From: Leucoraja erinacea
Taxonomy: Eukaryota
DNA length: 64,000 bases
Direction of reading: 5' to 3'
Assembly: GCF_028641065.1 (NCBI RefSeq)
Contig: NC_073384.1
Coordinates: forward strand, 48,050,001-48,114,000
A program made the translations under genes and the position numbers. Of this stretch, positions 1-64,000 are shown one piece after another; the stretch's first letter is position 1, and each line of letters begins with the position of its first letter. The notes under the pieces are model-generated. The model saw only the letters and a program-made list of their open reading frames with translations, searched no databases and had not been told where the DNA came from.

Positions 1-29
1 CCCAGGCAACATTCTAGTAAATCTCCTCT

Positions 30-585
30 GTACTCTCTCTATTTTGTTGACTGATACCATGATATATACCATGATATAAATATATACACACATGAATAAA
101 TAAACTGATAAAGTGCAAATAACAGAAAGTGGTTATTAATAATCAGAGTTTTGTCCGAGCCAGGTTTAATAGCCCGATGGCTGTGGGGAAGTAGCTATTC
201 CTGAACCTGGTTGTTGCAGTCTTCAGGCTCCTGTACCTTCTTCCTGAAGGTAGCAGGGAGATGAGTGTGTGGCCAGGATGGTGTGGGTCTTTGATGATAC
301 TGCCAGCCTTTTTGAGGCAGCGACTGCGATAAATTCCCTCGATAGAAGGAAGGTCAGAGCCGATGATGGACTGGGCAGTGTTTACTACTTTTTGTAGTCT
401 TTCCCTCTGCAGGGCGCTCAAATTGCCGATCCAAGCCACGATGCAACCGGTCAGCATGCTCTCTACTGTGCACATGTAGAAGTTAGAGAGAGTCTTCCTT
501 GACAAACCGACTCTCCGTAATCTTCTCGGGAAGTAGAGGCGCTGATGAGCTTTTTTGATAATTGCGTTAGTGTTCTCGGACTATA
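30..585 (-). mobile_element. Rex1/Babar LINE 3' fragment
   Basis: ORF 143-505(-): NFY.CTVES.LTGCI.AW...IIKDPHHPGHTLISLLPSGRRYRS...RFRNSYFP, the typical Rex/Babar C-terminus, plus 3' UTR. Confidence 0.85.
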
Positions 586-825
586 TATGGATGAGCTGCC
601 AGAGGAAGCAATTATGATATATATGGATCGGAAGGGTTGAGGGTGATACAGGCCAAATGCAGGCAAATGGGACAAGCCCAATATGCCAATTTGGTCGGTA
701 TGGACAAGGGCTGAAGGGCCTGTTTGCCAGCTGTACAGTTCTATGACTGTGACTCTACAGCAGGGACAAGATATGCCAAAGGTCCTGTTTCAATACTGAA
801 CAGCTCTATGACAATTGTGAGAATT

Positions 826-1310
826 TGACATTGTATTGTATTGTATATCTTTATTGTCATTTCCTGAGTATTCGCATACCCAGAGGAAACAAAAAAACGT
901 TGCTCAACCAGTGTCCATTCAGTGTACATGGAAAAAATAAATAGAAATAAAAATAAAAAATACATGTCATGAACAAATTTAACACTCTACTAAACATTCA
1001 ACAGCCGTTCCGACCAGCAGCGGCACAACAGTGGCTCTGCTGCAGTGTGGGGGTTTGTGCGCGATACTTGGCAGGGGGCAAAGTCCATTTAACAGTCTTA
1101 TAGCCTGTGGGAAGAAGCTGAGGAGCATCCTGCTGGTTTTGCAGCTAATGCTCCTGTACCTCTTCCCAGATGGGAGGATGGAGAAAATGTCATGCGATGG
1201 GTGGTAAGGGTCTTTGATGATGGAGATGGCTCTGTTGATACATCTCTTCCTGTATATGTCCAGCAGGAAGGGGAGTGGAGCACCAATAATCCTGCTTGCG
1301 GACATAATCT
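826..1310 (-). mobile_element. Rex1/Babar LINE 3' fragment
   Basis: IIKDPYHPSHDIFSILPSGKRYRS...SFFPQAIRLLN; AATAAA and (TACAA)n tail on the minus strand. Confidence 0.85.
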
Positions 1311-1409
1311 GCAAGTGAGTGAAGCTTTTAAGCTGAAAGTTTGAGAGCTCCAACAAGGGATGTCTTTGCAGAACTGCAAAAAAAGCTTCTGCAGTAACAA
1401 AAAATAACT

Positions 1410-1725
1410 GGGCAGCACAGTGCACAGTGGTAAAGTTACGGCCTTGCAGCGCTGGAGATCCAGGTTCGATCCCTAGTAAGGGTGCTGTCTGTAGACAGTT
1501 TGTACGTTTTCCCCGTGACCTGTGTGGGTTTTCTCCGAGATCTTCGGTTTCCTCCCACACTCCAAAGATGTACATGTATGTAGGTTAATTGGCTTGGTAA
1601 ATGTAAAAATTGTCCCTCATGTGTGTAGGATAGTGTTAATATGCGGGGATCGTTGGTCGGTGTGGACCCAGTAGGCTGAAGGGCCTGTTTCCGTGCTGTA
1701 TCTCTAAACCTAATTAAACTAAACT
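1410..1725 (+). mobile_element. HE1/V-SINE-type tRNA-derived SINE
   Basis: tRNA-like head (B box GGTTCGATCCC), V-domain GGTTTCCTCCCACACTCCAAAGA, CR1-type tail GGGCCTGTTTCCGTGCTGTATCTC(TAAAC)n. Confidence 0.85.
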
Positions 1726-2078
1726 GCACAGGTTTCAATTATGCAATGTTCAGAAAGGCATTTCAAGGATTTTTTAATCAAGTTTTCAGTACCTTTATTA
1801 TGTAACCAGTTGTGTAATTATTTGGCTAACCTTCAGTTAGCTATTTAAGTCCCATTGCTAACATCCTTGCAACACAGCTTCCAACCATCATTAACCTTCC
1901 GAAAACCATTACAGCTGCACTTGGTGAAAGTTTTCCTTTGCAAAATTATACATGGTTGATGCATATTTTTGCTGTTATAAAATTTGCCGTGAGGGGCGGT
2001 ATAGGATCATAATGATGGAGTACAGTATAACATAGTCAGCTTTAGATGTTTGTGTCAGAATTGAATTATATAGATTTA

Positions 2079-2306
2079 TGCCCCTGTCCCACTTAGGAAA
2101 CCTGAACGGAAACCTCTGGAGACTTTGTGCCCCGCCCAAGGTTTCCGTGCGGTTTCCCGGAGGTTTTTGTCAGTCTCCTCTACCTGCTTCCACTACCTGC
2201 AACCTCCGGCAACCACCTGCAACCTCCGGGATCCGCATGGAAACCTTGGGTGGGGCTCAAAGTCTCCAGAGGTTTCCGGTCAGATTTCCTAAGTGGGACA
2301 GGGGCA
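2079..2306. mobile_element. Palindromic MITE, PIF/Harbinger-type
   Basis: Long TIRs TGCCCCTGTCCCACTTAGGAAA.../...TTTCCTAAGTGGGACAGGGGCA; TTA on both sides (2076-2078, 2307-2309). Confidence 0.8.
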
Positions 2307-2850
2307 TTAGATGCCAAATAAACATTGTTTATTCTTCAATTATTAACTGGAATAAAAATAATTGTCATGATTAGAAGGGTTGTTTGAATCCTTTCATAAT
2401 GGTATCCCAACCAATCCCATTCTTTCCTTGCCACATCGGTCCTGATCCGAAACATCACCTTTCCATGTTCTCCAGAGATGCTGCAGTTCCCTGTTTCTCC
2501 TAATTTATTTCTCGTGTACTTGGCAATCGGGTTAATTGCAACCTTGGTTGGTCATTTGGAGCCCACGTTCTTGGCCTCCCAAATTAATCTCGGGCCTCAT
2601 AAGCCTGTGGTAGAAACCGAAATTCAGCTTGACAAGAAGTTGGTTAAATTGATACAAGCTGGGATTTAACCTGCAGGCTCGGACAGTTGCTGCCTTAACC
2701 AGCAGAAAGGCTTGAAAATATTTGCGCATCGTTCAACTATCATTATTTTACAGGCATCTTAACTGCAATGGGACCTCTGCCACTGACCCTCCTTGTGCTA
2801 CATGAGAGCTCAGCAATTACATAAGACTCTAAAGTTGGTGTTTTCACATA

Positions 2851-4440
2851 CAGTGCCCACCATAATGTTTGGGATTAAGACCCATCATTTATTTATTTGC
2901 CTTTGTACACCACAATTTGCGATTTGTAATAGAAAAAAAATCACATGTGGTTAAAGTGCACATTGTCAGATTTTATTAAAGGGTATTTTATACATTTTGG
3001 TTTCACCATGTAGAAATTACAGCTGTGTTTATACATAGTCCCCCCATTTCAGGCACCATAATGTTTTGGACACATGGCTTCACAGGTGTTTCTAGTTGCT
3101 CAGGTGTGTCTAAATGCCTCCTTGATGCGGGTATAAGAGAGCTCTCAGCACCTAGTCTTTCATCCAGTCTTTCCATCATCTTTGGAAACTCTTATTATCA
3201 AGATGAGGACCAAAGTCAATGAAAGTCAAATAAGCCATTATGAGAGTGAGAAACAAGAATACAACTGTTAGAGACATCAGCCAAACCTTAGACTTACCAA
3301 AATCAACTGTTTGGAACATCATTAAGAAGAAAGAGAGCACTGGTGAGCTTACTAATCGCAAAGGGACTGGCAGGCCAAGGAAGACCTCCACAGCTGATGA
3401 GAGCAGAATTATCTCTATAATAAAGAAAAACTCCCAAACACCTGTCCAACAGATCAGAAACTCTCTTCAGGAGTCAGGTGTGGATTTGTCAATGACCACT
3501 GTCCGCAGAAGACTTCATAAACAGAAATACAGAGGCTACACTGCAAGATGCAAACCACTGGTTTGCCAGAAAAATAGGATGACCAGGTTACAGTTTGCCA
3601 TGAAGCACTTAAAAGAGCAACCACAGTCCTGGGAAAAGGTCTTGTGGACACATGAGACGAAGATTAACTTATATCAGAGTAATGGCAAGAGCAATGAATG
3701 GAGGAGAGAAGGAACTGCCCAAGACCCAAAGCATACCACCTCATCTGTGAAACATGGTGGTGGGGGTGTTATGGCTGGGTATGTATGGCTGCTGAAGGTA
3801 CTGGCTCACTTAGCATAATGAATTCTGAAGTGTCTAGACACATCCTATCTGCTCAGGTTCAAACAACTGCCTCAAAACTCATTGGAGTCGGTTCATTCTA
3901 CAGCAAGACAATGATCCCAAACATACTGCTGAAGCAACAAAGGAGTTTTTCAAAGCTAAAAAATGAGTGACCAAGTCAATCACCAGATCTGAACCCAATT
4001 GAGCATGGCTTTTATATGCTGAAGAGAAAACTGAAGGGGACTAGCCCCCAAAACAAGCATGAGCTAAAGATGGCTGCAATACAGACCTGGTAGAGCATCA
4101 CCATAGAAGACACCCAGCAACTGGTGATGTCCATGAATCACAGACTTCAAGCAGTCATTGCATGCAAAGGATATGCAACAAAATACTACTACAACATGAC
4201 TACTTTCATTTACATGACATTGATGTGTCCCAAAATTTATGGTGCCCTGAATATATAAACACTGCTATAATTTCTACATGTTGAAACCAAAATGGATAAA
4301 AGTGGCCTTTATTAAAATCTGGCAATGTGCACTTTGACCACACCTGATTTTTTTTTTCTATTACAAATCTCAAAGTGTGGAGCACAGAGGCAAAAAAAAT
4401 ATATGATGGATCTTTGTCACACATATTATGGAGGGCACTG
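2851..4440 (+). mobile_element. Full-length but defective Tc1 transposon (IR/DR type)
   Basis: TA|CAGTGCCC...GGGCACTG|TA; ~220-bp imperfect TIRs. Transposase remnants (HTH, GRPRKT, KVLWT.E, VKHGGG.VM, QQDNDPKH, SPDLNPIE) broken by frameshifts, stops and a deletion. Confidence 0.93.
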
Positions 4441-5304
4441 TACTTTGCTTTCAGATTGTGTCAGAGGGTTGTAGAAAGTGGTGTTTGCAATTACCTGGTT
4501 CCCTTATTTGTATTTGCTGTATGGTTCATCATCCTGTACCTTGGCAAGGAGAGAAACCTTTAAACAGAAGCTTTTTATAGATATCATTCAGACTGCAACT
4601 CCCTTGATTTCACAGCACAGTGGTTCTGGTTTGGAAGCAGGCCAGCTGATATTAAGTCATTTTTTGTTTTGCATGGTGTGACTGAGAGTTCAATATTCCT
4701 GACTTAAGTTGAAACATTTGACATGTAATTAGAGAAAGCTGCATTATGTGGGATAATTAAATTATGCGGCAATTTCCGTAATGTGCTTAAGGTATTGAAA
4801 GAAAACTTAATCAGTTGGACTTAAAGATCTGCAGTTCTTTAAAATGGAGTTACCAAGTAATTGAAAGTCAATCACTGAAATGATTATGCAGGAATCAAAT
4901 TGCCTTTCCCTCTGTGGTGTACAGGGACTGGCATTCAAACATTCATGTCACAACTTAATCATTGTTATTTGCAGCAAATTAATTATTGCTCTTTGCACAC
5001 TATTGGGGCTGGAGAATTTCTTGAGTCTCTCGGTGGGTTTTTTACAAATAAGTGTTGATAATTGGATTGCGTTGACAGGAAAAAGATCGGGGGGGGGGGG
5101 GGGGGGGGGAAGGCAGTTTCGAAACTAAGCAGGAAAAACAAGTTATTTGTCACTGCATTTACCAATGAAACTAATAATCTAGCAGTTGCATTGTAGTCAT
5201 CAATAGGTCACCTGCAACATTTGCTTTAGATTTTTTCAGTGCAATGACTTGTAAGTGAACTATAGATGTGAAAATAGTTATTTAGCAAATTTAGTAAATA
5301 GAAA

Positions 5305-6257
5305 ATTAGCAAATTTGCAGATGACACAAAGCTGGGTGGCAGTGTGAACTGGGAGGAGGGTGCTATGAGAATGCAGGGTGATTTGGACATGTTGGGTGAG
5401 TAGGCAGATGCATGGCAGATGCAGTTTAATGTGGATAAATGTGAGGTTATCCATTTTGGTAGCAAAAACAGGAAGGCAGATTACTATCTAAATGATGTTG
5501 GGTTGGGAAAAGGGGAAGTACAACGGGATCTGGGGGTCCATGTTCATCAGTCAATGAAAGTAAGCATGCTGGTACAGCAGGCAATGAAGAAAACAAATGG
5601 CATGTTGGCCTTCATAACACGAGGAGTTGAGTATAGGAGCAAAGAGGTCCTTCTGCAGTTGTATAGATCCTGAGTGAGACCACACCTGGAGTATTGTGTG
5701 CAGTTTTGGTCTCCTAACTTGAGAAAGGACATTCTTGCTGTTGAGGGAGTGCAGCATAGGTTTACAAGGTTAATTCCCGGGATGGCGGGACTGTCATATG
5801 CTGAGAGAATGGAGCTTGTATACTCTGGAGTATATGGGCTTGTATACTCTGGAGTTTAGAAGGATAAGAGGGGATCTGATTGAAACAGATAAGATTATTA
5901 AGGGTTTGGACACGCTAGAGGCAGGAAACATGTTCCCGATGTTGGGGGAGTCCGGAACCAGGGGCCACAGTTTAAGAATAAGGGGTAAGCCATCTAGAAC
6001 GGAGACGAGGAAACACTTTTTCTCACAGAGAGTTGTGAGTTTGTGGAATTCTCTGCCTCAAAGGGCAGTGGAGGCCGGTTCTCTGGATACTTTCAGGAGA
6101 GAGCTAGATAGGGCTCTTAAAGTTAGCGGAGTCAGGGGATATGGGGAGAAGGCAGGAAAGGGGTACTGATTGGGGATGATCAGCCATGATCACGTTAAAT
6201 GGCGGTGCTGGCTCGAAAGGCCGAATGGCCTACTCCTGCACCTATTGTCTATTGTCT
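5305..6257 (+). mobile_element. CR1 (HER1-like) LINE, 5'-truncated
   Basis: SKFADDTKLGG, MQFNVDKCEV.HFG, RPHLEYCVQFWSP, FFSQRVV.LWN.LP; tail CCTGCACC(TATTGTC)n. Confidence 0.92.
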
Positions 6258-6726
6258 AAATTAATTGTGTGCTGGAACATTTTCCCTGAAGCTGCTTAAG
6301 GGAAATATTAGGTGCTGTTCCTATAATTTGTGTTTTGACAGTGGAGGAGGCCCTGGACACAATGTTTCCCTCTCCCCGATTGAAGTAGGGTTTTACCCTG
6401 AAACGTCACCTATTCCTTGTATATTAAATGGCTTCGATAAAGATTGCAAATTGTCCCTAGCATGTTGGATAGTGCTAGCATACGGGGATAGCTGGTGGGC
6501 CATAGGGCCTGTTTCCACACTGTATTTCTAAACTAAGCTAAAAAAGTGTTCACCATTCCTACAGCACGATTTGAACTCTTATCTTTAGTCTGGTCTTCTG
6601 GATTTCCTTTGCTTGTACATACAGCACAGCAAAAGCTATATCTCCAATGCTGCATTAGGAAGTAGGAACTACCAACTCTGTACAGGCAACATCCCTAGAA
6701 TGTAATCTAATGGTCTGACAGTCTAA

Positions 6727-7246
6727 AGGGGCTGTCCCACTGCGGCGACCTAATTGGCGAGTTTAGAAGAGTTTACCCACACAGCATGGTCGTCACAAGG
6801 TCCTAGGAGGTCTTTGTAACTCTCCGTCATGCTCGAGAGTAGTCCCTGCATACTCGAGGCCTCAGCTAGGTCGCAGCGTACATTTCAACATGCTGAAAAA
6901 TGTCCACGAGTTAAAAAAGGTCGCCATGGAAAAAAATCAATATTTTTTTTACTCGCAAGTTTAGTCGAAGTAGGTCGTAGGAGGTCGGCATGTTATGCGT
7001 AGGTAATCAAGGGTAGTCGAAGGTAATCCAAGGTAGTCGAAGGTAGTCATAGATAGTCTTCAACATAGTCGAAAGGAGGTCGAAGGAGATCATCTTCACT
7101 CTCCACTATTCGGTGTCCAATTTTCCCGAAGCTAATCAAAGCTAGTCTTCTACAGATTCGAAGGAGGTCTTCAACATGACACTTTTTCAAACTCTCCTAA
7201 ACTCTTCTAAACTCGCCAATTAGGTCGCCGTAGTGGGACAGCCCCT
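6727..7246. mobile_element. MITE, PIF/Harbinger-type
   Basis: ~45-bp TIRs AGGGGCTGTCCCACTGCGGCGACCTAATTGGCGAGTTTAGAAGAGTTT; flanks TAA/TTA; internal GGTAGTCGAA-type repeats. Confidence 0.78.
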
Positions 7247-7627
7247 TTACTGCCAGATGTACCACCAGCTTACTCAACGCAAGTTCATTTGTTCTGTGCA
7301 TGAATTTGATTCCAAAGTATATGTTATGTGTATGGATCATTTTTGTGCCTTTTAAGATGTGGTACATTTATAATTTTTGCTTGGTCTGAGCATGTCCAAT
7401 CCTGCTTTTTTAAAAATGTATGTTATTTTTACTAATCAATGCTGAGAAACTGCGGAGACAATTTGAAACGGTTCTCACTGAGTAATTTGATTCAAGTTTA
7501 TGCCAGCTGTTCTAATCGCCCGTCACAGTGGATGGAAGATGGGAAACTGCTTTCCCATCAGGAACAAGGAAACATTATTATGTTATGACCGATCACTCAC
7601 ACACTCCCAGTAAAGGATGTCATTAAA

Positions 7628-7940
7628 CCGGAAAAGGTGTTGAAAAGATTCATCAGGATGTTACCAAGACTGGAGGGCTTGAATTATAGGAAGCGACTAG
7701 AGTGGCTGGGAAATTTTCCCCACAGCGTAGGAGACTGAGAAGTAACCTTACAGAGATGTACAAAATCATGTGAGGCATAGGTTAAGTGCATGGTTACAGT
7801 CTTTGTTTCCCTGGGTAAAGGAGTCTGGAACAAGAGGGCATAGGTTTAAATTGAGAGTGGAAAGATTTAATGGAGATCAAAGGGGAAAATTTCCCACATA
7901 GAGGGCGACACACAAATGAAACGAGCTACCAGTGAAAGCG
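7628..7940 (+). mobile_element. Degenerate CR1 fragment
   Basis: Remnants of RF.RMLP.LEGL.Y..RL and TRGHRFKL. Confidence 0.7.
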
Positions 7941-8087
7941 TTAGTCCAACATACAACATGCAGGAACAAGCCAATCAGCCCACAATATCTGTGCTGAACA
8001 TGGTGCCAAAGCCAACCTTTATCTGACTGAAAATAATTCGTATCCCTCCATTCCTTACATATCCATGTGCTTATTTATCATATCATA

Positions 8088-9271
8088 TCTCTATACTTAT
8101 AAAACTGTATTTATTTGTGTATGTGTTAGTGTATAATCACATCTTCTCGCAAAAACGACGGGCTAACGGTAAACTTTTTACATATTCCGATAGAGATTTT
8201 TCCCGTGGAGTCTGAAATCGCCTTATCTGAAATTTTCATGCTTTATTTCTCAAGTTATTACTGAATTTTTTTTTAAATCGGACAAAATTTTGAAATAAAA
8301 ACAACTGTCTTTAGCTGATTATGTCACAATGTGTCTGCTCCGCGCGCCGTTCTGGCTCGTACTGCGAGTGGCATCACCCCCCCTCCCCACCTCTCCCTCC
8401 TCCCCCCTGCCGGGCCTCTCCCCCCACTCCCCCGGGAAACTGCCGGGCCTCTCCCCCACTCTCCCCCCTCCCCCCTCTCTCCCACTCTCTCCCGGGCCNN
8501 NNNNNNNNNNNNNNNNNNNNNNNNNNNNNNNNNNNNNNNNNNNNNNNNNNNNNNNNNNNNNNNNNNNNNNNNNNNNNNNNNNNNNNNNNNNNNNNNNNNN
8601 NNNNNNNNNNNNNNNNNNNNNNNNNNCCTCTCCCCTCCCCTTTTCCTTCTCCCTCTCCTCTCCCCCCCCCCGCCTCTCTCCACCCCCAGCCTCTCTCCCC
8701 CCCCCCCCCTCTCTCTCTTGTTTGTTTGTTTGTGTGTAATTACATCTTTGCGAAAAATCTACGTGGTACCAATAAATTTTTTACATATTCCGGTAGACAT
8801 TTTTCCCGTCGAGTCCAAAAGCTACTTATCTGAAAACTTTATGATTTATTTCTCGACATTACTGAAAATGTTTAAAATTACTTTGAATTTTAAATGTTTT
8901 TTACTGTTAAAATCATTCCTCACAGCTTCCAACACACTTTGATACAAAGTTGCAAGACAGGAATGCTGGCTGGAACACTCTGAACTTTTCAGCTGAATGG
9001 CATCTCACTGCAAGTGCATCTGACATTTGCAACAATGTTACCATCATTGCTCCTGGCAGGACAGGAGGGAGGGTCAATTGGTATTGCAATTGGGATTATT
9101 TTTTCAACTCCAGTGCTGGGGGAGGCTCACGAGCTATGATCTTGGCTGAGGAGTGCTCGAATCTTACCTTCGGCAACGGGTTGAGTTGGAGAACCATGCG
9201 TCACGTGGGGGCAACGGGTAGGGGACGGGTGCGTTGGGGGAGCAAACCTAACGGGTCTGCACTTGGTCTAG
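8088..9271 (+). mobile_element. Non-autonomous Helitron-like element (spans gap)
   Basis: A|TC...CTAG|T termini, no TSD, imperfect subterminal hairpin GCAAACCT-AAC-GGGTCTGC (9242-9260). Interrupts a minus-strand CR1 3' fragment. Confidence 0.65.
8499..8626. other. Assembly gap (128 N) in C/T-rich low-complexity sequence
   Basis: Run of n flanked by poly-C/CT tracts. Confidence 0.99.
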
Positions 9272-9272
9272 T

Positions 9273-10425
9273 GTCTCTTAAATACCACTATCATATCTGC
9301 CTCCACCATCCCCCCCAGTAGCATGTTCACCACCCTTAGTGTAAATTTTCTTTTTTACTTGCCCTGCATATCTCCTTTAAACATTGCCCCTTTTACCTCT
9401 AGTTTTTGTATTTTCCAGCTTGGGAAACAGGTTCTGTCTTCCCTAGTTTTGCCTCTCATAATTATATATCAGGTCTCCCTACAACCTCCGGCGTTCCAGA
9501 GAAAACATTCCAAGTCTGCCCAACATCTCACTGTAGCCAACACTCTTTAATCCAGACTTCATTCTGGTAAACCTCCTCCACCCTTTGCAAAGCCTCCAGT
9601 AATGAAACGACCAAAAATGGTGGACACAATACTTTCAATGTGATCTAACCAAAGTCCTATGAAGCTGCAAAGTGACTTCATGACTCATACTCAATGCCCT
9701 GAGTAAAGAAGGCAAACATACCATGTGTCACCTTTACCACTCTATCTACTTGTGTTGCCATGTTCAGGGAGATATGGACGTGGACCCCAAGATCCATCTG
9801 TACATCCATGCTGTTAAAGGTCATGCCACTAATTCAATATTTTCCCCTTGCATTCGACTTCCCAAACTGCCACACCTCACACTTGCTTTAATTCAACTCC
9901 ATTCCTATTTCCTTTTTTTATTTTTTATTTTTATTTATTATTAGTAGTGTACATTACAGTGATATAAGCCAAAAATAACATCATACATTTCCTGTACCAC
10001 TTCATATTTTAAACTTTAAAAAGAAGAAAAGTAAAGAGAGTTAGATAGAATGGTGAGTGCGTGAAAGAGTGATCAAGAGAGACCCTTAGAAACGTAAAAC
10101 TAGAAAAAGAGATAAGGAGAAAGCCAAAGAAAAAGAAAGTGAGAAAAAGACAGCTGAAGATATATAAAAGTGAAAAAAAGAAAAAAAAAAGATAAAAGGA
10201 ATGTACCTACTTATTTTTATTCCCCCCTCACTAGATCCTGAAATAATTTATTTTCAGTTATGTTGCGCCCTATACTTGTAATGTCGATAAATGGAGACCA
10301 AATCTTTTCTCCACACATTTCCGTAGCTGATCTGTTCCCACTGTAGACTTTGACAGCTTCCCTCACAGTCCGTGACCCCAGCGAACTTGGTATCGTTTGC
10401 AAACTTACTAACTAACCCATCTAGT
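9273..10425 (-). mobile_element. Degenerate CR1 fragment (continuation of 7950-8075), interrupted by an L1-type 3' end
   Basis: Minus strand LVSKFANDTK at ~10400; CR1 3' motifs at 9273-9900. Confidence 0.7.
9912..10310 (-). mobile_element. L1/Tx1-clade LINE 3' end
   Basis: Minus strand EKIWSPFI (fish-L1-like ORF2 C-terminal KIW.PF), T-rich 3' UTR and A-rich tail. Confidence 0.55.
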
Positions 10426-11149
10426 TTCATGGCCAAGACTAATCTGCGGTGAGTAGAGGTGACTAAGTAAAATGACAAGATTTATAAAACATTTTGACAT
10501 GTACGTTGGTACATTAGCGGGTTTAGAGGCATATGAGCCATACACAGGCAAATGGGGCTATCTCAACTATAAAACCGGATCAGTGTGAATGAGTTGGGCC
10601 GAATGGCCTGTTTCTGTGCTGCATGTCTCTATGACTCCAAGTGTTTGTTTTCCTGATGCAAATATCCCCTCTACTTTATGTATCAAGCAGTTAAATAGAT
10701 GTAGTGCAATTTTTGTCTTGAGAAAATACGTGAATGTGTTAGTGCAAAAAGAAAAGTTGATAACTATTTGTGTTGAAAGAAAAGTTGAAAGCTAAAAATT
10801 GCGAAACATCAATTTAGTTGATGGTATTTAAGAAATATATCAACATATAACATAATCCATCTAAATATCGTCCCATCATTCCCCAACTATTGTTTATTTG
10901 ATGATCTTTATCTTTTCATTGCACCCACCTCATCATTGGTCCAATTTATGCCTCTATTTGTGGGATACAATGGACAGTTCATGTCCCAGTTCTATTCAGG
11001 TCCATTCCACAGCCCTTATATCTGGTGTGTAAATGCCAGTGTTGGGGCCGCTTTGTGCTGTCACACAGTATGCAATGTCTCTTCATCTTTGTTGCAATTT
11101 TGCAGCTGGCTCCCATTTTTCATATAGTCCAAATGTGACTCATCCCTTT

Positions 11150-11495
11150 CTCATTATGTGCGTCTCAGGGGATACGTTAGTCACCAATATCCATTACAAG
11201 CCCACAGATTCCACAGCTGTGTTGACCAGATCTCCTCTCCCACTGCTTCCTGCAGGCACCAAGCCATTCTCCCAGTTATTCAGATGACGACACCTTCCAC
11301 ACCAGTGTTTCTCAGCTATTCATTGGCCTGGATGAGGTGGATCCAGCAATCCTTCATTGCTGGATCCACCCCATCTGAGGTGATGGATTCTCTCTGCGAT
11401 TAGTTCAATTTTCCATCTATATGTCCTGCCCTCCTTTATCGCCACCCAGTGAATGATAAGATTCCCTTGTTGCCACTTTGAATCCCACCATCCTG
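11150..11495 (+). mobile_element. Penelope-like RT remnant
   Basis: VSGDTLVTNIHYKPTDS and downstream IPL....HP motifs typical of the PLE RT thumb/linker. Confidence 0.6.
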
Positions 11496-11508
11496 CACAG
11501 TTAATAGA

Positions 11509-11714
11509 CACAAATTTCTGGAGTAACTCAACGGGTCAGGCAGCATGTCTGGATAAAAAGGGTGGATGACGTTTCCAGTTGGAACCCTTCACCCTTCAAA
11601 AGGATTCCGACCCGAAAGGTCATCCACCCTTTTTCTCCAGAGATGCCGCTGAGTTACTCCAGCACTTTTGTGTCTATCTTCAGTATTATCTAGCATCCGC
11701 AGTTCCTTCCCACA
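11509..11714. mobile_element. Palindromic Penelope-derived short element
   Basis: Inverted arms CTGGAGTAACTCA.CGGGTCAGGCAGCAT / ATGC..CTGAGTTACTCCAG; 13-bp TSD CACAGTTAATAGA (11496-11508, 11715-11727). Confidence 0.8.
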
Positions 11715-11871
11715 CACAGTTAATAGATTATGTTCTGTAATTGTTGCTATCATCAATATGATCCCACATAAAGGCAAATTGTACTGTAGATTACATATAT
11801 TTACTTGGTTTTTATTAGTGGATCGAAATGTGAAACATCCTGCTTAGTTCAATCTAATTTTCTTGGTTTAC

Positions 11872-12049
11872 GCTGGTTACGCAAATGCTGAAATCTTGAG
11901 CAAACTCAGCAGTTTTGCAGCATCTTGAAGATCAATCTGAAGAAGGGTTCCGACCGAAAAGGTCATTTGTGATGAAAGACAGATGATGTTTTGGGTCAGA
12001 ACTCTTCTTCAGACTGATCCTCAAGTTTCTCCAGCAGTTTGTTTTTTTG
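11872..12049. mobile_element. Rearranged Penelope-derived short element
   Basis: Contains CTGAAGAAGGGTTCCGACCGAAAAGGTC and an inverse core; flanked by duplicated TTCTTGGTTTAC. Confidence 0.65.
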
Positions 12050-12404
12050 TTCTTGGTTTACTAAATTATTCTCATCGTAAGCCAACTAAATTGTTGGCAA
12101 GGAATTCATGATTGCAATATTTCAGCCAAAAGGTTTTGCAATTTCTTCGGAAAACAAATAACATGGTGTTAAATTATGGGGATAACAGGAGAAAAAATAA
12201 TGAATAGTTGCTGCTCATGGAATTTTCTTTTGACATTAATGTAAACTGAAAGGCCACAGCAAACTTCACTGATAATATATTACCACTGATAAGCCAAGTT
12301 CACTTTAACCTTCTCAGAATTAATATTTCGACAGCATCTCTTCACATCCAATTTGTTGTACCCTTATGAGAAGCTTACAATAAAAATAATCACAAAACAT
12401 ACTT

Positions 12405-12692
12405 TAGTTTAATTTAGAGATACAGCGCGGAAACAGGCCCTTCAGCCCACTGTGTCGGCACCGACCAGCGATCCCCGCACACTAGCACTATCCTATACAC
12501 TAGGGACAATTTTGCATTTATACCATGCCTATTAACCTACAAACCTGTACGTCTTTGGAATGTGGCTGGAAACCGAAGAGCTCGGAGAAAACCCACTCAG
12601 GTCACAGGGAGAATGTACAGACTCCGTACAGACTAGCCCCCATAGTCAGGATCGAACCCGGGTCTCTGGCACTATAAGGTGGCAGGTCTACC
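12405..12692 (-). mobile_element. HE1/V-SINE-type SINE
   Basis: Reverse complement of the 1410-1725 consensus. Confidence 0.85.
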
Positions 12693-13109
12693 TGTACTTC
12701 TACACTTCTGTAATTAATTAAGAAAAAGCTTTGCCTGAGATTAATTTCCTCTATTTCTGCTTTGGAGTCTACGAACCTTTTTTTAATTTCTCAAAATATT
12801 GTAGCTATTGATGAGATTTAAATATTGTGTGAATGATTCTTATCAAAAACATAATTATTAATTTAAAATGATATTCGTGTGATGTCAACAGTTTTAGCAT
12901 GCACTATTTACCCTTTTTGCTGACTAAGTGGGTCCATCCATTTTTTTCAGATTCATAATTTACTTTTCAAATTATCAAATGTCCAGATATTGGAAGCTTG
13001 TGACTTTGAGTGATTAGGTATTTAAATTAGAAAAAAAGATTGATCCAATCTTGGGAAAAGGATCTCAATATTGCCTTTCGTCGTCATTGCTTCTTCATGT
13101 TATTTGGTG

Positions 13110-13660
13110 ATAATGTTCAAGGCATAAGTAGTAAGTTTGCAGATGACACTAAAGTGGATGGCATTGTAGATAGCAAAGATGGTTACAGTAGGATCTTGAC
13201 CAGTTGGGCCAGTGGGCGGATGAATAGATAATGGGGTTTATTGCAGATAAATGTGAGATGTTGCATTTTGGAACGTCAAACAAGGGCAGGACATTCACAG
13301 TGAACGGTGGGGCTCTGGGGAGTGATGTAGAGCTAAAGGATCTAGGAATGCAGGTACATAGTTCCTTGGAAATGGTGTCACATGTAGATAAGGTGGTCAG
13401 AAATGCTTTTGGCACATTGGCCTTCAACAGTCAAAGTGATTAATAGGAACCTGGGAGGCAACTTTTTCACCCAGATGGTGGTGGGTATATGGAATGAACT
13501 GCCAGAGGAGGTAGTTGAGACGGGTACTATAACAACATTTAGAAGACATTTGGACAGGTACATGGATAGGAAAGATTTAGAGGGATAAAGGCCAAATACA
13601 GGTGGGGCATCTTGATTGGCATGGACACATCTGTTGGCCTGTTTCCGTGCTGTATGACTG
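13110..13660 (+). mobile_element. CR1 LINE fragment with internal deletion
   Basis: SKFADDTKV.GIVDS, DKCE.LHFG, then jumps to GNFFTQ.VVGIWNELPEEVV and the 3' tail. Confidence 0.85.
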
Positions 13661-14267
13661 ACTGTGTTTTAATAACCTTTCATATATTGTAATATTCAGT
13701 GAAAATAAATGTTGTATTTGTATATTATTGTGTGTTTAATACTTGTATCTCTGTGTGGACTTCAACATTTCTTATTGCAACCTCTGAGATAATTCTGAAG
13801 TCTCTGAATCTTGTGATTTAATAATAAGATACCGTATCATGGACTTATTGGGAGAAATTCCTTCCATGAACATTATCTGTGTTTAGAACTTATTAAAATT
13901 GACAAATGGATCATTATAAAAAGCCCCTTTTGAAATAGTTTAAAAGGCGAGAAAAATAATGCCCTTTCATGTTGTATACTTGTGTTATCAGTTGTGGCTT
14001 AGTCTTCCTTTGTGTCTTCATCAAGCAATCCAAGGAAGTAACCTTGCATTTTATATGCCCAGATAGATTCATATTCGTTACACAAAGATTACATGGACCC
14101 ATTCAGAAGAAAATGAAATGGCCTTCCTTTGCATATGGATTTTCACTGTTCAGGGATAAAATGTATTTTCGGAATGTAAAATAATAATAATCTACAGGCG
14201 CTGGCGATCTGAAATTAGAGCAAATTGTGCTGGAAGTTCTCAGCGGGCCAGGCAGCATCTATTTAGC

Positions 14268-14531
14268 TTATTTTAGTTTAGAGGTACAAAGTCCACCGAG
14301 TCCACACCGACCTACAATATCCCTGTACACTAGTTCTATCCTATAGGTTTGGGATAAATCCAATTAACCTACATCTTTGGAATGTGGGAGGAAACCGGAG
14401 CACCTGGAGAAAACCCAGGCGGTCACAGGGAGAACGTGCAAACTGTGTACAGACAGCTTCCATGGTCAGGATCAAACTAGGGTCTCTGGCGCTGTAAGGC
14501 AGCAGTTCTGCTATTGCACCACTATGCCGCC
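14268..14531 (-). mobile_element. HE1/V-SINE-type SINE
   Basis: TGTGGGAGGAAACCGGAGCACC..., GGGTCTCTGGCGCTGTAAGGCAGC. Confidence 0.8.
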
Positions 14532-14647
14532 CAAAATAAAGAGCGTGGCTGTTTATCAGAACCAATGACCTGACTCCATCATTCCACAATTGCCATGATT
14601 CTCCATTTTTTTCAAACTAATTTGTGTTCGTTTTCTTTTCTAAATAG

Positions 14648-14757
14648 GTTTGGGCAATTGGAGAGTATTTCAAATACCAGCTTCTCCAGTCAAGGCATAG
14701 AGGTGCATTTGAGTTGGCTTATGTTGGATTTATAAAACTGACCGAAATGTTCACCAG
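14648..14757 (+). CDS. THADA: THADA internal coding exon (110 bp)
   Basis: Pyrimidine tract + taaatag|GTT...ACCAG|gtaagt. Translates VWAIGEYFKYQLLQSRHRGAFELAYVGFIKLTEMFT(R), the SRHRGAFE motif of THADA/Trm732 (DUF2428 region). Ends in phase 2. Confidence 0.95.
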
Positions 14758-15337
14758 GTAAGTGTCAGCTGATCATCATTTTTCAGTAGAACAATGTGTT
14801 CCACATAGTAATTGCAATCAACAGCAGGCAACTGAGAGACTGGCTGATTTGAACCTCAGAAGTAACACCAAAATAGCACTTCACACATTGCTTCTGTGAG
14901 GCACATTGTGGCCTCCCACGCTAAGCCAAAGTCACAGCTGCAGGGTGAAGAATGAAGTCAGCACAGAAACGACAGCATTGTGCAAGCTTAATTCAAATGG
15001 GAGAATCAAGTTGACATTTATGTTTCTGCTCAGTTTGTTTCTAGTAGTTGGCCAGAAGCCTGATTACACCAAATCTGAGGAAAAATCAAAGAGAATTACT
15101 TGGTCATAAATTAAAAAAAAACCATGAAATGCTAGAAACACACGGCAGGGCAGACAGCATCTGTGAAAAGAGAAACTTTTTTTTTTAACAATAAACTTGG
15201 ACATGTTCATTCTTTCTCCCAAACTATGCCCCGTTCTTCACTCGAGCAGTCAGATTGCTGTACCAGTCTATCTTCTAAAAACTTTTGCAAACCTGGAGAT
15301 ACAAAGGCAATCCATCTCAGCAGTGGTTTGTACTTGA

Positions 15338-15656
15338 TGGCCCTGTCCCACTGTACGAGTTCATTCAAGAGCTCTCCCGAGTTTAAAAAAAAAAATCAAA
15401 CTCGTGGTAAGCACGTAGAATGAACATAGCGGGTACGTCGGAGCTCGGGGACGTCTCTTAACGGCTCTTAACGCTAACGGCAGGTACTCGGGAAACGCGG
15501 TAAGCTCGGGAAGATGTGAAGATTTTTCGACATGTTGAAAAATGTGCACGAGAGCCCCCAGTACCGACGAGCGGCCATTACCATAAATCTCCAAGTTCGA
15601 ATCAGGGCAAACTCGGGAGAACTCTTTGAATGAACTCGTACAGTGGGACAGGGCTT
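15338..15656. mobile_element. MITE, PIF/Harbinger-type
   Basis: TIRs GCCCTGTCCCACTGTACGAGTTCATTCAA / TTGAATGAACTCGTACAGTGGGACAGGGC; flanks TGA/TAA. Confidence 0.75.
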
Positions 15657-15827
15657 TAACTTAGAATCTAAGTTTAATATTGCAGCTATAGTTGCTCTTC
15701 CCTTTCTTGGACGAGATTGGTGTCCTCCACCTTATTCCTTTCCCCCACATTTGTAGAGTGAGGAAAATGAGAGCTGCAGTTCGTAGGGCATAGTGTAAAT
15801 GAACTTGGCCACTCTTGAATATTTTTA

Positions 15828-15928
15828 TCTATATTACTAAAAGTCTGTTCTTGACCGGTTTTGGCCATCTGTGCTGCGATTTCCGAGAGAACGCCGCCAC
15901 CTACGGCCGTCATTTTGGCCACCTTGCT
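15828..15928 (+). mobile_element. Probable Helitron-like 5' end
   Basis: A|TCTATATTACTAAAAG start resembles the 8088 start (TCTCTATACTTATAAAA). No CTAG 3' end seen. Confidence 0.4.
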
Positions 15929-16356
15929 AATGTCTATTGGTTCTGCAAAAAAATGTCTATTGGTTCTAAAGCTTGCAAAAAAAGTGTCTCTATTGGTTCT
16001 AAAGCTTGCAAAAAGTGTCTATTGGTTCTAAAGCTTGCAAAAAAATGTCTATTGGTTCTAAAGCTTGCAAAAACATGTCTATTGGTTCTAAAGCTTGCAA
16101 AAAAATGTCTATTGGTTCTAAAGCTTGCAAAAATGTCTATTGGTTCTCTAAAGGTTCTTGCAAAAAATGTCTATTGGTTCTAAAGCTTGCAAAACATGTC
16201 TATTGGTTCTAAAGCTTGCAAAAAAATGTCTATTGGTTCTAAAGCTTGCAAAAAAATGTCTATTGGTTCTAAAGCTTGCAAAAAAATGTCTATTGGTTCT
16301 AAAGCTTGCAAAAAAGTGTCTAATGGTTCTAAAGCTTGCAAAAAATGTCTATTGGT
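15929..16356. repeat. Minisatellite, ~14 copies of ~30 bp AATGTCTATTGGTTCTAAAGCTTGCAAAAA
   Basis: Direct inspection; produces the repetitive MSIGSKACKK / KCLLVLKLAK ORFs. Confidence 0.95.
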
Positions 16357-16590
16357 GACTATTTGCATCCCGTGGCACAGTTTTCAAGCAAAGAATTTCA
16401 CTGTGACTTGTCACATGTGGCAATAAAGTATTAAATTCAATTCAACTTTAATGACTTGCTTTACATCCTCATTAATATTGGGAAGATTAAAACTATTGTT
16501 GGCTGAAGCCAAATCTATTTGAGTCTGAAGAAGGGTCTCAACCCAAAATGGCACCTATCCATGTTCTCTAGGAATGTAGCCTGAGTTACT

Positions 16591-17467
16591 TACAGGGTTT
16601 TACACGATTTCCTTTATTGTCATTCAGACCGAAGTCTGAACAAAATTTCGTGCCTGCAGTCATACATACATACAATACAATAAAAAACAACAATAAACAC
16701 ATGTTAAGATCCACCACAGTGAGTCCACCTAGCACCTCCTCACTGTGATGGAGGCAAAAAGTCTTAGGGCTGCAGTCTCTTCCCCCCTCTTCTCCCTCTG
16801 CGCTGAGGCGATACCCCACCGGGCAATGTTAAAACAGTCCCGCGGCTCAATCACCGCGGCCCGAGGTGGTAGAAGCTGCCGTCCACCAGTCCTGCCGACG
16901 CAGCCGCTGGCTCGCGGCCGAACCCCGGACTCAGGTCACCGCCGCCAAAACGCCGTCCCAGCCACCGGAGCACCGTTCCAGCCCCGAGCCGGATCGCGCT
17001 CACGTAAGTACCGTTCAGCCTCGCACCAGGCCGCCCCGACATGGGCACCGCTCCTCCCTCGGGCTGGGCCGCCCCGACATGGGCGCCGCTCCTCCCTCGG
17101 GCTGGGAGCGCCGTACCTCCCCGAGCTCGGCCACTCCGACGGGAGCACCGTTACTCCCTCGTGCTGGCCGCCCTCACGGGATCGTCACAGCCCCTCACGG
17201 AAGCCCTGTTCCAGCCCTGAGCCAGACCGTCCTCACGTCAGCGAGCTCAGGGCGAGTCCTGGCAGGCTCTGCCTCCTGAGCCTCGAGGTCGCCAGCTCCG
17301 CCATTAGGCCTCAGTGCAGACGGAGGCAGAGAGGGGATACGACAGCAAGTCGCATTCCCCCCCGAGACAGCAAGCCCCCCCCCCCCCCCCCCCCCCCCCA
17401 AAACACAAACTAAAAAACAAAAACTAGACTAACCAAAACGAAAAAAAACAACACCAAAAAGCAAAAA
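16591..17467 (-). mobile_element. GC-rich non-autonomous retroelement with Rex/Babar-like tail
   Basis: Minus-strand 3' end ...GAAATTTTGTTCAGAC...AATGACAATAAAGG; CpG-rich body with tandem duplications; splits a Penelope-derived element. Confidence 0.6.
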
Positions 17468-18276
17468 CAGCACTTTGTGTCCTTGTGGCTATTAACCAGC
17501 ATCTGCATTCCTTTGTTTCTACTATACCCGGTCGAGTTCTCAAGACCTGTGCGGACCAACTGGCGGGAGTTTTTGTGGACATTTTCAACCTCTCACTTCT
17601 GAGGTCTGAAGTTCCCACCTGCTTTAAGAGGGCATCAATAATACCCGTGCCCAAGAAGAGTAAGGTGACGTGCCTCAATGACTACTTGTACCAGTGGCAC
17701 TAATGTCTGGTGATGAAGTGCTTTGAGAGGTTGGTTATGGTGCACATCAACTCCTACCTCGACAAGAACCTCGGCCAACTGCAGTTCGCTTACCGCCACA
17801 ACAGTTCAATGGTAGATGCAATTTCACTGTCTCTCCACTCCGCACTGGACCACTTGGACAATAAAAACACCTACGTGAGGCTGTTGTTTATAGACTACAG
17901 CTGGCGTTTAATACCATCATCCCTTCCAAGCTGGTTACCAAGCTCATGGGACTTGGCGCATCCCTCTGCAATTAAATCCTCAACTTCCTCATCCACAGAC
18001 CACAGTCTGTTTGAATTGGAGGAACCACTTCATCCTCAGTAACAATTAGTACGGGAGCATCACAATGCTGCGTGCTCAGCCCCTTGCTTTACTCGCTCTA
18101 TACCAATGGCTGTGTAGCCAGTCATAGTGCAAACTCCATCATCAAGTTTGCCGATCACACCACTGCGGTTGGACGAATCACAGATGGGGACAAGTCAGAG
18201 TATAGAAGTGAGATCGACCGACTGACCAAATGGTGCCAGCACAACAACCTGGCTCTCAACATCAGTAAGACCAAGG

Positions 18277-19116
18277 TGCCGTGGCCATTTGGCTTGTTTT
18301 GCGTGTCATTAATGATGGCATGTGTCTTTAAATTTTAGACTGCCCGTTATATTGTGGGTGGGATTTAGACAATAGACAATAGGTGCAGGAGTAGGCCATT
18401 TGGCCCTTCGAGCCAGCACCGCCATTCAATGTGATCATGGCTGATCATCCCCAATTAGTACCCCGTTCCTGCCTTCTCCCCATATCCCCTGACTGCTATT
18501 TTTAAGGGCCCTATCTAGCTCTCTTGAAAGCATCCAGAGAACCTGCCTCCACCGCCTCTGAGGCAGAGAATTCCACAGAGTCACCACTCTCTGTGAGCAA
18601 AAACGTTTCCTCGTTTCCGTTCTAAATGGTTATATTCTTAAACTGTGGCCCCTGGTTCTGGACTCCCCCAACATCGGGAACATGTTTCCTGCCTCTAGCG
18701 TGTCCAAACCCTTAACAATCTTATATGTTTCTGATCTGACGTATTTTTGGGCTATGTATCTTGTGCAGAAGCTTAGTTTTTAGTTTAGTTTGGAACGAGC
18801 ATGGAGAAGGTTTACCCTTCGACCATGCAAAGTGTAATGGAGACACGAGGAGTTTTCTAATGTTTAAAGCGATAAGCTGGAGTTCGATGAAGATTATAGT
18901 AACAACTCGGAAGAAGTTTGAATGTACCTTATTGTTTTCATCAACAATGAAGAATTTATTAATCTAAAGACTGTTTTGGAAGACTTATCTATGAAGAAGC
19001 TCTGAAGGTCTCTGATGGTGAGCTCGCGTGTGTACGGAGACATTCCTCTTAACCACGCAGTCCATTTACCGCTAGAGGGACTAATCTCTTGAACGATATA
19101 AACATCTGCTGCTACA
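18277..19116. mobile_element. Putative solo LTR
   Basis: TG...CA termini with 5-bp TSD CAAGG (18272-18276, 19117-19121); ~470 bp after removing the nested CR1. Confidence 0.7.
18366..18731 (-). mobile_element. CR1 3' fragment nested in the solo LTR
   Basis: Reverse complement of the 5880-6257 sequence, with (TAGACAA)n tail. Confidence 0.88.
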
Positions 19117-19580
19117 CAAGGAACTGATTGTGGACTTTGGTAGGGGAAGGATGAGGACCCACAATCCTGTTTATATCAACGGGACGATGGTGGAGAGGGT
19201 CAATAACTTCAAATTCCTGGGCGTGCATATATCAGAAGATCTTTCCTGGACCCAGCACACCGATGCAATTGTAAAGAAGGCACATCAGCGACTCTACGCC
19301 CTGAGAAGATTACGGAGATTCGACATGGCGAAGAGGATTCTCCTAAATTTCTACAGGTGCACGGTAGAGAACATTCTGACTGGTTGCATCGTGGCCCGGT
19401 TCGGCAACTTGAACGTCCAGCAGTGAAAAAAGACTACAAAAAGTTGTGACCACTGCCCAGTCCATCACCGGCTTTGACCTCCCCACCATCGAAGGGATCT
19501 ATCGTAGTCGCTGCTTAAAAAAGGCAGCCAAAATCATCAAGGACCCACACCATTCTGGTCACACACTCATTTCACCATTG

Positions 19581-20078
19581 AAGTATCGGAGGCTGCTGCT
19601 GCGGGTCTGCGGACAGCGGCGCCGGGAGCCCGCGGATCCCTGGAGAGAGACCGCTTTTCGGGGCTCCTGCAACGGCGAATTCTCCCGCCCGAGTTGCGGG
19701 GTCGAAGAGCTCCTGGAGCGGGGCCTAACACCATTGCCCCGCGCGGCTGGAACGGCCGCGGGACTTTACGAGCGCACACTGGGGGCTCCAACACCAAGAC
19801 CCGGTGTGCGACCTCGCACCACCCGGCGTGGCTTTAAGCCGCGGGAAATCGCCATCGCCAAGGGGCTTTGACTTTGACTCTGACATCGGGGGGGGGGAGA
19901 GTGCAGGGGAGGGATAAGTTTTTTTTGGCCTTCCATCACAGCTATGTGATGGAGGTTTATGTAAAATGTAATTTTGTTGTGGCTGGGTCTATTTGTGTGT
20001 AATGTATGGCTGCAGAAACGGCATTTCGTTTGGGCCTCTAGGGGTCCAAATGACAATTAAATTGACTCTTGACTCTTG
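19581..20078 (+). mobile_element. GC-rich non-autonomous retroelement
   Basis: TSD ATTG (19577-19580, 20079-20082); ends AATGACAATTAAATT(GACTCTT)2G, the same tail repeat as the host Rex/Babar. Confidence 0.7.
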
Positions 20079-20816
20079 ATTGCCATCAGGAATAAGGTAC
20101 AGGAGCCTGAAAACTGTAACGCCCAGGTTCAGGAACTGCTTCTTCCCCACAGCCATCAGACATTTAAACACAATAAATAAGCTATAAGCTCTGAACTGCA
20201 AAAGACTATATTATTATTTGTTATTTATTGAACTTTTTCTTTTAACCCCCGTTATATACAATGTTTACCTATTCACATATTCTGTAGTGCTGCAGCAAGT
20301 AAGGATTGCATTGTCCCGTCCGGGACATATGACAATAAAACACTCTTGACTCTTGACTCTTGACGTCTGTTTACTTGCTACTGATTCAATCCCTCTCTTT
20401 GATCATTATCTAGACAGAGTCAGATGGTTAGCACGTGTAGCACCAATCATGGGTAGATGATCAATGTTGACCCTTCTTATCTCTATTCAATACTTGTTTA
20501 ATGACTCTCTTTACTGTAAATTTCATTTTTATTTGGGAATAATGTCCAACAGTTCCTCATAACAAGGACTTAAGAATCAACTCTAGAGAGAAGGAATGGG
20601 GGGACGTTTCGGGTCGAGACCCTTCTCTCCAGAGATGCTGCATGTCCCACTGAGTTACTCCAGCTTTTTGTGCCTATCTTCGGTTTAAACCAGCATTTGC
20701 AGTTGCTTCTGACACACATAAGAAGTTCACCCCTTTGGGGGTGAAAAATGCAGGGGGAGAATATTAGCAGCCAATAGTAAACATGCAAATGTTGTTATGT
20801 TTTGCCTTATTTCTAG

Positions 20817-20949
20817 ATGCAACAACAGTGATCTGCAGAAATTAACTCTACAATGGCTAGAAGAAGTTCTACAGGAAATTAAGTCCAGTGCCCCGTCATC
20901 CAAGCTGTGTGCCACCAGGCGCAGTGCTGGGATCCCGTTTTACATTCAG
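20817..20949 (+). CDS. THADA: THADA internal coding exon (133 bp)
   Basis: ttctag|A TGC...ATTCAG|gtaagg. First base completes AGA from the previous exon. CNNSDLQKLTLQWLEEVLQEIKSSAPSSKLCATRRSAGIPFYIQ contains the conserved TRRSAG(I/L)P motif. Confidence 0.96.
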
Positions 20950-21597
20950 GTAAGGAAGGGCTGGTGTTTGCAACTGCGCTGGGTTCAGCATGGCTTTGTC
21001 AAGGGCAGATCCTGTCTGACCAATCTGAGGGAATTTGGCTTGAAGTTGTAACAAAATGTATTGTCGAGGGCAGTACATGTGGTTTGCCTGAACTTTAGGA
21101 GGGCTTTTGGAACATTTCCTCATAGTTTTGTTTCAATAAATACCATTTTAATTTGGTAAATGTAGCGGAGCATCTAGATTCAGGGACAGTTTCTTCCCAG
21201 CTGTTATCAGACAACTGAATCATCCAACCACAATCAAGGAGCAGTGCTGAACTACTCCCCACCTCTTTGATGACTCTCGGACTATCCTTGATTGGACTTT
21301 GCTGGCTTTACCTTGCACTAAATGTTATTCTCTTATCATGTATCTATACACTGTAAATGGGTCGATTGTAATCATGTATTGTCTTTCTGCTGACTTGTTA
21401 GCAACAAAAGCTTTTCACTGTACCTTGGTACACTTGACAATGATCTAAACTAAAGATTTTTTTTTAAACTTTCCATATTAGGCAAAGCTGGTAAGAATAA
21501 GGAGGAGAACTGTTTACTGGGGAGAATGGACCGAACACAAGATGAATATCACAGAAGGATATTTCATATTGTCATGCTTTATATTTCTTCCTTGCAG

Positions 21598-21729
21598 GCC
21601 TTGGTGTCTTCTGAGCCGAAATGTTCTAACATGGGTTTTCTCAAGCTGACGATGAATGAATTGATCGCACTTTCCATGCCAGCAGTGCCATTAGCCGGCT
21701 CCCAGGATGAACACACCACCATTCCACAG
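21598..21729 (+). CDS. THADA: THADA internal coding exon (132 bp)
   Basis: cttgcag|GCC...CCACAG|gtagag, phase 0/0. ALVSSEPKCSNMGFLKLTMNELIALSMPAVPLAGSQDEHTTIPQ. Confidence 0.92.
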
Positions 21730-22339
21730 GTAGAGAGGATGCTGCAGCATTTAATTGTGATGCTTGTTAACAGTGTAATCTGAATTATCGTCATTGCTGA
21801 GGTAGCTTTAAGCACCGATAAAGGAAGGAGAATTATTTGTTAGGGAGGCTACCACACAAAGCCAGCACCGCCATTCAATATGGTCATGGCTGATCATCCA
21901 AAATCAGTACCCCGTTCCTGCTTTTCCCCCCTATTCTTTGATTCTCGAGCCCTATGAGCTATATTTACCTCTCTCAGGAAATTTGAATGATGAAAGAAGT
22001 TTTGTCTCCCTTTGTTTGTAACGCTGTGATCTCATAGGTTAATTTGCACCATGGCTGTCCACAACGCAGCTAAAACGGTTTAAAAACAATATCTCTACAT
22101 GTTTCATGTTTAGAGCTATTGTCAAGTGACTCCAAGACAAATGGCTCTTCGTGATTAAATTGAACGCAAGATTAGTTACAGGTGCTGAGTACTTGGCAGA
22201 CACCAAGGGGAAAGGTGTTGTGAACAGCCTTGCACGATTTTTAAAAATGCAAGGCGATATAATTTTGTTTTTAAGAAGTTATTTGTTATTCTCTGAATAC
22301 TGCTGTGCTCAGTACCATAGATGAGTACGTTGAATTGGA

Positions 22340-23000
22340 AGCCCAGATTCAAAACATTTTGAGGTGATGCAGGAAGTATACTGTGGATATATGTGAAGTT
22401 ATCCAGTTTGGTAGGTTTAAAAACAAAAGACAGAATATTATTTAAATGGTGAGATATTGGGAAAGGGATCATGGTAGCCTCCTGCAGCAGTAACAAAAAA
22501 ACAAACATGCAGGTACAGCAAACAGTTAAGGCAATTGGTATGTTGGCCGTTATGGAAGAGGTTTGAATACAGGCATAAGTATGTCTTGTGACTATTATAT
22601 GGAGTCTAGGATAAACCACACCTGAGATATTGTGGGCACTTTTGGGTCTCCTTACACAAGAAAGGATATACTTGGCGAAGAAAGAGTGGTAAGAGTTCAT
22701 CAGCCTGATATTCTAGTGTAGCAGGGCTGCCACGCTGTTTAACTTGGCTTGTATCCACCAAAGTTTAGAAGAATGAGAGAGGGTCTCATAGAAGATTGTC
22801 ATGGGACCAGACAGGTTGGATCGGGTGAGGATTTCTACTGGTCAGAGAACTAGAACAAGGAGTTATAGTGTGCGGACACCGGGTAAAAAAAAGTTCGGAC
22901 TGTGATGAAACTAAATGTCTTAATTCAGAGAGTGGAGAGCGTGTCTCGTTGCTACCGCATAGGTTGCTGAATATACTGAATATAGACAGTAAAAACAACA
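22340..23000 (+). mobile_element. Old degenerate CR1 fragment
   Basis: Decayed equivalents of 5400-6100 (GMLA.., PHL.YC..FWSP, FRRMR). Confidence 0.65.
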
Positions 23001-23225
23001 CACTCCAGGCTTTGGTGATGCTGGACCTCCAAATCGTCTGGGTTATTGAATATTACTTCTATTAAAGACCCCGTGGAAAACAGAGCCAGGCGAGCCAGAT
23101 GTTGGACTGTCGGGTTTTGTGAACAATCAGATAGAAGTGCAGGCACTTAGGTAAGGATTACAGATGTGGCAATGGAAGCAATTGCTTATCAATTTTAATA
23201 TCCACGATAAAATAGCAGCTGTATT

Positions 23226-23550
23226 TAGTTTTTTTAGTTTAATTTAGAGATGTAGTGCGGAAAAACAGGCCCTTCAGTCCACCGGGTCTGCGCCGACCAG
23301 CGATCCCTGCACATTAACACTATCCTACACCCACCAGGGACAATTTTTACATTTACCAAGCCAATTAACCTACAAACCCGTATGTCTTTGGAATGTGGGA
23401 GGAAACGGAAGATCGTGGAGAAAACCCATGCAGGTCACGGGGAGAACGTACAAACTCCGTACAGACAGCACCCTTAGTCAGGATCGAACCTGGTTCTCCT
23501 GCGCTGCATTCGCTTTAAGGCAGCAATTCTAACGCCACGCCACTGTGACC
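23226..23550 (-). mobile_element. HE1/V-SINE-type SINE
   Basis: Near full-length reverse-complement copy. Confidence 0.85.
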
Positions 23551-26500
23551 ACCATTAATGTTTTATTCTATACAGTGTCTAATTACTTACCGCAAGTAAC
23601 ATGGAAACACTCCCTAAGATGTTTTTCCCCCCCAAGTTACATGGATAGGATAGGTTTTGAGGGATATGGGCGAAAGGCAGGGAGGTGGGAATGGTGTAGA
23701 TGGGACACGTTGATTAATATGGGCAAGTTGAGCCGAAGGGTCTGTTTCCACGCTGTATGATTCTATGTCTCTATGACTATGACTCTTAACATTGGCCTCT
23801 GCATTGACCTTTGCGACTGCATTGACCTTGGAGGCAAGAGATTGAAGGGGTATGGGAGCAGATAAATGTCCGCACTTGGGTAAATGCTGATGCAGACAGA
23901 TTGGGCCAAATAGAGGATTTGCTAACATTTATGTCTGAACTTCTTGTGTTTTTCGGTTATTTTGTAATTTAACAGGATGAGCTCTGAAACAGATTGCATT
24001 TCTGCTGTCGCATTGGTGCAGCTGCTGTTGAAATTGGAGCTGGCTTGTGAAGTATTATGCATCACAGATGGCATATAAATATTGAGGATTTTCAAGAGGA
24101 AAGTAACAGAGCTATATCAGCATCTGCCAGGGAGGCAGCGATCGCTGTGCTTTGATCCGGGTTCCGGTATTCACGTGCAGTTGTGCAGCCTCTTTGTAGG
24201 AAAGCTGGCACATGACATGAGGTACGGATGGACCTTGTTGATTTAGCAATTTATTATCATTCCATTAGTGCATTAAAACACTTCTTGCTCCGATTTCCTC
24301 CCACACCCTGAAGAGAGGCGTTATATGGCAATTGTAAGTGAGCCTGACTCTGACATGTATGTGGTAGAATCTGAGGAGAGTTGATGACAATGTGGGAAGA
24401 ATGAGTTAAAATGGTCACTGCCTTTTTTTTTTGTAATAAAAAGGACCTGCAGATGCTGGTTTATGTACCGAGGTACAGTAAACTGCTTTTTTTTTGCATG
24501 CGATCCAGTCAGTGAAAATACTATACATGTATTATAATCAAACTGTCCACGGTGGAGAGATACAGGATGAAGGGAGTAACGGTTAGTGCAAGATAAAATC
24601 CAGTAAAGTCCAATTAAAGAGTACATGTTGTCCTGTTTCATGTGGACTGAACTGCAGATGCTGTGTTACACCAAAGATAGACACAAAATACTGGAGTAAC
24701 ATTAGCGGGTCTGAAGAAGGGACTCAACTCGGAATGTCACCTATTCCTTTTCTCCAGAGATGCTGCCTGACCGCTGAATTATTCCAGCATTTTGTGTCTA
24801 TCTTTGCTTTTTTCATGTTCAGACATGTTGGGATCCAGAACAGATTTCCATTCGAACAGTTGCTTCCACTGTGGGCAACTGCAAAGGGTTGCAGTTCAAT
24901 GTGGTTAAAAGTCACTGGATTGGATATCATATTCTAATATTTCGGAGAGGCTTACAGAAAAGTGCAATACTCATTTTGTGAGGATTTTAGATGGATACAA
25001 TTTATTTGTCTATCTTCATGCTAAAACACAACGTAACCAGAGGACTTAACAGTTAGAATAAGGAAAAATTATTTTTAAGATGCAAAGCAAAATATCTTGT
25101 TTTCCCTTTTGGGCTGAAGGTAGAAGGGGAGATGTAAGAGTCTGCAGATGCTGAAACCATGAGCAAAAAAACAGTGCTGGAGGAACTCTGCGGGTCAGTC
25201 AGTGTAGGGGGTTAAGAGGGGAAGGTCGATCAGCCATGATTGAACGGCAGAGTAGACTTGATGGGCCGAATGGCTTAATTCTGCTCCTATCACTGATGAA
25301 CATCTGTAAAGAGTCTTGAATCGTCACCTGCCTATTCTCTTCACAGATGCTGCCTGACACTTTGATTGTTTTTCTGTAGGAGGAGAGACATTTAGTGGTA
25401 ATGATGTACAGTAAATGATGTACATTAAATGACATGGACCTGGTCTGATTTGAGTGTGAATTACTGTCCTTTGCCACTTGTTCCACTCCTACCACTTGGC
25501 CATTCTAATGCCTCGCAGATTGTAGGCACATATGTGAGAAAGTCAATTATGGCTGCAGTACTCTATAATCGGGATCGAACCTGGGTCTCCGGCGCTGTAA
25601 GGCAGCGACACAAACTCTCTAGGAAAGCTAGGGTGTGACATGAGGAATTGACCTTGTTGATTGCCATAAGATTCCAGTTTATTTCCTGATGGTGGGAAGG
25701 TATTATTAGGTAATGTAGGACATCTCATGGATATTTAGAAATTTGACATAATTTTTCATTTAAAAGACAGATTAGTGAAATTGATAAAAAAGCGTCTGGC
25801 AACATGGATTTAAAACGAGATTTCATGATAGAAAGCCAAGGGTTATAATATTGCTTTTTAGATGGGGCGATGAAGTTTCTTCAATTCTCGCAGGGACCAC
25901 GGCTTTCTCTTTATGTTAATTTGTAATGAATTGAATATAGCATGAAAGACAAAATCTCAAAATTTGCTCACCAACATTTTATACAACTGTTACTGAGACG
26001 TATGCACCGCACAATGTAATTCTTTTGCACAATCCACAAATGCACAGTCGTCATATTTTGACACCGTTTACAAAGAAAAAGGTTGTATGTCCAGTCAACA
26101 TCCTGGAAGTACTAGAGTGCCCTTGATCATGCTCTGTCCAACGAAAACATGTGCCTTTTTCATCACGTTGTCTACCTATGTCACCACTTTTGGGGAATGA
26201 TGTAATTGTTTCCCCGAGGTCTCTTTGTTCTACAGCACTCACTAAGGCCCTGTAATTTACTGTCTGTGTGCTAACCAGGTTTAATGATGTAATTCAAAGA
26301 AGTACGTTGAATCCCTGTGTAAATTTTGGTAAGTTGCTAAGTATTATAGCTAGGATGGTATTATGGGGTTGCCTGACATTAGAAATTAAAACAAAATCTT
26401 AATAATGGAAATACCCATTCTAATAAACTGAATTCTAATAGAATCAATGAAGAAAAAAAGTTCTGCCTTTGTCCCAGATGTTAAGTTTATCAGAATCTAA

Positions 26501-27486
26501 CACATTAGTCTGCCTTCAGTCTTAACAGATGCTAAGAATGCACTTGCAGCACTTTTCATTATTGTTTCAGATTTTCAGTATCTGCAGTTTTGTATTCTTG
26601 ATAATTTGTTTGTTTAATGCTTTATTGAGCAACATTGTCCATATCTCAATCTGAAATCAGTGTGAAAGTTGATGCAGTTGGCCCACCGAGAGGGGAATAA
26701 AGACAGACATGTTGGCACATTTTAACCTGCCATCCAGTTATTGCTGCTGGAACGTTCCTGTGCATTTGCTGGGTGAAGTCATCATTTGGCCCATGTGCCA
26801 CTACGCTTGACAAGCCTGATAATTAGTACTTGTGAAACCATGTCTCGGCTCGTTGTTGTCTTTGGGGGTGGAAAAAGGAGTAAACTGCAGTGAAAGTTCA
26901 TGATTTTTTTGGACCTCAAGTTTTTTTAAACATTTAATTTACTGGAAATGGTCTTTGTTAAGCCAGCATTTATTGGCCATCCCTAATTTCCAGTGAGTAG
27001 TTGCTTTCCTGGACCCTGGCAATACAAGTCTTAATGGTAACCTCATTGTGATATTTAGCAGGGAGCTCTTCTGGGTGGCACGGTGGTGTGGCAGTAGAGG
27101 TGCTGCCTCACCGCGCCATAGACGTGTTTGATCCTGACTACGCGTGATGTCAGTGGATATATTTTTTAGGCAGAGATAGACAAATTATAGATTTGAACGG
27201 GTGTCAAGGTTTATGGGGAGAAGGCAGGAAAATGGGATTTGGAGGCAGAGACCAACTATGATTGAATGGCATAGTAGACTTGATGGGCCGAATGGCCTGG
27301 TTCTACTATAACTTGTGAGTGCACCTTGAAAACAATACCAACAGTGGCCATGGTGCACCGTTGGTGGAGGGAGTAAATATTAAGATTGAGGGGTGGAGTG
27401 CCATTCAAACGGTCTACTGTGTGGTGTCAGGCTTGAATGTTGTTCGATGGAATATGATTTTTCATTTTACCAAGACAAAGTTAATG

Positions 27487-27900
27487 TCAATAGACAATAG
27501 GCAATAGCTGCAGGAGTAGGCCATTCGGCCCTTTGAGCCAGCACTGTCATTCAATGTGATCATGGCTGATCATCCCGAATCAGTACCCTGTTCCTGCCCT
27601 CTCCCCATATCACCTGACTCCGCTATCATTAAGAGCCCTATCTAGTTCTCTCGAAAGTATCCAGAGAACCAGCCTCCACCGCCATCTGAGGCAGAGAATT
27701 CCACAGACTCACAACTCTCTGTGTGAAAAAGTGTTTCCTCATCTCCGTTCTAATTGGCTTGCCCCTTATTCTTAAACTGTGGCCCCTGGTACTGGACTCC
27801 CCCCAACATCGGGAACATGTTTCCTGCCTCTAGCATGTCCAAGCCCTTAATAATCTTAAATGTTTCAGTAAGATCCCCTCACATCCTTCTAAACTCCAGA
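27487..27900 (-). mobile_element. CR1 3' fragment
   Basis: Reverse complement of the CR1 3' end (LEFRRM..., tail). Confidence 0.85.
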
Positions 27901-28961
27901 TGTAATGTCCTGAATGTGTCAGCCCTCTGGAACCTGTAGTACCTTCCACAGATCACCTTTAGGAAGAGATAGTAATCTTTAATTCCTATGAATAGGAGGC
28001 TCTCAATGCAAATTTGAGACATGACTTGCTGAATATATGTTGGAGGAAGAAATGATAGCAATGTTCAAGAGGCATATGGACTGACAAATGAACAGGAAGG
28101 CAGATGCGAATAAAGTGCTGGAGTAACTGAGCGGGTCGGCAACATCTCTGAAGAGGTGTCTCGACCCGAAATGTCATCCATTCGTTCTATCCAGAGATGC
28201 TGTCTGTCCCGCTGAGTTACTCTGGCATTTTATGTCTATCTCGCGAGAACGTGGATAGGTGACATTTTGGCTCCTGACCCGACGTCACCGAACCACATTC
28301 TCCAGTGATGCTGCCTGACCTGCTCAGTTACTCCAGCTTTGTGTCCCTTTTGTGTAAACCAGCATCTGCATGAAGGCAGATGGGGTTAGATAACATGATT
28401 GGTGCAGATTTGTGATGCCATACTGCTTCGTTTTAGAGCCTTTTATTAGATTTGTAAATCATAGTTTTCCTTCAGAACTGTTATTCATTTACCTAAAAGC
28501 TATGGAAAATAATCTGCAGCAATAACCTCTGAATTTTAACTGCAGTTTCAGATTTTTTGTTTTTAATTGAGCATTATTTTCATTTTGAGGAGTGCTATAT
28601 TTTATATTAAAAAAGTAAATAATATAAGCCTATAGACTTTAGCTTTAATGTTTAAGAAGGAACTGCAGATGCTGGAAAATCGAAGGTAGACAAAAGTGCT
28701 GGAGAAACTCAGCGGGTGCAGCAGCATCTATGGAATGAAGGAAATAGGCAACGGGTTAAAATATAAAATATTGAATTAATATATTTCACTGACCGCACAG
28801 TCACATTTGAGTCATATACATATTGAATCAACAACTTAGCAAGTACATCAATGCCTACACTTCCTTAGAAGGCTTAGGAAGTTCGGCATTTCCCTACAAC
28901 TCTCACCAACTTCTACAGATGCACCATAGAAAGCATTTTATCAGGATGCATCACAGCTTCA

Positions 28962-29532
28962 TTTGGTGAGACCAAATCTGGAGCATGGTGTACAATTTTG
29001 GTCGCCCAATTATAGGAAGGATGTCAACAAAATAGAGAGAGTACAGAGGAGATTTACTAGAATGTTGCCTGGGTTTCAACAACTAAGTTACAGAGGTAGG
29101 TTGAATAAGTTAGGTCTTTATTCTCTGGAGCGCAGAAGGTTAAGGGGGGACTTGATAGAGATCTTTAAAATGATGAGAGGGATAGACAGAGTTGATGTGG
29201 ACAAGCTTTTCCCTTTGAGAATAGGGAAGATTCAAACAAGAGGACATGACTTCAGAATTAAGGGACAGAAGTTTAAGGGTAACATGAGGGGGAACTTCTT
29301 TACTCAGAGAGTGGTAGCGGTGTGGAATGAGCTTCCAGTGGAAGTGGTGGTGGCATGTTCGTTTGTATCATTTAAAAATAAATTGGATAGGCATATGGAT
29401 GAGAAGAGAATGGAGGGTTATGGTATGAGTGCAGGCAGGTGGGACTAAGGGAAAAGAAGTTGTTCGGCACGGACTTGTAGGGCCGAGATGGCCTGTTTCC
29501 GTGCTGTAATTGTTATATGGTTATATGGTTAT
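28962..29532 (+). mobile_element. CR1 3' fragment
   Basis: ORF 28963-29448 VRPNLE..VQFWSP...FFTQRVV.VWNELP; (GGTTATAT)n tail. Confidence 0.9.
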
Positions 29533-30091
29533 TAGGCAATATAAAAGAGTAAAGGTCCTGATAGAATTGCATAAAACATTAGTGTGGCCACAGCTGAGGT
29601 ATCGTGTTGCACTGTAGGAAGGCTGTGATAGCACTGGAGAGGGTGATCACGAAATACACCAAGATATTACGCGAAATGGAAAGAGGAGGCCGATATTGTA
29701 CTTGATGGAAGTATGCAAAATAATGGGAGGTATAGATGTGGTGGACAGTAAGAAACTTCCTCACATCAGTGTTGCCTTCAACTAAACATTTAGGGTAAGG
29801 AATAAAAGGTTTAGGGGCGATCTGAGAAAATGTTATTTCTCTCAGTTGGTGGTTAGAATCTGGAATGCACTGACTGGATGGGTGGTAGAGGAAGGTACTG
29901 TCATAATATTCAAGATGACACCAGATGAACACTTGACGGTCAAAGGGTGGAAGGTTATGGACCAAGTGTTCATAAGTAGGATTAGTATAGACAATTATTT
30001 GATGGTTTTCCATGGACTTGATGGGCCAAAGGGTTTCTTTCTGTGGTGTATGACTTTATGGCTCTTTGGTGTTAGTAAACATAGTATAATA

Positions 30092-30455
30092 CAGATCCAC
30101 CACCGATTTTCCAGCATGCTTGGTTCCAAGAGCCTTGCCAGAATATCTGTTCTACTGTATCAACAGAGGTCACAGCCTCTGAGAGGAGTCGAATGGGACA
30201 GAACAGTCCGCCTAGGCTGCTGGGGAACTGAGATACTGATACTAAAGTCGGCCTTGGTAGTCGGCTATGGGAACAGATCTGCCGGCTGGGGCTGGGCCTG
30301 AGTTCCAGAACCCCAGCCGCAGGAGTTCTAGAGCCCTGGCCCACTGTGCGAATTCAAATGAGGTTGAGATCGGCTGCATTTTCAGGCGCAATTCCGGGCG
30401 AATTTCAAGTGTGCTCTTGTAATTTTGTCCAGATTAAAGAAGATACCGGATCATC
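30092..30455 (+). mobile_element. Non-autonomous DNA element, Tc1/mariner (pogo/Tigger-like)
   Basis: TA|CAGATCCACCACCGATTTTCCAGCA start; related inverted copy at 56655-56904. Confidence 0.5.
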
Positions 30456-31159
30456 AGTTCACAAGTTCATAAGTGATAGGAGCAGAATTATGCCATTCGT
30501 CCTGTCAAGTATACTCCGCCATTCAATCATGGCTGATCTATCTTTCCCTCTTAACCCCATTCTCCTGCCTGCTTCCCATAACCCCTGACACCCGTACGAA
30601 TCAAGAATCCACTGTCTTAAAATAGGTGATGGACCTCATTTATCATGTGAGATTTGTATATTTAGCAATTTTCATTTTTTTTAATTGGACAATTAATATT
30701 AATGAAGTAATTTCAGGAACCTATTTTAGTGATTGAGTACAAAGGAGCTGAATTAAAATGCACTAATTAATTAATGATTATTATTAGAGTGCATAAACTG
30801 TTGCTGGTTATTGTGTATCCTCTTACTATGAAGATCAGTACATCCTGTTAGTAATTTTCATTCTTATAACAGCAGGGAAACAGCTGTTCTTAAATCTGCG
30901 GGGATGCATTTCCAAGCTTTTGTATCTTCTACTCGATGGAAGAGGGGAAAAGAGAGAAGTGCCAGGATGTGTGGTCCTTGTATCACGGCTGTTTCCCCAA
31001 GGTAGAGCAAAGTGTAGTGTAGATGGAGTTGATGGGGGAGGCTGGTTTATGATGTAGAGGGCTGCGTTCACAACTCAGCAAATTCTTGTGATCTTGGGCA
31101 GAGCATGTTGCCCCACCAAGCTCTGGTGCATCCAGATAGAATGTTTTCTGTAGATATTG

Positions 31160-31560
31160 ATTCAAGAGAATTTATTGTCATGTGTCCCAGATAGGACAAT
31201 TAAATTCTTGCTTTGCTTCAGCACAACAGAATATTGTAGGCATAAATAAATACAGAACAGAACTGATCAGTGTGACCATATACCAATGAATATACACACA
31301 TAAATAAACAGATAAAGTGCAATGGGCTATTTAACGATCACCTTTGTTTGAGTTGAGTTTAATAGCCTGATGATGGCTGTGGGGAAGCTATTCCTGAACC
31401 TGGATGTTGCAGATTTCAGGCTCCTGTACCTTCTACCTGAAGGCAGCGGGGAGATGAATGAGTGGCCAGGATGGTCATTCACGACATGCTGAATTTCCTG
31501 AGCCTTCTGAGGAAATAGAGGCATTGATGCGGTTTCTTGGCTTGTAGCATCAATTTGGTT
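31160..31560 (-). mobile_element. Rex1/Babar 3' fragment
   Basis: HPGHSFISPLPSGRRYRSLKSATSRFRNSFPTAIIRLLN. Confidence 0.8.
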
Positions 31561-31629
31561 GGATCAAAGCAAATTGTGAAGGGGGTGGGGGGAAGGATTT
31601 ACAAGATGCTGAATTTAATATTTATTGCG

Positions 31630-32355
31630 CAAAACACAAAATGCTGGAGTAGCTCAGTGGCTCAGGCAGCATCTTTGGAGGGAATGAACATGCAATATTT
31701 CAGGTCGGGACCCTTCTTCAGACTGATTGTGGGAGGGGGGAGAAAGCTGGAAATGCGGTGGGGCTGGCACAAAGCCTGGCAAGTGATGTGTCATATATCG
31801 GTGAGATTGAGTGTACACTTGATGAACCTTTCGCTGGGCACTTACACTCAGTCAGTCTACGCAAGCTCCCAGTTGCCAAACATTTTAACTCCGCTTCCCA
31901 TTGCCATACTGACCTTTCGGACTTGGGCTTCCTCCACTGTCAGATGAAGCCACACACAAATTGGAGGGGCAGCAGCTCGTACTTCACTTGGGCAGCTTGC
32001 AACTCAGCAGTATGAATTGATTTCTCTAATTTCAAGCAAGCAACTCCTGCATTCCCTCCCTCCCAGTTGTCCTACCTGTTCCACTGTTCACATCCTGGTA
32101 TCCCTCTTGTTATCACACCTTTTCCAGCCAACAATGGGTCATATTGGGGTCCACCGTTCCTCTGGTCATCTTTTGCCAGCCCTGATTTGTTCTGGCCTTT
32201 ACTTGTCTCCAGTTTATTTCCTCCTGCCACCCCCCCCCCCCCCCCCCCCCCCCCTAACCAACCTATACTTTTAGTCTGAAGAAGAGTTCCGAACCAAAAC
32301 GTCACCTGTTCCTTTCCTCCAGAGATGCTGCCTGACCGCTGAGTAACTCCAGCAG
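31630..32355 (+). mobile_element. Penelope-like element, 5'-truncated with inverted 5' terminal repeat
   Basis: GIY-YIG remnant YIGE...F..HL.SV...PVAKHFNS.SH, then 3' UTR and repeat with hammerhead-like core (32277-32303); inverted repeat copy at 31630-31790. Confidence 0.8.
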
Positions 32356-33319
32356 TTATTATTACCTATTATGGGTACAGAACAGCCTGGCAAGTGATAG
32401 GTAGATACAGGTAGAGGGGATTTGCTTGACAGATGGATGGAAAAAGGCTAGAGATGAAAAAGGGTATCAGATATGGAGTGAAATGTGAAGCCAGAGGAAG
32501 GGAAGAAGGTAGATGAGGAATGGGGGAGGGGAGTGGGAGTTGGCGAGTGGGAGTGCTGGAAGCTGAAATTATAGCTTTGTAATTGACCCATCAGAAGAAA
32601 TAAAGCACAGCGGACCAGATTGTGGGTGAGATTTGGAAGATTTTGGAAGGTAAATGTCCTGTGATCATTGGTATACACTCCAAGGCTGTGCCAACACAGG
32701 AGCAATGAAACCGAGCACAGCTGCTCGGTGATCTCAGCACTCTCTGAATACATTGAAGATGAATAATAAGCTATACATGGGATTTTTGATTACTGTGAGT
32801 GAATGGTTAACAAGGCTGTAATTTGCTGCAAAGAAATGGATAACATTGTGACCCATTGAAGTAAAACACAAAGTGGTTTCTGGATGTCAGTTGAGCCAGG
32901 CGATTAAATTATAGCCTTACACTCTTCCTGTTTGCATGTTCTCTGTTTATCTCCCTCTCTCTCTCTGTTTTTAATATTACATATTTTATCATCCCAAAAT
33001 GCAAAAGCAAACTGCAGAGAAAATTCGGGTGTCATTACTAAAGATTATTGCCATGACTCACAGTTGAGACAATGACAGCTCCAAAGCATAATTATATATT
33101 ATCAGTGCAGTGCAAACCCATCAAATCTCGAGGCTCTTTTCCTTGGAAGAGCGTGGGGCAGCTTCAGCATCTGGTGCATGAAGTGCCAACTTGATGAGGT
33201 TACAACACAGGGCAGCATACTGTATGTTGTCTTCTGTTGGCAAAACTCCATTTTAAAATCTTGCTACTTCCAGCTTTTCTATGGTGATGGACATGTTATA
33301 ATCATCAGATGAACAAGAC

Positions 33320-33770
33320 TCATAGAGCCATACAGCGTGGAAACAGGCCCAGTTTGACCACACTGACCAACATGTCCAATCTACACTATTCCCACCTGCC
33401 TCTGTTTGTCCCATATCTATCTAAAACTATCATATCCATGTATGTCTAAATTTTTCTTAAATGTTGTAGTAGTCCCTGCATCAACTACCTCCTCCGTCAG
33501 CTTGTTCCATATACCCACCACCCTTTGTGTAAAAAAGTTATCCCTCAGGTTACCATCAAATCTATCCCCCCTCACCTTAAACCAGTGTCCTTTGGTTCTC
33601 GATTCCCCTACTCTGGACAAGAGACTCTGTGCGTTTATCAGGTCTATTCCTCATAATTTTGTTCACCTCTATCAGATGCGCTCCAAGGAATAGGGGCCCA
33701 GCCTGCTCCGCTTTCCCTATAGCTCAGGCCCTCGAGTCCTCGCAACATCCTCATAAATCTTCCATTCTCC
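33320..33770 (-). mobile_element. CR1 3' fragment
   Basis: ESRTKGH.FKVRG.RF.GNLR.NFFTQRVVGIWN. Confidence 0.85.
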
Positions 33771-34813
33771 ATCAAAGCTAAGGAGCAGCACAATTGGTCA
33801 ACTTGTGGACTGCTGCCCATCAACCCCTGTGTTCCGGGTTCAACCCTGACCCCCGATACTATCCGTATGGGGCTTAAATGTTGTCTGTGACTCTGCATTT
33901 CCTCCGCATGCTCCTGTTTCCTCCCACACTCCAAAAACATGCGGGTTGGTAGATTAATTGGCCATTAAAATACCCCCAGAATGTGCGTTAATGGGATAAT
34001 CTGAGGAGAGTTGATGGTAATGTGGAGAGAATAAAATGGGATTAATGTAGGATTAGTGTAAATGGGTGTTTGATGGGAACCTCCCCCTATCAAGAAAGAA
34101 TCTCCAGATTCAGGAACAGTTTCTTCCCAGCTGTCATCAGGCAACAGAACCACTCTATCACCAACTAGACCTACCATTTACCTCATTGGAGACCCGAGGA
34201 CTATCTTTATTGGGACTTTACTGGACTTTATCTTACACTGTGCGTTATTCCTTTTATCCTATAACTGTTTGCAGTGGATGGCTCAATTGTAATGTATAGT
34301 CTTACCGCTGACTGGTTAACACGCAACAACAAGCTTTTCACTGTTTACATGTGATAATAAATTAAATTAATCTGCGAAATTCTCTGTCACAGAAGGTGGA
34401 GATGCTGTGTCAATAAATATATCGGAAAGGAAACCGATATATTTATTAATGCAAAGGGTTATGGGAGAAGCTAGGAAAATAGTGGAGAAGCCGATGATAT
34501 CCATGATTGTATTGAATGTTCAAGCTGAAGGGCCAGTTGGTACACTCCTGCTTGAACTTTTACGTTTCTTAGATCTTCAGCATCAATATCCCGGAGATTT
34601 GCCTTTGGCCAGAAACTCACCTGGATCAATCTGAAAAATTCCTTGACTTTTTCAGCTGGTCAAAAGGTGAGTGGCTCACCTGACCCTTGGGGCCTTCTTA
34701 CCACTGAAAAAGCTCACAAGAATCATGAGGAACTTATCAAAAACTTTAAAAAAAAAGACACAAAGTGCTTTCAACATAATTTGTTTCCTTAAAAGCATTC
34801 CTGTATAATTATT

Positions 34814-35116
34814 GGTGGCAGACAAAAATGCTGGAGAAACTCAGCGGGTGAGGCAGCATCTATGGAGCAAAGGAAATGGGCAACGTTTCAGGTCGAGACC
34901 CTTCTTCAGACTCTGACGAAGGGTCGCAATCTGAAACGTTGCCTATTCCCTTCGCTCCATAGATGCTGCCTCACCCGTTGAGTTTCTCCAGCATTTTTGT
35001 CTACCTTCGATTTTGCAGCATTTGCAGTTCCTTCTTAAACAGAAAGTGTTTCCTTCGGATTGACTCATTTTTTAACTGCAAATGCTTGACTTTTAAACAA
35101 GTTCCTTCTTAAACAA
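34814..35116. mobile_element. Palindromic Penelope-derived short element with 3' extension
   Basis: ~95-bp inverted arms centred near 34910; 14-bp TSD CCTGTATAATTATT (34800-34813, 35117-35130). Confidence 0.85.
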
Positions 35117-35579
35117 CCTGTATAATTATTTTCTCATTTCCAACATGAGGTTGCTTTCCTGATCATCAATTTTTGAATGAGCCACTGTATGAACATTGTG
35201 CCCCTAAAATGCCATTGTGTTATTACCTCAGCTTTAGAGACGTATTTGAAACATTTTTATTGTTATTCTCTTGTTCACCTTCCCTGCTTGGTGTGATGAG
35301 AGTGGATGTAGTGCGTTTTATAGTGAGTGGAGAAGGATTGCAAAAATCATTGTGTGTAGGAAAGAACTGCGGATGCTGGTTTAAATCAAAGCTAGACACA
35401 AAATGCTGGAGTAACTCAGTGGGACAGGCAGCATCTCTGGAGAAGGAATGGGTGATGTTTCAGGTTGAAACTGAGTTGAGTTACTCCAGTATTTTGTGTC
35501 TATCTGCAAAAAGCATTTATATTTTGTGAAACATTTGTTGGTTGTATGTAATTTTTCGATACCTCTTTTTTTTTGTTAG

Positions 35580-35702
35580 GTTCACGCTCTGAATATCTTG
35601 AGGGCACTGTTCAGGGACACCAAATTAGGCGAAAATGTCATTCCCTACGTGGCAGACGGATTGCAAGCAGCCATCCTTGGGTTTATGTCTCCAATATGGG
35701 CA
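35580..35702 (+). CDS. THADA: THADA internal coding exon (123 bp)
   Basis: Poly-T gttag|GTT...TGGGCA|gtaagt, phase 0/0. VHALNILRALFRDTKLGENVIPYVADGLQAAILGFMSPIWA, a highly conserved THADA segment. Confidence 0.96.
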
Positions 35703-35980
35703 GTAAGTCATAACCTTCTAACATTCTTTGCAAGTTTACTAACTGGATCTTTTCCAGAGCTAATGTAATCAAAAACAAAATGGGCAATAAGGGAAACCAA
35801 AAATGCATAAAAGTCCTTAATGTCAAAGGCTATTGAGATATATATTTCCCATTTTGTGTAAATGCTTACGAGGGAGACTTTCCCATCATCGTGGTATGAT
35901 GAAAATGGTTCATGTGTTGAACAAGGCAGCAGTCCTTCAATACGATGGGGAGAGGATGAGCTGTGCAAAGTTGAATTTGT

Positions 35981-36295
35981 TTAGTTTAGTTCAGTTTAGA
36001 GATACAGCGTGGAAACAGACCCTTCGGCCCATCGACTCGCACCGACCAGCGATTCCCGCCCATTAACACTATCCTACACGCACCAGGGATAATTCACACT
36101 TATACAAAGCAAATTAACCTACAATCCTGTACTTCTTTGGAGTGTGGGAGCAAACTGAAGATCTTGGAGAAAACCTACACGGTCATGTGGAGTACGTACA
36201 ACCTCCTTACAGACAGCACCCATAGTCAGGACCAAACCCGGGTTTCTAGAGCTGTAAACGCTGTAAGGCAGCAACTCTACCACCGTGCCACCCTG
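35981..36295 (-). mobile_element. HE1/V-SINE-type SINE
   Basis: Reverse-complement consensus with (TTTAG)n tail. Confidence 0.83.
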
Positions 36296-37970
36296 GCTGT
36301 TATAGGATTTGACTGTTATAAGGAGTATTCCAATAACGATGAGAAGTGAATGTACTCAATTGTGTGTAAACCCACCTGATAATGTCAAAGCTAAAATATA
36401 TATTGCATTCCCTGGCAAATCAGCTCTGTGTATTGGACCTTTGCATCCTTTTTCCAAATGAACCCTATTTTAACAATTTAAATAATGTACAATCACATTA
36501 ACAATCAATGCACAGAGGTGGTGGTTATGTTATAGGAATAAATTGTTTAAAAAAACGCATCAAACCAGGACGGTTGGCATGAGTTTGTTGAATGAAAGTT
36601 ATATGAACCTGACTTGATTGAAATGTTTGAGAAGTGAATTTACGAAATGGAAGCAGACCCCGAGTCCTTGAGCCTTCTCTACCATTTGATAAGAGCATGC
36701 GTGATCTAATTACGGTCAGGGCTGCATTTTCCTGTCTGTATCCCATAAACCTTGACACCAATAGACCAAATATCTGACCTCTCTGCTTTCATTATATTCA
36801 TCGATTTGAGGAAGGGAAATATTTTTGAGGGGGCACCAAGAGAGCTGAATATCCTTGAGAACACATTAAAAAGGATTAATGATTGGTGCAGAGGGTTTTT
36901 TTTAGAGCGTTACGGCGCGGAAACCATGCCGACCAGTGGCCCTCATACACTCGCACTATCCTACATTAGGGACAATTTACATTCTTTACCAAATACAATT
37001 AACCTACAAACCTGCACATCTTTGGAGTAGAAACATAGAAAATAGGTGCAGGAGTAGGCCATTCGGCCCTTCGAGCCAGCACCGGCATTCAATATGATCA
37101 TGGCTGATCATCCAAAAGCAGTACCCCGTTTTTTCCCCATATTCCTTGATTCCTTTGTTAGAGTATGAGAGGAAACCCATGCGGTAATGGGAGGAAACCG
37201 GAGCACCCAGGGAGAAAACCCATGCGGTAATGGGAAGATCGTACAAACTCCATACAGACAGCATCCGTGGTCAGGATCAAACCCGGGTCTCTGGCGCTGT
37301 GAGACAGCAACTCTAACCCTATGCCACCCTTATGTAATCCACCATATAATCCACTCCATGGAGTGAAGATGATTGGACTTTATTGCCTTCCATCACAGTG
37401 AGGAATGTGGGGAATCGGCTGTGGTGGATGTTTATGTTAACTTGTACGTAGTTTGTGTGTTTTGTAGCATTTTATAATATGACTGTATGGTAAATCGCGT
37501 TTCACTGTACCTTAATTGGTACACGTGAGTATAAAATACCCTTTGAACCCCCTTTGGATTTTGCCAAGAAATTTGAAGAAGTCTCGTGTATAGGAAGGAA
37601 CTGGTTTAAACCGAAGATAGACACAAACTGGGGGACAGGCAGCATCACGGGATGGAAGGAATGGGTGAAGTTTTGGGTAGAGACTCCTCTTCATACTGAG
37701 GAAGGGTTTCGACCTGAAAAGTCACCCATTCCTTCTATCCAGATATGCTGCCTGTCCTGCTGAATTAGTCCAGCATTTTGTGGATGTAGTCGACCAAACG
37801 GCGTGTTTTTATGCTGTATATCTTTGACTCTATAATTGTGAAGCTTCCAGGTGATATATAAATTGTTTGATGGTGACCAAAATAACATTGGACTTCAAGT
37901 AGACAATAGAAGATAGACACAACAAGCTGGAGTAACCCAGCGGGACAGGCAGCATCTCTGGAGAGAAGGA

Positions 37971-38010
37971 ATGGGTGACGTTTCGGGTCGAGACCCTTCT
38001 TCAGACCAAT
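37971..38010 (-). ncRNA. Minimal type-I hammerhead ribozyme motif (Penelope-associated)
   Basis: Minus strand ATTGGT-CTGAAGA-A-GGGT(CTCG)ACCC-GAAA-CGTC-ACCCAT: CUGANGA and GAAA boxes, stem II, palindromic ACGU stem III, GUC cleavage triplet, 5/6-bp stem I. Confidence 0.6.
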
Positions 38011-38460
38011 ACAATGTTCAACTTGACCGATGAGCAGAACAGTTGAAGACCAAGCTTGATTTCCTTGTTCTTTTATTCTGTGCCTCACCCAATGGAGGCT
38101 AGTCCTCTGTATGCCACCTTAACCTCGTCTCATTATTGCCAGTGCTGCTATCTTCAGAGATCTGTTCACACGCATTCCAAGATTTGTTTATACCTCGATA
38201 CCTTTCGATATACTGTCTTGTTTTGTAAATTTACTTTTCTTGTTTGCCCTCCTCTAAATGCAACACTCACCTTTTCTGGGATTAAGTTCCATTTGCTGCC
38301 TTCATGCCCACAATTGTTCACATATATCTTCCTGCAACCTTCAATGTTCTTTCGTGCAGTCAACCGCAATTCTAATTTTGCGATCATGGACAAATTTCTG
38401 AATCACGATTGTACATTTAATTCACCATCATTCATCTATGTCACAAAATGAATGGAACCT

Positions 38461-38904
38461 CATCATCGTCGGCTGTCACTCGAAACGAGTATGACTGTCC
38501 TCTCATCTCCATAGGGTTGTTATGGTGGATTCCCTATATGGAGAACGCCTGTGTGTGACTTTTAAACGTGGGGAGACTGGTGCACTGACATCCACCACAC
38601 GGTTCTTGACAGATCTGGGTCAGATTCCAGTGGCACGGAGTCCAAGACGACTGGAGACCCTTTTCTGATGCAGCCTTCATCTGCCTTCCCAACCATTGTG
38701 ACACTCCACTAAAGTGTGCCATCATCCTCCGCCTGTTCCACCGTTGAGGTCTTGGTTGGATTGCTCTTTGTCAGAGACCTCCCCCTCGACCTTATCGCCA
38801 TGGGTGGCCCTACCAGGAGCATAGCTCCAGACGGCATCGCTCTCATGATCTCAGGACTACACAAGCTTCTCCACCACAACATGGTGACAATCCACGGAGA
38901 AGGG
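38461..38904 (-). mobile_element. RTE-derived non-autonomous element
   Basis: Minus strand starts with an RTE/Expander-like 5' UTR (TGTCACC.TG.TGTGGTGGAG...CCTGGTAGGG.CACCCATGGC...GACAAAGAGCA) and ends in (GAT)n; TSD ATGGAAC(C/T)T. Confidence 0.65.
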
Positions 38905-39083
38905 ATGGAACTTAATACTGTCCCGTAGAAGCCTACTGCAAATATCCTTGCAGTCGTTAGAATTCCAGGCAATTATTGGCCTTTGCTCGTGATCTGATCC
39001 AATTTTCATTCCAATCTGCCATGTGGAACTTCGTCAAGTTCCTCATTAGCATTCATGTGGACCACATCAATTTCACTATTTAC

Positions 39084-39377
39084 TTTAGTTGCTTTAGACA
39101 TAAAAAGCGTGAAATCAGGCCCTTCTGCCTACTGAGTCTGTGCCGACCAGTGATCACTCCATACTCTAGCACTATCCTACACAGTAGAGACAATTTACAA
39201 TTAAAGGAAGTTAATTAACCTACAAACCTGTACGTCTTTGGCATGTGGAAGGTAACTGGAGCACCCGGAGAAAACCCACGCAGGTCACGGGGAGAACGTA
39301 CAGCCAACACTCATAGTCGGGATCAAACGCACGTCTCTGGCACTGTAAGGCTTACCGCTGCGCCACTGTGCTGCCCG
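39084..39377 (-). mobile_element. HE1/V-SINE-type SINE
   Basis: Reverse-complement consensus. Confidence 0.8.
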
Positions 39378-41109
39378 TATTTTAAAATTTGGACTTTAAT
39401 TATCTCTATTTTTATTCTACATTGCTACATCAGCAGTTTTCCAGTGTTCTGTCTTTATGCCAGCGGGCAAAGGGGAGTGGAAAATAACGGTCAGCTGTTT
39501 CCTCCTTTTATTCTTTTACGAATGTGAGATGCATTTATCTGGTTATCTAATTTTAAAATATGGTAGACTCCTTAATGTGACCTCTCTTTCTGGGGTTATC
39601 ATCTGTAATATTTCATATTCCTCCTCTTCCTCCTCCTCAATGTCAATCCCAGTATGGTTCTACTCCTCCACAAGGACAGCAATAAAGTATTTATTTGGGA
39701 CACACTTTAATCTCTACAATAACGTAATCTTTCCTTGTCTTCTAATGCACTGCAGGATGCCATTTGACATATTGGGTCCATGTTAGTTTCCAGGAAGGCA
39801 ATGCCATTAGTGCCATTGCCCCTCTCCTTTTCACCATATATTTTTGCAACACATGCACAGTCACCACTTGCCCTAATACTCCCTCTTGATTCTAATGAAT
39901 CTTTTTTGCAGTTATCTCACATTAGGGACAAGTTAAAGTTGGCAATTAAGCTCTAAGGATGCCTTTGGGACGTGGGAGGAAACCCAAGCATTTTTGGGGA
40001 GAATGTGTTAACTGTACACAGATGGCAGCAGAGACCGGGATTGAACCCATGCCCTGAGGGCATTGAGGCAGCAGACTAATGGCTGTGGATCCATCATCAC
40101 CAAATCATTTTCTTATGTATTTATGCAGCAGGTTATTCTATTTCCTATGATTTTATCTTAAGTTCTTTATTATGTATTGTCTTTCCTCCCTAATTTTTTT
40201 ATTCTTGCTCTACCTTTGATACTCCTCGAGGCGCCTGCTATGATGAACTTATTAGTAAATTTGTAAAATACTGCTTCCTTCCTGCTTTATTCTATTCAGC
40301 GTGTCTTTCTTATGCAGGGGTCTAGCTATGTTCTCCCCTTTATTTATAGTGAACATGTTTGATCTAAAATCTCACAATATTCTTCTTGAAGTCGTCTTGG
40401 TATTGGTGTTGTTTATTACTGGTGTGTGTATTGAGATAAAGTGAAATGCATTATTTGCATGCTATGCAGACAATCGTAACAGAATCAAGGGATATGGGGA
40501 GAAAGCAGGAACAGGGATTTTGGATGATCAGCCATGATCATATTGAATGGCAGTGCTGGCTCGAAGGGCTGAGTGGCCTACTCCTGCACCTATTTTTTAT
40601 GCTTTTATACTAGAGCACAATTAATCCATATACAAATTCAACAGGTACTTCAAAGAGAAAAATACTGGAGGGCAGAACCTAGTGGTGCAACATAATAGCA
40701 TTAAAGTTACAGATAAAAAGTCTGCAATGAGAGGACTAAGGTTTATAGCCTATGGGAGGATCGTTCAGTTGTCTGATAGCAGAGGAGAAGAACCTGTTCT
40801 TAATTGAACATAGAATAGTACAGCATAGGAATAGGCTTTTCGGCCCACAATGTTTGTGCTGAATATGATGCCTGGGTAAACTAATCTCATCTCCCTGCAC
40901 ATGATCCATATCCCTCCATTTTCTGCATATCCATGTGCCTATCTAAAAGCCTCTTAAGTGCCGCTATTCAATCTGCCTCCACCACCACCCTTGGCAGCGC
41001 GTTCCAGATATCCACCAATCTGGTAGTGCATGCTTTCTGACTTTTGTAAGTTCTGCCTGACTGGAGAGGGGAGAAGGAGGAATGGCCGGGGTGAAAATTA
41101 TCCTTGGTT

Positions 41110-41470
41110 ATGTTGAAGAAGGAACTGCAGATGCTGGAACAAACCTTTCTGTCCTGGGCCTCCTCCATGGCCAGAGTGAGTCCCACCGTAAATTGGAGGA
41201 GCAGCATCTCATATTTCGCTTGGGTAGTTTACACCCCAGCGGTATGAACATTGACTTCTCCAATTTCAGGTGGTCCTTGCTTTCTCCCTCTTTCCCCTCC
41301 CCTTCCCAGCTCTCCCACAGCCAACTGTCTCCACCTCTTCCTTTCTTCTTCTCGCCCCTCCCAACCCCTCATCAGTCTGAAGAATGGTCTCGACCCGAAA
41401 CGTCACCCATTCCTTCGCCCCATAGATGCTGCCTCACCCGCTGAGTTTCTCCAGCATTTTTGTCCACCAT
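41110..41470 (+). mobile_element. Penelope-like 3' fragment nested in a Rex/Babar fragment
   Basis: LSVLGLLH.QSE.HRKLEEQHLIFRLGSLHPSGMNIDFSNF (PLE endonuclease C-terminus), then CTGAAGAATGGTCTCGACCCGAAACGTC. Confidence 0.85.
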
Positions 41471-41575
41471 TGGTTATGTTGGCTGCTTTTCCAAGGCAGT
41501 GTGAAGTGTAGCTGGAGTTGATGTTGGGGAGGCTGGTCTGTGTGATGCACTGGGCTGCATCCATAACTATGTACA

Positions 41576-41868
41576 GTTTAGCTTAGAGATACAGTGCGGA
41601 AACGGGTCCTTCAGCACACCAGGTCTGTGCCGACCAGCAATCCCTGCATGTTAACACTATCCTACAAAACACTAGGAACAATTTACAATTTTACCAAGCC
41701 AATTGGCCTACAAACCCTGTCTTTGGCGCGTGGGAGGAAACCGGAGCACCCGGAGAAAACACACGTAAGTCACAAGGAGAACATACAAACTCGATACAGG
41801 CAACACCCGTTGTCATGATGGTACCCTGGTCTTTGGCGCTGTAAGGCAGCAACTCTACCACTGCGCTT
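41576..41868 (-). mobile_element. HE1/V-SINE-type SINE
   Basis: Reverse-complement consensus. Confidence 0.8.
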
Positions 41869-42333
41869 TCTTGAGCACTTGGACAGAGCTCTTGCCAAAC
41901 CAAGCTGTAATAATCGCAATAGGATGCGTCATACGAAGTTGGTAAGAGTCATTGGAGACCCGCCAAACTTCCTTATTCTCCTGAGGAAGTAGAGGTGTCT
42001 GTGTGTGTTCTTGGCCATAGCTTCAATGTGGTTGATCTGGGACAAGTCGTTGGTGATATTTACGCTTAGGAACTTAAGGCTCTCAACTTGCAGCTGTGAC
42101 ACTAATTTTCCTTGAAGTAGCTGCTTCCATTTCAGCTTTAAGTCATTCTGCAACTAGGTTTATTTATCGCTCTCTGTCCTTCCGTAATTATGTTACATGT
42201 CACATAATTATTATCATTGCCTCTGAATTCCTGCCTGTTGCTACCTCTCCACTTGTCAGGTTTAAACCCCTAAAACCATGGCCAGCGCCATCTCCTGGCA
42301 TGAGTGATTTTTAAATAAAGTTCACTTACAGAA

Positions 42334-42616
42334 TTTAGTTAGAGATACAGCGTGGAAACAGCCCTTTGGCCCTCTGTGTCCGTGCCGACCAGCGACCACC
42401 CAGCACACGAGCACTACCCTACATACTCGGAATAATGTTACAATTTTACCGAAGCCAATTAACCTACAAACCTGTACGTGTTTGGAGTGTGGGAGAAAAC
42501 CCATGCAGGCCATGGAGAGATAGTACAAACTCCGTACAGACACCACCTGTAGTCGGGATCCAACCCGGTCTCCGGCGCTGTCAGGCAGCAACTCTACCAC
42601 GGCGCCACCGTGCCGC
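42334..42616 (-). mobile_element. HE1/V-SINE-type SINE
   Basis: Reverse-complement consensus ending GCGCCACCGTGCCGC. Confidence 0.83.
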
Positions 42617-43797
42617 AATAGTAAAGAATTCTACACATTCTGTACCTCTTTCTCCCCTATAGTCACCATTTGTCTTTACATCATTGAAATCTCAATTATT
42701 ACCATGTTCTTTTTTTCATTGCTCATAAATCTGCCTACACATTGCACTTCTATCTTCTCCTGACTTTTTGGAACTCGCTGTAAAACACCAGGCAGTGATT
42801 CTAACTTTTTTTTGGATTTTTTTAGTTCAATTCCTATCCTCACCGTCTGTTGGTTTCCTTAACCAATCTTGTACTCTTGTTCTCTTCCTCTTTACCTTAC
42901 CCCAAATCTTGTTTAGAAATCAAGGACTTTTCAAATTGTAGAAAATTCACGACATTGCGAAAGCCAATGAAGTGGTACCCGATCTATTGCCATCGTCCAG
43001 CACAAGATTGTAGCCTGGCAGGCCGTGGCCTTTCATGCACTGTACAGGCAATTTGACATTCTGTGAGGTTTCTTGCCTTTTCCACCTTTTCGGGCATGGA
43101 GCTCCGTTCCTTTATCATTCTCCATGAGAAATATATTTCTTCATCTCCCCCTGTAATTCTTTAAATAATTCTCTCTGCCTGGTTTTCGTCTCTTGGTTCT
43201 CGTGTACTCTGGTTCAGCCCCGCACAATGATACACATCTCAGCAAATTCTTTGTAACTCAAAGAAAGTAGAGGCAATGGTGTGCTGCCCTTACAATGACA
43301 TATATATCTGGGCCTAGGTCAGGTCCAGGAATTTGAAGGTGTTGACACTCTCCACCGCCGACCCATTAATAAAAACTGGCTAACATGGTCTCCTGGCCTC
43401 CCTGCTCTGAAGCCGTGAGATCCTCGGTTTTGTTGATGTTGAGTAAGAGGTTGTTGTTGCGGTACGTTGAATGGGCCTCCTGTACGTTCACCAGATTAAT
43501 CTGGCATGGGTTCAGTGGCAACTCCCTAGCTGGGCTGTGATGGGCTGCCCGCCAGAAGTCCCCATTTGGGGAATTGCTCAGTTGTGGCTATGTTCCTGAG
43601 CAGATTGTAGTGGAAAAATTGCCCCATTATTAAAGCTTAGATTTAAATTAACTAAAATGGCACTTGGGCAGAGGCCAGGAAAATGGAAATTAGCTCAGGT
43701 CATTTGCACCATTCTAGTTGCAAGCATATTGGCCAAGTGCATGCCTACTGAACTAACTTTAACAAACCTGGAATATGGGAAAGCAGAATTTTCATTT

Positions 43798-44300
43798 GGG
43801 GCAGCAGGGTGGTGATAGTGGAAGTGTTGCTGCCTTGCAGCGCCATAGACCCGGGATTGATCCTGACTATGGGTGCTGTCTGTACAGAGCTAGTACATTC
43901 TCCCCATGACCGCCTGGGTTTTTCCCGGTTGTTCCAGTTGCCTCCCGCACTCAAAGACGTGTAGATTTGTAGGTTAATTGGCTTTGCTAAAAATTGTAAA
44001 TCGTTCCTAGCGTATGGTGTGTGCCAGTGTAACGGGGATCGCTTCTTTCATGTTCATCTTCCATGTTTCAATGTTGACATCACTGTCATCGACCATCCTG
44101 AAAAGGACGCAAGCTTCCGGCGACAATCAGTGGGAGCCATCACTTGTTGCAAGAGATGATGGCGGTAGCAGAATTAGCTCGGGACACTTCCAGTTTCCAG
44201 TCCCACGACTTGGACGCTTCTGCTATGGGGATCATTGGCCGGCGCAGACTCAGTGAGCCGATAGGCTTGTGTCCACACTGTATCTCTAAACTAAACTAAA
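43798..44300 (+). mobile_element. HE1/V-SINE-type SINE with a 184-bp insert
   Basis: Head, V-domain and (TAAAC)n tail present; foreign sequence at 44041-44224. Confidence 0.8.
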
Positions 44301-46214
44301 TTAATTAATAGTATCAGAATCGGGCTCCTTCGTGCTCTTGGGCTTTGTGTTGCTGTGGCGATCGATGGTTACTCTTGTCCCAGAACTGGTTGCCAATAAG
44401 ATAGAAAAGTGGATATAGCAATTAGTGTTTTCAAATGTTTCACCAAATGCCTCTTGCTACTGATAACAGTGATTTTAAAGTTTGAAGGATTAAGTATAAT
44501 TTTGAGAAGTTAGTTAACTATTTTCATTGGCACTTTATTCTCAGTCGGCTGAGGGAAAATACACCAAAGTTCTGCAGCACAAAGTTTTCTTAGCTGAGCC
44601 CATGTCAAATTGTAGGCTGTGAGGTGTATTTTTAAAAAGTCTGGCTGTCCTTTTGTGGAGGGGGATATTTGTGGAAAGGACTCTGTATTAGGAACCAAAT
44701 CAAACAAACCTGCTTTAAAATAAATAACCACGGTTGCCAAAGCACGTTATAATCTAGAAGTTTCCAAAAGACGTGTCTGTTGTGGAGGTAATCTTTCCTT
44801 CATTTGTTTACTAATGAAAAAGAGTCCTGTTTATTTCAAACTTTGATTGATCGAGTTAAGGGAAAACAGCTTGTTAATTTGTGATTTATATGTGGTATTT
44901 TCACTGGACAAATATTGCATTTTATTGCATTTACTGAGCGAAGGCTAAATTTGCCCTTTTTTTTATAATCTGGTATCGTTCAATATAATTTTTAATAGTC
45001 TTGACTGCAGATTTATTTCTGATCACATGTGTTGACTGACTTTGGATTAGTGTCTGAGATCAGAGGCAGGACTTGTGTATACAAATTTTATTTCCAGTAA
45101 ACTGATCTGGACTTTTATTTTAAATATTAGCTAGCAAAACAACAGGTTGCAGCCAGAATCAACACTGCTTTAGACCAAATTCTCTGAAATTTAGACCTGG
45201 TGCTTGTTGAAGCTGAATAATTGGTGGAGTTGATGAACACGCACACACATCACTTCTGGATTCAAATCCAATCTCTATCTTTCGCCAGCTTCAGAGATCC
45301 AAATGGTTTTGGATAGTCATTCTAATTCCTAAATAGCAGGAACCTGCACGGAACAAAAATATACCTAATTTGGCAAAAACTATCGCTAAAGCTGGCAATC
45401 TTACTTGGCACAGAGCAGATGCTTTCATTTATGACCATGACGGTCAAAGGTTCACATTCCTCTTCAGTGTCTTCAGCTCAAATCCATGCTGCTGCTGCAG
45501 GGCACTACCGAGGGAGTGCAGCACAGCTGGAGAAGCTTTTTGAAGATAGAAACATAGAAAAATAGGTGCAGGAGTAGGCCCTTCGAGCCAGCATTGCCAT
45601 TGAATATGATCATGGCTGATCATTTAAAATCAGTACCCCGTTCCTGCTTTCTCCCCATATCCCTCGATTCATTCAGCCCGAAGAGCGAAATCTAACTCTC
45701 TTACAATCATCCACTGAATTGGCCTCCACTGCCTTTTGTGGCAGAAGATAGACAGAAAGTGCTGGAGTAACTCTGCGGGTCAGGCAGCATCTCCAGAGAA
45801 AAAGGGTTGGTGACATTTCAGGCTGAGACCCTGCTTCAGACCGAGAGTAGAGGGGAGGGAACTGGAGGTAAGAAAAGGCCGGAACAAAGCAGGGCTAGCA
45901 ACAGATGACCAAGGAAGGGTGGAGCTCATAATGGCCCATTGTTGCCAGATGCTTTTTGTTTGGATGAACTGTTCAGAGGTGCATTAAAACAATGTAAATA
46001 GTTGTATTTCACCTCATTCCTTCTTATCAAACATCTATTTCGCTAAATCTATGCTGAAATAAATAGGAAGTGACATGTCTTAAATACCTTACATAATGAT
46101 AACATTTGACGTCCTTAATTGTTTTTAAGTCTGTGGAGGTTTAAGGGACATATACCGGAAATGTAGAGGTGAATAAATGTACAAGGATAGCTCTGTACAC
46201 TCGGTAATGTTTAT

Positions 46215-46570
46215 AGAGTATACAGCATGGAAACATGGCCTTCGGCACAACTTGTCCATGCTGTCCAAGTTACCCCACCTAAGCTAATCCGATTTGCCCA
46301 TTTTTGGTCCATACCCCTCTGAGCCTTTCCTATCCATGTACCTGTCTTACACACTGTGCAGGATCGTACCTACCTCCCCTGGCAGTTTGTTCAACATACC
46401 CACCACCCTCTGAATGGAAAAGGTTGCCTCTCAGCTTGCTTTCAAATCTTGCCCCTCTCACATGTCCTCTAGTTCTTTATTCCCATACCTTGAGAAAAAG
46501 ACAGTGCATTCACCATATCTAATCCCCTTATGATTTTATACACCTCTATGAAATCACCCCTCAGCCTCTT
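46215..46570 (-). mobile_element. CR1 3' fragment next to a THADA acceptor
   Basis: Reverse complement of RLRGD.IEVYKI..G.D through the tail. Confidence 0.8.
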
Positions 46571-46598
46571 TGCTTTTATCTTTGCTCTGAACCACTAG

Positions 46599-46690
46599 GT
46601 ACGAAACTCTTCCACGTTGCTGTTCAGTGCGCTAATCACCAGGATATTTGGAGTCAAACGAGGAAAGGATGAACGTTCCAAGAAAAACAG
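46599..46690 (+). CDS. THADA: THADA internal coding exon (92 bp)
   Basis: ccactag|GTA...AACAG|gtacat. VRNSSTLLFSALITRIFGVKRGKDERSKKN(R) continues the W-A-VRNS motif. No further exon recognised before the window end. Confidence 0.95.
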
Positions 46691-47969
46691 GTACATTTTT
46701 TTCCCTTATTTCCTTATGTACTTGTTTGTCATTATGTTGCAGCGGCACCAAACATGGTGAATAAACAGTTGCTTTATTCAGACACAATAGGTTCGAAATA
46801 CATACACGTTTGGTCTAACATATTGTCATTGCTGCTGCAGCTGAGCGAGGGTGTTGTCTTGTGCTCAGCTACCTGTCGACTCATGGTCTCCAGGTGAGAT
46901 CTGCTTATGTACTAGGACACTCCCCTTAACTCGTGATGTCATATGACAGCCCTCATAACCACTCACGAGGGTTCGACCGTAAGTGGACTGACCATCAGCT
47001 GACGCCACAATGTACTTTTGTAAGAAAATGTTTGTTATTTGCAAGAAAATATAAATACAACTGTCCTTGTATGTCAAATAGCTGCCTTGGAAATTCATTG
47101 TGCAAAACTGATTCACTTGGCTGTGTGCACGCATTTTATCCCAGCACTGTGCTGCCTGCCTTACTGTAAATGCCCTTGCACAGGTATCATTGCCAGTTGC
47201 GGTACATGGTTCCATAGGTGGAAAGTGAATTTTGCACAATCTTATCCATTCATCACCTGGTTCTTGAACCCTGAGGGCGGTGATCTCAAATTCATTTGAG
47301 TACAGAGAAAACCGATAAGATGGAATTGCATCTAACGAACAGAACAATAGAGGACAAAGGAAACCAAGGGCACTTCAGCCCTCGGGTCCATTTGATATCC
47401 AGTGTCCTGATTGTCAAATATATTTCCTTATGAAAGTTGGTTTTAAAAGACATATGAAAGGCCTTGGGTTGCAATAAACAAATGTGTTGATGCCCAGAGA
47501 ACTATTATTATCTATGATTGACAAACAATACGTATCTCCCATGTCTGTCAACTATTATTAATATTGTTTCCAGGAGGCATGGTTTTCCTTTCCTTCTGTC
47601 AAAAATGTATGTTGCTTCCCTTTTTGGCGGATTCAGGTTTTTATTTTTGGTGTGTGGATTATCCTCATGATTTAAGCCCCTTCTTTCACTCGGCGTTATT
47701 TCTTATTGCTTTTGTCCCCGTTGCCTACCCACCCTACTTACAACTTCTCTCCATTTTAGCTGTTTTCTCCCCACCCTCCTCTTGCTTTCACCTCTGGCCC
47801 TCTCCTTGTTCTCTTATTTGCCCAGCTCTTCAATGGTTGAGCACTCTGCCCTCTACATATCTCCTCTCCAAATATACAATGCATTGCATTAACTTAATCT
47901 TCAATATAAAGACCTTTTTGTACCGAAAACATCAACTGTCATCTCCTAACAAAGACTAAAATATTGCTG

Positions 47970-48460
47970 TCAGGCAAATCAGCGGGTCAGGCAGCATCTC
48001 TGGTGAATATTACTAGGTGACATTTCGGGTCGGAACTCTTCTTCAGACTGAGACTGAGTCTGAAGAAGGGTCCCGACCCGGAAAATCATCTAGCCATGTT
48101 TTCCGAGATGGTTCCTGACCCGTTGAGTTACTCCAGCACTTTGTCTTTTTTGTAAATCAGCATCTGCTGTTCCTTGTACCTAAATATTATCTCTTTGCAA
48201 TTTTCTGGCACTCAAATCTTGAATTTTTGCAACAATTCGCTGCTTTGTCCCAATTTTGGAAATGACTAGCACTAGTTCTCTGTGTAGGAAAGAACTGCAG
48301 ATGCTGGTTTAAACCGAAGATAGACACAAAAAGCTGGAGTCACTCAGTGGGACAGGCAGCATCCCTGGTGAGAAGGAATGGGTGACGTTTCAGGTCGAGA
48401 CCTTTCTTCAGTCTGAAGGTCTCGACCTGAAACGTCACCCATTCCTTCTCTCCAGTATTA
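47970..48460. mobile_element. Two adjacent palindromic Penelope-derived short elements
   Basis: Inverted arms around CTTCAGAC..GTCTGAAG centres; flanking duplications CTAAA(A)TATT and TAGTTCTC. Confidence 0.75.
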
Positions 48461-48929
48461 GTTCTCAACCTTTGTTAGCCTCTGACAGGGTGAGTATTCT
48501 GATATAGCAGCCTTTCTCTCGTTCTGCAATGTCGATTGGTTTTTTGCTTTGAACAACTAACTAACCAGAAGATGTCGTGCATTGAATGTGCAAAAACCTC
48601 ACTTGCCTTTCTTTGTTCAAGAGGATGCAGTGGCAGATATGAGCCATCAGGTGGTTCTCTAACAACACTTAATAACCTAGCCAGGAACAAAATTGTCAGA
48701 TTGTGTACACGGGTATATTTGACTGACAAGCTGTAGTTTTAACTGAATGGCAAATCCTCTTCCTTTGTTTTTTATTTTTCACCCTTTACTTTTACTACAC
48801 TTGCGATATTCACTTCCATAGATCTCTAATCCAAAACATCCTCATCATTTTTGTCTGTTAGCTGTTATATAGGTTGGGGTCTGGCATGGTTACAGGTTGG
48901 GCAACATTTTCTTTCTGCCACAAAAACGT

Positions 48930-49220
48930 GCAGCACGGTGGCGCAACGGTAGAGATGCTGCCTTATAACACCAGAGAGCCGGGTTCGATCCTGACTATGG
49001 GTGCTGTCTCTACGGAGTTTTTTGGTTTCCCCGTGGCAGCATGGGTTTTTTTCCGGGTGCTCCGAATTCCACCACACTCTAAAGACTCACAAAAATTGTG
49101 AATTGACCCTAGTGTCTAGGGTAGTGTTTGTGTGCGGGGATCGTTGGTCAGCGCGGACCCGGTGGGCCGAAGGGCCTATTTCCACACTGTATCTCTCTAA
49201 ACTAAACTAAACTAAACTAA
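48930..49220 (+). mobile_element. HE1/V-SINE-type SINE
   Basis: GCACGGTGGCGCAACGGTAGAG head, GGTTCGATCC, (TAAAC)n tail. Confidence 0.85.
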
Positions 49221-49487
49221 AAAATCTACAGTTAATGTTTCAGGTCCCCCCTCTGCTACCTAACTTGTTTCTTTCCCAGTTTCTGCTGAATGTTCCAGAC
49301 CTAAAACATTAATTGTTTCTCCACAGATGCCGCATGGCGGGCTGACTATTGACATGGTTTTATTTTTCACTCTATTATGATACCTTTTCATAGCTCTTAT
49401 TCAGTTTACTCTGACGTTTCGTCAAAAGGATGTTGAAAAAGCAGTGTGAGAGAACAAAGTGCTATTGAGGCAGAAAGTGCTGCAGTA

Positions 49488-50335
49488 CACTTCGGAGGAG
49501 GCGCTGTCCTGAACGGCTGCCTGTCCTGCAGCTGTCCGTTTTTTTCCCCTTCTTTTTTGTTATTTTTAGTTCGTTAAGTGTACAGTCAGGGGGTCTAATC
49601 TTTTTATGTGTGGGGGGTGGTGGGGGGGAGGGGGAAACTGCTTTTCCAAGTCCCTACCTGGTCGGAGGGGTTGCCTTCCTCCGAGCAGCGTCTTCGACCT
49701 GTCCTCGCGGCCTACCAGCGGGTCCTGGAGCGACGTTTTCCTGAGGGGCCTGCCCAGAACATCGGCTTTGGTGGCGGCGCAGAACATCGGCTTTGGCGGT
49801 GGCGCGGCGCTGGAGCGCTGTCGTGGAGCGGGCGATGCCTTTCCTGGGTCGCCGCGCTGGGACTCCAGTATGCTGGGACTGCCGAAAACATCATCGGTGA
49901 GCCGCGGTTCTGCGGAGCGGCCAGCTGCGACGCTGAACTTTACATCCCGGAGCCTGGGATCTCTCGCCGAGATCGCTAGTGTGTGGAGCTCCGTCCGGCG
50001 CGGTCAGGTTGGCTTGGAAGCCGCGGGCTCCGTTGGGAAGGCGGCCGTTCCTGGCACCTCAAGCCGCTGGGGATTCTCCCGACGCCGGAGTACCATCACC
50101 CGGCGAGAACATCGGGCGCCGTGGCGGCGACTGTGGAGGCCTCAATAGGCCCGACTTTGGGTGGACAAGAGGATGGGGACTGAACTTTGTGCCTTCCCCC
50201 ACAGTGGGAATCACTGTGGGGGGATGTTTTATGTTTGGTGTTGAATTTCTTCATGAATACTTTGTTGTATTTTTTATTAGTGTGCTGCAAGGACATCAGA
50301 ATTTCCCCTTGGGGATTAATAAAGTTTATTCAATT
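49488..50335 (+). mobile_element. GC-rich non-autonomous retroelement, apparently full length
   Basis: TSD CAGTA (49483-49487, 50336-50340); starts CACTTCGG; ends GAATTTCCCCTTGGGGATTAATAAAGTT(ATTCA)n, a Rex/Babar-type tail. Confidence 0.7.
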
Positions 50336-52237
50336 CAGTAACTCAGAGGGTCAGGCAGTATCTCTGGAGAACCTTTCGTATAGGTGATGTTTTTGATTAG
50401 ACTAAAGAAAGGTCCCGCCATCTATCCATGTTCTCCAGAGATGCTGCCTGACCTGCTGAGTTACTCCTACTTTGTTGGGTTTTTTTGTACACCAGCATCC
50501 GCAGTTCCTTTTATCTCCATTGAGGTGGAATCGGGTTTTGGCCATGGACGATGTAGCTGAGGGCTAGACTAGAGGAGAAAGGTGAGGTTAAGTGTGTAGA
50601 AAGGAAGTGCAGATGCTGGTACATACCTAAGATAGGCTCAAAGCGCTGGAGTCTATCAGTGCCTGGAGTGCAGGCAACATCTCTGGAGAAAAAGGATGAA
50701 TGATGTTTCAGGCTGGGACCCATCTTCAGACTCAAGAAGTCTCAAGACGTCTGAAGAAGGGTCCAGACCCAAGGTGAGGTTGAAGATGGATCCTTGAGTG
50801 GCTCCAAGTGACAGTTTACCTCCCAAAGATTGTGATTTCAGCAAATAAATCTGTCTGGAAATGTTTGAAGAGAAATTAGTAGAAATTTTGGAGGAAACAA
50901 ATTATCAGTTAGTGATTGCAGGGACAGGATCAAGCTCTGTATATAAGAAGAAGGATCGATGATAAAAGGGGAAATAAACACATTTGCAGAGCATCTTAAC
51001 CCTGACTTCTGATTGTCAGATTGTTTAACTGGTCGTGAAGCCTTTATATTGAACCATTGTTTATAATGTGTGGGAAATGCTTCAATCAATGTGCACAAAA
51101 CAAGCTTGTACAAAGATGGTGATAATGGACAGATAATTTGTTTTAATTATGTCAAGTGGTGAGAAATATGGACCACAATAAAATACAATATAACACTTAA
51201 CTTCTTTGCTCTTCCACAATGCTTTGAAAAGGAGGTAAATTGTATGATGTGACATTTAAATATATGATAGTGCCTTTTAAAAGGGCAATAGTTGTGTTGA
51301 AGTGGCTTTTAAATAGGCATGTAGTTATGCAGGAAATGGAGAAGAATGGATCATGTGCAGGAAGATCAGTTTATCCTAGCATCTTGTTCATCAAACAAAT
51401 TTTGGGCCAAGGGCCTATTCCTACTCTATACTGTCCTATATTCTATTATTAGGAATAGCTAACAACATCTACTTGCAAACAGGCCAATAAATGAAGAAAC
51501 TGATGAGAATAATTTAAGAAATGTAAAAGCTGTTGAAATAGATTTAGATAATTAAAGAAAGCTAATTATTGAAAAAAAAATCATTTTATTTAACTATCTT
51601 ATAACTAAGTTAATTGATAAACATTAAAACATGGAATAAAATGGAGAGGAAAATACTTTCATTTATCTTTTCCATCTAGGTTGGCAACTCCATTCAAATC
51701 TCAGTTGCAGTTTGCGTTTGTTGAATATATTATGCTTGATTTTCCATGTTGTCAAGATATGAATACGTCAAATTTCATAAGCAGATCCCCCCCCCCCCCC
51801 CTTAGCTAAGCTCAGTTACTCTGTGTTACTCTGTGCTGAGCCCAGTTTTGGAGCAAGAAGACTAATGCATTAGGTTCTAGTGCTCCAGCACGATCTAGTG
51901 TGCCACACAGCAATATCCAAGAAAATAATGGTTGTAAAGAAGACCTTGTCAATGTTCTTCTGAACCAGGTAATTAAGTTTCAGCCCATTACACCAGATGG
52001 TGGTGCAACTCTATCCAAAAGGGAGACTGCTGGTCAACATATCATTCTGTTTGCAGCTTGATGCGCTGTAACTGCAAGTAACCTGCAGGTTCATTAATTG
52101 AGTCTGAAGAAGGGTTCCAACCAAAAACATTTCCTATGCTTTAACTCCAGAGATGCTGCCTGAACCGCTGAGGTACACCAGCATTTTGTGTCTATCATTG
52201 GTTTGTTAATCAAAATCTATTTGGTTTTCCAAATTAA

Positions 52238-53770
52238 CATAGAAACGTAGAAAATAGGTGCAGGAGTAGGCTATTCGGCCCTTCGAGCCTGCACTGCCAT
52301 TCAATATGATCATGGCTGATCATCCAACTCAGTATCCCGTACCTGCCTTCTCTCCATACCCCCTCTTTAATAACTGACTGGCATTTTCCCCACTACCGAT
52401 GTTAGACTAACTGGCCTGTAATTCCCCGTTTTCTCTCTCCCTCCCTTTTTAAAGGGTTACATTAGCTACCCTCCAATCCTCAGGAACTACTCTAGAATCT
52501 AAAGAGTTTTGAAAAATTATCACTAATGCATCCACTATTTCTGGGGCTACTTCCTTAAATACTCTGGGATGCAGCCTATCTGGCCCTGGGGATTTATTGG
52601 CCTTTAATTCATTCAATTTACCTAACACCACTTCCCGGTTAACCTGGATTTCACTCAGTTCCTCCATCTCATTTGACCCCCGGTCCCCTGCTATTTCCAG
52701 CAGATTATTTATGTCTTCCTTAGTGAAGACAGAACCAAAGTAGTTATTCAATTGGTTTTCCATGTCCTTATTCCCCATGATCAATTCGCATGTTTCTGAC
52801 TGCAAGGGACCTACTTTTGTTTTAACTAATCTTTTTCTCTTCACATATCTATAAAAACTTTTGCAGTCAGTTTTTATGTTCCCTGCCAGTTTTCTTTCAT
52901 AATCTATTTTCCCTTTCGTAATTAATCCCCTTGTCCTCCTCTGCTGGACTGAATTTCACCCAGTCCTCTGGTAGGCTGCTTTTTCTGGCTAATTTGTATG
53001 CTTCATCTTTTGTTTTGATATCATCCCTGATTTCCCTTGTTATCCACGGATGCACTACCTTCCCTGATTTATTATTTTGCCAAACTGGGATGAACAATTG
53101 TTGTAGTTCCTCCATGCAGTCTTTAAATGTCTTCAATTGCATATCCACCGTCAACCCTTTAAGAATCAATTGCCAGCTTATCTTGGCCAACTCGCGTCTC
53201 ATGCCCTCAAAGTTACCTTTCTTTAAGTTCAGAACCCTTGTTTCTGAATTAACTATGTCACTCTCCATCCTAATGAAGAACTCGACCATATTATGGTCAC
53301 TCTTGCCCAAGGGGCCACTCACAACAAGACTGCTAACTAACCCTTCCTCATTACTCAATACCCAGTCTAGAATAGCCTGTTCTCTAGTTGGTTCCACTAC
53401 ATGTTGGTTTAGAAAACTATCCTGCATACATTCCAAGAAATCCTCTTCCTCAGCACCCCTGCTAATTTGATTCACCCAATCTATATGTAGATTGAAGTAA
53501 CCCATTATAACTGTTTTACCTTTGTTGCACGCATTTCTAATTTCCTGTTTAAGTACATCCCCCAACTCTTACTACTGTTAGGTGGCCTGTACACAACTCC
53601 CACTAGCGTTTTCTGCCCCTTTGTGTTTTGCAGCTCTACCCATGTCAATTCCACATCCTCCAAGCTAATGTTCTTCCTTTATATTGCTTTAATCTCCTCT
53701 CTTACCAGCAACGCTACCCCACCTCCTTTTCCTTTCTGTCTATCCCTCCTGAATATTGAATATCCCTCCA
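52238..53770 (-). mobile_element. CR1 LINE: endonuclease/tether region joined to the 3' tail (internal deletion)
   Basis: ORFs 52897-53565 (G.FN..IDW, PTR..AILDW, LGKSDHN) and 52449-52844 (KSPGPD, PEDWRVANVT); tail at 52238-52365. Confidence 0.9.
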
Positions 53771-56654
53771 TACTCCATACAGACGGCACCCACAGTCAGG
53801 ATCGAACTTGGATCAATGCCGCTATAAGGCAGCACTCCACCACTGAGCCACCGTGCTGCCCACAAGGTGTAACTATTGGTAAAATTATTTTGAGAACAGG
53901 ATAGAAAGAAGGCAGTCAGAAAAAAGGGTCTCGACCCGAAAAGTCACCCATTCCTTCTCTCCGGAGATGCTGCCTGTCCCGCTGTTACTCCAGCATTTTG
54001 TGTCTATCTTCCGCAATAATTCATGAATGCGTAGGTCCTAAAATTTCACCTTCATTCAGCCAGATCATTGCTGATCCTGTCTGGATCATTTTCTTGCCTT
54101 ATTCCCGTGGCCTCTGCTTTCCTTGATACTGGAAATCATCAGTTTCAGCCAAGAATATTTTCAATATTGGAGCATCCACAGGAATCTGGAACAGGGAATG
54201 CCAAAGATTTATAACTCTGAGTACAGGAATGGAATTAGAATTTTTTAAATGAGAAAGTTGCAAATGAAATTTGTAATTTGTGTATTTGGTTAAATATCTG
54301 TAGCATTTGCTCCTGATTTCCCGTCATTCATCGCAATTCCAGACTCGGGGGAAATTTCCTTACAGCAAAAACACAAAATGCTGGAGTAACTCTGGAGAGC
54401 ATCCAGGCAGCATCTCTGGAGAGAAGGAATGATTTGAGTCGAGGCCCTTCTTCAGACTTTCAGCATCTTCCCTGTCAATCTTTCTCAGAATTGTCACATT
54501 CATCTGAACACCAGTAGGCCAATCTTGCTTAATTTCAGCTCGTAAGACAAACCATTTATTTCAGGAATCATTCCATGTTTCCTCAGTCAGGTGAATAATT
54601 TCATTAAAAATATTAAGTTTTCTATTCTTTCCTTGATTTATTCCTCACACCTTATCAATGCTGGCTATCAAGTACCTTCATGACATAGGAGCAGAATTGG
54701 GCCATTTGGCCCATTGAGTCTACTCCAACATTCACTCATGGCTGAGCTATCTTTCCCTCTTAACCCCATTCTCCTGCATTCTCCCCATGGCCTTTGACAC
54801 CATTGCTAATCAGGAACCTGTCGATCATCTCCACCTTAAAAATACACAATGACGACCTCCCCAGCCGTCCGTGCCAATGAAATCCACACATTCACCGCCC
54901 TCTGGCTAAAGAAATTACTCCTCATCTACTTTCTAAAGGTGTATCTCAAAACTAACCTCATCTTGCAGCACTTTGCCCTGGCCTTCTATGTAATGGCATT
55001 TACAATACTCATCCAAATAGTCCTTAAATGTTATCAGGGTATGTGCCTTTTTCAACCCTTTAGGATGACTTGCCAAGGAATTTGATGACTGGCAATTGGA
55101 GTAATGTCGTTCCTTTAACTGGAAAGATTGCCATCCAAATGATTCGGCAATCATTTCCAGTTTGGAATTTTCCATGAATTGGCTATTCGATAACGTTAAT
55201 TTTACCCACAATTATAGTTTTCCTATGTTTATTGGAAAGGTAATGACCTGGCATATTTTCAATTATCTTTGAATTAATTTTAAGGATAGCAGAATAAGGT
55301 TGTAGTTATAGAGATACACTGAACTACAGATGTGGGAATCTTGAGCAAAACACAAAGTGTGGAATAACTCAGTGGGTCAGGCAACATCTGGGGAGGGAAT
55401 GGACAGGCGACATTTTGGGTGGGATCTCTTCAAGGTTGCAATTAAGTTTTTCTGATTCAATACCATGGCAAAGTGTAAAGGAAATGTGCGGGATAAGTTT
55501 TTTTTTTAACACAGAGGATGGTGAGTACATAGAACGCTCTACCAGAAGTGGTAGTGCAGGAGGACATGATGGTGGCATTTAAGAAACTTTTGGAAAGGCA
55601 TATTGATTTGCAGGGAATGGAGGGACGTGGGTTATGTACAACCCAATAAAAGTTGGTCTTGGCCTCATGTTTGGCACGCACATTGTGGGCCAAAGGGCCT
55701 GTTCCTGTGTTGTACAGTTCTATGGTCTACCCATTTTAGAAAATCCTATTTTTTAAAAAAACAGTTAATATGAAAATAGATTTGGTTTGATGTATGTGTG
55801 AATTTGAGTTTATAAACATTCCTACCAATCATTCATCGATAACTTAATGGTCCTGCTTTGGTTAAATTTGAACTATTTTTCAGTTTTTTCATCAGTGGAT
55901 TTTCAGTATTTTATTGCTTCAGATTTTAATCCCCTTTTAGATTATTTTTCTGTTTATGTATTGTGAGTAAACAGATTTATTTTCAAGATTTCGGATTAAA
56001 ATAGAAAAGCAAAGAAATGAAATGTTTACTATCATTTGGGCAATTTGCAGTGGTAATCTTTTAATGTTAAGCATTCCCTTTGATCCCTTTTTTTTGTTAA
56101 GTATAGTATTGCCAACTGAAGAGTGACCAGTTTATGGATGAATGGACCCTTTAGATCATTGGTAGGCATCCCCTAATCGGTGCAGTCTGTGGGCTTGCTG
56201 AGTGCCACAAACATTTCAGCAAGCTTGTATCAAAATACAAAATCTTCCTGCTAAATGCCCATTTCTTCCCTCAAAAAACATGCACAGAAATTGGGGTAAT
56301 AATTGTAGTCAAAAGCATTCTTTTGCACCATTCGCATGCTGTTATTATGTTGTAGTTTTCTGCTTGAAAGTTTCCCCTTTTTACAACTTCCCGATTACAA
56401 CTGTGCAGCTTGGGGAGTTATTCTCAGCATCAAAGGAACTGTTTTCCAGCAGTGAGTTGGGGGAAACAGAAAATGAAAATTGACAACCCTATCTTTGGTT
56501 GCTACATTTTATTAAAAAAACAACAGCTGCATGGCCATTGGAAATCCCATTAGTTAACTTGCAGTAAGAACTTTGTACATTGTTGTTAGAAACCATTTCA
56601 AAAATGACAATGAAAACTATCCACAGGTCTACCAATGTTTCTCAAACAACTGGT

Positions 56655-56904
56655 GGTCCCCAAGATCTGGACAAAATCCCCCCCCCCCCCCCCCCCCCTT
56701 CCGCGCCACTTCCGCGCCAATCGGTGGGTTGAATTTGCCCCCTGAGGCCAGGGCTCTGGAACTCCGGCCCAGCCAGAGCCGGCACATTAGGTTTTTGCCA
56801 ATTTTGTTTGGCCCACAAAGGCTGTGATCTCGGTTGGTCTGGCAAAACAAATAATCCAGAAAGGATCTGGAACCAAGGGTGCTGGAAAATCGGTGGTGGA
56901 TCTG
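56655..56904 (-). mobile_element. Second copy of the 30092 DNA element
   Basis: GGAACCAAGGGTGCTGGAAAATCGGTGGTGGATCTG is the reverse complement of the 30092 start. Confidence 0.55.
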
Positions 56905-57511
56905 TGCGGACTTTATCAAGGTTGAAAATCATAAATGAATTAATGGAAATTTAAATAAACTCTCGAAATTTGACGTTCTATAGACGCAGATTTCTTTTTG
57001 TGTAAACAAAAATGTCTGCAAAATATTATTATCCTAAATTATGTTTTTACAACGCATGAAGTCTTGTTCTGATATTTTGAATTTACTCACACGGTATAGA
57101 ATTTGGTTAGTTTGATCAGTCAAAATATTTTGTTTGACTGTTCCCACTTTTAATCTAAACTCAAAAAGATGCAGCCTGTAAAATGTTAAATTGAAATGTG
57201 AACAAAAATAAAAAATAGTATGTAAATTTCATCAGTAGTTGTTAAGATACTGTTGAGTCATAGTTCTTGTTATAGTGTCTGGAGACCTCGGTCTGAAATG
57301 ACATTTTTAGGTTTCCTGCATCTGGCTAGTCTTGGGAAAACACATTGATAAGACTGTCCGCATTTATTCTTTATTAGTGTGGTGAGTTAGATATCATTTC
57401 CACAGAAAAGAATAGGATCATGGAGAACTGGACCTTCAATAGTGCTCAACAGCTCTTGTCATCAATATGACACGGTGAGGAGGAAATATTTAATAGGAAC
57501 CTTATTAAAGG

Positions 57512-57700
57512 ATCAGCTGCCGGAGGAGGTTGTTGAGGCAGGTGCTATCGCGATGCTTAAGAAACATTTGGACAAGTACATGGATAGGATAGGTTTAGAG
57601 GGATATGGCCAAACGCAGGCAGGTGGGACTAGTGTAGATAGGACATGTTGGCCGGTGTGGGCAAGTTGGGCTGAAGGGCCTATTTCCACGCTGTATGACT
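57512..57700 (+). mobile_element. CR1 3' tail fragment
   Basis: LPEEVVEAG...KKHLDKYMDR.GLEGYG, then GGGCCTATTTCCACGCTGTATGAC. Confidence 0.8.
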
Positions 57701-58902
57701 GTGTGCTGGAGGATTATCTTAGCTCTAGAGATCGTGCAGTGATGTTAATCACGAGATGAGCACAAAAATCCACTTTTCCTCCCTGAAAGTAAGTGAAGGA
57801 AACAAAAAAATATATGTCTCGAACTTTGTTAAATATTGCCTGAGGTGAAAGGAGTGTGCTCGTCGGTTGGATACATGGAACTGCAGATGCTGGTTTATAC
57901 AAAATTACACACCTAAAACATTCTTTGTTTGAACGTATATTTGGTGTACTTTGCCACCCAATGCATATGCAACAGGATCACAAAGAATAATATCGGTGGA
58001 ATGAAATTAGACGCTATGCCCAACAGCACTAGTCATTTCCAAAATTGGAACAAAACAGATGGGCCAATACAGCAAACTATTATAAAAAACATTAAATAAT
58101 TGAAGTTTTGACTGCAAAGGGGATGGAGATATATACAAGAAACTGCAGATGCAATTTACAAAAAAAATACAAAGTGCTGGAATAACTCAGCGGGTCAGGC
58201 ACCATCCCTGGAGAACATGGATAGGTGATGTTTTGTGTTGGGACCATTTTCAGACTCTGTGGTCATAGGTTGGTTGGATGCAATTCTGTATTATCTAGAA
58301 CCAGTATTATAAACACAATCAATATTTTTGGCCTGGTCTCATTTTAGGCGAGTGGAAGCAAAAGTTGTTGCAGTGTTCAAGAATCAGTTTCATCATTTAG
58401 CCCATTCTATTGACGTCTGTTTTTGTCAGAACAATCCAAAATCACCCCATTGATTGCATTCCACATAAATCTTCTCTGTTGGACCACAGTTTCTATTTCC
58501 ATTTGTCAAACTAGATCACTTTATTTAATTCACATTAATTTCTTTAACCCTTTTCTACAATACAATATAACTCTATTGCCATTAAACTGTCAGAATAATT
58601 CTGCTTGATTTTTGGATAAATCTACCCGCAAATGTGTGCGGTATTTTTAAAGTGAAGGTAGATTATTAGGAAGCACTTTTTTAGTGAAGCTTTGAGTGTT
58701 GGAAATATTTACAAATTTAAAACCATTACCACATCAATATAAAAGTTTCAAATTGAGTGAACGAATTCAGTCATTTTGTCGCTGTAAACTTTCAGTGTAC
58801 ATGTGGTCAGCTGAGGCAACAATAAACTCGGAAGGAAGGGGCTCGGGTGATTGAAACTAGATGTGCATCCAAAGGAGAATGATGAGTTGGCATCATTCTA
58901 AA

Positions 58903-60750
58903 CACAGTGGTGCAGAGTTGCTACCTCACAGCGCCCGACCCGGGTTCGATCCTGACTGTGGGTGCTGTCTGTGTGGAGTTTGCACATTCTCTCTGTGATT
59001 GCGTTGTTTTTCTCCTGCTTTTACGGATTCCCCCCTACATTCCAAGGACATACAGGTTTGTTGGTTATTTGGCCTCTGTATATTGCCCCTAGTGTGTAGG
59101 ATGCAAAACTGGGATCACACAGAATCAGTGAGTAGCAACGTTACTACATTTTGAGATTTTAAAAATCAAATCTGCAATTTATCCCATAAGATGAAGCATA
59201 AAAAGAAGTTTAATTTTACACCTAATTCACTTTCATATCTTCAGTATTAAAATGTTATGGCCATTTTCATACTCGGAAATTAACATCTTGTTCCCTATTG
59301 CTTTTTTCCATTGACTTAACACAAAAGCTTTGATCGAGGACAGTCAAAAGCCCATAACTTTCTTAAAAATTAAGGGAACTGAATGAAATATTCACTTTTT
59401 ATAGATTGAAGCATTCTGAAACAACTATAAAACATCTTACTTGGATGACCTGAAATTAAAGCATATAATTAGTTGATTAACTAATTGTAGTTAATTACAA
59501 AATTGACCGTTGTGACGGAAATAGTAATAAACACCCAGACTGCCTTGAAAATTCAAAAATGTGATATTCTCAAGATCAGAACTTTAATATTATTGTATTA
59601 TATGCTGTAAGTCTGTAACAGATAGGTAAATAAATTACAATTTCTAGCAATAGACCAAGTCTTTATGGAGAAGATCAGTTGCTAGCTGGTACATTGGCAT
59701 ATCATAATCAGTAGCATCATCATACTCCTCAGATTGTAACCAATAAGCAACTCTGTACACCTTGTTTTTCCTCAACTTTTCAATTTTGGCATTGTAAACT
59801 ACAAGTTTTTGCTCTTCAAACCACGCATGACATGCCTTTCTGCCCACTACTTTCCCATTAAGAATGCCCTGTAGATTCCATTTCTTAAGAAAAGGATATA
59901 TTTTTTAAATAGCCTAAGTATCCAAATAACAAACTAACCCCATTTACACAAGAATTTACAATATAACATGATTTTTAAATCTCACTGTCATGAATTTACA
60001 TGCCAGATGGAAGGAATTTAAAATTAATTCCCAAAAATTAATCTAGAAACATCCACGCAATATAATGAAAATTTTTTTTTTTTTGCACAATGCATGGGAC
60101 TAAAACTGATATTTAGTATAAAAAGGGACTATGGGTAGACAATAACACCAAATATAGACTATTTAGATGCTCTTAAGACATGATTGTCCAAAAAAAACAT
60201 TTAAATCATCTTGCGAGTAGGTTTTTCTGGAACGCGATTGATTGGAACGTTGCATTTGCAGTGAATTTGAACTCCAAATTGGCAGGAAAAACACTGCCGG
60301 TTCATATGGGGCCCAATTTACATTTTCGCAATGTAAAATCAGAGTAAAGCCATCCCAAGATGCAAGTTTATATGTAAAATAAATAACTTACACTTTGTTT
60401 TGTCCTGTTCTTGCGATCCGTCACGTTGTAGGCCTTGAGGGCGTTAGAAGTCGTTTTTTATTTTAATCTAATTATTAAATTGTCTCGCGCTTTAAAATAA
60501 AAAAAATCGGGAACAGAAGTCGGATCGATTATTCTTCGGCAGCTAGGGAAATCCGCCTCCGACAGGCAGGAGAAAACGGCATTTTAATCCTGCCCCCAGC
60601 CCCCTCAAAGGCACACGGCCAGTGGCAGAACTGCAGCGCTGCTGAAGGTAAGTTTTGTAACATCTCTACAGTGAGTGGATGATTGTTGGTCGGCTTAGAC
60701 TTGGTGGGCCGAAGGGCATGTTTCAATGCTGTATCTCCAAACTTAACTTG
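58903..60750 (+). mobile_element. HE1-type SINE split by a DNA transposon (SINE parts 58903-59132 and 60669-60750)
   Basis: SINE head and V-domain on the left; GGTGGGCCGAAGGGC...GCTGTATCTC tail on the right. Confidence 0.78.
59133..60668 (-). mobile_element. Non-autonomous TIR DNA transposon with a coding remnant
   Basis: Imperfect TIRs TAGCAACGTTAC / GTAACATCTCTA; duplicated CAGTGAG on both sides; minus ORF 59644-59847. Confidence 0.72.
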
Positions 60751-62432
60751 AAAAAACATTGATTCACTTTAGATCTCAATCCATGAAGATAATTTTCTTT
60801 ACAATAACTGTTAACAACTGCCACTTTCATTTCACTGCGCATCTCGTATGTGTATGTGACGAATAAACTTGACTTGACTTGACATTGAATGTTATTTGAT
60901 TTTTATCAATACCGTACAAATAGCCTGGGAGTTATTATCATCTTAATGCACCAACACAAAATTATACATCATCTCAACAATAGAGCAATGCGATCACAAG
61001 AAATCACACCATTAAACAAAACTTTCCATCTTCCTCAAGCATCTGTGATCAGCTTGTAAATTCATCAAGGTTCAGAATTAAATATTCCAGGATATTTTGA
61101 GAAATGTTAAGGAGAAAGGAGGAAAGAGTCCTGATGCCCAAAGGCCAGCCAGTTGCTGGTGGACAGAAATCTTTAGATTTGTGAAGAGGAAGAGTGAATA
61201 TTTTGTGCTTTTCATTCTTGCTGTCTCCAGCAACACTGGCTGACCAGCTGGGCATTCCCCATTGCTCTGCATTTCACAGCTTTTTACGTGTTCCTTTAAG
61301 GTGTTTTTCTAAAATCCTCCACTCTCCCTTCTCATGGCCTCCCCCCTCCCCCCTCCATCTCTCAGCCTTTCTCCAACTTCCCTCATTAACCTATCAACCA
61401 GATGGCTTCTGCAGCAACTTATCACTGTGACAACCCTGACCTCATTTTCTAGACAGATACCCTTTGCCTTATCCATCCACACATCCTTAACCCTCTCTCC
61501 AACTATTATAGACTATGCTGTTCGATGGTGGGTGGCATAGATAAAGAGGAGAAAAAGGAAGAATTAAATATAAACAATGCACTGTTTGTACGATGAAGTT
61601 CAATGATGTGAACTTCTAATTCTGATTGCTATGAAGAAGATTATGGACCAAAGCCATGTTTTACTGACTGCAGCGTGTAATCTGGAGTACCCTTCCCATG
61701 ATTGGCAGGTGTTTTTGCACTCTAGGCGGTGTGACATCTTTAGAATGTTTCATCTATATTCTCCAGCAATTGTATCATATTCTAAGCCACGTTTTGAAAA
61801 ACGAGCAGGGCATTTTCCCTGTATTCTGATGTATGTAAAAACATTGATTTTTTAATTGGTTGCTTATTAGAATTTTATATGCAGATAGATTGGATATTGT
61901 TTGAAGCATGTGCCGTTTTTTCAAAGAGAATGCATTGGTTGCAATTCTCTGGGAAATTATGGTCACCATGTGTTTCGGCTGACGATTAGATTTGTCCTTT
62001 ACGCCCCCATGTGCAAACAGATGAGATTAACTAATATAGATTGATGTTTCCAGATGGGTAATTTTTGTTTCCCACCGCAGTCGTATAATTACTGTTTTGG
62101 AAGCAGACTCGCCTTCTCCTCCGGGAACATTCCTTACCCATGCCTAGACATGTGGATTTCTACATTTAGAGGTTTGGGACAAGATATGCATCACCTTCCT
62201 TGGATTATATTCTTACTAAAGCTGAGATGGGCAGGTTAGGGGCATTTCTTGCACCTCTTCATTGGGGAACAAATGCTGCAATACTGTGATCCCTCCACAT
62301 GCTCTGCACAGTAATAGAGATGCAGTGGGAAAATGGCCCCCTTTTCGCCCATCAAACGTGCCAGCCATCAACCACCCATTTACAATAATCCTACATTAAT
62401 CCCTTTTTTATTCTTCCCACATTTTCATGAAC

Positions 62433-62700
62433 TCGGCGGCACAGTGATGCTGCTGGTGGAGCTGGTGCCTCACAGTGATGCTGCTGGTGGAGCTGTAGCT
62501 CACAGTGCCAGAGGTCCGGGTTTGATCCTGACCTCGCGTGCTGACTGTGCCGAGTTTGCGCATTCTCCCTGTGACCGCGTCCATTTTTTCCGAGATGTTC
62601 TGGTTTCCTCCCACATCGCAAAGGCGTGCGGGTTTGGAAGTTAATTGGCCTCAATAAATTGAGCCTATTCTGTGAAGGGAGTAGTTGAGAAAGTGGAATA
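62433..62700 (+). mobile_element. HE1-type SINE with tandem duplication in the head
   Basis: CACAGTGATGCTGCTGGTGGAGCTG repeated; V-domain present. Confidence 0.75.
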
Positions 62701-63659
62701 ATGTGGGATGACTTGTCCTCAATCGCCCTAACCAATGAAGGCAAGCGTCCATGTACATTCTTTACCATTCGATTTACCTGTGTTGCCACGTAGTTATGAA
62801 CTTCGTATATCCTCTGTATATCAATGCTGTTAAAGGTCTCGCCATCAACCGTATACTTTACCCTTGCATTCGACTTCCCAAAGTGGTTTTATTTGTCATC
62901 TGACCAACAGCAGCACTGTACGTGCATCAGATGTAGTGGATAAAACACACATATTTCTCACAATCTACTTCACTTAAATATGTATCTATTTGTGCTAAAA
63001 TTGGCTTTCAAAATTAGCTTTCGCTTCACTAAATTTGATGTGTTTATTTCCAAACCCTTTCTGTAGAGACGTGCAGATTTACATCCTCTGTAAAAAGGAA
63101 CAGCTGAATGTGAAATGCATGCCGTCCAGCCAATGTGTGATTAATTAAGGTTGTAATCTCAGTTTTGTCCATGAATAATGGATACAGGAATTCCTAAAAC
63201 GAGGAATAACCAGGACAGGATGGACCATTCAGTTCAGTCCCTTATCTTCATCGACCCACGTTGTTTCTGTGACCTTTAATATTCCCAACCAACAAAAGCC
63301 TTTCAGTTTCGATTTTGAAACAACTCATTTGATTCTTTCCTGAGAGCGACTCCCGATTTCACCATTGAATAGTTGAAACCTAATTTAATGTTCCCTTGTT
63401 CTGTACTCTTATTGAAAAGATAAGTTTTTATTTACTCCATTACTTTATTGAATTCTCAACCACCTACTTTGGATTGCCTATTAATTTCCTTGTTCAAGTT
63501 AATCAAGGACCAATAGTGGCTGAATCCTCAAAAATAAAAGAATAAATAGAAATTGTATTGTCATTTAAACCTTTCTGTCCTGAATCATTCTTATTAAAGA
63601 GCGATTAGTGTATTATTGAGAAATTGCAAAGAAACTGTTGGAAGAAATTAAAGAGCTAG

Positions 63660-63920
63660 GTTTAGTTTAAGAGATACAGCAGAGAAACAAGCCATTCAGC
63701 CCACCAAGCCAACCATTGACAACCCATTCACACTAGTTCTATGTTATCCCTCTTTCTCATCCACTCCCTATACATTAGGGGCAATTTTATAGAGATTAAT
63801 TAATCTACAAACCTGCACGACTGTAAAACGTGGAGTACGTGGAGAAAACCCATGCGGTGACATGCAGAATGAGCAAAATCCACATAGACAGCAGCAAAGG
63901 TCAGGATTGAACTGGGGTCA
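63660..63920 (-). mobile_element. HE1-type SINE (degenerate)
   Basis: Reverse-complement consensus. Confidence 0.72.
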
Positions 63921-64000
63921 CAAAATGATCAACTCTCCTGTCGTTGAGGCACATGCAGACACTGCAGCTTCATGGCAAATCAAGATATGGACTGTTTTGT

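What the first reader, a model, noticed from the sequence alone, without database searches (positions are those of the whole stretch)
34814..35116. Short palindromic Penelope-derived element with back-to-back hammerhead cores that seems to move as its own unit
Seen: well over a dozen full or half copies across the window (e.g. 11509, 11872, 16521, 24650, 28110, 34814, 37610, 47970, 48280, 50640, 52100, 53920). They share an arm ...GCTGGAG(T/A)AACTCAGCGGG.CAGGCAGCATC...GACGTTTCGGGTCGAGACCCTTCTTCAG joined to its reverse complement. The same arm is the 3' terminal repeat of GIY-YIG-bearing Penelope remnants at 31630-32355 and 41110-41470. Several copies have their own 8-14 bp TSDs (CCTGTATAATTATT, CACAGTTAATAGA, TTCTTGGTTTAC, TAGTTCTC). 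The centre of each arm reads CTGAAGA-stem-GAAACGTC. Established: PLE terminal repeats carry minimal type-I hammerheads that cleave as dimers, and truncated PLEs often have inverted terminal repeats. Inference: a high-copy, non-coding, PLE-mobilised fold-back element that presents a hammerhead core whichever strand is transcribed.
Basis: partly seen in the sequence, partly recalled or inferred. Interest (0 to 1): 0.72.

Follow-up and report, generated by a model that had tools for sequence, protein, structure and literature searches.

The report
Mirror-image stumps of Penelope insertions
This DNA palindrome is real, but it is the shortest form of an ordinary insertion of a very abundant Penelope-like jumping gene, likely built afresh at each landing site from two short copies of the element's end rather than moving as its own ribozyme-bearing family.

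Summary
The palindrome, its target-site duplication (TSD) and its Penelope origin are confirmed. A family that moves as its own unit is not supported. The arms are the pseudo-LTR (pLTR) end of a Neptune/Nematis-type PLE whose long copies show the same layout with arms of 0.3–3 kb. Centres vary: 27 different spacers in 50 copies, and only 6 of 57 unselected pairs have the neat centre. The ~35-nt tail sits on exactly one arm (46 of 50), sometimes the shorter one. The 1-nt loop is T or A at random relative to the tail (27:26). Variants are mirrored within a copy, with no left/right asymmetry across copies. The best fit is two target-primed cDNAs, one per nicked target strand, joined head to head; this step is inferred. 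The hairpin is predicted to bury both hammerhead cores (30–41 kcal/mol), and the focal cores are decayed. Fixed-centre copies exist (≥430) but ride as cargo in a TIR-bounded transposon. The architecture is published, and this scan noted it before on other DNA (137 notes hold the search words). Local extra: the focal copy carries ~57 nt of flank from a copy 29.5 kb away.

The parts
34800..34813 (+). left copy of 14-bp TSD
34818..34909 (-). short (tail-less) arm: pLTR end, positions +1 to +92 counted from the C of CUGA
34882..34909 (-). decayed minimal hammerhead core (G.U at the base of stem II; fails strict descriptor)
34910..34912 (.). 3-nt centre ACT (left arm reaches position -3)
34913..35004 (+). 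right arm: pLTR end +1 to +92; core at 34913-34940 with stem II broken
35005..35041 (+). PLE tail; in full-length copies it runs on into the element body upstream of the ORF
35042..35100 (+). 57-59 nt, 86% identical to the host flank beyond the tail of another copy 29.5 kb away on the other strand (G000:C8:48114606-667)
35100..35115 (+). second copy of the last 16 nt of the tail
35117..35130 (+). right copy of 14-bp TSD
11496..11727 (.). head-to-head pair, both arms cut at +6, tail on right, 13-bp TSD
11860..12061 (.). rearranged pair with inverted centre, 12-bp TSD
24645..24810 (.). asymmetric pair (left arm starts at +58 with tail, right at +1)
28110..28241 (.). asymmetric pair (left arm starts at +40)
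31604..32370 (.). same layout with a 554-nt interior holding a decayed GIY-YIG piece
37588..37790 (.). symmetric pair, 2-nt centre, tail on left
37902..38004 (-). single arm; the only window arm passing the strict hammerhead descriptor
41113..41475 (.). inverted tail piece plus 5'-truncated direct copy with the endonuclease C-terminus
47948..48175 (.). pair with 13-nt centre, tail on right
48273..48466 (.). pair, tail on left, right arm +4 to +47, 8-bp TSD

Best explanation
The palindrome is two short copies of the end of a Penelope-like retrotransposon, joined head to head inside one target-site duplication and likely made anew at each site rather than copied from a palindromic master. Shown: the parent is an EN+ PLE; insertions carry a tail on one side only; arms range from under 100 nt to over 3 kb; centres differ. 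Inferred mechanism: the endonuclease nicks both target strands about 14 bp apart, and each nick primes its own cDNA, one from the tail end (+128) and one from the pLTR end (about +92 to +95). Most cDNAs stop in a narrow zone (+10 to -15) around the Inr-like TCAGTCT just before the core; this may be the RNA 5' end or a stall at the C-rich tract. The two cDNA 3' ends are then joined, either by annealing at the 8-of-9-bp self-complementary TCAG-N-CTGA (1-nt loop, mismatch resolved either way) or by end joining with short templated inserts. The hammerhead cores are passengers, predicted to be locked in the hairpin.
For: Same layout in long copies: inverted arms of 294, 392, 618 and 923 nt with TSDs. 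Tail on exactly one arm in 46/50 pattern-selected pairs (0 with two) and 46/57 unselected pairs. Tail on the shorter arm in 4 of 5 long TSD-bearing pairs and on the more truncated arm in 17 of 28 short asymmetric pairs; a single cDNA folding back cannot make this. Loop T:A relative to the tail 27:26 (53 of 60 copies scorable). 27 spacers in 50 copies; 15/29 spacers of 8 nt or more match adjacent arm sequence vs 20% of shuffles. Tail-arm variants mirrored in the own short arm 28/74 vs 5.6% in other copies' arms; smallest arm-asymmetry p 0.11 (24 young copies). Arms outside short pairs also end in the same zone: 0.035-0.075 ends per nt at +10..-10 vs 0.003-0.014 outside +10..-15 (134 arms). TSD in 25/30 young copies, 22 of them 13-16 bp. 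Junctions near the cleavage site are rare: 123 vs 2194. In vitro, an Anolis PLE nicks and extends both strands from two internal starts, and ribozyme mutants insert normally (PMC11167929).
Against: The modal 1-nt-loop form is abundant (410 + 224 exact matches) and several masters of both polarities cannot be formally excluded. Mirrored variants could also come from arm-to-arm gene conversion, and the signal is weak in old copies (8/51 vs 6.9%). Some palindromes have multiplied with a fixed centre (14 of 50 hits; >=430 copies), though as cargo. The cause of the stop zone is not shown: extra G before AGT is enriched in paired arms (13/21) but not single arms (8/26). The long-copy test has only 5 cases. 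The hazard estimate depends on an incomplete set of upstream references and on HMM start positions.
Confidence: 0.8

Rival explanations
1. One reading: a non-autonomous palindromic element is transcribed and retrotransposed as a unit, using hammerheads on either strand.
For: A modal centre exists (22/50); TSDs flank the whole palindrome; PLEs can mobilise sequences in trans (PMC3846280 passages); non-autonomous PLE derivatives are described (PMC8557442; bioRxiv 10.64898/2026.07.22.740005).
Against: Random loop polarity, no arm asymmetry, varied centres. Both cores pass the descriptor in only 9/50. Opening a core costs 30-41 kcal/mol in palindromes vs 6-9 in parent context. Among 227 short pairs outside the cargo loci, one pair (L099/L242) shares both an unusual junction and a flank.
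Confidence: 0.07
2. Fold-back self-priming: one cDNA (or an antisense template) snaps back at the short palindrome and copies itself, as proposed for rotifer PLEs.
For: TCAG-N-CTGA and the minor ACGT centre are self-complementary; arms mirror each other; proposed in PMC3846280.
Against: The copied arm must be the shorter one and cannot gain a tail, yet the tail is on the shorter arm in 4/5 long and 17/28 short asymmetric pairs.
Confidence: 0.1
3. ORF-less copies are occasionally re-used as templates: the focal copy was reverse-transcribed from RNA of the neighbour 29.5 kb away, with its second arm made anew.
For: The neighbour's 3' flank follows the focal tail.
Against: The centres differ; landing within 30 kb of the source is unlikely for a retrotransposon; a duplicated tail end fits DNA break repair templated from a nearby homologous copy; only two matches in the genome search. 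It concerns this one copy, not the class.
Confidence: 0.2

Closest known systems
EN+ Penelope-like element insertions with inverted 5'-truncated pLTR, one-sided 30-40 bp tail and TSD (Adineta Pen2a/Pen3a, PMC3846280; general scheme PMC8557442 fig. 2; passages read)
   Same: Head-to-head inverted pLTR, short palindrome at the junction, tail on one end, TSD.
   Different: Here the commonest product has no interior at all, extrapolates to about 2x10^5 copies, and tail geometry argues for two primed cDNAs instead of the self-priming proposed there.
Poseidon PLE of Anolis (PAc), in vitro TPRT (PMC11167929; parts 1-2 of 4 read)
   Same: Two internal RT starts giving the tail, both strands nicked and extended, hammerhead dispensable for insertion.
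   Different: Parent here has the CX2-5CxxC linker (Neptune/Nematis type) and the pLTR lies upstream of the ORF start; that paper does not analyse palindromic products in the parts read.
Minimal hammerheads of PLE pLTRs (PMC4209133; parts 1-2 of 4 read)
   Same: CUGA-N-GA, extra A, stem II, GAAA, palindromic ACGU, 2-bp helix I; dual motifs on opposite strands 100-700 bp apart were reported in Schistosoma.
   Different: Here the two cores abut and mask each other; no cleavage was tested.
Non-LTR retrozymes (bioRxiv 10.64898/2026.07.22.740005; part 1 and passages read)
   Same: Non-coding, pLTR-related, hammerhead-bearing.
   Different: Retrozymes are head-to-tail tandems that allow dimer cleavage; these are head to head.
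LINE-1 twin priming (recalled, not from a call)
   Same: Both target strands prime cDNA, giving an inversion inside a TSD.
   Different: In L1 the second primer lands at a variable internal site and arms do not overlap; here both start about 35 nt apart and copy the same region.

Membership tests
EN+ PLE (parent) | single ORF with RT then C-terminal GIY-YIG | tested here: met
   L230 806-aa frame: RVT_1 E 3e-6, GIY-YIG E 5e-3, both under curated cut-offs; motifs visible
EN+ PLE (parent) | CCHH motif, two Cys between GIY and YIG | tested here: met
   LIYCVRCSRCQQIYIG...EHL...HFN (definition)
EN+ PLE (parent) | partial tandems forming pLTRs, 5' truncation, tail | tested here: met
   7 of 23 near-full copies have an upstream pLTR whose tail runs into the body; 16 are 5'-truncated at scattered points
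Neptune/Nematis clades | CX2-5CxxC linker between RT and EN | tested here: met
   CNRKRCNTC (definition)
Neptune/Nematis clades | placement in RT phylogeny | not tested
   no tree built, no reference set in session
Self-propagating non-autonomous element (SINE/MITE-like) | fixed internal structure shared by copies | tested here: not met
   27 spacers/50; 6/57 neat centres
Self-propagating non-autonomous element (SINE/MITE-like) | polarity and arm-specific diagnostic changes inherited from a master | tested here: not met
   T:A 27:26; smallest asymmetry p 0.11; the cargo family shows such asymmetries as a positive control
Self-propagating non-autonomous element (SINE/MITE-like) | own TSD at unit boundaries | tested here: met
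   25/30 young copies; also expected for any single insertion
Minimal type-I hammerhead | core boxes and stem II with G10.1-C11.1 | tested here: not met
   focal arms fail; met in parents and in both arms of 9/50 palindromes
Minimal type-I hammerhead | stem II covariation | tested here: inconclusive
   two master variants differ by a one-sided U-A to U.G change and a loop base; no double change among common variants
Minimal type-I hammerhead | self-cleavage as dimer | not testable with these tools
   needs in vitro assay; Rfam gave no hammerhead hit at E<=1
Non-LTR retrozyme | head-to-tail tandem with at least two complete hammerheads | tested here: not met
   arms are head to head (definition)

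The most novel reading that the evidence does not exclude
These stumps are an in vivo record of how Penelope-like elements integrate: a dimer primes both target strands at once from the two internal start sites in the 5' pLTR of its RNA, both cDNAs run off at an Inr start just before the hammerhead, and they are joined through a 9-nt quasi-palindrome. This would replace the self-priming model for inverted pLTRs and explain why the tail is on one end only.
Probability: 0.5. Interest if true: 0.55.

Novelty: new member of a known kind. Interest (0 to 1): 0.27.

Why it matters
As a new self-propagating ribozyme element it does not stand. As data it has modest value: PLE integration is poorly understood, and the one-tail rule, tails on shorter arms, random loop polarity and 13-16-bp TSDs match the 2024 in vitro observations and give testable predictions. 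About 2x10^5 hairpins of ~90 bp (rough extrapolation from 614 kb) may also be a large source of double-stranded RNA in host transcripts; that is untested. For repeat curation, a palindromic consensus here would be a mistaken 'family'.

Tried and rejected
Rfam scan of the window: no hammerhead family; only weak mir-641, MIR9471, tRNA and CPEB3 matches below gathering scores. Cleavage site as the RNA 5' end: rejected, 123 vs 2194 junctions. Pfam GIY-YIG genome search: top hits were a different, contig-end PLE without this pLTR. Splice acceptor at CAG|T as cause of the stop zone: no shared upstream exon among truncated copies and no GT..AG joint among the joints shown (72 further joints not shown). 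Cap-derived G at -4: inconclusive. RNA: no RNA holder listed; reads of runs labelled with the same species as the holders map to the arms in large numbers (11,544 of 12.9 M, 96% running on into unlike sequence) with no place where many molecules begin or end; libraries are fragmented and not from this individual, so this says nothing on start site, cleavage or editing. A genome-wide count of loop base against tail side could not be run; it rests on 60 fetched copies, the first 30 of each list, 13 of which overlap the 50-copy set. Literature: searches found no paper on a self-propagating palindromic PLE family or on twin priming in PLEs; subscription papers, Repbase and Dfam were not searchable, a 2017 paper on PLE hammerhead dimers was not held, and no supplements were read. 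The host species was not determined.

Full report
Observation. The focal element is a 92-bp inverted repeat (83/92 identical) around ACT, with a 37-nt tail on the right arm and a 14-bp TSD at 34800 and 35117. The three other TSDs named are present. An HMM built from 24 real arms finds 47 arms in the window and none in reversed sequence. The window's 11 short head-to-head pairs have 11 different junctions, and three listed copies are single arms. Between the focal tail and its TSD lie 76 further nt, described below.

Abundance. The window is G000:C8:48050001-48114000 in a 2.19-Gb genome. The exact 28-nt core occurs 15,042 times. Back-to-back junctions occur 2,194 times with 0-12 nt between arms and 2,046 times with 13-43 nt. 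In 614 kb of unselected DNA (55 stretches of 10 kb plus the window) there are 298 arms; 57 pairs are head to head within 60 nt and 5 are tail to tail. This extrapolates roughly to 10^6 arms and 2x10^5 short palindromes.

Parent. A protein search found many long copies. L230 has an 806-aa frame with RT and GIY-YIG matches below Pfam's cut-offs, the CCHH motif and a CX4CX2C linker, which marks the Neptune/Nematis type. In 7 of 23 near-full copies an upstream pLTR runs through the tail into the body, and the ORF starts shortly after the tail. So arm plus tail is also the start of the unit. At least three arm subfamilies exist; the focal copy is of the middle type. Long copies carry inverted, 5'-truncated arms of 294-923 nt inside one TSD. 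The short palindrome is the lower limit of this series.

Unit or by-product. Among the first 50 junctions, 22 have a 1-nt loop and there are 27 different spacers. In unselected DNA 16 of 57 pairs keep both core starts and 6 have a gap of 3 nt or less. Spacers of 8 nt or more often repeat neighbouring arm sequence (15/29 vs 20% shuffled). Exactly one arm has the tail in 46/50, none has two. In 60 one-nt-loop copies, 53 could be oriented; the loop is T in 27 and A in 26, and both occur within the same sequence variant. In 24 young copies, tail-arm variants recur in the own short arm 28/74 times vs 5.6% in other copies, and no position differs between tail and short arms. In 9 older copies the signal is weak (8/51 vs 6.9%). 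A master copied with polarity predicts the opposite pattern.

Positive control. One spacer does recur (14 of 50 hits; 430 matches). Those copies share arm-specific deletions that break the cores and extend 0.4-1.5 kb beyond the arms. Three of 30 loci show both ends of a terminal inverted repeat with an 8-bp TSD, and 10 more show the left end. So palindromes can multiply, but as cargo of another transposon (hAT-like ends; family name recalled, not tested). Among 227 other short pairs, one pair shares both an unusual junction and a flank.

Mechanism. A cDNA that folds back can only copy what it already holds, so the tail must be on the longer arm. It is on the shorter arm in 4 of 5 long TSD-bearing pairs and on the more truncated arm in 17 of 28 short asymmetric pairs. 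Two separately primed cDNAs fit, and agree with the in vitro finding that a PLE nicks and extends both strands from two internal starts (PMC11167929). TSDs of 13-16 bp (22 of 30 young copies) give the inferred nick spacing. Arms end preferentially between +10 and -15 even outside short pairs, and rarely near the cleavage site (123 vs 2,194). The zone holds an Inr-like TCAGTCT (consensus recalled) that is also self-complementary over 8 of 9 bp. Whether it is a transcription start or a stall is not shown.

Hammerheads. Parents carry the minimal motif of PMC4209133 with at most 2 bp of helix I. The two common variants differ by a one-sided change, so covariation is not demonstrated. Only one window arm passes a strict descriptor, neither focal arm does, and 9/50 palindromes pass on both arms. 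Folding predicts that opening a core costs 30-31 kcal/mol in the focal copy and 41 in a young copy, vs 6-9 in parent context. The antisense arm is transcribed first on either strand, so kinetics should not rescue it (inference).

Focal extra. Bases 35042-35100 match, at 86%, the host flank beyond the tail of another head-to-head copy 29.5 kb away on the other strand, followed by a repeat of the last 16 tail bases. The two centres differ. Templated DNA repair from a nearby homologue is more likely than retrotransposition of the neighbour's RNA.

Known status. Inverted pLTRs with junction palindromes, one-sided tails and TSDs are described (PMC3846280; PMC8557442), as are dual motifs on opposite strands. 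Seven searches found no paper on a self-propagating palindromic PLE family or on twin priming in PLEs, within the limits of the library. The scan's earlier notes reach the same reading on other DNA; I stated my reading before seeing them, and they are not independent evidence.

Verdict. Real, PLE-derived, ordinary in kind; not a new self-moving ribozyme element. Interest 0.27.

Noticed in passing
L151-L180 (e.g. G000:C1:24089239, C1:35406879, C2:44858770): A composite non-autonomous element of about 1-1.9 kb (>=430 copies) with terminal inverted repeats and 8-bp TSD carries one or two decayed PLE palindromes as cargo; a few members (L142, L170) still have nearly intact arms.
   Followed up: partly
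window 35042-35115 and L124:606-864: The focal copy has taken up the flank of a neighbouring copy 29.5 kb away plus a duplicated tail end.
   Followed up: yes
L189, L190, L191 (G000:C23:1560-3836; ends of C37 and C39): A different PLE with an intact, nearly identical 759-aa RT/GIY-YIG frame lies within 4 kb of the ends of three contigs, next to a short tandem repeat; possibly subtelomeric and recently active.
   Followed up: no
L257:687-810, L298: Single-cell RNA reads lie on the arm 4 to 15 times more often in the orientation antisense to the PLE, if reads are sense to the RNA; internal oligo-dT priming or loss of sense copies from transcripts could explain it.
   Followed up: no
window 44167-44244 (-): Weak match to the CPEB3/HDV-like ribozyme model (21 bits, gathering 35, E 0.55); may be chance or a decayed retroelement ribozyme.
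   Followed up: no
window 53791-53855 (-): tRNA-like stretch (25.9 bits, below gathering), probably a SINE head.
   Followed up: no
L099:5025-5160 and L242:2754-2950: Two unlinked palindromes share an unusual junction and a flank: probably a second cargo family.
   Followed up: partly
G000:C1:41539646 and C1:41599355: Two junctions 60 kb apart share nearly the same 29-30-nt spacer: likely a local duplication.
   Followed up: no
window 8499-8626: 128 N; no bearing on the finding.
   Followed up: no
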